Shown one piece after another: positions 1 to 32,000 of a DNA stretch of 32,000 nucleotides. Within the stretch, counting starts at the first letter, position 1, and every line of letters starts with the position of its first letter. Below the pieces are notes generated by a model. That model was not told the origin of the DNA. It worked only from the letters and a program-made list of their open reading frames with translations, and did not search any database. The DNA comes from Nostoc sp. PCC 7120 = FACHB-418 (GTDB lineage: Bacteria > Cyanobacteriota > Cyanobacteriia > Cyanobacteriales > Nostocaceae). A program made the position numbers and the translations under genes. Where the stretch lies: assembly GCF_000009705.1 (NCBI RefSeq), contig NC_003272.1, positions 3,540,001-3,572,000 on the forward strand, in the 5' to 3' direction.

Positions 1-20
1 CATTACCAAGACTTTTGATT

Positions 21-225
21 AGGACTTACGCGAACAGGTTATCTGTTGAGACCGGGTATCAGGGTATAGGGGAGCCAGTTGCGTGGACGGGTCTCCCTAC
101 TTGTTTGCTGTTAAGCGTTCCCGCAGGTTACAAACTGGCGCGTGTAAGGGTTTTAAGCATTTATACCCTTATACTCCTACACCCTTGTCCAAACCCTTGA
201 TCTTTCGTTTTCATGCGTAAGTCCT
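21..225 (+). mobile_element. MITE-like non-autonomous element, full copy A, carrying a nested ~66-bp insert (74-139)
   Basis: Terminal inverted repeat AGGACTTACGCG (21-32) / CGTAAGTCCT (216-225). The body is clearly homologous by eye to the 134-bp copy at 10614-10747. The extra segment 74-139 is bounded by its own inverted repeat GCCAGTT/AACTGGC and is absent from copy B. The ORF 15..200 is repeat-derived. Confidence 0.8.
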
Positions 226-446
226 ATTGATGTAACAATTATATTGAAGCATTAAAAAATACTGAATTCTTGTCCATCAAGAATACTTGACTGTCTCAGC
301 ATAACAATTCGTGCAGATATGAGTAATCATCTCTTTACTCATTATTTGTACTTGTATACATGAGTAGGCTTAAATTCAATTCAAAATGCTAAATATAGCA
401 GTAAGACTTTGCTTGTGGAAGTATAAATAAAGATGTAGTTGTATTA

Positions 447-483
447 AATCAAATAAAGCGATCGCCATCCTATTTGATTTTTT
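447..483 (+). terminator. Hairpin plus T-run, possibly a bidirectional terminator downstream of the CDF gene
   Basis: Stem AATCAAATA (447-455) / TATTTGATT (471-479) around a loop containing HIP1. It is followed by a T-run on the + strand and lies about 45 bp beyond the minus-strand CDF stop (525). Confidence 0.4.
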
Positions 484-524
484 CGCAGCTAGGCGCGATG
501 AACACAGCCTTTTTCCCCTATTCT

Positions 525-1427
525 CTATTTCGATCCCGTTTCAAAACTGATTTGCTCAGACTCATAGTTTGGTGGTTCGACGTGAATGATAATCCTGACT
601 GGACTGAAGCGTTCTTCTAGTCGTCTTTCGACTTCTTCGGTGATGCGATGAGCCGTTTCCACATCTGGCGCATCAACTATTAAGTGCATTTCCATGAAGA
701 TTTGACGACCAAGGACACCCCGTGAGGCGATATCGTGACAATTAATTACCCCAGGTACAGCAACGGCGATCGCGTGTATGGCTTCTGGTGCGATCGCCAT
801 TTGATCCACCAACCAAGGTAAATTCTCTTTTAACACTGACCAACCACTCCAAAATACCAACAACGCCACCGGAAAAGCTAACACTATATCTAGCCATTGA
901 TACCCAAGCCAAACCCCAATCAAACCAAATATTACTGAGATTGTTACCCACACATCACTCATAGTATGAGTCGCATCGGCGATTAAGATTTGACTACCTA
1001 CCCGCTTACCTTCATTACGTTCATAGAACGCCACAAAAATATTTACGCCCAAAACAATCAGCAACAACCACAACTCAGGCGGTGAAATTCTGACAGGTGC
1101 GCCACCCTTGAGAATACGCTCAATCGCACCTTGGAGAATTTCAAAGCAGGCTATTCCTAAAAAGGCGGCGATTCCCAAAGCACCCACAGCTTCAAATTTG
1201 TGGTGTCCGTAAGGATGTTCGCGATCGGGATATGGAGAAGAAAAGCTACTGGCGAATAATCCGAGAATATTGTTAGCACTATCTGTCACACTATGCAACG
1301 CATCGGCTAACAAGCTGAGAGAACCAGTTAAATACCCTACAAATGCTTTTAACCCCATAACAAACAAGTTGAGCAGTAGGGTAATCAATAAAACTTTGCG
1401 TACCACCGCACGGTTATCGTAAGCCAT
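525..1427 (-). CDS. Cation diffusion facilitator (CDF) family divalent-metal efflux transporter, CzcD/ZitB-like
   Basis: 300 aa with six hydrophobic helices and a C-terminal cytoplasmic domain. H-x3-D pairs sit in TM2 (LHSVTDSANN) and TM5 (THTMSDVWV), the classic CDF metal site. ATG start at 1427. Confidence 0.9.
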   Translation of the reverse strand: MAYDNRAVVRKVLLITLLLNLFVMGLKAFVGYLTGSLSLLADALHSVTDSANNILGLFASSFSSPYPDREHPYGHHKFEAVGALGIAAFLGIACFEILQGAIERILKGGAPVRISPPELWLLLIVLGVNIFVAFYERNEGKRVGSQILIADATHTMSDVWVTISVIFGLIGVWLGYQWLDIVLAFPVALLVFWSGWSVLKENLPWLVDQMAIAPEAIHAIAVAVPGVINCHDIASRGVLGRQIFMEMHLIVDAPDVETAHRITEEVERRLEERFSPVRIIIHVEPPNYESEQISFETGSK

Positions 1428-1506
1428 AGATATTTTTAAACACCCAGTTCTATGACTTCTAAGTTTACTTCTAATGTAGATATTTAAACATCAATCAAAT
1501 GTATCA

Positions 1507-1527
1507 AAGTCTTACACTGTAAGACTT
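1507..1527. promoter_or_regulatory. Perfect 21-bp palindrome, candidate operator upstream of the CDF gene
   Basis: AAGTCTTACA-C-TGTAAGACTT has perfect 10-bp arms and lies about 80 bp upstream of the CDF ATG in an AT-rich spacer. A half-site GTAAGACTT recurs near 400. Confidence 0.45.
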
Positions 1528-1654
1528 ATATATCTCTGTTATCGTTAATTGAATATCTATTTTATTGAGATTAATTATAGTTTAAAACTGTCATAACATA
1601 GTTAGACAGTAGTAATTATTTGAAAGAATACAGCATATTTTTATCATTAAGAGT

Positions 1655-1800
1655 CAGCCGTCAACCTTCCGGGTGACGCTCAAGAGCGTCGCTACCGCTC
1701 GCAATCTTCCCTACGGGACACTTTGTGAAGGCGCAGTATCTGTCTTTGCTACGCAACGCTACCGCGAACTTACAGAAGAATGCGACTGCCGCACAGTCAA
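1655..1800. repeat. GC-rich short dispersed repeat block
   Basis: GC-rich island in an AT-rich spacer. Hairpin GACGCTC-AA-GAGCGTC at 1675-1690. The 14-mer CTTCCCTACGGGAC (1706-1719) recurs as its reverse complement at 20051-20064. Related GCTACGC/AACGC motifs occur at about 3055-3075 and 28400-28445. Confidence 0.6.
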
Positions 1801-2510
1801 TAGTGATTCTTCATCTCCCTCACCCTCCGTTTTTCTGGGGAAATGGACAAAAAATGCCAAACTGGCTGAATTGGACGTAGGAAAATTGTATTCTGTATTT
1901 TAGGTAACTGTTTTGCGATAAATTTTTTGTCTGTGAAAATAGTATCTGGGGTTAAGAAATGGTAATAAATCTTCAATCTTCTAACGGCAAAGTTCAAAAA
2001 TGGGACAATCAAAGTGATGCTCTTGATCACTTATTTACCATCTTCAGCATTCCAGAACAGACAAAATTACACACTATCGAATCAGCAAAACTTTTCTTGG
2101 GCAATTGCTAACTATTTCTACGATTACTAGACCTTATCTTTATAACAAGCATTTTTTGATTAAAAAATCATGGTAATTGCTTCTAAACTCTTATAGTTGA
2201 AGGATTTTACTTAACTCAACTACTGGGGTTTAAAAGCAAAATAGATGGAGCTAAGACGGCTATCTCAATAGCAAATGAAATGACTAATAGCAAGGTTCTC
2301 ATTTAATTCAGCCTCCATGCAAATACCATATCCAAAATGTATGGCGCATCAATTTGATAGTACCTAAATATAATTAGAAATGGTTCATGCTGACGCACAT
2401 TGCCAAACCATTAATTGCGGATAGTTTATTTTTTGATGTTCCATAAACAGCTAAAAACTGGTGGAATCAGTCTATAAATTTCATATTTAGATAAATATCT
2501 CCAAGACACT

Positions 2511-2921
2511 ATGAGCTACCACATAAATTCTTCCCAAAATCGGTTTCACAAAATAATTACGACTGAACAATTGAATCAAGTCATCGAAGCTATTACTGAT
2601 GGAAGATATTCTTGGGCTTGTGTTTTAATTTTACGTTTTGTTGGGTACAATCCTCTTCACTTTATTCCCCAACGGACTTATAGCCGTCTTATGAAGGACA
2701 ATAGACAAGTTGCCAATATACCTGGTTCATTAAATAATGGAAAATCCATAAGTGCCAATTCCCCCATAACTAACTCTAGCGTAGTTAATAAAGCTTCTAC
2801 TCAGGATTTAAACCAGTCGAATAATTCTGATTACTTAACCACTCCTGAACCAGATAAGAGGGGAAATATTCCAGGGTATTTAGAAACAAAAATGGCAGTA
2901 ATGTATAGCCGGAATCAATAG
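2511..2921 (+). CDS. HetP-family protein (heterocyst commitment regulator paralog)
   Basis: 136 aa. The N-terminal core ...EQLNQVIEAITDGRYSWACVLILRFVGYNPLHFIPQRTYSRLMKDN... matches the conserved HetP domain as I recall it. The C-terminal half is low-complexity and Ser/Asn-rich. A 1.08-kb non-coding leader precedes it. Confidence 0.8.
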   Translation: MSYHINSSQNRFHKIITTEQLNQVIEAITDGRYSWACVLILRFVGYNPLHFIPQRTYSRLMKDNRQVANIPGSLNNGKSISANSPITNSSVVNKASTQDLNQSNNSDYLTTPEPDKRGNIPGYLETKMAVMYSRNQ

Positions 2922-2937
2922 AAAGCAGAATTTATGT

Positions 2938-3015
2938 ACCCAGGTCGTCTGTTGAGACTGGGTGTAAGGGGGTAAGGGTATAGGGGCGTAAATACTTAAA
3001 ACCCTTACACCCCTG
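2938..3015 (+). mobile_element. 5'-truncated fragment (copy C) of the same MITE family
   Basis: ACCCAGGTCGTCTGTTGAGACTGGGTGTAAGGG...TAGGGGCGTAAATACTTAAAACCCTTACACCCC is homologous to the interior of copies A and B. It lacks the AGGACTTACGCA end and starts 17 nt after the hetP-like stop codon. Confidence 0.65.
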
Positions 3016-3039
3016 TTTTATCGGAAAAAGCTAGGTTCA

Positions 3040-3240
3040 AAACCGGACTTGCGTCCCGCTACGCTAACGCCCCTAGTGGGCGAAAAAATCCTTATCTCAC
3101 AAGGTAGGTAGAAACCCCAACGCCAGTTCTCTCAAGTCGGGAAACCCCTTCGGGTTCGGCAGTCCACCCGGCGGCATAGCCGCACGTGTGGCTGCACTCA
3201 CCGCCCACGAGACTGGATCAGGAATTGTGGGTGGCTGTCT
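3040..3240. repeat. GC-rich, highly self-complementary island of unknown nature (repeat element or structured RNA)
   Basis: Starts with the MITE-end-like CGGACTTGCGTC. Contains hairpins AACCC-CTTC-GGGTT, GGCGG...CCGCC and AGCC-GCACGTGT-GGCT. Its GC content is far above the surrounding spacer. No ORF. Confidence 0.4.
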
Positions 3241-3242
3241 TT

Positions 3243-3266
3243 AATTTTGAATTTTGAATTTTGAAT
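3243..3266. repeat. Heptanucleotide tandem repeat (AATTTTG)x3 plus a degenerate unit
   Basis: aattttg aattttg aattttg aattgat, read directly from the sequence. STRR-like heptamer arrays are typical of Nostocales. Confidence 0.85.
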
Positions 3267-3270
3267 TGAT

Positions 3271-3375
3271 TCATCTCCTCTGTGTGGTAAATACAAACCA
3301 CATGACAACAACCATCAAACCCAAATAAGCTGATACAGTTAACCATTCTTGCCAGCTACCAGATAAATAATTCAT
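3271..3375 (-). CDS. Candidate 34-aa single-pass membrane peptide (unannotated small ORF)
   Basis: ATG at 3375 and TGA at 3271-3273. Translation is MNYLSGSWQEWLTVSAYLGLMVVVMWFVFTTQRR, with one hydrophobic helix and a basic C-terminus. No clear SD. An ORF this short could arise by chance. Confidence 0.25.
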   Translation of the reverse strand: MNYLSGSWQEWLTVSAYLGLMVVVMWFVFTTQRR

Positions 3376-3584
3376 CAGTAAAAATGCGGTAAATTACAAC
3401 AAAATCTCTGCTTATCGCCATCCTACGCCTTCAAGCTATCAGTATATTCCTCATGTAAACCGCGAAAAATTTCTGCTGTTTTTCCGGAATTGCCAAAAAC
3501 GCCGTGGTATTACCTATCAGTACAACGAATTATACAGAACTTCTATATCAAAACCTTTGGGGAATATATCCCCACTGCATTTAC

Positions 3585-3613
3585 AAAAGCCCGGACATAA
3601 CCACCGGGCTTTT
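3585..3613. terminator. Strong symmetric (bidirectional) rho-independent terminator hairpin
   Basis: AAAAGCCCGG (3585-3594) / CCGGGCTTTT (3604-3613), a 6-bp GC core plus A/T extension with a 9-nt loop. A T-run follows on both strands. Confidence 0.7.
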
Positions 3614-3694
3614 GTCTGTGATATCCCCCTGTGGTAGCAAACAGCATACTCATATTTTTGAGTAAATTAAAAATAGGCTATCTCTAGGACAGTT

Positions 3695-4513
3695 ATGACT
3701 TTTGGAAGAACTGAAGATTTGGTGTTAGTTGTTGGTGCGACTGGTGGAGTAGGACAAATTGTCGTGGGTAAGTTATTGGAGAAGGGTGCAAAGGTTCGCA
3801 TCCTCACACGGAACGCCGAAAAAGCCAAAAAGCTGTTCAATGACAAAGTTGAGGTTTTTGTAGGCGACATCCGCAAACCCAACACACTCCCAGCAGCAGT
3901 GGATCATGTCACCCACATTATATGTTGTACTGGAACTACAGCCTTTCCCTCTGCTAGATGGGAATTTGACCCAGAACCCAACTTGTTTGAATGGGGTAAA
4001 ATTCTTCTAGATTCTGACTATAGAGAAGCAACGGCAAAAAATACACCAGCCAAGGTTGATGCAGAGGGTGTGAGTAACTTAGTCGCCACCGCACCTAAAA
4101 ATTTGAGCAGGTTTGTGTTTGTATCTTCCGTGGGGATTCTTCGCAAGGATCAGCCGCCTTTTAATATTTTGAATGCTTTCGGTGTGCTAGATGCCAAAAA
4201 AAAGGGAGAGGAAGCGATTATCAATTCTGGGTTACCTTATACCATCATTCGCCCAGGACGCTTAATTGATGGCCCCTATACTTCCTATGACCTGAATACA
4301 CTCCTGAAAGCTACCACAGGCGGTAAGCTAAATGTAGTTATTGGCAAAGGTGACACCTTAGCAGGTGACGCGAGTAGAATTGATGTCGCCGCAGCTTGTG
4401 TGGAATCTATTTTTTATTCAGCTAGTGAAGGACAGGTTTTTGAACTGGTCAATAAGGGAATAAGACCACCTACTATTGATTGGGAAACACTTTTTTTACA
4501 ATTACCCACTTAA
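3695..4513 (+). CDS. NAD(P)-binding atypical short-chain dehydrogenase/reductase (NmrA/TIC62-like)
   Basis: 272 aa. N-terminal Rossmann motif VVGATGGVGQ. The overall pattern ...RILTRN...FVFVSS...IIRPG.L.DGP resembles the extended/atypical SDR family. Confidence 0.85.
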   Translation: MTFGRTEDLVLVVGATGGVGQIVVGKLLEKGAKVRILTRNAEKAKKLFNDKVEVFVGDIRKPNTLPAAVDHVTHIICCTGTTAFPSARWEFDPEPNLFEWGKILLDSDYREATAKNTPAKVDAEGVSNLVATAPKNLSRFVFVSSVGILRKDQPPFNILNAFGVLDAKKKGEEAIINSGLPYTIIRPGRLIDGPYTSYDLNTLLKATTGGKLNVVIGKGDTLAGDASRIDVAAACVESIFYSASEGQVFELVNKGIRPPTIDWETLFLQLPT

Positions 4514-4522
4514 AAAGGTGAA

Positions 4523-5695
4523 TTAAGAATTAGTCTCACCACTAACCGCAATACATCCCCCAGCTAGTAAAAAAGCTAAAATCAACCCAATTAGACCTGC
4601 AACTGGTGTAATTTGTTGGGGTTGGGGAAAAATTGCTCCAAATAAACTCATCGCTAAAGCAAACCCACCAAAATACATCCCAATTCCCAAACCTTCCCAA
4701 GGTTGAGACACTAGTCGTAAACAAAACGGAATTGTACCGTTGATAATGGCACTAAATCCCACAATTAGGGTTAATAAAAAAGGAATTGGGATATTGAAGC
4801 AAACCATAACTAGTAGTGACAAAGTAGTTAGGGCAATACCAATCAGCATGGCTTGACGATCGCCTATTTTCATAGTGAACCATGCCGCAGGTAAGCTGGC
4901 AAGTGCGATCGCTAGTCCTACCCATACCATCAACCAATCATTACTGGTGATTTGCAGTTGGACTGGGAGAATTTTTCCTAAAATATCCATGACTAACCGC
5001 GAACCCCAGGCCACACCAAAACCAGTACCTAAAATTAAACTTAATTCTCTGTTGGGTAACTGTGTAATTTCTCTTGGATTGGCAACGGGTGTACTAGGAG
5101 GGTTGACGAAGCGCAATGCAGCCGTTACAGCCAGTAACACGAAAGAAGCGATCGCAAAAGCAAAAATTGGCCCTAAACTGAGGATAAACTTATTGGCAAT
5201 TGGTCGAAATGCACCAATTATACCTCCTGTCAAGACTACAACACTAAATGCTAAAGGTAGCTCGGCAGGCATTGAGTATTTGGCTAATAAAGCGATCGCC
5301 GGACTGCGAAACACTGTCATAGACAAAGCCCAGGCTACCAATACTATTGGTAAAAGCGATCGCCAAACAACGGTAGGGGGAACGAAAGTGACAATACAGG
5401 GGATAGCGATCAATAGTGTCGCTGATAGAATCACCCCTGCGGAGATTAACAGAAATCGACTACCCACCCAACGCTGTGCTTGATCAGAAAGCCCTCCCAT
5501 GAGTGGTTCCATAATCACAGCCAAGGCATTTTCCAGCACCAGCAAACCCACTGCCAAGGATGCGGGAAAACCAAACTGAACTAGAAGTTGGGGTACGTAG
5601 GCGTTATATATGATCCAAGCAAGGGTGATTGCTCCCTGTAGTGCTGCCAATACCCAAACTTGTACCCATAAGATATGCGATTTTGATACATTCAT
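4523..5695 (-). CDS. MFS-type transporter, substrate unknown
   Basis: 390 aa, hydrophobic almost throughout, with about 12 helices. Convergent with the SDR gene, with a 9-bp gap. Confidence 0.75.
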   Translation of the reverse strand: MNVSKSHILWVQVWVLAALQGAITLAWIIYNAYVPQLLVQFGFPASLAVGLLVLENALAVIMEPLMGGLSDQAQRWVGSRFLLISAGVILSATLLIAIPCIVTFVPPTVVWRSLLPIVLVAWALSMTVFRSPAIALLAKYSMPAELPLAFSVVVLTGGIIGAFRPIANKFILSLGPIFAFAIASFVLLAVTAALRFVNPPSTPVANPREITQLPNRELSLILGTGFGVAWGSRLVMDILGKILPVQLQITSNDWLMVWVGLAIALASLPAAWFTMKIGDRQAMLIGIALTTLSLLVMVCFNIPIPFLLTLIVGFSAIINGTIPFCLRLVSQPWEGLGIGMYFGGFALAMSLFGAIFPQPQQITPVAGLIGLILAFLLAGGCIAVSGETNS

Positions 5696-5756
5696 AAAGA
5701 TTTAAAAAGAAGAGTTTACGCCGTAAACCCCTACAAAATATGTATTATTTGTTTTT

Positions 5757-6326
5757 TCAACTAAAATTCAAACAACTAAAAATATCTTCTACAGTTAATT
5801 GCCAATTCGCCAATACACTCATAACAGGTAAAATATCTTTCCCTGCTTTGATTTCTGGTAATATATCAGGTTGAAAAACCACGATAGATTCATCATTAGG
5901 GTCGAGAAACCAACCTAGCTTTGCACCATTTTGCATAGAAAACATTATTTTACGGATAACCCGATTAGGGGATTGTTCTGGAGAAAGAATTTCAATAATC
6001 CAATCGAGGGAAATTTCAAATTGATTGGCAATTCTGCCATTAGGACGTAAAGGAATACGTGACCATTCAAAGACAGCAATATCTGGAACTATAGAATTTC
6101 CCGAAAACGTGCAGCGTAACTCAGGAAATGCGTAAGCTAATTTTTGTGGTTTAGCAATCTCATTAATAGCTGTCACCAAACTACTTTGTAAGGTGCTATG
6201 TTCTCCTTGAGGCGTCAGTTTTTGGTTGATTTTACCGTCAATATATTCACTGGCGGGTTTAGTTTCTGGTAATTTCAGAAACTCCTCTAGTGTCTTGTTG
6301 GCGAATACTGGAGTTGATAACGACAT
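5757..6326 (-). CDS. Uma2 family (DUF820) restriction-endonuclease-fold protein
   Basis: About 189 aa from ATG 6326 (the track start at 6332 is TTG). N-terminal ...LEEFLKLPETKPASEYIDG... and a core ...PDIAVF...IIEILSPEQS... are typical of the multi-copy cyanobacterial Uma2 family. Confidence 0.8.
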   Translation of the reverse strand: MSLSTPVFANKTLEEFLKLPETKPASEYIDGKINQKLTPQGEHSTLQSSLVTAINEIAKPQKLAYAFPELRCTFSGNSIVPDIAVFEWSRIPLRPNGRIANQFEISLDWIIEILSPEQSPNRVIRKIMFSMQNGAKLGWFLDPNDESIVVFQPDILPEIKAGKDILPVMSVLANWQLTVEDIFSCLNFS

Positions 6327-6462
6327 CAGCAATTACTCCTAAAACAATCCCAGCAAAGAAATATTGACTATTATTCAAATTATGCAATGTTAGATTACAG
6401 AAAAGGGGAAATTCAAAGTTGTGAATTTCCCCCGCTTGTTCTCTACATTACAACTATTAGTC

Positions 6463-7635
6463 TTAATATTCAGGAACGGATGGATCTACTTCCCGACTCC
6501 AAGCGGTGATTCCGCCTTTAACGTTTGTCCCCACAATCCCCGATTCTTTGAGGATGGCTAGGGCTTTTGCCGATCGCCCACCTAATTTACAATGAGCAAT
6601 TAAGCGGTGTCCGTTGAGGGCTTCTTTGACTTTGGCTACACCATTACCATTTTCAATGTCTGGTAAAGGTATTAATACAGAACCAGGAATTTTGGCGATT
6701 TCGTACTCGTTGGGGTTACGCACATCTAGCAGGACAAAATCTTTCGCCCCACTATCCAGCAATTCCTTGAGTTCGGTAACAGTCATTTCTTGAATTTCTT
6801 GCATTTTTTGCGCCTCGGCTGCTTTGGCTTGAGGAATACCACAGAATTGTTCGTAATCTATCAGTTTTTCAATTACTGGTCGTATGGGGTTGGGACGCAG
6901 TTTCAACTCACGGAATTTCATATCTAAGGCGTTGTACAGCAACAATCTACCACTGAGAGTATTACCATTGCCCAAAACAATTTTCACTGTTTCCGTGGCT
7001 TGAATTACACCGATAATTCCTGGCAAAATCCCTAATACTCCACCTTCTGCACAGGAGGGAACTAGTCCTGGTGGTGGTGGTTCTGGGTATAAGTCGCGGT
7101 AGTTCGGCCCGCCTTCGTAGTTAAAGACTGTGGCTTGTCCTTCAAAGCGGAAAATTGAACCGTAGACGTTGGGTTTATCTAACAATACGCAAGCGTCGTT
7201 GACTAGATATCTGGTAGGGAAGTTATCTGTACCATCCACCACGATATCGTAAGGTTTGATGATATCTAGGGCATTTTCGGAACTGAGACGAGTTTCGTAG
7301 AGGTCAACCTGACAATAGGGGTTAATCTCATGTATGCGGTTCTTTGCAGATTCAATTTTGGGTTTACCTACCCATGATGTTCCGTGGATGACTTGGCGTT
7401 GCAGGTTGGAAGTATCAACGACATCGAAATCGACTATACCGATGCGTCCAATACCGGCGGCGGCTAAATATAACAGTAGTGGTGAACCTAGTCCACCTGT
7501 ACCGATACAAAGTACACTGGCAGCTTTGAGCCGTTTTTGCCCTTCCACTCCCACTTCTGGCAAAATCAGGTGGCGGGAGTAGCGTTCGTAGTCGTCTTTA
7601 GTTAACTGGATATCTTCCAGGTTGGGATTAAGCAT
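6463..7635 (-). CDS. moeB: MoeB/ThiF-type (E1-like) adenylyltransferase with a C-terminal rhodanese domain (MoeZ-type)
   Basis: 390 aa. Nucleotide loop IGTGGLGSP, a RYSRHL start and a ThiF-family core. The C-terminal rhodanese has the active-site loop HCKLGGRS. Confidence 0.9.
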   Translation of the reverse strand: MLNPNLEDIQLTKDDYERYSRHLILPEVGVEGQKRLKAASVLCIGTGGLGSPLLLYLAAAGIGRIGIVDFDVVDTSNLQRQVIHGTSWVGKPKIESAKNRIHEINPYCQVDLYETRLSSENALDIIKPYDIVVDGTDNFPTRYLVNDACVLLDKPNVYGSIFRFEGQATVFNYEGGPNYRDLYPEPPPPGLVPSCAEGGVLGILPGIIGVIQATETVKIVLGNGNTLSGRLLLYNALDMKFRELKLRPNPIRPVIEKLIDYEQFCGIPQAKAAEAQKMQEIQEMTVTELKELLDSGAKDFVLLDVRNPNEYEIAKIPGSVLIPLPDIENGNGVAKVKEALNGHRLIAHCKLGGRSAKALAILKESGIVGTNVKGGITAWSREVDPSVPEY

Positions 7636-7706
7636 AGGAGTTTGAATGCGGAAGCGCGGACTACTGATTGTATCGAAAAATGATGTCGGTCTTTAGTCTT
7701 AAGTAT

Positions 7707-8195
7707 TTAAGTTATGTTATCAATTATTTCTGATTGAAACTGATGATTGTCATCAAGACTCCAACTAAGGATGTCACTGGCTATACCTTTTTGGACGGAA
7801 ACTATTATATACGAGTATCCAGCCCAAGCATAGAGGCGATCGCATTCTGAAGGTATGGCAGGATGATCAGGGTGAGAATGATAGATACCAATGATATTGA
7901 GTGACTTATCCCGTGCTTCTCTTTGTACCTGTAACATAATTTGAGGAGCGATCGCATATCTTCTTTTTAAACTGGAAGTTGGGGAAGTGATATTTGTCTT
8001 ATTTATTTCTTGGGTAAAGTTATCTGCTTCTGTCTCCCAAGCGTTAGCGGTAGGTATGACTTCCACAACAGTTTTCACCCCATTGGCTATATATCCCATC
8101 ATCAACCCACAACACTCTTGAGGATAGACGCTTTCAGCATGGCTGAGGATGGTTTGCTGATGTTCTGGTAAGAGTTTGATAGTTGGTTGATTCAT
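7707..8195 (-). CDS. JAMM/MPN+ (Mov34) zinc metalloprotease, Mec/QbsD-like
   Basis: 162 aa from ATG 8195. Complete JAMM motif HSHPDHPAIPSECD (H-x-H-x7-S-x2-D) plus the upstream Glu (YPQECCG). The start lies 4 nt after the ATPase stop. The longer track ORF (to 8240) would overlap the ATPase. Confidence 0.85.
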   Translation of the reverse strand: MNQPTIKLLPEHQQTILSHAESVYPQECCGLMMGYIANGVKTVVEVIPTANAWETEADNFTQEINKTNITSPTSSLKRRYAIAPQIMLQVQREARDKSLNIIGIYHSHPDHPAIPSECDRLYAWAGYSYIIVSVQKGIASDILSWSLDDNHQFQSEIIDNIT

Positions 8196-8199
8196 CTTT

Positions 8200-10407
8200 C
8201 TACCTTGGCGGGTCTTTGTGCATGAGGGGACGCAGACCATTTAACCCGGCTGCAATGGCTGAACCATTATGAACTACAGTTGCCGCTAGGGGATGTATTC
8301 CTACTGTGGTCGCTAGTCCTAAAGCGGCTAGGTTGGGAACTACGGCTAAACTGATATTTTGTTTAATGACTGCTTGGGTTTGACGGGCGATCGCTATTGC
8401 TTCGAGAAAACTAGTTAAGTTATCATCCATCAGGACAACATCGGCTGTTTCCCTAGCTACTTCGGAACCACTACCAAAGGAAATGGCGACATCGGCATAA
8501 GCTAAGGCGATGGAATCATTTAAACCATCGCCGGTAAAGGCGACAGTTTTACCTGAATCATGGAATTTCTGGATTATTTCGGCTTTTTGTGCGGGGAATG
8601 CTTCTGCATGGACTTGGAATAGGGGAAGATGGAGTTCCGCCGCAACAGCCATAGCCCTTTGCTGATTATCCCCTGTCAGTAGATGTATTTCCATGCCGTA
8701 TTCGGTTTGTAGTTTCTCAATTACGGCTGGGCTTTCTGGGCGCAGGGGGTCTGTGTAATAGATTACGCCTTGAAATTCCTGATTTACTGCCACATACAGT
8801 AAAGAATCATGGGCGGAGATGCGACAATTGAGGTGCTTGGGACAATCTGCATGGTTGCAACTATGTGGTTCATAAAGACAATCGAGGGGAATGCCACACT
8901 GACGCAAAAAGCGATCGCTCCCTACTATAACTTGTTCACCGTCAATTTCGGCTCGTACACCTAAGCCAATTTCATACTCAAATTCTTGCCTGGGCAGAAT
9001 TTCTATACCTTGTTTCTCGGCATAACGTACCACGGCTTCGGCTACTGGGTGGGTTAGGCGTTGTTCGGCGGCGGTGGCTAGGGCTATAAGTCTGTGGGTG
9101 GTGATTCTGTCGGCGATGATTTCCACCTCCACAACTTCGATATCACCTTTGGTTAATGTGCCTGTTTTATCGAAAACTAATGTATCTACCTGTGCCAATT
9201 TTTCTAAGGCGCGACCACTACGGATGAGAACACCGTGTCTTGTGGCGTGGTGTAAGGCGGCGAGGAAAGTTGTAGGTAGGGAAACGCGGATACCTGTGAC
9301 AAAATCAAGGGTGAGGATAGATGCAGCCCTGGCAGGGTTGCGGGTGGCTGCAAATACCAGTCCGGCAAAAATTAGAGATGGTAATATGGCTTGGTCGGCA
9401 ATGTCCGCCGCGTAGTTACCCATGCGTGTATCGTGAACGGGTGCTTGTTGGACTAACTCGATACTTGCACCAGCACGGGTAGCTGTTCCTACTCGTTCGG
9501 CTTGGATGTAAATTTCTCCTTCCCTGAGTAAGGTGGACGCATAAACCGCTTCTCCCACCTGACGCAAAACTGGCATGGATTCACCAGTGAGTTTTTGTTG
9601 GTCAATTAAAGCTTTACCCCTTAATATTTGCCCATCTACGGGGATTTGTTCGCCGGGATAGACTATGACTGTATCTTGTGGTTGTACTTGTGTAGCGAGG
9701 AGGCGTTTTTTCTGCCCATCTGGTTGTGCAACCCAAGCGTAATGCCCCAAAGAAGCCAGTAAATCGGCAGCGTGATTTTCCGTAACTCTGGCGGTGCGAT
9801 CGCGTATTATATCGCCAATTTCATGCAGTGTCATCACCAAAGCTGGTGTTAACAGGTTTCCTTGGGCAGAAGTTAAGGCGATCGCGATAAAATCTAGACA
9901 ATCTATATTTAATTTTCGTTTTTGGGTAATGCTAGTATAAGCACGTTTCGCTACCGGTAAAGCTGCAAGTCCTACCGTCGCTGCAATTATTGCCCTGGGA
10001 ATGGGGAACCCCAAACCCAATACAGCTAACACGGTTGCCAAAACTGGCAATTTTACACCAGCATTATCTGATTTTGTTACTTGTTGACGGTTGACTGTTG
10101 ACGGTTGCCTAAATTTAGCCTGATGAAGTAAACCTACCAGATAAGCTTCTATGAGCCTATTGCTAGCAGATTGCTCATATCTAATAGCAACAGAAGCTGC
10201 CCAGGGATTAACCCGTACTTCCAATATGTGACTGTCAGATTCTAGTAATTCTTGCAGGCGTTGAGCATAATAGAGGTCATGGGCTACCAGGGGAACGCGA
10301 AATCTGATTCTGCCTGGAATTGTATGCACTACACTGTAGGCAACTCCAGCGATGATACTTGATTTCTGAGCCACTTGCTTACTAGTTTCCGGCTTGGTGG
10401 CAGTCAT
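8200..10407 (-). CDS. P1B-like (heavy-metal type) P-type ATPase with non-canonical metal-site motifs
   Basis: 735 aa. Motifs TGES (LTGESMPV), DKTGTLT, LTGDN and GDGLNDS are all present, with an 8-TM P1B-like layout. The N-terminal HMA-like fold lacks CxxC (TIPGRIRFRVP). The TM position of CPC/SPC/CPH reads LDFVTG...SLPTT by manual alignment. A Cys/His-rich insert HSCNHADCPKHLNC sits in the nucleotide-binding domain. Confidence 0.85.
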   Translation of the reverse strand: MTATKPETSKQVAQKSSIIAGVAYSVVHTIPGRIRFRVPLVAHDLYYAQRLQELLESDSHILEVRVNPWAASVAIRYEQSASNRLIEAYLVGLLHQAKFRQPSTVNRQQVTKSDNAGVKLPVLATVLAVLGLGFPIPRAIIAATVGLAALPVAKRAYTSITQKRKLNIDCLDFIAIALTSAQGNLLTPALVMTLHEIGDIIRDRTARVTENHAADLLASLGHYAWVAQPDGQKKRLLATQVQPQDTVIVYPGEQIPVDGQILRGKALIDQQKLTGESMPVLRQVGEAVYASTLLREGEIYIQAERVGTATRAGASIELVQQAPVHDTRMGNYAADIADQAILPSLIFAGLVFAATRNPARAASILTLDFVTGIRVSLPTTFLAALHHATRHGVLIRSGRALEKLAQVDTLVFDKTGTLTKGDIEVVEVEIIADRITTHRLIALATAAEQRLTHPVAEAVVRYAEKQGIEILPRQEFEYEIGLGVRAEIDGEQVIVGSDRFLRQCGIPLDCLYEPHSCNHADCPKHLNCRISAHDSLLYVAVNQEFQGVIYYTDPLRPESPAVIEKLQTEYGMEIHLLTGDNQQRAMAVAAELHLPLFQVHAEAFPAQKAEIIQKFHDSGKTVAFTGDGLNDSIALAYADVAISFGSGSEVARETADVVLMDDNLTSFLEAIAIARQTQAVIKQNISLAVVPNLAALGLATTVGIHPLAATVVHNGSAIAAGLNGLRPLMHKDPPR
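10083..10110. repeat. Heptamer tandem repeat (GTTGACG/GTTGACT) inside the ATPase coding sequence
   Basis: gttgacg gttgact gttgacg gttgcct encodes the linker ...RQPSTVNRQQV... A related TTGACGGTTGACAG occurs in the intergenic region at about 25571-25584. Confidence 0.7.
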
Positions 10408-10613
10408 GATTTCCCCCTCATGGTGGTGTAGCGACTTAATGAGTGGGATTCTATCGTTGCAATGAATTCAATATCCCACAAAACAGTTATGCCATAACAA
10501 GACTAATCAAGTGCTTGTGAGGACTTTAACTGTGAATATAAGTATATTGAATACCCTTGCTCAATTATTTCTAGCCAATGAAATTATTTTTAAAGATTAA
10601 GTTTAAATAAATT

Positions 10614-10747
10614 AGGACTTACGCACCCAGGTTGTCTGTTAAGACCGGGTGTAAGGGTTTAAGAGTAAGGGATGTAAGAGTGTCAAACATTTATACCCCC
10701 ATACCCTTGTTCAAACCCTTGATCTTTCGGTTTCATGCGTAAGTCTT
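10614..10747 (+). mobile_element. MITE-like element, full copy B
   Basis: TIR AGGACTTACGCA (10614-10625) / TGCGTAAGTCTT (10736-10747). Homologous to copy A. Ends 9 nt from the iota-CA stop codon. Confidence 0.8.
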
Positions 10748-10756
10748 ATGAATATC

Positions 10757-11374
10757 TTATTGTTCATAAGGTAGTGAGGAGTGATGCGTAATAATACGCA
10801 GCTTACCATGATCATCCTTCAAGAACTGCCAAGTCTTGTCTACCGTGGTGGCCTTACCTTGTTTGTCGGTGATGATTACGTTACCCATCGTAGTAGCTGT
10901 GTTACCAGTGATGAAAATCGCTGCATTCTTAATCTCTACTTTGCGCCAGCTACTCAAAGCAAAACCCTTGTCCTCAGGAAAAGCTTTATCGTCCCCCACA
11001 AAGTATGCCAAAGCCCCTGCACGGGTGGTGCGGAAGGTACGGGGAGATATGGCGAGTGTAGGCTTGAAAAGAACGGGGCCGAATTGATAACCGTAGGCAT
11101 CGTCAATCACCTTTTCAGCTAAAGCTTTAGCTGATGCTTTACCTTTCGCATCATAGGTTGTGGAAATAGCCACCAAAGCTTCCCCCCAAGCCTTTTGAGC
11201 AGCCAACACTTCGCTTTCAGTAATCGCCCTATTGACGATTGGCGTTTTCAGACTGGAAGTAGCCGTGATTTTGTCACCGGAGTCGGCAACGGATGTCTGG
11301 GCGACAATTGCAATACCTGATATAAGTGCGGTGGCTGCAAATAATACTAGAATCCTCGGTTTGAAGAGATTCAT
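10757..11374 (-). CDS. Iota-class carbonic anhydrase (COG4337; NTF2/CaMKII-AD-like fold), exported
   Basis: 205 aa. Sec-type signal peptide MNLFKPRILVLFAATALISGIAIVAQTSVA|DS. SnoaL/CaMKII-AD-like start of the mature domain (ITESEVLAAQKAWGEAL). C-terminal T-H-H-S-S at residues 196-200 is the HHSS signature of iota-CAs. The length and the His197/Ser199 positions match my memory of Anabaena All2909. Confidence 0.75.
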   Translation of the reverse strand: MNLFKPRILVLFAATALISGIAIVAQTSVADSGDKITATSSLKTPIVNRAITESEVLAAQKAWGEALVAISTTYDAKGKASAKALAEKVIDDAYGYQFGPVLFKPTLAISPRTFRTTRAGALAYFVGDDKAFPEDKGFALSSWRKVEIKNAAIFITGNTATTMGNVIITDKQGKATTVDKTWQFLKDDHGKLRIITHHSSLPYEQ

Positions 11375-11474
11375 TCAGTAAATGCTTTAGTTTGTATCTA
11401 TTTATATTCTCACAAGTTGAGGTTTTAAGTAGCCATCATAAAATGCCTACACAAGAAAACATGAAAAGGCCTTT

Positions 11475-11518
11475 CCCTTACCCCCAGTCTCAACAGACAA
11501 ACTGGGTGCGTAAGTCAT
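11475..11518 (-). mobile_element. Solo terminal fragment (copy D) of the MITE family, inverted orientation
   Basis: The reverse complement ATGACTTACGCACCCAGTTTGTCTGTTGAGACTGGGGGTAAGGG matches the first 44 nt of copy B with about 5 mismatches. It ends 1 nt from the beta-CA stop codon. Confidence 0.7.
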
Positions 11519-11519
11519 A

Positions 11520-12251
11520 TTAAGAAATTACTGAGACTGTTCCGGTATCAATATCGTAAGCAGCACCAATGATTTGGACAGTACCTTTATTAACTAACTG
11601 TGCCAAAATGGTTGATTTTTGTTGCAGCTTTTCAGCTTGGTACTGGATGTTAGCAATAACAGCTGCTTTATTAACATCCTTGGACTTTGACGGTAATTTT
11701 GACAAGGCTGGTCTAATACTCTCCGCCAAATAGCCGATTCTGCCAGGAAGGGGTTCATCTTTCACACTGGCTGCCACAGCACCGCATTTTGTATGCCCTA
11801 AAACGACAATCAACCGTGTATCGAGTACAGATGTAGCATATTCCAAACTAGCGATCGCCATATCACTGGCAATATTACCAGCTACTCGCACCACGAATAA
11901 ATCCCCCAGCCCTTGGTCAAAAACAATTTCCGCCGGGACTCTCGAATCTGCACAACCCAAAATAGCCGCAAAAGGATACTGTGCTTTGGCAATTGATTGC
12001 AGTTTTTGCCGTGATTGGTTAGGATACTTTGGTTTTCTTTTGACAAATCTTTGATTACCATCCAGTAAAAGCTTTAAAGCTTTTTGTGGATTTACTGGAT
12101 TAAGGTTAATTGATTTGACATCAGCAATAGCAGGTTCTTCTTTACCTACAGTCAAACTACCAGCACAAGCATTAGCAGCAACAACCAAGCTTCCCGCGCC
12201 GGCTAACCCTAAGAAATTACGACGGCCAATAAATCCATTGATTCGACTCAT
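11520..12251 (-). CDS. Beta-class carbonic anhydrase with a twin-arginine (Tat) signal peptide
   Basis: 243 aa from ATG 12251 (the track start at 12266 is TTG). Tat motif GRRNFLGLAGAG. Beta-CA zinc-ligand motifs CADSRVP and LGHTKCGAV. Confidence 0.9.
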   Translation of the reverse strand: MSRINGFIGRRNFLGLAGAGSLVVAANACAGSLTVGKEEPAIADVKSINLNPVNPQKALKLLLDGNQRFVKRKPKYPNQSRQKLQSIAKAQYPFAAILGCADSRVPAEIVFDQGLGDLFVVRVAGNIASDMAIASLEYATSVLDTRLIVVLGHTKCGAVAASVKDEPLPGRIGYLAESIRPALSKLPSKSKDVNKAAVIANIQYQAEKLQQKSTILAQLVNKGTVQIIGAAYDIDTGTVSVIS

Positions 12252-12495
12252 TTCTTTACCTAACAACAGTTTGACTGTTATCAGAAAGATACCAAACTTA
12301 ACAAAGTTTCAAGAGTACTTTTGCACACGCTTTAAGAGTTATTTAATTATTAGTTAGTAGTCAAACCCTAAAACACTGGCTTTAGGGTATAGGGGTGTAG
12401 GGGTGGATGCAACCATTATTCCGTTGCTGGTTTTATAGTCATTACTCATTAACCTTATGAAAAACCTACACTTGCCAGATTGTATACTCCCTAGT

Positions 12496-13653
12496 TCAAC
12501 TGTCCTTGACACCAAACCACTTATCATACAGTGATTGATAAGTGCCATTTTCTTTGAGTTTCAGTAAGGCATTATTAATAGGTTTACGGTAGGGGCTATT
12601 ATTAGGCAAAACAATACCGTAGTTTTCTTCGCGGAAGACACTGCCCACAACCTCTACTTTTCCCTGACCTTGATTAGCAGCATAGAACAGAAGTACAGGA
12701 GAGTCAAAAACAACAGCTTCAGCTTTTTTTGTTTCTAAAGCATCGTAAGCTTGCTCAATTTTGGGAACCTCTAAGACAGAAATTTTCTGTTGTTTTAAGT
12801 ATGTTGCAGCTGTGCTACCAGTTGTTGTTGCCACCACCCTGCCTGGTAGATCACTTACACTGTTGATATCTGCTTGTAACTGTTGCACAGTTAGCGAAGT
12901 GGTAGCAGCTGCTGTAAAGTAAGTGACAAATAGTACACCGATAAACATCCAAATAATAGCTAATATCCGACCGATGACTCCTTTGGGCATTTCATCAGCT
13001 TGAGTTGCTAAGGTAGCAGCAGCCCACCAACAGGCTTTGAAAATCCCAGGAAAGTAAGATTGGGAAATCATGCCTTCTTTTTGATGACGCTCAGATAACC
13101 AAATGACGTGTGCGGCTATGACAATGAGCAACAAAGCCAAGCCAAGCACTTGTAAGATCGTTGTCGATAAGAATAGTGACAAAATATTAGGTGTGCCACT
13201 ATTACTGAGTTTTGGATTGCGTACTAAAATCTGTAATCCCCCACTAAACATGGGTAAGGAAAAGTCAAATTGTTGCTGACGTTCAGCTGTAATTGAGATG
13301 GCTGCAATCCCTGCATTGGCTTTACCATTCTGCACAGATGAGAGCAAATCAGGAACGCTTGGATATTCCACGAATTTAGACTCTGCACCTATCTGGCTGG
13401 CAATACTGCGCCAAAGATCAATACTGAATCCTGATAGTTCACCATTGTCAGTAAAGACAAAGGGGGGAATAGCTCTAGTAGCTACGACAAAGGATTTTTG
13501 AGTTTCAGGTTCTTGGGACTGCACTGGATGAACAACTAGGAACAACACCAAAATTCCGCATACCATTCCTAGCCAGATAGGGAGTTTCAGGAAACGCCTT
13601 ATGTTCCTTGCCGCAACAAATTGAGAAAATCTTTGGGCGATCGCATTTATCAT
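12496..13653 (-). CDS. Prokaryotic ionotropic glutamate receptor homolog (GluR0-type: split periplasmic amino-acid-binding domain plus pore module)
   Basis: 385 aa. Order is signal/anchor helix, SBP_bac_3-like lobe S1 (..ISITAERQQQFDFS..), M1 helix, re-entrant loop (CWWAAATLATQADEMP), M3-like helix (GRILAIIWMFIGVLFVTYFTAAATTSLT) and lobe S2 (..AVVFDSPVLLFY..). There is no GYG anywhere in the protein. Confidence 0.8.
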   Translation of the reverse strand: MINAIAQRFSQFVAARNIRRFLKLPIWLGMVCGILVLFLVVHPVQSQEPETQKSFVVATRAIPPFVFTDNGELSGFSIDLWRSIASQIGAESKFVEYPSVPDLLSSVQNGKANAGIAAISITAERQQQFDFSLPMFSGGLQILVRNPKLSNSGTPNILSLFLSTTILQVLGLALLLIVIAAHVIWLSERHQKEGMISQSYFPGIFKACWWAAATLATQADEMPKGVIGRILAIIWMFIGVLFVTYFTAAATTSLTVQQLQADINSVSDLPGRVVATTTGSTAATYLKQQKISVLEVPKIEQAYDALETKKAEAVVFDSPVLLFYAANQGQGKVEVVGSVFREENYGIVLPNNSPYRKPINNALLKLKENGTYQSLYDKWFGVKDS

Positions 13654-13787
13654 AAATATTCTCTAAGATTTATATGCAATATCTATCATTCCCAACCCAT
13701 GACAAATATTACTAACCGCCTTAGATTTTCAATAATAAATTCAGGGGCTTTTACCCTGAGTGAATCAATTGTCTTGGTCAGACTTAC

Positions 13788-14531
13788 CTAATGCCCTTTC
13801 CCTGCGCCTAAGTATAATTCAGCTACTTTAGGATCAGTTAATAACTCTTGTCCGGGGCCGGATATGGCATCACGTCCAGATTCTAGTACATAACCACGGT
13901 CTGCCATTTCTAAAGCTTTACGGGCGTTTTGTTCAACTAAAATAATTGCTGTTCCCTCTTGATTGATTTGTTTAACTTGCTCAAATACTTGTGTTACTAG
14001 AATTGGGGATAAGGCAGCAGATGGTTCATCTAACACCAGCAAACTAGGTTCTAACATTAAAGCTTTGCCCATTGCCAGCATCTGACGTTCTCCGCCGGAG
14101 AGTGTGCCTGCGCGTTGACGACGGCGATCGCTTAATCTAGGAAACATAGCAAATATTTTGTCTTTCAATGGTTGCAGGGAATCATTGCGGATAAACGCCC
14201 CCATCTCTAAATTTTCTTCTACACTGAGGGATGGAAAGACATTGGCGATTTGCGGCACGTAACACATTCCCAGGCGCACAATTTGATTCGATTTAAGTCC
14301 AGCAATATTCTTGCCTTTAAAAGTAATTTTGCCTGTATGGGGTGTCAAAAGTCCAAAAATGGTTTTTGCTAAGGTAGATTTACCAGCGCCATTGGGGCCA
14401 ATTACTGTCACTAGTTCCCCTGATTCAACTCGAAAATTCACCCCCTGCAATATGTCTACATCTTTGATGTATCCTGCATGGACGTTTTCAACTTCTAGCA
14501 GAGGAGTAAAATTTTGTGCTGAACCTGACAT
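13788..14531 (-). CDS. natE: LivF-type ABC transporter ATP-binding subunit (branched-chain/neutral amino-acid system)
   Basis: 247 aa. Walker A GPNGAGKST, signature LSGGERQML, Walker B LLVLDEPS. LivF-like N-terminus LLEVENVHAGY. The symbol is assigned from synteny with my memory of PCC 7120 all2912. Confidence 0.85.
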   Translation of the reverse strand: MSGSAQNFTPLLEVENVHAGYIKDVDILQGVNFRVESGELVTVIGPNGAGKSTLAKTIFGLLTPHTGKITFKGKNIAGLKSNQIVRLGMCYVPQIANVFPSLSVEENLEMGAFIRNDSLQPLKDKIFAMFPRLSDRRRQRAGTLSGGERQMLAMGKALMLEPSLLVLDEPSAALSPILVTQVFEQVKQINQEGTAIILVEQNARKALEMADRGYVLESGRDAISGPGQELLTDPKVAELYLGAGKGH

Positions 14532-14611
14532 AAAATCCTTAATTCTGAAAATTATAAAACATAGGCGTTCAACCTATGTTTCAAAAAAACTCAATTATAA
14601 TTTATCCGAAA

Positions 14612-15397
14612 TTATACAATTTTCTTCTTTTTCCAAATACGTCTTGTTAAGTAGAGTCCCATTAAAGACAAAGCCCCTAAGCTAGCAGGTTCAGGAACAG
14701 TAGTTGTACTACTGATTGTACCGATAGCCGTCACTCGACCTCTTACCTGCTCACCATTATTACCTACCTCCCCAATGTAAAGATACAATGGGCTAGCTGT
14801 TGAGACTTTTTGGGTCAGTTGAAATAAAATTTCCCCACCTACACCTAAACTCAGAAATCCCCTGGCTGTATTATCAGTTATGGCGTTGGCATCAAAACTA
14901 CCTAGTGTAGCAATACTGTTATTTACTTCACCGTCTTTACTACCAAATAAATCGTCACCAGCAAAATAGTGGGCATAAATTGAATTGCCAGGATCACGTT
15001 TGGTTCCAGGGGAAAAAATAGTTTGAGGTGGAGTAAAATCAAACACATCTAACCCAGGAAGGGTTTTGACATCTTCAGCATTTGTAATTAACGTACTACT
15101 GATTTTAATAGCATCTAAATCAAAACCGCTAAATTTACCAGGAGAACCTGCGGCTATACCTATAATGTCACTGAGTTTAATTGCTGTAATATCAAAACCA
15201 AGGCTTGCAAGATCAGATCTATATATAGCAGTTGAAGCTTTATTTAATGGATTTACATTAATTGTTCCGGCTAAGGCTGTAAAATTCAGGTCAAAACTAG
15301 CGGCTGTGGCGCTTTGTGATGACAGCAAGTTAATAGCAACACAAGACAGGCTGAAAACGCAGAGATGAACACTAGGTAAGATACTGAGCCTTTTCAT
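14612..15397 (-). CDS. Secreted PEP-CTERM sorting-domain protein
   Basis: 261 aa with an N-terminal signal peptide. The C-terminal VPEPASLGALSLMGLYLTRRIWKKKK gives a PEP motif, a TM helix and a basic tail. Confidence 0.85.
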   Translation of the reverse strand: MKRLSILPSVHLCVFSLSCVAINLLSSQSATAASFDLNFTALAGTINVNPLNKASTAIYRSDLASLGFDITAIKLSDIIGIAAGSPGKFSGFDLDAIKISSTLITNAEDVKTLPGLDVFDFTPPQTIFSPGTKRDPGNSIYAHYFAGDDLFGSKDGEVNNSIATLGSFDANAITDNTARGFLSLGVGGEILFQLTQKVSTASPLYLYIGEVGNNGEQVRGRVTAIGTISSTTTVPEPASLGALSLMGLYLTRRIWKKKKIV

Positions 15398-15564
15398 AAA
15401 TTATCGCTATCATTTCTCGATAGATATGGATTTCTACAACTCTGCCTGAAAAAATAGTCTAGGGAATACCGAGGATTGAGTAGCCAGATGGCTTCTCATC
15501 TTTACAATAAATTTAGCAACCTTTCATATTTTTTTGGTATTTGATTTAGAATTCTGTACATTTA

Positions 15565-15605
15565 CAGAAAAACAGGCAACCTTCAAGTTTGAAAGATGCC
15601 TGTTT
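15565..15605 (-). terminator. Rho-independent terminator of the ferredoxin gene
   Basis: On the minus strand: AAACAGGCA...TGCCTGTTT (9-bp stem, 15597-15605 / 15570-15578) followed by TTTTTC. It starts 34 nt after the ferredoxin stop. Confidence 0.6.
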
Positions 15606-15638
15606 GCTTAAGTATGTTCCTGGAATAAATAACCGAAA

Positions 15639-15863
15639 TTACGGAGTCTTCTGCAAATCTGGTCTTTCTTCTGGCACGATCGCCTTTTCTACAGGGCATA
15701 CTTGTAGACAGATACCACAATCAATACAAGTGGAAAAATCAATCCAGTACCAATCTGTTCCCTTGACATTTTTACCAGGGCCTTCATGAATACAAGCCAC
15801 TGGACAAGCATCTACGCAGTCGGCAACACCTTCACAAACATCAGTAACAATAGTGTGTGGCAT
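15639..15863 (-). CDS. Small dicluster ferredoxin (3Fe-4S/4Fe-4S type pattern)
   Basis: 74 aa. The first motif CEGVADCVDACP (C-x5-C-x3-CP) lacks the second Cys. The second motif is CIDCGICLQVCP (C-x2-C-x2-C-x3-CP). Confidence 0.85.
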   Translation of the reverse strand: MPHTIVTDVCEGVADCVDACPVACIHEGPGKNVKGTDWYWIDFSTCIDCGICLQVCPVEKAIVPEERPDLQKTP

Positions 15864-15924
15864 ATTCTCGTTCCCCTCTCTTTTTAGTCATTGGTCAACT
15901 CTCAGCAGATTTTCAGACTCTAAA

Positions 15925-17139
15925 CTACTGACTCACCTTTTCAATTATTGGTGATCCGTCGGCTTTGATCCAAGCGATTTGGGCAATACTGCGATCGCGG
16001 GCATATTGTTTAATGGTTGCTCTATCTGTGCTACCCAAGTCTAATTCTACTCTAACTAAATCAGGAGATTCACGTAGTTTTTGAGCGTAGGCAAAAGCCG
16101 CACTATGGGCTGCTGGGTTTTCTGGCACGACTAACCAATCACTAGCTGGGGTTTCCTGTGGTAATTGCTGTGTAGATAAAAGAACTTGGTATAAGTCTTC
16201 AATATTCAGGACAAATCCAATCCCCGGAATATTTTCTCCTTGGGGATGATACAACCCTAAAAGCTGGTCGTAGCGTCCACCCCGCCCTAAAACTCTTGCT
16301 TGTGAATCAGTATTGTTGACAATCTCAAATACAAGACCAGTGTAGTAGTCTATGGTTTGAATCAGACTCAGGTCGAGAATTATCGGAAATTTACCCCCAG
16401 ATTCTAATAACTCTACTAGAGACTTGAGGTTATTGACCGCCTCTTGCTGTTCTGCATCTAAATTGAGGCTACTGACTTTCTGCAACACATCGGCGCTGTT
16501 TCCTCGCAAATCCAGCATGATTCTGGCACGTTCGCGCAGTTCGTCAGTTAAGGGGAGTGTGTCTATTGTAATGCGGTCAAGGTGAGCGATCGCACTACGC
16601 ACTTTAGCACGTAAATTGATGGGAAAAGCATCTAAAAGCGATCGGGTGATTCCCGCTTCACCTAAAATTAAATGCCAATCCTGTAAACCCAATGCTGTCA
16701 AACAATTACCCGCCAACAGCAACACTTCCGCATTGGCCAACAGTCCACCGACACCCAATAATTCCACACCAGCTTGATAAAACTCTTGCTGGCGATTATG
16801 CCTATTTTCCCAGATGCGACGAAAGACGTTGGCATTGTAGTAAAGGCGCTGGGGATGACGCAGATTTGCCATGCGCGTAACAACAGCACGAGCAATAGAA
16901 GCCGTCAACTCTGGACGCAATCCCAACTCTTCATCTTCAGAATTTTGTAGTTGAATCACCATCTGACGTTGAATTGCTTCACCCGCCATCAAGGTATCCA
17001 TGCGTTCCAGCGTTGAGGTTATGATTCTGTGATAACCCCAACGGTGAAACACTTGTTGTAACTTATCTTCAATCCAGCGTTTTTGAGCCACATCTAAAGG
17101 TAATAAATCCCTGGCTCCCGCTGCTGGTTGATACACCAT
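15925..17139 (-). CDS. hisZ: ATP phosphoribosyltransferase regulatory subunit (HisRS paralog)
   Basis: 404 aa with a class-II aaRS-like core (GARDLLP, ...GRGGRYDQLLGLY...) and no anticodon-binding domain. GGAGGA SD upstream of the ATG. Confidence 0.85.
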   Translation of the reverse strand: MVYQPAAGARDLLPLDVAQKRWIEDKLQQVFHRWGYHRIITSTLERMDTLMAGEAIQRQMVIQLQNSEDEELGLRPELTASIARAVVTRMANLRHPQRLYYNANVFRRIWENRHNRQQEFYQAGVELLGVGGLLANAEVLLLAGNCLTALGLQDWHLILGEAGITRSLLDAFPINLRAKVRSAIAHLDRITIDTLPLTDELRERARIMLDLRGNSADVLQKVSSLNLDAEQQEAVNNLKSLVELLESGGKFPIILDLSLIQTIDYYTGLVFEIVNNTDSQARVLGRGGRYDQLLGLYHPQGENIPGIGFVLNIEDLYQVLLSTQQLPQETPASDWLVVPENPAAHSAAFAYAQKLRESPDLVRVELDLGSTDRATIKQYARDRSIAQIAWIKADGSPIIEKVSQ

Positions 17140-17323
17140 TCATCCTCCGTTATGTGATTCCCCACGCTGATTGAAACGCGGCTAGAAATATTCGTCTTCA
17201 GCACCTTGTGGTTGGTAGTAAATTTGCTAGTAGCGCGTCAATGTCAGCTTTTGTATCGTCCCATCCCGGAGGTTAGGGGCAAAATTCCACCATCATGCAA
17301 TAGCGCTTAGGGTGAGTCGCTGA

Positions 17324-18274
17324 CTATTTTTTCTTCCCACCAAACAAGCCACCAAACAAACCACCTCCAGATTTATCTGACTGTTTATCGCCATTACTGG
17401 AAGGTGCATTGACATTAGAGCTACTAGATTGTTGACCTAGAGCCTTATCTATTTTAGGTTTCCATGTCAACGCTGTTTGATCATTGGGGTCTAATTTTAG
17501 GGCATTATCGAAATGAATTTTTGCCATTTTCAGCTTATTTTGCTTCAGATATATAAAAGCCAGCAAGCTATGACAACGGCTGCTCTTAGGAGCTATCTTC
17601 AGCGCATCTTTCAACTCTACTTCGGCTGGGGGGAATTGGTTTTTGTCAATCAAAGTTTGAGCGCGGCGCAAATACTGGTCAACAGACGAATCTTCTTTTG
17701 GTAGTTCTGGTGGGGGTGGTGCAGAGTTGTTGGTTGGCTGAGTGGAGGTTGAGCTAACTGTGGATTTAGCGGCTGGTGCTGGTGCGGCAAGAGCTTTCCC
17801 CGCAGTCCGCATCAAGTAAACTAAATTCAACTCGCTAATTTGGGAAATGATGGGAATTGCCTCTTTGAGCGAGTTATATTGAGTTTCCCCCATTTTAGCG
17901 ATCGCACTTTTATAAAGTAAATCAAAATTGGGGGCAGATGCTAACTGTTTAGCTAAATCAGTAGTCAGTTCAATGGAAGCTGATTCCTGTAATAAACGCT
18001 TACCTATTTGGGATAAAACAATAATGTACTCTGAACGAGTTCGTTCTACTGATAGTGTCTCATAAGCTGGATTTACCAACTTTGATAATAATTCGCTAGC
18101 TAATTTTTTTTCTGTCTCGGTGACGATAGTACTGCTATCAGGGTGTAAATGGCGAGCAATTTTCAGATATCGCTTGCGGATTTCTTTAGCATCTGCATCA
18201 ACAGCTACACACAAGATTGCGTGATGGTCTATGAAATCATATTTAAATAATCCACGATCTATTCTCAGAGACAT
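17324..18274 (-). CDS. J-domain (DnaJ-like) protein with C-terminal TPR repeats
   Basis: 316 aa from ATG 18274 (the track start is TTG). J-domain HPD motif (IARHLHPDS), a TPR-like region (AEVELKDALKIAPKSSRCHSLLAFIYLKQNKLKMAKIHFDNALKLDPND) and a Gly-rich tail. Confidence 0.8.
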   Translation of the reverse strand: MSLRIDRGLFKYDFIDHHAILCVAVDADAKEIRKRYLKIARHLHPDSSTIVTETEKKLASELLSKLVNPAYETLSVERTRSEYIIVLSQIGKRLLQESASIELTTDLAKQLASAPNFDLLYKSAIAKMGETQYNSLKEAIPIISQISELNLVYLMRTAGKALAAPAPAAKSTVSSTSTQPTNNSAPPPPELPKEDSSVDQYLRRAQTLIDKNQFPPAEVELKDALKIAPKSSRCHSLLAFIYLKQNKLKMAKIHFDNALKLDPNDQTALTWKPKIDKALGQQSSSSNVNAPSSNGDKQSDKSGGGLFGGLFGGKKK

Positions 18275-18514
18275 ATAGCGGTTTTGCACCAAGGAAGGCG
18301 TAAGATTTTTTCTAGTTTACTGCGCTTGATCGGGTAAACGTCAGTGGTCTATAGAAATTATTTACTACTCTTTGGTGAATCTTCATCTATTAAGGAGGCA
18401 GAGTACAAGTGGCGGGGGCAAAGGGAAGGCGGCAAGAAAGCATAGGTTTTTATCAGTGATTTCTCGTAGAGATTATGTAGATTAAACCATAGCTGCTAGC
18501 AATTACCAATTATC

Positions 18515-19327
18515 TTATTCCCAAGCCGATAGTGGCGGTACTTGCATTAATGCCCGACTCAGATTGTCGTGAATAGAACCATTCGTTGCCAGAATTCTGC
18601 CAGTGGCAATTTTTAAGGGAGTACTATCATAGGCAGTAACTTTGCCGCCCGCTTCCTCTAATAGAATCACCCCAGCGACAACATCCCAAGGAGATATTCC
18701 TCGTTCCCAATAACCATCGACACGACCACAAGCTACGTGGGCTAAATCTAAGGCGGCTGAACCGCTACGCCTTACGCCTTGGGTGAGATGAGTGAGGTGG
18801 CAAAATTCTGCATAGTTATTATCTGGTGTTTCCCGGCGATCGTAGGCAAATCCAGTTACCAACAAGCTTTTACTCAATTCTGAAGTATCAGAAACCTTGA
18901 TAGGACGACGATTGCGTGTTGCACCCAAACCAGCAGCCCCCCGGAATAACTCATCATGAAATGGGTCGTAAATCACACCAACCTGGGGTACACCGTTAAT
19001 TAATAGCCCAATAGACACACAAAAAGCTGGGTATTGGTGCGCGTAATTAGTCGTCCCATCTAAGGGATCGATCGCCCAAAGATATTCATTATCTTGATTC
19101 CCCAACTTTCCCGACTCCTCAGCCAAAATGGAGTGTTGAGGAAAGTGACGACGAATAATTTCTAAAACTACCGCTTCTGAGGCTTTATCGGCGGCGGTCA
19201 CTAAATCACCAGGACGACCTTTTTCCGTGATTGCGTCCTCTAACTTACCCAAATAACCCTGTAAAACCGCCCCCGCAGCCAAGGCGGCTTCTGTCGCAAT
19301 ATCGAGAAAAGTTTGTAAATTAGTCAT
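18515..19327 (-). CDS. Inositol monophosphatase family protein (SuhB-like)
   Basis: 270 aa. IMPase motifs WAIDPLDGTTNY and GSAALDLAHVACGRVDGYWE. Confidence 0.9.
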   Translation of the reverse strand: MTNLQTFLDIATEAALAAGAVLQGYLGKLEDAITEKGRPGDLVTAADKASEAVVLEIIRRHFPQHSILAEESGKLGNQDNEYLWAIDPLDGTTNYAHQYPAFCVSIGLLINGVPQVGVIYDPFHDELFRGAAGLGATRNRRPIKVSDTSELSKSLLVTGFAYDRRETPDNNYAEFCHLTHLTQGVRRSGSAALDLAHVACGRVDGYWERGISPWDVVAGVILLEEAGGKVTAYDSTPLKIATGRILATNGSIHDNLSRALMQVPPLSAWE

Positions 19328-19355
19328 TAGTCATTAGTCAGTTGTCAGTTGTTAG
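19321..19355. repeat. Heptamer tandem array (TAGTCAT x2, TAGTCAG, TTGTCAG, TTGTTAG) overlapping the suhB-like start codon
   Basis: Read directly from the sequence. The ATG at 19327 lies inside the first unit. The second unit supplies an out-of-frame ATG (19334) opening a 4-codon uORF, MTND-stop. Confidence 0.85.
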
Positions 19356-19358
19356 TAA

Positions 19359-19412
19359 GGGCGGGTTTATGAAGATCATCGTCCGAGAGTGAGGATATCT
19401 GTAAACCCGCCC
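19359..19412. repeat. Long-stem hairpin GGGCGGGTTTA...TAAACCCGCCC
   Basis: Perfect 11-bp inverted repeat (19359-19369 / 19402-19412) with a 32-nt loop, between the nuclease stop and the suhB-like start. There is no adjacent T-run. Confidence 0.6.
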
Positions 19413-19444
19413 CTACAGTTGTCTGATCCCCAGCCTCCTATTTC

Positions 19445-19948
19445 CTAACGATTCAGGCGACGAAACTCAGTAGGTGTTTGACGCATGGGTTTATCGGAAC
19501 TCCAAATACCTTGACCCATGATTCTTGCCCATTGTTGGGCGCGTTCTAGACGCTGATCGTATTTGTGGTTAGGCGATCGCTCTACAAACAAAGCATACCC
19601 TTGTTTAACTACCTGTTCATTTAATAACTTGTCATCTTTCCACACGTAAGCCAACGTCCGACCAATTGTGTCTTTGGCTTCAAGATCAAACTCCAACATT
19701 ACAGGTTTGTCTAAATCGCCTATGGATTGTTCTAAAAATTCCTTGGACTGATTGCCCCAAGGACGTTGGCGCAAATCCGGTGCATCCACGCCAATTAATC
19801 GCACTTGAGAAATTAAATTTGGTTGTTCCGCCATGCCCACAACTTCTAAAGTCTGGCCACTCACCACCCGCGCGATCCTGACCTGAGTTGCCGTTGTGGC
19901 AGGATTTTTGGCTTGACAACTCACCAGCAGTAATAGACAGGCGAACAT
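19445..19948 (-). CDS. Staphylococcal-nuclease (thermonuclease/SNase) family lipoprotein
   Basis: 167 aa from ATG 19948. Lipobox MFACLLLLVSC|Q. SNase-like RLIGVDAPDL...GRTLAYVW...LNEQVVKQGYA. The track ORF start at 20152 adds 68 aa encoded by a GC-rich repeat and overlaps the ferredoxin gene. Confidence 0.8.
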   Translation of the reverse strand: MFACLLLLVSCQAKNPATTATQVRIARVVSGQTLEVVGMAEQPNLISQVRLIGVDAPDLRQRPWGNQSKEFLEQSIGDLDKPVMLEFDLEAKDTIGRTLAYVWKDDKLLNEQVVKQGYALFVERSPNHKYDQRLERAQQWARIMGQGIWSSDKPMRQTPTEFRRLNR

Positions 19949-19991
19949 GGCGAGTTTTTGTACCCAGGTGAGGAAGCGTGGGAAGTGGGTT

Positions 19992-20124
19992 AGGGTGCAG
20001 GTGGAGCGAAGGAAGCTTTCCCCCCTACCTCCTGCCCCCGTTCGCGTAGCGTCCCGTAGGGAAGTTCGCCCGGAGGGAAACCCTCCTTGCGGCTTCTCTT
20101 CCTGACCCCTGCCCTCTGCACCCT
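19992..20124. repeat. GC-rich palindromic (MITE-like) element
   Basis: Inverted ends AGGGTGCAG (19992-20000) / CTGCACCCT (20116-20124). Internal hairpin GGAGGG-AAA-CCCTCC. Shares GTCCCGTAGGGAAG with 1706-1719 (reverse complement) and GGCAGG/GGGGAAG-type motifs with 28600-28700. Confidence 0.6.
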
Positions 20125-20141
20125 GGTTATTCATCTTGCTT

Positions 20142-20510
20142 TTACTCTTCATCTAAGGGTAAACCGGCTTTCACTCTTCCCTTGGCAAAATAGCGCCCAA
20201 ACTGAAGCTCATAAACTTCATCTTCGTCTTGTGTTTCTACTTCCAAATCAGAACGGGCATAACTGACGCATAACAAAGCATAACCTTGACGACGCAACTC
20301 TAGGGATAATCCCACTGCCTCTGGTTGATAAATGTCACCAGATACGACCCTGACAGCACAAGTGGTGCAAGCCCCATTGCGACAAGAAAATGGCAATTCC
20401 ACCCCTTGTTGTTCGGCCGTGTGTAAGATATATCGGTCTTCTGGTACTTTTAGGGTATACTGTTTGCCAGTGGCGCGATCGCGTACTTTAACTGTGTGTG
20501 TCTCGGACAT
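20142..20510 (-). CDS. Plant-type [2Fe-2S] ferredoxin with a C-terminal extension (FdC2-like)
   Basis: 122 aa. Cluster motif SCRNGACTTCA (C-x4-C-x2-C) plus the distal LLCVSY Cys. About 25 extra C-terminal residues compared with a typical ~98-aa PetF. Confidence 0.85.
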   Translation of the reverse strand: MSETHTVKVRDRATGKQYTLKVPEDRYILHTAEQQGVELPFSCRNGACTTCAVRVVSGDIYQPEAVGLSLELRRQGYALLCVSYARSDLEVETQDEDEVYELQFGRYFAKGRVKAGLPLDEE

Positions 20511-20616
20511 CTTGGTTCGGGATTTTGATTGGGACTTTCAGATTGCTCTAAAAAATTTCTTTCTTTATCTTTGCATTTTTTAGAGTTTCAGCGTACAATA
20601 GTAAATCGTGACATCT

Positions 20617-20703
20617 GGAGAGATGGCCGAGTGGTTTAAGGCGCAGACCTGGAAAGTCTGTAATGCGGAAACGTATTCTAGGGTTCAAATCCCTATCTCT
20701 CCG
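20617..20703 (+). tRNA. tRNA-Ser, anticodon GGA
   Basis: Manual cloverleaf: acceptor GGAGAGA/TCTCTCC plus discriminator G; anticodon stem CAGAC/GTCTG with loop CTGGAAA; long class-II variable arm; T arm TAGGG-TTCAAAT-CCCTA. CCA is not encoded. Confidence 0.9.
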
Positions 20704-20730
20704 TTATTCAGCCTAGTTTAAATATATAGT

Positions 20731-20763
20731 TTTCACCCAAACTCTACCAATAGTTGGGTGAAA
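20731..20763 (+). terminator. Hairpin downstream of tRNA-Ser
   Basis: TTTCACCCAA (20731-20740) / TTGGGTGAAA (20754-20763), a 10-bp stem with a 13-nt loop. The T-run is weak. Confidence 0.45.
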
Positions 20764-20856
20764 CTGATTCTTAGATATTACTAAAATTTAATTTAAAACA
20801 ACCGCTTGTTTGGGATTGGTAGTCGGTCGAGTTTGATATTACTCACAATTCGATAG

Positions 20857-21351
20857 ATCACCCAAACAATCTCGTATGGATTACTCGCTTCACTTAACAA
20901 TGCAGCCATCTATATGGATTCTCAAACAGGTAATAACAGCATTTTGCATACAAAAATAGAGACTTTACAACAAACAATAGATACAAATGTTTATGGAGTT
21001 TTGCGAGTAACTCAGGCATTAATAACCTTAATGCAGGAACAAAACTATGGTCGAATTGTCAATGTTTCTTCCGGCGCTGGACAGTTAACTGATATGGGTT
21101 CGGGTATACCCACATATCGCATTTCCAAAACAGCCTTAAATGCACTGATGCGAATTTTTGCCAGTGAATTAAAAGGGACGAATATTTTAGTTAATTCTGT
21201 GTGTCCTGGTTGGGTTAAAACTGATATGGGTGGGAAAGATGCACCACGAACCCCTGAAGAGGGAGTTGATACAATCGTCTGGCTAGCAACTCTTCCTGAT
21301 GGTGGTGCTTCTGGTGGTTTCTTCCGCGATCGCCAGCCAATAGATTGGTAA
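20857..21351 (+). pseudogene. N-terminally truncated classical SDR (carbonyl-reductase-like), C-terminal two-thirds only
   Basis: The frame is open from 20857, with the first ATG at 20914. It contains LNNAAIY (NNAG-like), the catalytic YRISKTALN (YxxxK) and a PGWVKTDM tail. The TGxxxGxG Rossmann N-terminus (~85 aa) is absent, and only about 150 bp separate the frame from the tRNA. Confidence 0.65.
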
Positions 21352-21839
21352 TGAAATATTAGGAATTAAATATGATTATTAAATATATTTAAGTTTTTGT
21401 AGGGTGTGCAATGTCGATAATTTTATCCATTGTCATGATTGATTGATACCATGAATCTCCAATTATCTGTAAGTCTTAATGCGATAGGAATAGTGCTTCT
21501 GAGAGACTCTAAAAACTAAATAAAAATGTGTGTCTTGATACAATACTTTTAAGATGACTGTTATATGCTTTCTAAGCCCTTTACTTTTACCCTAATTGCG
21601 GAATTTTCCGCTTAATCAACACCAGAGTGTTGGGAATTATAACTAACTAAGTGCAGTTTAAGCTGATTAAAAGCAAGGATTGTGAAGTGAGTTAGGTCTT
21701 TTCCTCCGCCCTGGTGATTTATTTATTTGAGCTAGAGAGAAAATATAACAGCACTTTTTTGACGCAGATAACCGAAAAGCCAGCCACTCACATTACAATC
21801 AATGTGCTGGAGTTACAATTTTGATAGTTTTTTCGTCCT

Positions 21840-22439
21840 GTGCTTACCCCCGTGTTACCAAAAATCAATGTACTAAAGCAAACTACGAGTGAGGCTTGGA
21901 TAGAACAAGCGATCGCTAACTTAGATATCATATTGCTTGACCACTCCCACTGCGAACGCAAAGCGGCGGGTGTGGCTTTAAATTTTATGTTTCGCTACCC
22001 ATCCAATACCAAAATGGTAAGGGAATTAACGGCGATCGCCCGTGAAGAATTAGAACATTTTGAACTGGTAAATCAGTGGCTAGAACGCCGCAATATACCC
22101 CTAGCACCCCTACCCCCTCCTCCCTATGGCGCTGGCTTAAAAGCGGCTGCACGTACCAACGAACCCGAACGCTTTTTAGATTCCTTACTCGTGACTGGTT
22201 TAATCGAAGCACGAAGTCACGAACGCTTAGGCTTATTAGCTACACACTGTCCCGAACCAGAACTAGCCAAGTTTTATAAAGGTTTGATGGCCTCAGAGGC
22301 GCGACACTTTGGTACATATTGGGTTTTAGCGGATACTTACTTTGACCGGGAAATTGTTAGTCAAAGGCTCGATGAATTAGCTATTGTTGAAAGTGAGTTA
22401 CTGGAAAATTTACACCCAGAACCTAGAATTCATAGTTAG
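21840..22439 (+). CDS. miaE: tRNA-(ms2io6A37)-hydroxylase, ferritin-like diiron enzyme
   Basis: 199 aa with a GTG start. DHSHCERKAAG, REELEHFELV, IEARSHERL and SEARHF give the paired E/ExxH diiron ligand pattern and overall order I recall for the MiaE family. Confidence 0.8.
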   Translation: MLTPVLPKINVLKQTTSEAWIEQAIANLDIILLDHSHCERKAAGVALNFMFRYPSNTKMVRELTAIAREELEHFELVNQWLERRNIPLAPLPPPPYGAGLKAAARTNEPERFLDSLLVTGLIEARSHERLGLLATHCPEPELAKFYKGLMASEARHFGTYWVLADTYFDREIVSQRLDELAIVESELLENLHPEPRIHS

Positions 22440-22456
22440 TATAATCACCAATAAAT

Positions 22457-22864
22457 ATGCAGATACAGTTAACACATATCAGGTTGCTTGTCTCCAACTA
22501 CAAAGATTGTTTTTTATTCTATCGAGATGCACTCGGATTTTTTATCGATTGGGGTGACGAAAATAGTGGTTATGCTGAGTTACATACCGGCGACTCTATT
22601 AAGTTAGCTTTGTTCAGAAAAGAATTAATGGCGGAAGCTGTCCCCAGTGCTTATCAACCTTCAGCGATTGAATGTCAGAACAAAGTAGCTTTAGTTTTCG
22701 CTGTAGATAACGTAGATGAGTTTTATTATCATCTCAAAGACCATAATGCAATCATTGTCACACAACCTCTAAACCGTCCAGAATGGGGATTAAGAACAGC
22801 ACATTTCCGCGATCCTGATGGTAATTTAATTGAAATTTTTAGCAATATGAGCAATGTTAATTAA
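22457..22864 (+). CDS. VOC (glyoxalase/bleomycin-resistance/dioxygenase) family protein
   Basis: 135 aa. Typical VOC ends (IRLLVSNYKDCFLFYRDALGF ... FRDPDGNLIEIF). Confidence 0.8.
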   Translation: MQIQLTHIRLLVSNYKDCFLFYRDALGFFIDWGDENSGYAELHTGDSIKLALFRKELMAEAVPSAYQPSAIECQNKVALVFAVDNVDEFYYHLKDHNAIIVTQPLNRPEWGLRTAHFRDPDGNLIEIFSNMSNVN

Positions 22865-22969
22865 CATTATTAATTAAAGAGTGGTAATGGGTAATTGGTA
22901 GTTGCTAATCATGTCCGATTAAGAACTGCCGCTTATCCATTTACCAAATTTTAAGACTCTATGATCAAT

Positions 22970-23263
22970 TCAAGATACTAAGATACGAGGACAAATAGTT
23001 TCTTGTATTTCTTTCCCTGATGTTTGTTCAGCTAACCTTAGCTCATAATTCTTTTGAAGATTTAACCAGAATTCTCCACCAGTTCCAAAATATTGTCCTA
23101 ATCGCAAAGCTGTATCGGCTGTTATCCCTCGTCTGCCATTAATGATTTCAGTAATTCTGTTTTTGGGAACATGGAGAACACGCGCTAAATCACTCGCAGT
23201 CATAGCGAGTTCAGTAATTTCGTCAGCAAGAATTTCTCCGGGGTGGATTGGTGGGCGTGCCAT
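22970..23263 (-). CDS. higA: HigA-family antitoxin (XRE-type HTH)
   Basis: 97 aa. PIHPGEILADE...LARVLHVPKNRITEIINGRRGITADTALRL is the canonical HigA/VapI pattern. AAGGAGAG SD. Starts 11 nt after the toxin stop. Confidence 0.9.
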   Translation of the reverse strand: MARPPIHPGEILADEITELAMTASDLARVLHVPKNRITEIINGRRGITADTALRLGQYFGTGGEFWLNLQKNYELRLAEQTSGKEIQETICPRILVS

Positions 23264-23274
23264 TTATCTCTCCT

Positions 23275-23574
23275 TCAGTGATAATCTGTAATCTCTATGT
23301 TGAAGGGCTTAAGAAAATCATCAGGCCAGTTAAAACAAATTCTCCACTGCTCATTAATTCGGATACTGTACTGACCTTTTCTATCGCCTCCTAATGACTC
23401 AAAACGATTACTTGGTAGTTGCATTAGCACTTCCTTATTAGGGGCTGCATCTATAATATCTAATCGTTTTTGTGCTTGTCTCTCAAAAGATTGAAACTCT
23501 TTAACCCTTTCTCCTAAAGCAAATTTCTCCGTCCTTTTATCTTTATATTTAGGGTATTCATCTGATGGAGACAT
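23275..23574 (-). CDS. higB: HigB-family (RelE/ParE superfamily) toxin, plasmid-maintenance-killer type
   Basis: 99 aa. ...RLDIIDAAPNKEVLMQLPSNRFESLGGDRKGQYSIRINEQWRICFNW... The toxin-first gene order is typical of higBA. Confidence 0.85.
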   Translation of the reverse strand: MSPSDEYPKYKDKRTEKFALGERVKEFQSFERQAQKRLDIIDAAPNKEVLMQLPSNRFESLGGDRKGQYSIRINEQWRICFNWPDDFLKPFNIEITDYH

Positions 23575-23808
23575 ATTAAATGGTTATGTAATAATAGTTA
23601 TGTGTTACGTAACCCATAATAATCTTAGCACAAAAAATTAATCCGATCGCCTCTATCGTCACCAACGCAACAACTGTTGTCTTACATAGATAAAATCCGT
23701 GCTTTGCAAGTGTCACCTGAGCTAAAATCAACAGGAGAAGCTATATGCTGGGTAAATTGGGAATAGATCCAGAAGACTTTTCTGTAAAAACCTGACCCAC
23801 AAACGGTA

Positions 23809-24291
23809 ATGAACAGCTACTATCAAGACTTCTTAATTCGTAACTGGCAAAAAAGCGATCGCACTAAAGCCTCCTCAGTCATCAGTTACGTATTATCAGA
23901 ATACGGTTTAGGTTGGGAACCCAAAGGTGCAGACCGCGATGTGTTGCAAGTAGAAGAATGTTACTTAGCAACTGGGGGTGAGTTTTGGGTAATTGAACAC
24001 CAAAGCCAAATAGTAGGTACTGGGGCATACTACCCTGTAAATCGCGGGGAAAAGGCTGTAGAAATCAGGAAAATGTATCTTTTACCCAGTGTTAGGGGTT
24101 TGGGTTTGGGGAAATATTTGTTACAACAGTTAGAAGCAGCGATCACCTCTCGTGGTTTTCAAGAAATTTGGATTGAAACAGCCAGTGTTTTGGTAGAAGC
24201 AGTCAAGCTATATGAAAATCATGGCTACCAACCAGCCACGGGAGTGGAAACAACGCGGTGCGATCGCGTCTATGTCAAATTCCTCAAGTAG
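23809..24291 (+). CDS. GNAT family N-acetyltransferase
   Basis: 160 aa. Acetyl-CoA motif VRGLGLGKYLL (R-x-x-G-x-G) in the expected position. Confidence 0.85.
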   Translation: MNSYYQDFLIRNWQKSDRTKASSVISYVLSEYGLGWEPKGADRDVLQVEECYLATGGEFWVIEHQSQIVGTGAYYPVNRGEKAVEIRKMYLLPSVRGLGLGKYLLQQLEAAITSRGFQEIWIETASVLVEAVKLYENHGYQPATGVETTRCDRVYVKFLK

Positions 24292-24297
24292 CTTTAA

Positions 24298-24987
24298 ATG
24301 CCAACATGGAGTCGCCACTTTCAAGGTCTGCTTGACCTGTTTTTGCAATCTAACTGTCCTCTGTGTCAAAGACCTACATCTACTGAATTGTGTCCTAACT
24401 GCACCAGACAATTACAAAAATGCCATCATAAACACCCTCATGCTTTGTGGAAACAGCCGATACCCGTATTTAGCTGGGGTTTGTATGGTGGTACTCTCAA
24501 ACGAGCGATCGCACTGATGAAGTACGATAATCAACCCCAAATTGCCCGTCCTTTGGGACAATGGCTAGGAGAAACTTGGTTGTTACATTCTCTTCATCAA
24601 ACAACACAAATTTTAGTTGTACCGATCCCACTCCACCCCAGCAAGCAAAAACAAAGAGGATACAATCAAGCAGCCTTAATTGCTCAAAGCTTTTGCCAAA
24701 CAACTGGACTAAAATTGCAACTAAATGGTTTGGCGAGAGTGCGCCAGACAACAGCGCAGTTTGGTTTATCAGTATCTGAACGAGAAAATAACTTGGCTGA
24801 AGCTTTTGCAATTGGTCAAGATTTTCGTCATAGCTGCCCAAAAAGCCCAGTATTGTTAATAGATGATATTTACACCACTGGTGCTACTGTTAAATCTGCC
24901 GTGCAGATACTGCGTCAAAATGAAATCACTGTCTTAGGGTTAGCAACTACAGCCAGTGCTGTAAAAGATAGATACATCAAAAATTAA
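24298..24987 (+). CDS. ComF family protein (phosphoribosyltransferase domain)
   Basis: 229 aa. N-terminal zinc ribbon CPLC...CPNC and C-terminal PRTase motif VLLIDDIYTTGATV. Confidence 0.85.
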   Translation: MPTWSRHFQGLLDLFLQSNCPLCQRPTSTELCPNCTRQLQKCHHKHPHALWKQPIPVFSWGLYGGTLKRAIALMKYDNQPQIARPLGQWLGETWLLHSLHQTTQILVVPIPLHPSKQKQRGYNQAALIAQSFCQTTGLKLQLNGLARVRQTTAQFGLSVSERENNLAEAFAIGQDFRHSCPKSPVLLIDDIYTTGATVKSAVQILRQNEITVLGLATTASAVKDRYIKN

Positions 24988-25055
24988 TGGCAAGCTATCT
25001 CTGGGAAATCTATAATTAACCAAACCACCCAGTTGTTGTGGGAACATCACTTACA

Positions 25056-25514
25056 ATGATCAGTAAATTTCTGACTAAAAATTTCACAAGAATAAATATA
25101 TTTCCCGCTACGTTAATGGCAATTGCCATCAGTACAACAGCAGCATTTGCTCAAAGTAAGTTGTACAGTCCTATCTTGTTGACTGAGTTTAAAGAACTTT
25201 CTGATGCGCTTTCAGATAAAGACATTCCCACAGGTCAGGGTGGATTTGCCCGTGACTATGCGGTCAAGCTGAATAAGGGGGATAATCTAGCAGTTGATTT
25301 ATCTTCAGAAAGTTTTGACAGTATCATCACACTACTTGCACCTGATGGCTCAACATTAGCAGAAAATGATGACGGCCCCGATGGCACTAGCAATTCTCTA
25401 CTGTTTACCCGCATCAATGAAACAGGGACTTTTATTATTCGTGTCCGGTCTTTTGGTGAAACTGGGGTTGGGCCTTTTAAACTCAAGGTGACTAAGTTGC
25501 AACCAATGAAATAA
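25056..25514 (+). CDS. Secreted protein with a pre-peptidase C-terminal (PPC)-like domain
   Basis: 152 aa from ATG 25056 (the track start at 25038 is GTG). Signal peptide ...AISTTAAFA|QS. Core GDNLAVDLSSESFDSIITLLAPDGSTLAENDDGPDGTSNSLL...GTFIIRVRSFG is typical of the PPC/bacterial collagenase pre-peptidase fold. Confidence 0.7.
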   Translation: MISKFLTKNFTRINIFPATLMAIAISTTAAFAQSKLYSPILLTEFKELSDALSDKDIPTGQGGFARDYAVKLNKGDNLAVDLSSESFDSIITLLAPDGSTLAENDDGPDGTSNSLLFTRINETGTFIIRVRSFGETGVGPFKLKVTKLQPMK

Positions 25515-25578
25515 ATAGCAAAATCATACTAATTTGTAATTCAGAAAGACTGGTATGAGGTGTTATGGCTGTTGACGG

Positions 25579-25616
25579 TTGACAGGCTTGAAAGCCTTGT
25601 GTTGTCAAGGTTTTGT
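25579..25616 (+). terminator. Putative terminator of the PPC-domain gene
   Basis: TTGACA-GGCTT-GAA-AGCCT-tgtgt-TGTCAA, a stem with an internal bulge, followed by GGTTTTGTCTT. Confidence 0.45.
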
Positions 25617-25671
25617 CTTAGCTTGATGTCTTAACCTATTTGGCTACGGCTATAATTGCAGATGTTACATC

Positions 25672-25700
25672 AAAAAGGCTCAAGCATTCTTGCCTGAGCC
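25672..25700 (-). terminator. Putative terminator of the rbp gene
   Basis: On the minus strand: GGCTCAGG-CAAGAATG-CTTGAGCC followed by TTTTT, about 110 nt downstream of the rbp stop. Confidence 0.5.
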
Positions 25701-25810
25701 GATATTTAGTGATAAGTTTTGTTCAAAAGGAGCATTAAAATTTTGGGAAGTTAGGAGGTAGAAATAACTACTTCTTCATTCCCTGTTCTCCACTTCAAAT
25801 CTATATTTTC

Positions 25811-26122
25811 TTAATAGCGGTTACGGAAGTTGTTGTTGCTGCGATTGCCGCCAAAGGAACCCCTAGAACCGCCTCTGTCTTCTCTGGGTTTAGCCTTATT
25901 TACTTTAAGGTCGCGTCCCATCCACTCAGCACCGTCAAGTGCTTCAATTGCTGCTGTTTCTTCTGCATCACTGCCCATTTCCACGAATCCAAAGCCGCGT
26001 ACACGGCCGGTTTCACGGTCTACAGGTAGCTGAACCCGCTTTACAGAACCATATTCTGCAAATACGGCATTCAAGCTTTCTTCTGTAACGTCGTAAGAAA
26101 GATTACCAACATAAATAGACAT
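25811..26122 (-). CDS. RRM-type RNA-binding protein with a Gly/Arg-rich C-terminus (cyanobacterial Rbp class)
   Basis: 103 aa from ATG 26122 (the track start is TTG). RNP2 IYVGNL and RNP1 RGFGFVEM. GGAGA SD 8 nt upstream of the ATG. Confidence 0.9.
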   Translation of the reverse strand: MSIYVGNLSYDVTEESLNAVFAEYGSVKRVQLPVDRETGRVRGFGFVEMGSDAEETAAIEALDGAEWMGRDLKVNKAKPREDRGGSRGSFGGNRSNNNFRNRY

Positions 26123-26179
26123 ATTTATTGTCTCCAAAATCAGAAGTGTCTAGGGATTGAGATTTCGGAGAAATGTCTG

Positions 26180-26207
26180 TAAATACCAAAAGGGAAAAGC
26201 CTGTCAA
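26180..26207 (-). promoter_or_regulatory. Putative sigma70-type promoter of rbp
   Basis: On the minus strand: TTGACA (26207-26202), a 16-nt spacer, then TATTTA (26185-26180). This would give a 5'UTR of about 50 nt. Confidence 0.35.
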
Positions 26208-26295
26208 TACTCAAAACAAACGCGGTCGCCGAATTAATTCTCATCTCTTAGTATGACATAGCAACACAAAATCCGGGGAAGTTGACAGAAAAATT

Positions 26296-27090
26296 TTAAA
26301 TGGCTTCGATAACTAGGCGATCGTTGAGAGGTTGCACTGGACGTGCGTTTTGGGGAAACATTTGACTAAACTTAGCTATCTGTGCAGGAGAGGCTTCGAT
26401 AGGTGTCGCCATTACGCACCAGAGAACATTTTCTGAACAGGGTGGGGTTGTCAGAGAGCCAGAATAAGTAAAAAATCTGTGTTGTGCTGGGAGAAATTGG
26501 GAAGCGTCTATATTTATATCCTCTATTCTTTTGTCTGTTCCTTGGTTTTGAGGTGTGGCATCCCAGATAATTTGCAGCGTCGGGTTAAATGCTCCTGCTT
26601 GCAAGAAAATACCCATAACGGCTAAGTCGCCAGATTTACTCCGGTGAACTAAATGGAGTTCCATATCATATAATTTCCCATCAACCCGATGTTCGCTGAA
26701 GTGATGAAAGTGAAACTGAAGCAGCTCAAATTTTTGGTGAGCATACTTGAGATAACTGCCTGGTTGATAGTTGACTTGGACTGTTTTACCGTTGTTGATT
26801 AGGTGTAATGCCGTTGGCTGATAATTGGTAACTAACAAATCTTGACTGCTGCTGTGGACATCTTTCACATCTGCAATCTGCAAATCAATCGGCGTTTGTT
26901 TTCTGCCTATTTGGCAAAGGGCAAAGTCAGGGGAAAGCTCACCCCAATGCTCTGGGCCTACTTTGCCGATATATCCCCAGTTTACCGTTTTTGCCCTAGC
27001 TGGAGATGTGACACAACTAGAAAATGAGGTTCCCAAGACACTCATACCCAATAATTTCAGTAGTTGCCTTCGATATAAAGTACTACTCAT
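26296..27090 (-). CDS. ecaA: Alpha-class carbonic anhydrase, exported
   Basis: 264 aa. RR-containing signal (YRRQLLKLLGMSVLG...ARA|K). Alpha-CA hallmarks NWGY, QFHFHHFSEH (two Zn His), ELHLVH (third His) and GSLTTPPCSE. Confidence 0.9.
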   Translation of the reverse strand: MSSTLYRRQLLKLLGMSVLGTSFSSCVTSPARAKTVNWGYIGKVGPEHWGELSPDFALCQIGRKQTPIDLQIADVKDVHSSSQDLLVTNYQPTALHLINNGKTVQVNYQPGSYLKYAHQKFELLQFHFHHFSEHRVDGKLYDMELHLVHRSKSGDLAVMGIFLQAGAFNPTLQIIWDATPQNQGTDKRIEDINIDASQFLPAQHRFFTYSGSLTTPPCSENVLWCVMATPIEASPAQIAKFSQMFPQNARPVQPLNDRLVIEAI

Positions 27091-27118
27091 TTCCCTGCGG
27101 TTGAAACATACTGCGATA

Positions 27119-27487
27119 TTAAACTAAACGTTGCAAACGGCTGAGACGTTCTGAGTAATTTCTCAAGACATTGAGAGCAAACATTGGTGTTTCTTGGACA
27201 GCGAATAAGAACCTTTTCTCATCTAAGTAAGCTAGTTGACAATCAGTTTTAGCGATCGCTGTATAGTTCCGATGATTCACTCCTACTAATATACCTGTAC
27301 CGAAGATTTCTCCAGCCTCTATTGTTTCTACAACCTTACCGTTGATCAATAAATCAACAGTTCCTTCTACAATACCGTACATATAATCACCCGCTTGTCC
27401 TTCTTCAAAGATGACTTGACCTGCTGAAAATACCTGAGGATTGGGTTGCTTTTGAAAGATGGCGATCGTCACTACAGGACTTAACAT
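27119..27487 (-). CDS. Stand-alone cyclic-nucleotide-binding (CAP effector-type) domain protein
   Basis: About 122 aa from ATG 27487 (GTG at 27493 is possible). Beta-barrel pattern FSAGQVIFEEGQAGDYMYGIVEGTVDL...GEIFGTGILVGVNHRNYTAIAKT. No DNA-binding or other output domain. The stop lies 28 nt before the ecaA ATG. Confidence 0.75.
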   Translation of the reverse strand: MLSPVVTIAIFQKQPNPQVFSAGQVIFEEGQAGDYMYGIVEGTVDLLINGKVVETIEAGEIFGTGILVGVNHRNYTAIAKTDCQLAYLDEKRFLFAVQETPMFALNVLRNYSERLSRLQRLV

Positions 27488-27718
27488 AAGCACAAACCTA
27501 GATTTTTTATTTTTAGCTCCAGCCTTTGGACAGGCAATATCAGAGCAGGAAAAATTATACTACTTTCTGTTGAGGCATCAGCCCCGAAATATGTTTATTA
27601 GTATCTAAATTCAACATTTATGCTGTATAAAAATTGACAAGTACTGAAAAAGGTTTGTGGCAATTTGGCAGTTGAAAGACTTTAAACGCTGTTATTTTTT
27701 ATATATGCAAGGAGTGTA

Positions 27719-27758
27719 GCAGAAGTTAGCCCAATCTAACAGTTAGGCTGACTTCTGC
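27719..27758 (-). terminator. Hairpin downstream of the VOC gene (possible terminator)
   Basis: GCAGAAGTTAGCC (27719-27731) / GGCTGACTTCTGC (27746-27758), a 13-bp stem with one mismatch. There is no clean T-run. Confidence 0.35.
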
Positions 27759-27798
27759 GCCTTTACTAACATTAATCAACTAGAAATTTTAATATTTT

Positions 27799-28275
27799 TT
27801 ATTTGCTAGTTCCTGATTGTGGGTCGCAGCGAATTTCAATCATGAAGCCGTCGGGGTCGTAGAAGTAAACACCTCTACCAGTTGGACGAGTGACGGGGCC
27901 ATGAGCGATCGCAATTTTATTTTCTCGCACAACTGCCACTGCTTGCTCAAATAACCCAGGATCAATATCAAATGCTAAATGGTAGGCTCTAGTAAAACTT
28001 TGTTCTGGGTCTGGGTTTGCTGGTGTTAAATCAGGTGTCCAAAATAAGTCTAGAATTGTACCGTCGGGGGTGGCGAAGTTAGCAACTTTTCCAGTGGCGA
28101 CAAGTTCCACCAAAGTAGCTGGTACTTCATCGCCTGTGAGTTCATATAATCCCAGGATAGTACCGTAAAAATGGCGGGAAGCCTGCATATCTTTAACATT
28201 AAGAGCAATATGATGCACTCTACGCAGATTACCCGGTGAAAGCACGCTGTTTAGGGATTGAGCAGTAGTTACCAT
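27799..28275 (-). CDS. VOC family protein (glyoxalase/extradiol-dioxygenase-like)
   Basis: 158 aa. HHIALNVKDMQASRHFYGTILGL ... YFYDPDGFMIEI. Confidence 0.8.
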   Translation of the reverse strand: MVTTAQSLNSVLSPGNLRRVHHIALNVKDMQASRHFYGTILGLYELTGDEVPATLVELVATGKVANFATPDGTILDLFWTPDLTPANPDPEQSFTRAYHLAFDIDPGLFEQAVAVVRENKIAIAHGPVTRPTGRGVYFYDPDGFMIEIRCDPQSGTSK

Positions 28276-28563
28276 AGCAGCAGAAATTTCCCTACATAGA
28301 TGTAAGTGTAACTATATTTTGAGAGTTTATTATCCATGATAAAAAACAATCATGGCTTTTAAAGCTGAATCAGCAGCAATATTTAAACCAATTCGCAATA
28401 GCCTGCGGTATCTCTTACGAGAGGCTAACGCCAACGCCATTCGCTTTTTCCGTGTTGTAATGGGGATTTAGCGCAAAGTCAGAGCGGAGGTTTCCTCCGT
28501 ATGAACTTTGTAAGACAGACCCCGCCACAACACTTGCGGCTTGATAGAAGCCGGGGATTTAAA

Positions 28564-28720
28564 CCCCTAAACCAATACGGTTCGGTTAAGAGATTTCTTG
28601 GTTAAGGCAGGTAGGGGAAGTAAGGGGAGAAGAGAAGCAGGGGAAGAGAAACATTATGAAAATAACCTCTTTTCCTCCCCTGCCTCCTCTGCTTATCCGA
28701 ACCGTATTGACCCCTAAACC
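28564..28720. mobile_element. MITE-like palindromic element with 12-bp terminal inverted repeats and a 10-bp direct (target-site) duplication
   Basis: CCCCTAAACC (28564-28573) | AATACGGTTCGG (28574-28585) ... CCGAACCGTATT (28697-28708) | GA | CCCCTAAACC (28711-28720). The interior is an imperfect purine-rich/pyrimidine-rich hairpin (GGCAGGTAGGGGAAG.../...CCTCCCCTGCCTCC). Confidence 0.7.
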
Positions 28721-28925
28721 CCATATTTCCAAATTCCTGGGAACTGTCTCCAGTTGAGTAACCGTCATAGGCGGGAAGAGAAAGAACTATCAGGAGTAAT
28801 GTGTGATGAGTTTCTAATTTCTGCCTCTCCTCGAAAAGCAAATCTTGCTCCCGTATGCTTACCCTTTTCATTCTGGTGTAACGTGGTTAACAATAGGTTG
28901 AACATATTTTAAGGAATTCAACCTT

Positions 28926-29180
28926 ATGCCTAGAACTCCAAACGAATACGCCGTACACATGATGTTGGAAAGTGGTCATCGAGAAGAAGTACGGTTTCCC
29001 ACTATTCAGGAATTCCAAAAATGGTATAGTGGCGAACTAGTACCCAAATCTGGTTCTAGTGATTTTATTAGCGTACCCATCAAGAATATTCAAGGGGAGT
29101 ATATGGTTGTGCGCCCTTCCCGGATTGTAGCGATCCGAGTAGAACCTGTTTTTAGTTCTAGTGTTGAAAGATTCAACTAA
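28926..29180 (+). CDS. Conserved hypothetical small protein (84 aa), translationally abutting mltA
   Basis: ATG with an AAGGA upstream. The stop TAA (29178-29180) is immediately followed by the mltA ATG (29181). No recognisable motif. Confidence 0.6.
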   Translation: MPRTPNEYAVHMMLESGHREEVRFPTIQEFQKWYSGELVPKSGSSDFISVPIKNIQGEYMVVRPSRIVAIRVEPVFSSSVERFN

Positions 29181-30413
29181 ATGATAAGAAAAACCCTTGC
29201 TTTGTTTTCCTTAAGTCTGGGAATTGCTTTGGTAAATCCGATCGCAGTAGCCCAGGTGATTGATGTCCCGTCACCACTCCCTAGCAATCCTCAACTACCG
29301 TCGCCTGTAACTCGAACTCCCCTTAAACTTGTAGAAATTGGTAACAACTGTGTTACCCAAAATCCTTGTTTGGGTTTCGATGAGCAAATTTTTGGTGTAG
29401 GTAGAGCCAGTGACCGCAAAGCGCTATTAGCAGCCATAGACAACAGTTTGCGTTACTTACAAACGAATACCGCCAAACGAATTTATCAGAATTATCCAGT
29501 CAGAGGAATTACCCTGAGTCGGGTACGGCGGAGTTTGTTACGTTTCCGTCAACTAGTTGTCAATTCTAGAACTCCCGCCCAGTTGCAAGCTGCGGTGCGA
29601 CGAGAGTTTGCTTTTTACCAGTCTGTAGGTAATGACGGCAAGGGTACTGTTAAGTTTACTTCTTACTATCAACCAGTTTATAGAGCTAGTCGTGTAAGAA
29701 CTTCCGTATATAAATATCCTCTATATCGATTACCATCTAATTTCCAGCAATGGTCTAAACCACACCCAACAAGGCTGGAACTGGAAGGTGAAGACGGTTT
29801 ACAAGGGCATACAGGCCCATTGCGTGGCTCAGAATTGCTGTGGTTTAGCGATCGCCTAGATGCGTACATGGTACAAATTCAAGGTTCTGCCCAAATTCAA
29901 TTAACTAATGGACAGCGAACCGCGATCGGCTATGCAGGTGGAACCGATTATCCTTGGACTAGTATTGGGCGAGAACTGGCCAAAGATGGCAAACTTCCCT
30001 TATCTGGGATGACTATGCCAAAAATGATCAGTTTCTTCCGCCAACAACCAGAGGAATTAAATAACTACTTACCACGTTGGGAAAGATTTGTTTTCTTCCA
30101 AGAAACTGGTAGTAGGCCAGCTACTGGTAGTATCAACGTACCAGTAACCCCAGAACGTTCTATTGCCACAGATAAATCTTTAATGCCTCCGGGCGCACTA
30201 GCACTTGTTCATACTTCTATTCCCTTTCCCGTCGCTGGTGGAAGAATGGAGTATCGCACTGTCAGCCGCTATGTATTAGATCAAGATACTGGTAATGCGA
30301 TCAAAGGCCCAGGAAGAGTAGATTACTTCATGGGAACTGGGAAACAAGCAGGCGATCGCGCAGGTGTTACAGGTGGCCATGGTTCACTCTATTATTTGTT
30401 GTTGAGGAAATAG
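29181..30413 (+). CDS. mltA: Murein lytic transglycosylase A (MltA domain plus 3D domain)
   Basis: 410 aa with a signal peptide. The MltA-like YYQPVYRASR...YPLYRLP...MVQIQGSAQIQLTNGQ...IGYAGGT precedes the 3D-domain ATD...ALA...DTGNAIKGPGRVDYFMGTG. Confidence 0.85.
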   Translation: MIRKTLALFSLSLGIALVNPIAVAQVIDVPSPLPSNPQLPSPVTRTPLKLVEIGNNCVTQNPCLGFDEQIFGVGRASDRKALLAAIDNSLRYLQTNTAKRIYQNYPVRGITLSRVRRSLLRFRQLVVNSRTPAQLQAAVRREFAFYQSVGNDGKGTVKFTSYYQPVYRASRVRTSVYKYPLYRLPSNFQQWSKPHPTRLELEGEDGLQGHTGPLRGSELLWFSDRLDAYMVQIQGSAQIQLTNGQRTAIGYAGGTDYPWTSIGRELAKDGKLPLSGMTMPKMISFFRQQPEELNNYLPRWERFVFFQETGSRPATGSINVPVTPERSIATDKSLMPPGALALVHTSIPFPVAGGRMEYRTVSRYVLDQDTGNAIKGPGRVDYFMGTGKQAGDRAGVTGGHGSLYYLLLRK

Positions 30414-30446
30414 GCCAGGAAACAGGGAGCAGGGGAGAATAACAAC

Positions 30447-31451
30447 TCAACACTCACAATTCCCCACTCCCCATTCTCCATTTCCCACTTTCATACATTC
30501 AAATAGATGTAAGCCTAACTGCTGAGAAAGTTCTTCGCACACCTTCACTCCTCGCACACTGTTACCTCGAATATCTAAAGGTGGAGAAAACACGGCAATT
30601 CCCATCAGATTCGGAACAACTGCCATAATTCCCCCACAAACGCCGCTTTTTGCCGGAATACCGACTTTATAAGCCCACTCTCCAGCAAAGTTGTACATCC
30701 CACAGGTGTACATGACGCTGAGGATATCTTTTATATATCTACTATTTACCGCTTGTTCTCCTGTGATTGGGTTCACACCCCTGTTCGCCAAGGTAGCGGC
30801 CATCACCGCCAGATCGTGACAGTTAACCATCACAGCGCATTGCTGAAAATATAGGTCTAATGCTTCTTCTATATTTCTATCTATCATGCCAAAGTTGAGC
30901 ATGAGATGTGCCATCGCCCGATTACGGTGTCCTGTACTGCGTTCGGAGGTAAATACGGAAATATCAACAAACACATCATGACCAATATATCGGCGAAACA
31001 TTTCTAGTACCCGATTGAGGCGTTCCGTTGCCCCAGCCCCTTTGATTAAACTAGTGGTGGCGATCGCCCCAGCATTGACCATTGGGTTATAAGGTCGCTT
31101 CGACTGCTCATCCAAAATAATCGCGTTAAATGCTTCCCCTGTTGGTTCTACACCAACCCTAGTCAACACATAATCCCGTCCATGATCTTCTAACGCTAGT
31201 CCGTAGGCGAAAACTTTAGAAATAGACTGGATAGTAAATAGTTGTTGATAATCTCCTACCTGATAAACCTGACCATCCACTGTAACGATGGAAATACTAA
31301 ACAGGTCTGGGTTGACTTTGGCCAGCTCTGGTATGTAGTTCGCTACTATCCCCTCTTTGAGTGACTTGTATTTAGAATGCAAATCGTTGATCACCTTTAA
31401 TAGGGGAGAGGGACGTATTTCTAAATCTCCTTGATTGGCTTGATCGCTCAT
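30447..31451 (-). CDS. glsA: Glutaminase A
   Basis: 334 aa. Serine beta-lactamase-like fold with the catalytic S-x-x-K in [10 protein letters not shown], plus NPMVNAGAI and [10 protein letters not shown] motifs. The last ~17 aa ([17 protein letters not shown]) are encoded by a repeat-like sequence. Confidence 0.9.
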
Positions 31452-32000
31452 CAGCTAATAGCTTGCTCTCAAAAATTGCGTTTTATTAAGTAATTTGGGG
31501 CTTTTGGAGTAAAAGTTATATTTTATACATTTAAAAGTTAATCTACTCAAACTAAAGCCCAGTTTTTCATTATCTCACTATATAATTCAGGTTTTACTTA
31601 AAAATAAATAAGCTACAAAAGTAAGCAGTTTTTTTTACTTAGCTTTACTGTGGTCAATTGTCATTGGCATCACGTTTTTTTACTAATTTGAGAGTAGTAT
31701 TACATATCTATGTATCATAAAAATTAGCTGAGGATAAATACTCACTAGTATTTGTCCTTAAAATATTTATCTCTGTAACTATTGACATATATCAGGTGTA
31801 AGCTAATATAAAGGAAATATGAACATAGCTTAACTCAGTAGGTTTAACATAACTTTTTTGTATTATAATTGATTATTATAATGTCTATCAGATAAAATAA
31901 TAAGTTAGAGAATACACATATTGTCTAAGCAATAATGCTGTCATTTATGACAATTTTTATGGCAATTTTTGTCCAGGAAATTGTTAAGTTTTGTTAAGAA

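Follow-up and report, generated by a model that had tools for sequence, protein, structure and literature searches.

The three consecutive genes of Nostoc sp. PCC 7120 that encode a P1B-like P-type ATPase, a JAMM metalloprotease and a MoeZ-type E1-like enzyme are best explained, with a probability of about 0.85, as two units that are unrelated and adjoin by chance: a JAMM–MoeZ sulfur-carrier module, the carriers of which would be encoded elsewhere, and an unrelated neighbouring pump. The JAMM–MoeZ pair is already known, having been catalogued for cyanobacteria since 2006 (Iyer, Burroughs and Aravind, Genome Biol 7:R60; PMC1779556). As judged from gene order, the ATPase is a recent and lineage-specific neighbour, shared by a few close relatives, and lies outside the conserved module. 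The tight junction that joins the two units is a historical accident and does not count as evidence that they share a function.

Gene layout and protein families

The genes were analysed within a window of 32,000 nt (NC_003272.1, positions 3,540,001 to 3,572,000), and coordinates below refer to this window. The ATPase gene (735 aa) occupies 10407–8200(−), with its stop codon at 8202–8200. It is separated by 4 nt, 8196–8199(−), from the gene for the JAMM/MPN+ metalloprotease of the Prok-JAB type, 8195–7707(−) (162 aa); the junction reads ...CCAAGG TAG AAAG ATG AAT.... After a 71-nt spacer, 7636–7706(−), devoid of a predicted terminator-like site, follows the gene for the MoeZ-type E1-like adenylyltransferase/sulfurtransferase, 7635–6463(−) (390 aa), in which a ThiF domain is fused to a C-terminal rhodanese domain. 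A terminator-like hairpin at 6404–6433(−), with a 12-bp stem followed by a T-run, lies ~30 nt past the MoeZ stop codon and probably marks where the transcription unit ends. Thus, the coordinates agree with the initial sequence-only reading, which described three consecutive same-strand genes with gaps of 4 and 71 nt, and the gene identities that it proposed are borne out by domain and HMM matches. A longer JAMM ORF starting at ATG 8240 and overlapping the ATPase gene was considered and rejected; the start at 8195 is favoured because homologues begin with MNQPTIKL. Literature searches with the presumed locus tags all2906, all2907 and all2908 returned no match. The window also encodes an iota-carbonic anhydrase (all2909) that is 100% identical to PDB 7C5V.

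Both proteins of the JAMM–MoeZ pair carry complete sets of family motifs. The protease matches Prok-JAB (E 7e-26) and has an intact active site, composed of E27 (ECCG) and H106-S-H-x7-S-x2-D, but scores below the cut-off of the desampylase equivalog (70.9 versus 130 bits). In the E1, ThiF (E 1e-80) and Rhodanese (E 5e-14) domains are both recognized, and the GTGGLG ATP loop (residue 45), C195 (CAEGG) and the rhodanese active loop C349-KLGGR are all present. Its score exceeds the cut-off of the NCBIfam equivalog PRK07411, named MoeB (826 versus 633 bits), and falls below those of the MoeZ equivalog PRK07878 (519.6 versus 647 bits) and the UbaA equivalog (324.6 versus 450 bits). The E1 is 91–99% identical among Nostocaceae; on the basis of this conservation and of the family names, it is suggested to have a housekeeping or core role.

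The JAMM–MoeZ pair as a conserved unit

We surveyed 80 Nostocaceae species loci anchored on the JAMM gene. In 75 of them, MoeZ follows just downstream of JAMM in the same orientation. In some species the two genes are separated by insertions of 1.3–3.5 kb, which carry genes for unrelated enzymes as well as ORFs resembling transposases or integrases. The larger gaps of some Nostoc species were considered as a hiding place for a carrier gene and dismissed, as they are heterogeneous insertions. Clustering of all ORFs from these loci revealed neither a further widely conserved functional neighbour nor a small carrier ORF, and thi, moa and cys genes are not among the conserved neighbours of the pair in Nostocaceae. 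A beta-carbonic anhydrase gene is located directly upstream of JAMM in seven loci, which suggests that the ancestral gene order may have been beta-carbonic anhydrase, JAMM, MoeZ.

Our own count covers Nostocaceae; conservation in other cyanobacterial orders is taken from PMC1779556. There, row 4b of Table 1 describes a carrier-less neighbourhood consisting of a standalone JAB/JAMM peptidase beside a ThiF/MoeB-like E1–rhodanese fusion, in most cyanobacteria with no adjacent ThiS/MoaD gene. The row lists Anabaena sp. PCC 7120 itself, together with A. variabilis, N. punctiforme, Gloeobacter, Prochlorococcus, Synechococcus and Thermosynechococcus. The window pair displays all of the features of this group, namely, the intact JAB motif, the E1–rhodanese fusion with its active-site cysteine and the conserved same-strand adjacency, and differs from it in nothing of substance: the upstream ATPase goes unmentioned there and is outside the conserved neighbourhood here. 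Therefore, the view that no system with such an architecture had been described does not hold for the pair, and the ATPase is not part of it.

A sulfur-carrier protein was sought within the window by comparing 74 intergenic ORFs, each 30 aa or longer, with Pfam at E ≤ 1; none matched the ThiS, MoaD, Urm1 or ubiquitin families, in agreement with the initial observation that the window lacks a small beta-grasp carrier ORF. The sole ORF with a beta-grasp fold, 20142–20510(−), is a 2Fe-2S ferredoxin (Fer2) and was rejected as a sulfur carrier. No AMP-ligase, CoA-transferase or other biosynthetic gene is present in the window either. The lack of a carrier gene, previously regarded as unusual, is not so, since row 4b of PMC1779556 lists the pair in carrier-less form.

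From family knowledge, the E1 would adenylate ThiS/MoaD-type sulfur carriers at their C-terminal glycine, and C349 of its rhodanese domain would provide persulfide sulfur, converting the adenylate into a thiocarboxylate. The JAMM protease would trim C-terminal extensions of the carriers or free them from adducts. The carriers and the sulfur-using enzymes would be encoded at other sites of the genome. The substrates of the pair are inferred.

In cysteine biosynthesis of Mycobacterium tuberculosis, a JAMM protease and an E1–rhodanese act on a sulfur-carrier protein. This Mec+/CysO/CysM system with MoeZ, operon type 4d of PMC1779556, resembles the window pair in combining a JAMM protein with an E1–rhodanese; however, genes for a CysO carrier, CysM or ClpS are lacking around the window pair, and the window E1 does not reach the MoeZ equivalog cut-off. 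An E1–rhodanese and a JAB protein likewise form the sulfur-transfer core of QbsC/QbsD/QbsE and PdtF/G/H, responsible for thioquinolobactin and PDTC siderophores in Pseudomonas (operon type 4a, PMC1779556). By contrast, the window contains no C-terminally extended carrier, AMP-ligase or CoA-transferase, and the link to metals that the pump might suggest is not conserved for the window pair. The archaeal SAMP system (UbaA/HvJAMM1) differs in that the window E1 and JAMM score below the UbaA and desampylase cut-offs, respectively. The original reading was right to treat JAMM and MoeZ-type E1 proteins as genuine partners in sulfur-carrier systems.

A more specific role for the pair is conceivable: instead of serving as a general Moco/thiamine E1, it might belong to a dedicated pathway with a carrier encoded elsewhere, for example CysO-like cysteine synthesis, TtuB-type tRNA thiolation with protein conjugation, or synthesis of a thio-metabolite. 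The treatment of rows 4a–4e in PMC1779556 as distinct from the classical thiamine/MoCo operons points in this direction, as does the absence of conserved thi, moa or cys neighbours; moreover, a JAMM partner is, from family knowledge, typical of Mec/CysO, QbsD/QbsE and SAMP/TtuB. We nevertheless regard such a dedicated pathway as unlikely: the E1 passes the MoeB model and fails both the PRK07878 and UbaA models, its identity among Nostocaceae speaks for a core function, and the JAMM protein is below the desampylase cut-off.

Relation of the pump to the pair

The sequence-only reading had described an ATPase–JAMM–MoeZ operon and had seen in its link to the pump a pointer to function. The neighbourhood survey contradicts this and gives the outcome that the reading itself had named as a refutation. 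The ATPase gene is upstream of JAMM in 4 of the 80 Nostocaceae species loci and missing from the other 76, and none of seven orthologue loci from other cyanobacteria (55–82% identity), all of them beyond the immediate clade, has JAMM/MoeZ genes near the ATPase. No JAMM/MoeZ gene was found within 6–8 kb of the ATPases of Nostoc CENA543 (82% identity), Fischerella (76%), Richelia sinica (72%), Calothrix PCC 7716 (65%), Okeania (58%) and Capilliphycus (55%), or of those on two metagenome contigs (59%). The linkage is thus limited to a few close relatives; the trio-bearing taxa are PCC 7120, T. variabilis, N. parmelioides, A. subtropica, Anabaena 4-3, A. minutissima and Nostoc PCC 7524. The ATPase of Trichormus variabilis is 96% identical to that of the window, and within the trio-bearing subclade the ATPases have diverged to ~80% identity. 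Since the trio has persisted over such divergence, keeping the genes adjacent may bring this subclade some selective benefit.

The 4-nt junction occurs in the PCC 7120 lineage only. The six other trio-bearing taxa have ATPase–JAMM spacers of ~100–490 nt: 217 nt in T. variabilis, 179, 490, 104 and 438 nt in four relatives, and a gap of 175 nt between the called genes in Nostoc PCC 7524. Alignments revealed a homologous spacer common to T. variabilis, N. parmelioides and A. subtropica that is wholly missing from the window. The deletion breakpoints fall between TAGAAA and GATGA... at one end and immediately before GATGAATCAACC at the other (alignments A1, A3). The missing segment, ~175–215 nt, corresponds to the whole intergenic spacer and lies between GATGA(A) direct repeats. 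From these alignments, the junction is a derived deletion scar particular to the PCC 7120 lineage, so that the arrangement is unremarkable. In the preferred explanation, a genome rearrangement within one small subclade of Anabaena/Nostoc brought the ATPase to its place between a gene for beta-carbonic anhydrase and JAMM; later, in the PCC 7120 lineage alone, the deletion between the repeats removed the spacer. The resulting junction probably leads to read-through co-transcription in PCC 7120.

Three other accounts of the adjacency can be weighed against two abutting units. If the ATPase, JAMM and MoeZ formed one module, the pump would handle a thio-metallophore or cofactor, or would itself undergo a ubiquitin-like modification. 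The common strand, the 4-nt junction, the lack of a terminator-like site between the genes and adjacency kept in ~7 related strains are in keeping with this idea; however, the ATPase is absent from nearly all JAMM-anchored loci, the pair is absent from every ATPase-anchored locus outside the clade, and the junction itself is a lineage-specific deletion. Furthermore, genes for a carrier, an AMP-ligase or other biosynthetic enzymes are lacking from the window, and the recurrent partners of the ATPase at other loci are feoAB and small HMA_2 proteins. For practical purposes, the neighbourhood survey already refutes the single module, which we consider the least probable of all the accounts. Only slightly better placed, and still very improbable, is transcriptional and translational control of JAMM and MoeZ by the pump gene through the deletion fusion, within the trio-bearing subclade and above all in PCC 7120; if true, a core sulfur-carrier E1 would be co-regulated with, or act on, an LTLDF-type P1B-like ATPase.

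The third account holds that adjacency has no effect on expression, with JAMM and MoeZ relying on a promoter of their own, now inside the 3′ part of the ATPase gene, and with separate transcription of the pump gene. Since insertions between JAMM and MoeZ are tolerated in some species, promoters appear to be flexible, and a weak promoter-like site, 8693–8665(−), is indeed located inside the ATPase gene. On the other hand, the whole spacer upstream of JAMM has been deleted, promoter-like matches were no commoner than in shuffled sequence, and no terminator-like site is predicted in the window between the three genes (terminator hits did not exceed the number expected from shuffled sequence). Separate transcription is therefore possible but doubtful. 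Two abutting units, one of them the conserved JAMM–MoeZ pair, remain the preferred explanation. More generally, a 4-nt junction that resembles translational coupling can turn out to be the scar of a recent deletion, devoid of functional meaning, and a gene-neighbourhood survey settles such a question quickly.

The CoBaHMA/LTLDF ATPase subfamily

The ATPase contains E1-E2_ATPase, Hydrolase and HMA_2 domains and matches the P1B subfamily model TIGR01525 at 555.8 bits (cut-off 346). Its best solved relatives are CopA, ZntA and sCoaT. It shares the overall architecture and catalytic motifs of the P1B-type ATPases CopA, ZntA and CoaT; TGES274, DKTGT413, THP452, TGDN578 and GDGLND626 are all present. 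It differs from them in TM4, where LTLDF365 replaces CPC/SPC (CPC aligns to D-F-V of LTLDF), in TM6, which reads HNGS713, and in its N-terminus, a CoBaHMA/HMA_2 domain (PF19991) with conserved basic residues (H28-x4-GRIRFR) and no CxxC. The early label of a ‘non-canonical’ ATPase was thus well chosen with respect to both TM4 and the N-terminal domain. Among the 120 homologues listed, LTLDF is kept in every one with a locatable DKTGT, the H..GRxRxR signature is found in 109, and CxxC in none. A Cys/His-rich insert in the nucleotide-binding domain was considered as a metal site and dropped, being present in 78 of the 120 homologues and variable in form.

The protein falls into a P1B-like subfamily that is well conserved in cyanobacteria, has a CoBaHMA N-terminus and carries LTLDF instead of CPC. 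Its genes often adjoin feoAB; small HMA_2 proteins are its other recurrent partners. The CoBaHMA domain family was first noticed through intracellular carbonate biomineralisation. The modest interest that remains in this locus lies with this subfamily, which carries a CoBaHMA domain and lacks the canonical metal-binding residues. A metagenome scan with the ATPase alignment was dominated by the generic DKTGTL pattern, and it recovered only two true family members, L094 and L095.

Gene content and the restricted ATPase linkage

The locus consists of three consecutive minus-strand ORFs: a 735-aa P1B-like ATPase (10407..8200; Pfam E1-E2_ATPase, HAD hydrolase and HMA_2), a JAMM protease (8195..7707; Prok-JAB) and a 390-aa E1-like protein with ThiF and Rhodanese domains (7635..6463), referred to here as MoeZ. 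The ATPase scores 556 bits against TIGR01525 (P1B), and the E1 scores 826 bits against PRK07411 'MoeB', for which the cut-off is 633 (NCBIfam). Active-site motifs are intact in the JAMM protease (E27, HSHx7Sx2D), in the E1 (GTGGLG loop, C195) and in the active loop of the rhodanese domain (C349-KLGGR). The gene identities proposed in the sequence-only reading hold, and the ORFs, their common strand and the two gaps, 4 nt between ATPase and JAMM (TAG AAAG ATG) and 71 nt between JAMM and E1, are as it described them. An alternative in-frame ATG at 8240, used by some public gene calls (e.g. the protein call P0121), would yield a 177-aa JAMM ORF with a 41-nt overlap with the ATPase 3' end (8196-8240, minus strand); it is disfavoured because homologues begin at MNQPTIKL, which supports the start at 8195. 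By their numbering, the three genes would correspond to all2908, all2907 and all2906.

A JAMM-anchored scan with one genome per species yielded 80 Nostocaceae loci with 10-kb flanks, to which the window proteins were then compared by tblastn. In 75 of these loci a same-strand MoeZ (91-99% identity) lies downstream of JAMM, usually 60-150 nt away. The ATPase is upstream of JAMM in only four, those of N. parmelioides, A. subtropica, Anabaena sp. 4-3 and A. minutissima, which carry the closest JAMM relatives. At seven further loci JAMM is directly preceded by a beta-carbonic anhydrase gene, suggesting that the ancestral order was beta-CA, JAMM, MoeZ, often with an MFS gene, and that the ATPase was placed there later. 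When all 5,650 ORFs of the 80 loci were clustered, no other functional neighbour proved to be widely conserved; small conserved ORFs were likewise absent, as were thi, moa and cys genes. In some loci the JAMM-MoeZ gap is widened to 1.3-3.5 kb by heterogeneous insertions, and a carrier gene is absent from these gaps as well.

The ATPase-anchored survey leads to the same picture. Orthologues are found across filamentous cyanobacteria (54-96% identity), and the three genes occur in order in T. variabilis (ATPase 96%) and Nostoc PCC 7524 (84%). No JAMM or MoeZ lies within 6-8 kb of the ATPase in Nostoc CENA543 (82%), Fischerella NIES-3754 (76%), Richelia sinica (72%), Calothrix PCC 7716 (65%), Okeania (58%), Capilliphycus (55%) or on two metagenome contigs (59%). 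In Trichormus sp. M33_DOE_039 (84%), no ATPase is present within 10 kb of JAMM (locus L017). Since the ATPase accompanies JAMM-MoeZ in few loci of both surveys, its linkage to the pair is confined to a small subclade. The sequence-only reading had proposed a pump-coupled ATPase-JAMM-MoeZ module and had itself named restricted linkage as the outcome that counts against it; this is what the neighbourhood comparison across cyanobacteria found.

Origin of the 4-nt junction

Every other trio-bearing genome has a long ATPase-JAMM spacer: 179 nt in N. parmelioides, 490 nt in A. subtropica, 104 nt in Anabaena sp. 4-3, 438 nt in A. minutissima and 217 nt in T. variabilis; in PCC 7524 the called genes lie 175 nt apart. 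The spacer is homologous in N. parmelioides, T. variabilis and A. subtropica. In the relatives it includes a GC-rich hairpin (CTCCCCTTCCCTTGTAGGGAAGGGG) and a tandem repeat of 21 nt, GTTTGGAACnnAAACATTCTT (loci L011, about 9690-9960; L013, about 9610-9880; L010, 9860-9890); in A. subtropica and A. minutissima this repeat has expanded beyond 12 copies. The shared spacer starts immediately past the ATPase stop with AAAGATGA... and finishes at the start of JAMM with ...GATGAATCAACC; the window passes directly from TAGAAA to GATGAATCAACC, and the whole spacer is missing (alignments A1 and A3). Because three relatives have this spacer in common, the PCC 7120 junction is derived: about 175-215 nt have been deleted between two short direct repeats, GATGA(A). 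The window scan placed a terminator-like hairpin after MoeZ (6433-6404, minus strand) and no such site within the trio, so that read-through co-transcription of the three genes is plausible in PCC 7120; if it occurs, it would have arisen as a side effect of the deletion. The supposed pump-coupled architecture is thus a lineage-restricted juxtaposition, sharpened by a deletion in the lineage of this strain.

The JAMM-MoeZ pair

The other part of that interpretation, the partnership of JAMM with MoeZ, stands. The neighbourhood of a JAB peptidase and an E1 fused to rhodanese was catalogued by Iyer, Burroughs and Aravind in 2006 (PMC1779556, Table 1, row 4b) in Anabaena PCC 7120, A. variabilis, N. 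punctiforme, Gloeobacter, Prochlorococcus, Synechococcus and Thermosynechococcus. Among these cyanobacteria an adjacent ThiS/MoaD-like protein is marked for Gloeobacter alone; the carrier-less pair has therefore been in the literature since 2006. The same table also has related operon types, with PDTC/quinolobactin clusters as 4a, cysteine-synthase types as 4c and the actinobacterial CysO/CysM/ClpS operon as 4d. That no beta-grasp carrier is visible in the window was also correctly noted from the sequence: among 74 ORFs of at least 30 aa outside the large genes, a Pfam scan (E<=1) gave no match to the ThiS, MoaD, Urm1 or ubiquitin families, the matches being to an RRM protein, a 2Fe-2S ferredoxin, a 4Fe-4S ferredoxin, a cNMP-binding protein and a HigB/HTH pair.

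From the families of row 4b and the related operon types, it can be proposed that the E1 would adenylate the C-terminal Gly of a beta-grasp carrier, that the rhodanese persulfide would turn the adenylate into a thiocarboxylate, and that JAMM would expose the GG terminus of the carrier or recycle it. The carriers may be encoded elsewhere and the role of the pair broadly housekeeping, a reading favoured because the E1 passes the NCBI MoeB equivalog and fails the MoeZ and UbaA equivalogs (NCBIfam) and because it is almost invariant across Nostocaceae. Service in a dedicated pathway is a reasonable rival to this housekeeping role.

The ATPase subfamily and other genes of the window

The ATPase was called non-canonical at the outset, and the comparison with its homologues bears this out. 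Whereas canonical P1B ATPases have CPC in TM4, the window ATPase has LTLDF, with the CPC of CopA aligning to D-F-V inside this motif. Among the 120 listed homologues, LTLDF occurs in all those with a DKTGT that could be located; the last TM helix (TM6) reads HNGS in 113 and HNGT in two more. An H..GRxRxR signature is found in 109 of the 120, and an N-terminal CxxC in none. For the N-terminal domain the Pfam match is HMA_2 (PF19991), a profile that a Microcystis preprint equates with CoBaHMA (Gaschignard et al. 2024), a family described as first defined in calcyanin. The ATPase belongs to a conserved cyanobacterial P1B-like subfamily (CoBaHMA N-terminus, TM4 LTLDF, TM6 HNGS). In the neighbourhood comparison (window 8200-10407, minus strand, and the related loci L005, L006, L008, L093 and L175), the ATPase has other recurrent neighbours beyond the PCC 7120 subclade: a divergent feoA-feoB pair adjoins it in PCC 7524, Fischerella and Richelia, feoB is about 7.6 kb away in Capilliphycus, and small HMA_2 proteins and DUF5132 proteins are encoded nearby in Okeania, Capilliphycus and Richelia. 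This subfamily is the sole part of the locus that may be mildly notable to specialists, and it does not involve JAMM or MoeZ.

Carbonic anhydrases of three classes, all on the minus strand, are encoded within 16 kb: beta-CA (11520-12266), iota-CA (10757-11374) and alpha-CA (26296-27090). The iota-CA, a metal-independent 205-aa neighbour of the ATPase, is 100% identical to PDB 7C5V (all2909, Anabaena sp. PCC 7120); T. variabilis has a second beta-CA at this position (locus L090). A Uma2-family putative endonuclease gene (5757-6332, minus strand) lies between MoeZ and the MFS transporter gene and is a local insertion, as among the 80 related loci it takes this position only in A. subtropica. The ORFs of a HigB-like toxin (23275-23574) and an HTH_3 antitoxin (22970-23263), together at 22970-23574 on the minus strand, look like a type II toxin-antitoxin pair. 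A 145-aa ORF (20914-21351, plus strand) covers no more of the short-chain dehydrogenase profile than positions 90-189 and looks like an SDR gene truncated at its N-terminus, or a remnant of one. About 3.5 kb from MoeZ, a 136-aa HetP-family gene (Pfam HetP; 2511-2921, plus strand) is presumably the hetP homologue alr2902.

Follow-up and report, generated by a model that had tools for sequence, protein, structure and literature searches.

Three questions are raised by the all2909 locus of Nostoc sp. PCC 7120: whether the open reading frame encodes a carbonic anhydrase (CA) of the iota class, whether such an enzyme works without a metal ion, and how its gene came to stand between a beta-class CA and a heavy-metal ATPase. 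They were addressed in the 32,000-nt stretch of DNA that surrounds the gene (the window), for which an initial annotation had proposed an exported, probably metal-independent iota-CA. With a probability of about 0.95, the open reading frame is all2909, a single-domain COG4337 (MICAH) iota-CA that hydrates CO2 without a metal, with an export route and a physiological role that are predicted. The gene, the structure of its product, the catalytic residues and the metal independence are already known, having been published in 2021; the putative exchange of CA genes at the locus, the inverted repeats that flank the gene and a conserved block upstream of it are the only material absent from the searchable literature, and are of modest interest.

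Identity of the all2909 product

The open reading frame lies on the minus strand; it begins with an ATG, runs for 205 codons from 11374 down to 10760 and closes with a stop codon at 10757-10759. The initial annotation had the coordinates exactly right and left out the strand.

10757-11374, minus strand: all2909, iota-class (COG4337) metal-independent carbonic anhydrase (open reading frame list, PDB, NCBIfam and exact sequence match)

A sequence search of the PDB aligned residues 31-205 to chain residues 4-178 of entries 7C5V and 7C5W ("iota-carbonic anhydrase", Nostoc sp. PCC 7120) with 100% identity (E = 1.5e-113), and an exact-sequence look-up returned the full 205-aa product as BAB74608.1, which is UniProt MICAH_NOSS1 (Nostocaceae). 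There is no difference at the protein level between the window's product and these entries, and the metal-free Anabaena CA to which the initial annotation had compared it is this same protein. Searches against iota-CA sequences and All2909, which had been proposed there as a check, thus gave significant similarity throughout and full identity in the case of All2909. In NCBIfam, the equivalog NF047901 ("metal-independent carbonic anhydrase"), with a cutoff of 350 bits, matches the product at 407.4 bits over residues 1-205 of 205. Residues 50-204 match each of the three domains of Bn86287 from Bigelowiella natans (7C5X/7C5Y) with E values of 2e-20 to 5e-26; these alignments start at residue 50-51 and define a single domain in all2909. 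The placement in the iota class, COG4337, is confirmed by these matches. With a solved-structure match at E = 1.5e-113 and relatives at 103 places in other genomes, the open reading frame is no chance reading frame.

A search of an older local copy of Pfam-A returned no family for all2909 at E ≤ 0.1, and in particular no CaMKII-association-domain-type match of the kind that characterizes the COG4875-type family. As Pfam PF27546 MICAH is assigned to the identical product in precomputed annotation, the absence of a Pfam-A family reflects the age of the library and is not counter-evidence to family membership. The expectation that standard annotation would label the gene as hypothetical holds in part: "hypothetical protein" is still the name in some sources, but "metal-independent carbonic anhydrase" is given in others and the PF27546 family exists. 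In all of the contigs examined that carry this exact protein (24/24), the neighboring genes are the same ones as in the window.

Bn86287, the second characterized metal-free member of COG4337, resembles all2909 in its HHSS motif, its Thr/Tyr/His/Ser set and its metal independence. It differs in being a eukaryotic, plastid-targeted protein of three tandem domains that forms a dimer, whereas all2909 is a single-domain protein, tetrameric in solution, with a signal peptide of bacterial type; Lys180 of all2909 is replaced by Tyr in Bn86287.

Structure, activity and metal independence

Recombinant all2909 lacking its leader hydrates CO2 with a specific activity of 16.7 ± 0.5 WAU/mg and is inhibited by 1 mM iodide (Hirakawa et al. 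2021, BMC Biol 19:105, PMC8132391). The protein is a tetramer in solution and folds as a cone-shaped barrel of three helices and a four-stranded sheet; crystals with bicarbonate (2.65 Å) and iodide (2.30 Å) show the ligand in a bent internal cavity and contain no metal (PMC8132391). The 7C5V/7C5W structures, identical in sequence to residues 31-205 of the window's product, have the NTF2-like cone-shaped alpha+beta barrel with an inner cavity and no metal. The NTF2/CaMKII-association-domain-like body described in the initial annotation agrees with the literature on the solved structure, and both this fold and the class assignment are confirmed by a review. The T106A, Y124A, H197A and S199A variants are inactive and K180A is active (PMC8132391). 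A 2026 preprint still treats all2909 as the reference zinc-less iota-CA.

10775-10786, minus strand: HHSS motif codons H197-H198-S199-S200 (from the translation; H197 and S199 essential by mutagenesis)
11057-11059, minus strand: T106 codon; hydroxyl and main-chain nitrogen proposed to activate the catalytic water; T106A inactive
11003-11005, minus strand: Y124 codon; proposed water deprotonation and proton shuttle; Y124A inactive

The translation of the C-terminus, ...GKLRIITHHSSLPYEQ, places T196, H197, H198, S199 and S200 where the initial annotation had put its THHSS, in a protein of the 205 aa that it had counted, and the whole Thr/Tyr/His/Ser catalytic set (T106, Y124, H197 and S199) is present. 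As published for this exact sequence, mature all2909 forms dimers or tetramers of NTF2-like alpha+beta barrels and converts CO2 to bicarbonate in a deep cavity in the absence of a metal ion. In the proposed mechanism, a water molecule would be polarized and deprotonated by the T106 and Y124 hydroxyls, with the aid of S199 and of the main-chain nitrogen of T106, and would then attack CO2 in a hydrophobic pocket near F138 (a residue that is present in all2909). Y124 probably passes the proton outwards, and H197, at the bottom of the cavity, is essential.

Two features are the main weak points of this published functional picture: the specific activity is ~36-fold below that of bovine CA (about 600 WAU/mg), and bicarbonate dehydration is almost nil, a result that is unexpected of a true catalyst and for which the paper offers no explanation (PMC8132391). 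Taken with the lack of any esterase activity (PMC8132391), with the many unrelated functions that NTF2-like folds carry and with a searchable literature in which no in vivo data for all2909 were found, they could be read to mean that the main job of all2909 lies elsewhere, as an NTF2-like binder of small molecules or anions or as some other enzyme, with weak CO2 hydration in vitro as a side activity. We consider this very unlikely: bicarbonate and the CA inhibitor iodide both bind in the cavity, four single substitutions are each enough to kill the activity, and the algal homologue is located, as other carbon-concentrating CAs are, at the periphery of the plastid. Conservation and genomic context also bear on this reading and are considered in the following sections.

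The metal independence of all2909 as a CA, which the initial annotation had thought probable, is published for the identical sequence. Treatment with 50 mM EDTA and 6 M urea, or with 50 mM PDA, conditions under which bovine CA loses its Zn, did not lower the activity of all2909; none of eight added divalent metals raised it, and Zn lowered it (PMC8132391). Of the six metals measured by ICP-OES (Mg, Ca, Mn, Co, Zn and Cd), none was found in the protein (PMC8132391). The COG4875-type iota-CAs, namely LCIP63, BteCA-iota of Burkholderia territorii and Xanthomonas 3H51, belong to another COG and another superfamily than all2909 and are reported to depend on Mn or Zn. Only the HHSS motif and the fold are common to COG4337 and COG4875 (PMC8132391); COG4337 proteins have an extra insertion relative to COG4875, and the two types rarely occur in one genome. 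That all2909 might nevertheless be a conventional Mn- or Zn-dependent iota-CA, one that shed its metal in the assay or could do without it there, could be argued from the metal dependence reported for diatom LCIP63 and the B. territorii enzyme and from the shared HHSS motif, but is made most improbable by the chelation, metal addition and ICP-OES results and by two metal-free crystal forms. A review from the B. territorii group itself raises the possibility that no iota-CA uses a metal in catalysis.

Conservation of the active site

With each species represented by a single genome, a homologue scan confirmed 103 related loci, 80 of which were kept for comparison (loci are cited below by L numbers). 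Identity to all2909 ranges from 87% (Sphaerospermopsis) down to ~41%, and the homologues come from cyanobacteria, Proteobacteria, Bacteroidota and one archaeal metagenome-assembled genome (MAG). In the alignment of the 80 loci, T106, Y124 and F138 are each retained in 79/79 aligned residues, H197 in 78/78 and S199 in 77/78. The second histidine of the motif, H198, varies (H, Q, K or D), as does the position of K180 (K, Y, F or E), the latter in keeping with the dispensability of K180 by mutagenesis. The near-invariance of T106, Y124, H197 and S199 across phyla further argues against CO2 hydration as a side activity of a protein with another function, and for all2909 as a CA.

Between cyanobacteria and many Proteobacteria (L045-L062; Caulobacterales and Burkholderiales), identity over the mature domain is 64-71%, and the Nostocales contain two distinct lineages of iota-CA, one 82-87% identical to all2909 (Sphaerospermopsis, A. 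minutissima) and the other ~70% identical with different N-termini (Dolichospermum, Aphanizomenon). Together, these comparisons point to horizontal transfer. A 76% match, L004, comes from a MAG assigned to Rhizobium sp., possibly through a binning error.

Neighboring genes

The genes around all2909 are as follows.

11520-12266, minus strand: all2910, beta-class CA with the twin-arginine signal GRRNFLGLAG (Pfam PF00484, 5.1e-40; the 243-aa form is BAB74609.1)
12496-13653, minus strand: GluR0-like ligand-gated channel (Pfam SBP_bac_3, Lig_chan, Lig_chan-Glu_bd)
8200-10407, minus strand: heavy-metal P1B-type ATPase (HMA_2 domain at the N-terminus), immediately downstream of all2909
26296-27090, minus strand: alpha-CA with a YRRQLLK signal
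525-1427, minus strand: CDF zinc-efflux transporter (NCBIfam equivalog Cdf31, 560 bits)
22970-23263 and 23275-23574, minus strand: HigB-like toxin and HTH antitoxin pair, an ordinary feature
20616-20704, plus strand: tRNA-Ser(GGA), an ordinary feature

Read along the minus strand, the order is GluR0-like channel, beta-CA all2910, iota-CA all2909 and P1B-type ATPase. The channel at 12496-13653 is prokaryotic glutamate-receptor-like, with a periplasmic-binding-protein fold split by a ligand-gated channel domain. Three unrelated CA classes (iota, beta and alpha) are encoded within 16 kb, all on the minus strand and each with an export signal.

A conserved module or operon of beta-CA and iota-CA was considered and rejected, as 0/80 of the other iota-CA loci have a beta-CA within about 4 kb. 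A relative of the ATPase occurs near an iota-CA gene at only one of the 80 (L015), and is distant (33% identical). This unconserved context, with the window's beta-CA adjacent at none of the 80 other loci, is a point on the side of the reading in which CO2 hydration by all2909 is incidental; the arrangement in sister strains described below is a point on the side of a CA.

Predicted signal peptide and export

11285-11374, minus strand: predicted Sec-type signal peptide MNLFKPRILVLFAATALISGIAIVAQTSVA, codons 1-30 (read from the sequence; the construct and the crystal chain begin at D31)
10760-11284, minus strand: mature protein, residues 31-205 (Bn86287-domain alignments; structure in PMC8132391)

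The N-terminus, MNLFKPRILVLFAATALISGIAIVAQTSVA|DSGD, carries basic residues at K5 and R7, a 17-residue hydrophobic core (I8-V24) and the small residues S28 and A30 at positions -3 and -1 of the predicted cleavage site, and the same reading of the sequence found no twin-arginine motif and no lipobox cysteine in it. For these reasons the leader reads as a Sec/signal-peptidase-I signal, and the signal peptide of the initial annotation is upheld, with Sec-type features and a cleavage predicted after A30. The published expression construct and the crystallized chain both begin at D31, with an inconsistency within the paper, whose Results describe the construct as 34-206 and whose Methods describe it as 31-205; signal peptides are predicted for most bacterial COG4337 proteins (PMC8132391). 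The protein would thus be made as a 205-aa precursor, cleaved after A30 and released to the periplasm or the medium. No data on the localization, mutant phenotype or expression of all2909 were found in the searchable literature, so its export and physiological role are predictions.

The two other exported CAs of the window, which we take to be of the types named EcaA (alpha class) and EcaB (beta class), are predicted to catalyze the same reaction outside the cytoplasm, as is all2909. They differ from it in their unrelated folds, in being Zn enzymes and in their Tat-type signals (GRRNFLGLAG, with RRNFLG, in the beta-CA and YRRQLLK in the alpha-CA), whereas the iota-CA is metal-free with a Sec-type signal. 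Such a division, with Sec for the iota-CA and Tat for the beta- and alpha-CAs, would be expected if folding and cofactor insertion had to precede export for the metalloenzymes alone; the use of Sec instead of Tat is in keeping with an enzyme into which no cofactor has to be inserted in the cytoplasm.

Different carbonic anhydrases at the same position in related strains

10607-11518, no strand: PCC 7120-lineage-specific 0.9-kb segment with the iota-CA gene, with no counterpart in Trichormus variabilis (blastn against L081; gene maps of L081-L083)

Gene order in the loci L081-L083, which come from Trichormus variabilis strains and one metagenome, is that of the window, and their flanks are 93-96% identical to it at the DNA level. 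In blastn alignments, 11519 and 10606 are the window positions at which homology to L081 is lost and regained, respectively. In L081-L083, a second beta-CA with a Tat signal occupies the slot that the iota-CA has in the window, between the first beta-CA and the ATPase (5734-7022 in L081); this second enzyme has 244 aa and is 58% identical to the first beta-CA. As a bona fide beta-CA fills the same slot in the sister strains, functional equivalence of the iota-CA with a beta-CA is suggested, which again argues for all2909 as a CA and against CO2 hydration as a side activity. No base-composition (GC) anomaly was found in the segment 10607-11518. Exact look-ups of two members of the beta-CA cluster (P0009 and P0010), as outgroups for synteny, returned nothing on record.

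A conserved block upstream of the gene

11402-11433, minus strand: upstream block CTCAACTTGTGAGAATATAA, ~45 nt before the all2909 ATG (alignment, fixed-distance motif and match count in the window)

When the window is compared by blastn with its nearest iota-CA loci, the similarity runs on past the ATG for 45-60 nt upstream, reaching about 11420-11433 in the comparisons with L001-L004 and L017. Alignment of the cyanobacterial upstream regions gives the consensus ATTTGAAT-CCACAAnTTGTGAGAAGATAAG, in which the second half, after ATTTGAAT, is written out as CCACAAnTT(G/A)TGAGAAGATAAG. The block combines a -35-like and a -10-like hexamer with the palindrome CACAAnTTGTG, and looks like a candidate promoter with a palindromic operator. 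Allowing ≤2 mismatches, it is present at a fixed distance of 44-54 nt before the ATG in 17/32 cyanobacterial iota-CA loci, the 32 being those with full-length matches (loci with the block include L001-L005, L010, L011, L014, L017-L022, L024 and L026); the taxa concerned are Nostocales, Pseudanabaena, Microcystis, Chamaesiphon, Leptolyngbya and Rivularia. The motif has one match in the window, against 0.01 expected by chance. Consensus scans for promoters and terminators over 10400-12600 gave no more sites than shuffled sequence, and for this reason no transcript boundaries are claimed.

Inverted repeats at the borders of the segment

10613-10657, plus strand: downstream-side arm of a 45-nt inverted repeat (TAGGACTTACGCACCCAGGTTGTCTGTTAAGACCGGGTGTAAGGG) (repeat search)
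11475-11519, minus strand: counterpart of this arm on the upstream side, 89% complementary to it, ending directly at the stop codon of beta-CA all2910 (repeat search)

The 45-nt arms coincide with the points at which the homology to L081 breaks around the iota-CA segment. With a 13-nt inverted copy at 10736-10748, the downstream-side arm forms a 136-bp unit that resembles a miniature inverted-repeat element (MITE) and folds as DNA (z = -2.97). With the arm found once more near 20-62, the window contains three copies of the repeat. The 45-nt repeat may represent a small mobile repeat family. A search of a plasmid collection with the flanking repeat returned a single weak match, on one Nostoc plasmid. 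The 10-mer end motif GACTTACGCA was found in 6/82 loci, in some of them near iota-CA genes; a specific tie of this 10-mer to the iota-CA gene was rejected, the loci being too few and too variable. A few further cyanobacterial loci also contain the repeat end motif AGGACTTACGCA.

Discussion

The PCC 7120 segment at 10607-11518, bounded by repeats and with its own putative promoter and operator, could be the product of a non-orthologous exchange in situ, in which a Zn-dependent, Tat-exported second beta-CA was replaced by a metal-free, Sec-exported iota-CA, possibly moved by the repeats, with CACAAnTTGTG marking a regulator of iota-CA genes across cyanobacteria. We put this forward tentatively, and rate it at somewhat below even odds.

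As a metal-free CA outside the cytoplasm, all2909 would likely convert CO2 to HCO3- for the capture of inorganic carbon or for pH buffering without drawing on Zn. The iota-CA could be recognized correctly from raw sequence in the initial annotation. At this one locus, closely related strains differ in a single CA class, which provides a handle on the question of zinc sparing, and the candidate operator that is conserved upstream of iota-CA genes provides a further one.

Follow-up and report, generated by a model that had tools for sequence, protein, structure and literature searches.

The gene for the metal-independent iota-class carbonic anhydrase (CA) of Nostoc/Anabaena sp. PCC 7120 sits exactly in the chromosomal slot that in sister strains belongs to a second zinc-type CA of the beta class, here called b2. 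Our best reading, and the only new point of this analysis, is that it has replaced that gene. We consider it probable that the iota-CA displaced b2 in situ; having entered the b2 slot by gene displacement, it would therefore adjoin the remaining beta-CA (b1) as a historical by-product and not as part of a conserved two-enzyme module. The window, meaning the whole stretch of 32,000 nucleotides that was analyzed, corresponds to about 3.540-3.572 Mb on the chromosome of PCC 7120.

The three carbonic anhydrases of the window

A sequence-only reading of this DNA had claimed three CA classes in one region, two of them in tandem. The corresponding open reading frames are present, all on the minus strand and all matched by family models: the iota-CA all2909 (10757-11374, 205 aa), the beta-CA all2910 or b1 (11520-12251 from its ATG, with an in-frame TTG at 12266 as an alternative start), and the alpha-CA EcaA, all2929 (26296-27090). 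The tandem is borne out as well, b1 lying upstream of the iota-CA gene with 145 bp between the stop codon of the former and the start of the latter. All three genes were already known in PCC 7120, which that reading missed: BAB74608 is all2909, and the chromosome coordinates of the three genes are given in the supplement of Flaherty 2011. Because the genes are annotated in PCC 7120, the occurrence of all three classes in 16 kb called for no chance test. EcaA, 15 kb away, is a mere syntenic neighbor of the beta-iota pair.

The all2909 protein matches the NCBIfam equivalog for metal-independent carbonic anhydrase (NF047901) over residues 1-205 of 205, with a score of 407.4 bits (cutoff 350). It belongs to COG4337 and Pfam PF27546 (MICAH), the latter being found on its homologues, and its residues 31-205 are 100% identical to PDB 7C5V/7C5W, the crystallized constructs beginning past the predicted signal peptide. 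Residues T106, Y124, H197 and S199 (all2909 numbering), mutation of which abolishes activity (PMC8132391), are present and invariant in the homologue alignment. The enzyme hydrates CO2 and is metal-free as judged from EDTA/PDA treatment, ICP-OES and the crystal structure; its dehydration activity is very low, so that it works essentially in hydration only, and its specific activity is 16.7 WAU/mg, compared with roughly 600 for the bovine enzyme (PMC8132391). The Sec-type signal peptide (residues 1-30) reads MNLFKPRILVLFAATALISGIAIVAQTSVA, followed by D, with K5 and R7, a hydrophobic core of mean Kyte-Doolittle value 2.76, an S-V-A/D cleavage site and no RR. The prediction that the iota-CA is Sec-exported through a conserved signal is supported by these features together with homologue conservation, a Sec-like N-terminus being found in 112 of 120 homologues and an RR motif in none. 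Similar signal peptides are found on the majority of COG4337 proteins from bacteria, even where the host is non-photosynthetic and has no thylakoids.

The b1 protein (exact match BAB74609.1) matches Pfam Pro_CA (PF00484; 5e-40, 137.7 bits, cutoff 25.7), and its translation contains the motifs GCADSR and GHTKCG, with Cys-His-Cys zinc ligands and the Asp-Arg dyad; the nearest solved structures are 2A5V and 1YM3, over residues 53-238. Its signal reads MSRINGFIGRRNFLGLAG... and holds the twin-arginine motif G-R-R-N-F-L-G ahead of a hydrophobic region that ends in a Cys. With an RR-x-hydrophobic-hydrophobic motif in 120/120 beta-CA homologues, predicted Tat export through a conserved signal is supported. 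In all2910 the residues up to the signal Cys are A-N-A-C, the Asn at -2 departing from the lipobox [LVI][ASTVI][GAS]-C, whereas close b1 orthologues have V-T-A-C or V-T-S-C, which fit it. A lipobox-like Cys is found in only 10 of 120 beta-CA homologues, and most Nostocales homologues are without the Cys. The b1 protein is possibly lipid-anchored.

EcaA, whose exact sequence is BAB74628.1/CAH_NOSS1, matches Pfam PF00194 (6e-46, 157.5 bits); the motifs HFH...ELHLVH in its translation form a three-histidine zinc site, and comparison with bacterial alpha-CA structures places the start of the catalytic domain at residue 37. The signal reads ...LYRRQLLKLLG...ARA/K, and 106/120 alpha-CA homologues have an RR motif as well. 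Its twin-arginine motif, Y-R-R-Q-L-L-K, has Leu at the consensus Phe position, and a similar loss of Phe is blamed in reviews for the failure of Synechococcus (S. elongatus) EcaA to be exported in E. coli. A general rule that zinc enzymes always use Tat was dropped, since reviews describe the Cyanothece EcaA as Sec-exported. According to reviews, the Anabaena PCC 7120 protein was detected in the outer layers of the cell and was never studied further in Anabaena. Two premises of the sequence-only reading, export signals on all three enzymes and differing metal needs, are thus upheld by the predicted signals just described, and by zinc-ligand motifs in alpha- and beta-CA beside an iota-CA that is metal-free by experiment (PMC8132391).

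The slot downstream of b1

Conservation of the beta-iota tandem across cyanobacteria had been named as a check, with its lack counting against the sequence-only reading, and here the result is negative. A beta-CA was found beside the iota-CA gene in none of 28 cyanobacterial loci, of which 23 extend 1.5 kb or more upstream, and in the flanks of 2/80 iota-CA loci from other genomes overall, both from Methylotenera; three further iota-CA contexts were also unlike the PCC 7120 arrangement. By its adjacency, the beta-iota pair is not a conserved pair or operon. Clustering of the ORFs within 4 kb of the 80 loci gave no neighbor common to cyanobacterial iota-CA genes, the cluster representatives being unreliable owing to spurious ORFs in high-GC loci. 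In two Pseudanabaena MAGs the iota-CA follows an operon of an NrtA/CmpA-like binding protein, a porin and NrtB/C/D-like proteins, in which NCBIfam does not discriminate cmp from nrt, and a two-component system often lies alongside proteobacterial iota-CA genes.

The informative comparison, missed in the sequence-only reading, is with sister strains. There, the slot that holds the iota-CA in PCC 7120-type contigs is occupied by b2, a second beta-CA with a Tat signal, as seen in A. variabilis (L092/L093), Anabaena sp. CCY 9910 (L085), A. subtropica (L087) and A. azotica (L090), and adjacent accession numbers suggest the same b1-b2 tandem in N. parmelioides. All these loci run from HisRS-like through Fer4, hypothetical, ABC ATPase and an optional GluR0 to b1, and b2 comes next. 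In PCC 7120 the upstream syntenic neighbor is all2911, a GluR0-like ligand-gated channel or solute-binding protein (12496-13653, minus strand; Pfam SBP_bac_3 and Lig_chan), and on the other side lies all2908, a P1B-type heavy-metal ATPase with an N-terminal HMA_2 domain (8200-10407, minus strand; Pfam and NCBIfam). Just two of these strains, A. variabilis and CCY 9910, have the ATPase directly after b2; FeoAB separates the two in A. subtropica. The b2 protein, which is ABA20615.1 in A. variabilis, has a signal with an ASA/V cleavage site and is presumably soluble. The identity between b1 and b2 is only about 60%, which points to an old duplication, and therefore, by parsimony, to b2 as the ancestral occupant of the slot. 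Clusters of b2 at 90% identity contain many Nostocaceae and no PCC 7120 accession, whereas those of b1 and EcaA include PCC 7120; it is from this cluster membership, not from a genome scan, that b2 is judged to be absent from the rest of PCC 7120.

The boundaries of the replacement can be located within a few bases. In blastn comparisons with CCY 9910 and A. variabilis, sister homology (91-94% identity) stops at 11519 and restarts at 10606, so that a PCC 7120-specific segment of 912 bp (10607-11518) stands in place of a 1.26-1.29 kb b2 segment. Repeat and BLAST analysis found a complete 137-bp MITE-like dispersed repeat at 10613-10749, which lies 7 bp beyond the stop codon of the iota-CA gene and has the terminal inverted repeats (TIRs) TAGGACTTACGCA ... 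TGCGTAAGTCTTA. At the other end, an inverted-repeat search and BLAST revealed a solo repeat end of 45 nt (11475-11519), inverted relative to 10613-10657 and 89% complementary to it, which starts 1 nt past the beta-CA stop codon and matches the left homology breakpoint. Both breakpoints fall where the inverted arms have their outer ends. Further copies of the repeat lie at 20-227 and 2932-3012. The repeat has the traits of a MITE, being small, bounded by terminal inverted repeats, devoid of an ORF and present in multiple copies, and the 137-bp copy folds end to end (z = -3.0). Copy 20-227 is flanked by a target-site duplication, TTGAT/TTGAT, which is matched at only 4/5 positions around copy 10613-10749, and no clean target-site duplication was found at the borders of the 912-bp composite; because of this, transposition, repeat-mediated recombination and insertion followed by deletion are all possible mechanisms. 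The TIR core is absent from L001 and L094, the loci with the closest iota-CA genes, and the repeat is therefore a feature of the PCC 7120 side and not of the incoming gene of these relatives. A search of a plasmid collection gave one partial match only, and no support for the presence of the repeat on PCC 7120 plasmids.

Other observations point to a foreign origin of the iota-CA gene. Its GC3 is 46%, against 31-41% in nine neighboring genes. Its closest relative, from Sphaerospermopsis, is 87% identical and lies in an unrelated context, and the next, at 80%, lies in yet another. Among plasmids, 28 carry a member of the family, and 11 of these are conjugative. Furthermore, a promoter-like motif, TTGTGAGAATATAAAT, is located at 11400-11415 on the minus strand, 26-41 nt upstream of the iota-CA ATG and within the imported segment, and it is kept between the window and the Sphaerospermopsis locus while the surrounding upstream DNA diverges. 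We infer that this motif may act as the iota-CA promoter and travel with the gene.

Together, this evidence suggests the following course of events. The ancestral locus of the clade would have carried two Tat-signal beta-CAs in tandem, b1 and b2, between the GluR0-like gene and the HMA_2 P-type ATPase. The lineage leading to PCC 7120 would have exchanged the 1.3-kb b2 interval for a 0.9-kb segment bounded by inverted MITE-like repeat ends, and this segment would have brought a horizontally acquired iota-CA transcription unit. While b1 and EcaA would fold and be loaded with zinc in the cytoplasm and then pass through Tat, the metal-free iota-CA would cross unfolded via Sec, be cleaved after SVA (residue 30) and fold outside the cytoplasm with no cofactor. 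Once exported, it could turn CO2 to bicarbonate, holding inorganic carbon in the form that bicarbonate transporters use, and may so take over the work of the lost soluble b2.

Regulation, compartment and alternative explanations

Zur-box-like sites were sought with the pattern TGATAATNATTATCA, reportedly the Zur consensus of Napolitano et al. 2012, allowing up to 3 mismatches; none was found in 10400-12500 or 27090-27800, and the five matches in the whole window are no more than expected by chance. The window scan likewise gave no NtcA site near any CA gene, and a promoter and terminator scan of the window gave chance-level counts, with no minus-strand match in the 145-bp gap. In published RNA-seq data, all2909 and all2910 are expressed at very low levels (2-38 reads in one set of conditions); they differ 6 h after nitrogen step-down, with 23 and 2 reads, respectively, and late after step-down both rise about 2-4 fold. 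An A. variabilis microarray paper names only CcaA and CcmM, and a spatial proteomics paper is without CA data. The region was also said to hold a CDF transporter and a P-type metal pump, and Pfam and NCBIfam matches found both. The CDF protein (525-1427, minus strand; Cation_efflux and ZT_dimer; Cdf31 equivalog, NF052602, 560 bits) is a zinc efflux transporter located 9.3 kb from the iota-CA and outside the CA locus, and the P-type ATPase all2908 is an older neighbor, present before the iota-CA arrived; the zinc-sparing link drawn from these pumps is not supported. Scans with Rfam and for tRNAs gave a tRNA-Ser (20616-20704) as the sole match in the 32-kb window.

The first model for the locus was that of a co-evolved and co-regulated set of extracytoplasmic CAs whose use varies with zinc, CO2 or cell type, as in a zinc-sparing switch controlled by Zur. 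Such a set would agree with the export signals on all three proteins, with their unlike metal requirements, with a 145-bp gap that holds no predicted intrinsic terminator, and with the late rise of both transcripts after step-down. We nevertheless regard it as very improbable: 78/80 iota-CA loci, including 28/28 cyanobacterial ones, are without the adjacency, the iota-CA is a recent arrival in a strain-specific segment and has a conserved promoter-like motif of its own, no Zur-box-like or NtcA site lies by the three genes, the reads at 6 h diverge, and the zinc paralogue b2 was lost, not retained beside a regulated alternative. The evidence on transcription gives no support to the proposed co-regulation of the CA genes. 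The displacement might instead have been a neutral accident, in which a repeat-mediated rearrangement deleted b2 and fixed a horizontally acquired iota-CA that contributes little, with neither substitution nor metal economy. The MITE-like repeats at both junctions, the very low expression of all2909 and all2910 and the low published activity of the all2909 enzyme all fit an accident of this kind, as do reviews in which the role of external CA in cyanobacteria is undefined and added external CA was without effect in S. elongatus. However, the ORF is intact, its catalytic residues are invariant, and the signal peptide and promoter-like motif have been kept; furthermore, that the incomer should also be an exported CA is an unlikely coincidence under random insertion. 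The exact protein is found on 175 assembly blocks, in the same context where this is shown, although these are largely resequenced lab strains and the count therefore says little on selection. On balance we think a neutral accident unlikely.

A further alternative concerns compartments and not the origin of the tandem. The Sec and Tat systems of cyanobacteria feed both membrane systems, the thylakoid included, and at least one of the three enzymes could be directed to the thylakoid membrane or lumen and not to the periplasm, the redundancy being then only apparent, with enzymes in separate compartments. The lipobox-like V-T-[AS]-C at the conserved Cys of b1 orthologues would be in line with this, and so would the case of Synechocystis EcaB, which according to reviews is largely thylakoid-associated in spite of its Tat signal and lipid-attachment site. 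Against it stand the outer-layer location of EcaA and, for the iota-CA, the signal peptides of COG4337 proteins from thylakoid-free bacteria and the frequency of Sec-like N-termini; no sequence feature separates the two destinations. We take a thylakoid destination to be a possibility, though a somewhat doubtful one.

Significance and comparison with known systems

The co-location as it was first described changes little, the enzymes being already catalogued in a model organism, where the crystal structure of one has been solved, and their arrangement being no conserved design. In situ displacement of b2 would mean more: a gene-for-gene exchange between unrelated CA folds, with limits known to within a few bases and an age younger than the divergence from A. 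variabilis, offering comparative evidence that a metal-free iota-CA can substitute for an exported zinc beta-CA. Two tractable sister strains could then be used to address both the long-unresolved role of external CA in cyanobacteria and the proposed low-metal advantage of iota-CAs. Only tentatively do we suggest that the swap, carried by a MITE-bounded 0.9-kb unit, was selected for a lower zinc demand, or for dispensing with cytoplasmic metal loading before export. If this were true, the benefit of a metal-free CA under zinc scarcity could be tested in a natural pair of strains, PCC 7120 and A. variabilis ATCC 29413, and MITE-bounded single-gene units could spread such swaps among Nostocales.

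The individual enzymes have clear counterparts. The all2909 described by Hirakawa et al. 2021 (BMC Biol 19:105; 7C5V/7C5W; PF27546; NF047901) is the same protein, with the same catalytic residues and predicted signal peptide; the text of that paper makes no mention of all2910, EcaA, EcaB, the adjacency or a sister-strain comparison. EcaA of Anabaena sp. PCC 7120 (all2929; Soltes-Rak et al. 1997, as cited in reviews) is the same gene, with no difference between the two. EcaB of Synechocystis sp. PCC 6803 (slr0051) and all2910 are both beta-class enzymes with Cys/His/Cys ligands and the Asp-Arg dyad and with a twin-arginine signal that ends in a Cys, a likeness of enzyme class and signal type only and not a claim of orthology; EcaB is a Tat-signal lipoprotein, whereas the A-N-A-C of all2910 departs from the usual lipobox.

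The repeat resembles cyanobacterial MITEs (e.g. Nezha, Anabaena; PMC10969869, PMC3184786) in its short TIRs, its size of 137-208 bp, its hairpin and the absence of an ORF. Like ordinary MITEs it is present in several copies within 32 kb; unlike them, the two ends around the iota-CA enclose a gene.

Zur-controlled zinc-sparing pairs are known, the C+/C- ribosomal proteins and the FolE/FolE2 pair among them, and the present case is similar in that a zinc-free protein would stand in for one that needs zinc. It differs in that b2 is gone from the locus, with no Zur-box-like site nearby, while the zinc CAs b1 and EcaA stay. Other parallels are found in non-orthologous gene displacement in situ, where, as here, an unrelated fold with the same activity fills an ancestral slot in one lineage, and in the patchy, either/or distribution of COG4337 and COG4875 enzymes in marine Synechococcus (PMC8132391), where close relatives likewise differ in the type of CA they carry. 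What sets the displacement in PCC 7120 apart is that a beta-CA would have given way to an iota-CA at one syntenic slot, with breakpoints defined to a few bases and repeats at both junctions.

Three carbonic anhydrases and their export signals

The three carbonic anhydrase (CA) genes are real and already known, and the sequence-only reading was right to place three CA classes here: open reading frames, family matches and motifs agree, and all three genes lie on the minus strand. The iota-CA (all2909, 10757-11374, 205 aa) is a full-length match to the NCBIfam equivalog 'metal-independent carbonic anhydrase' (407 bits, cutoff 350), and its residues 31-205 are 100% identical to PDB 7C5V/7C5W, labelled iota-carbonic anhydrase. 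The 7C5V protein is named as all2909 of Anabaena sp. PCC 7120, GenBank BAB74608 (PMC8132391). The beta-CA (all2910, hereafter b1; 11520-12251) matches Pfam Pro_CA (5e-40), carries the motifs CADSR and HTKCG and corresponds exactly to BAB74609.1; the 145 bp read between it and the iota-CA on one strand were confirmed. The alpha-CA EcaA (all2929, 26296-27090) matches PF00194 (6e-46), has the zinc-ligand motifs HFH and ELHLVH, and corresponds exactly to BAB74628.1 (UniProt CAH_NOSS1). An RNA-seq supplement (Flaherty) lists all2908, all2909, all2910 and all2911 at chromosome 3,548,199-3,553,753 in the order found here, so the window spans roughly 3.540-3.572 Mb.

All2909 hydrates CO2 without metal (16.7 WAU/mg), is unaffected by EDTA or PDA, contained no metal detectable by ICP-OES, has very low dehydration activity, and requires T106, Y124, H197 and S199 (PMC8132391); all four residues are invariant in our homologue alignment. 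The Hirakawa paper on all2909 (PMC8132391) does not discuss the neighbouring beta-CA, and we found no main-text mention of all2910 in the literature searched. Only two EcaA proteins of cyanobacteria have been detected in outer cell layers; that of PCC 7120 is one of them and was not studied further. According to the literature, what external CAs do for cyanobacterial physiology is still undefined.

The assignment of a Tat-like signal to the beta-CA, an RR signal to the alpha-CA and a Sec-like signal to the iota-CA holds for these predicted signals, which are conserved among homologues. The beta-CA N-terminus (MSRINGFIGRRNFLG) has an RR-x-hydrophobic-hydrophobic motif kept in 120/120 homologues. 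The alpha-CA signal combines YRRQLLKLLG with an ARA|K site, and its RR is kept in 106/120, the remainder being mostly gene calls truncated at the N-terminus. The iota-CA signal is of the classical Sec type (K5/R7, a strongly hydrophobic core, an SVA|D site); an RR motif is absent from all 120 homologues, and the N-terminus is Sec-like in 112 of them. The alignment with solved structures begins only at residue 53 in the beta-CA and at residue 37 in the alpha-CA, so that both N-termini stand out as extensions. In the beta-CA, the residues up to the Cys that follows the signal read A-N-A-C, which makes a poor lipobox (V-T-A-C or V-T-S-C in close orthologues). The twin-arginine motif of EcaA has Leu where the consensus has Phe, and loss of Phe at this position has been blamed for the failure of S. 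elongatus EcaA to be exported in E. coli; cyanobacterial export signals may also target the thylakoid, as in Synechocystis EcaB. Gene identities, the metal-free activity of the exact iota protein (PMC8132391) and the conservation of signal types are established.

Displacement of a beta-CA by an iota-CA at a syntenic slot

An alignment-based scan with one genome per species gave 80 iota-CA loci, whose flanks (up to 10 kb each side) were searched by tblastn with the beta-CA, alpha-CA, GluR0-like protein and ATPase of the window. A beta-CA was near the iota-CA in only two of the 80, both Methylotenera MAGs with differing arrangements, and near it in none of the 28 cyanobacterial loci, 23 of which extended 1.5 kb or more upstream; tblastn found no alpha-CA in the flanks of the 80 loci. 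The closest iota-CA relative, from Sphaerospermopsis (87% identity), has neighbours unlike those here, and a metagenomic relative at 80% identity has different ones again. The adjacency is therefore not conserved, an outcome that the sequence-only reading had itself named as grounds for refutation, and a coordinated system of a meaningful beta-iota tandem and a nearby alpha-CA is not supported. Dolichospermum sp. FACHB-1091 (locus L026, 8439-8939 and 10001-10495) has two tandem iota-CA genes, each sharing about 70% identity with all2909. For the proteobacterial iota-CA loci (L020-L078), a response-regulator/histidine-kinase pair is no more than 4 kb from the iota-CA in about 38/52 of the non-cyanobacterial set, a rough count given that spurious high-GC ORFs contaminate the cluster representatives; this suggests a conserved regulatory pairing with iota-CA in Burkholderiales.

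Sister loci were taken as the contigs encoding the closest beta-CA homologues. The gene order 5' of b1 (HisRS-like, 4Fe-4S ferredoxin, hypothetical, ABC ATPase, with or without the GluR0-like gene) is shared by Anabaena sp. CCY 9910 (b1 92% identical), A. variabilis ATCC 29413 and related strains, A. subtropica (81%) and A. azotica (73%), and directly after b1 all of them carry b2, a second beta-CA of 244 aa. This protein has its own twin-arginine signal (MSRINGFAGRRNFLKLAG) with an ASA|V site, lacks the Cys, and keeps its catalytic motifs intact; its identity to b1 is only about 60%, so the duplication is old. On PCC 7120-type contigs the slot after b1 holds the iota-CA. The b2 protein clusters span many Nostocaceae, with adjacent b1/b2 accessions in A. 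variabilis and N. parmelioides, and include no PCC 7120 accession, whereas PCC 7120 is represented in those of b1 and EcaA. In Nostoc sp. PCC 7524, b1 stands alone and unrelated genes follow it. A beta-CA has thus been displaced in situ by an iota-CA at a syntenic slot, with definable breakpoints. Parsimony makes the b1-b2 tandem the older state, from which the PCC 7120 lineage derived its iota arrangement. As far as the literature searched shows, such a displacement is undescribed, and it makes functional equivalence and zinc economy testable in two sister model strains.

Only CCY 9910 and A. variabilis have the genes for the HMA_2 P-type ATPase, JAB and ThiF immediately after b2. In A. subtropica (L087, 7228-9510), an inserted FeoAB separates b2 from the ATPase; in A. 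azotica (L090, 8039-9022), an HMA_2-PAP2 fusion protein replaces the ATPase, and downstream genes differ. To the right of the CA tandem there thus seems to be a hotspot at which metal-related genes are rearranged. In the window, all2908 (8200-10407, minus strand) encodes a P1B-type ATPase (TIGR01525, 556 bits) with an N-terminal HMA_2 domain; its transmembrane position some 45 residues ahead of DKTGT reads LDFVTGIRVSLPTT and lacks a CPx motif. The gene overlaps the JAB-domain gene at the latter's start, a ThiF/rhodanese gene comes next, and the trio is kept in A. variabilis and CCY 9910.

Boundaries and origin of the replacing segment

DNA homology to CCY 9910 and A. variabilis (91-94% identity) ends at 11519, one base past the b1 stop codon, and restarts at 10606, so that 912 bp in PCC 7120 stand in place of 1.26-1.29 kb. 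Inverted arms of 45 nt (11475-11519 and 10613-10657, 89% complementary) bound this segment. They represent the ends of a dispersed, MITE-like repeat whose terminal inverted repeats read roughly TAGGACTTACGCA and whose full copies measure 137 and 208 bp. The complete 137-bp copy (10613-10749), with its terminal inverted repeats, lies 7 bp beyond the iota-CA stop codon and folds end to end (z = -3.0); the 208-bp copy (20-227) has TTGAT on both sides, and a partial copy lies at 2932-3012. Junction alignments place no such repeat at the syntenic junctions of the sister strains.

Within the segment, the stretch homologous to the Sphaerospermopsis gene starts 49 bp before the iota-CA ATG and extends to the stop codon, taking in a conserved TTGTGAGAATATAAAT motif; the iota-CA therefore probably arrived with its own, putative promoter. 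Also in line with an outside origin, its GC3 is 46%, against 31-41% in nine other window genes, and its family occurs on 28 plasmids (Klebsiella, Plesiomonas, Agrobacterium, Asticcacaulis and others), 11 of them predicted conjugative. Many plasmid homologues are recorded as 'phosphoribosyl-AMP cyclohydrolase' or hypothetical, a persistent misannotation.

As to route, a repeat-bounded unit may have transposed, the repeats may have recombined, or an insertion may have been followed by a deletion; a search for a target-site duplication around the 912-bp composite found none convincing. The swap may likewise have been selected for zinc economy or be the neutral result of repeat-mediated rearrangement.

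Regulation and a proposed role

A regulated zinc-sparing circuit, which had been thought conceivable, is not borne out. No Zur-box-like site (up to 3 mismatches to the consensus) lies near any of the three CA genes, the CDF (525-1427), a zinc efflux transporter (Cdf31 equivalog), is 9 kb from the iota-CA, and the place of the ATPase next to b2 in CCY 9910 and A. variabilis means that it occupied the locus before the iota-CA came. Co-regulation of b1 and iota-CA fared no better: no NtcA site was found near any of the three genes, and reads at 0, 6, 12 and 21 h after nitrogen step-down (Flaherty) were 11, 23, 21 and 30 for all2909 and 8, 2, 38 and 35 for all2910, low counts that are non-parallel at 6 h and too small for a cell-type claim. 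Consensus promoter and terminator scans gave matches at chance level. Upstream of ecaA, a 124-aa ORF (27119-27493, minus strand) whose sole domain is cNMP-binding (CRP-like N-terminal) ends 28 bp before the ecaA start; on the same strand, the two may be co-transcribed, and a cyclic-nucleotide sensor beside a carbonic anhydrase is suggestive.

In the mechanism we propose, b1 and EcaA would acquire both their fold and their zinc in the cytoplasm before exit via Tat, and the iota-CA would exit unfolded via Sec and then fold without cofactor. Outside the cytoplasm it would convert CO2 to bicarbonate, feeding or retaining substrate for bicarbonate transporters and standing in for the lost soluble b2. 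Two Pseudanabaena MAGs (L011, 1069-9361, and L016) weakly support a link to bicarbonate uptake: in them the iota-CA lies directly 3' of a cmp/nrt-type ABC operon, a class within which NCBIfam models do not separate cmp from nrt. The operon encodes an NrtA/CmpA-like binding protein, a SomB-type porin and NrtB-, NrtC- and NrtD-like proteins, and in the porin it contains it resembles the cmp (bicarbonate) operon of Synechocystis.
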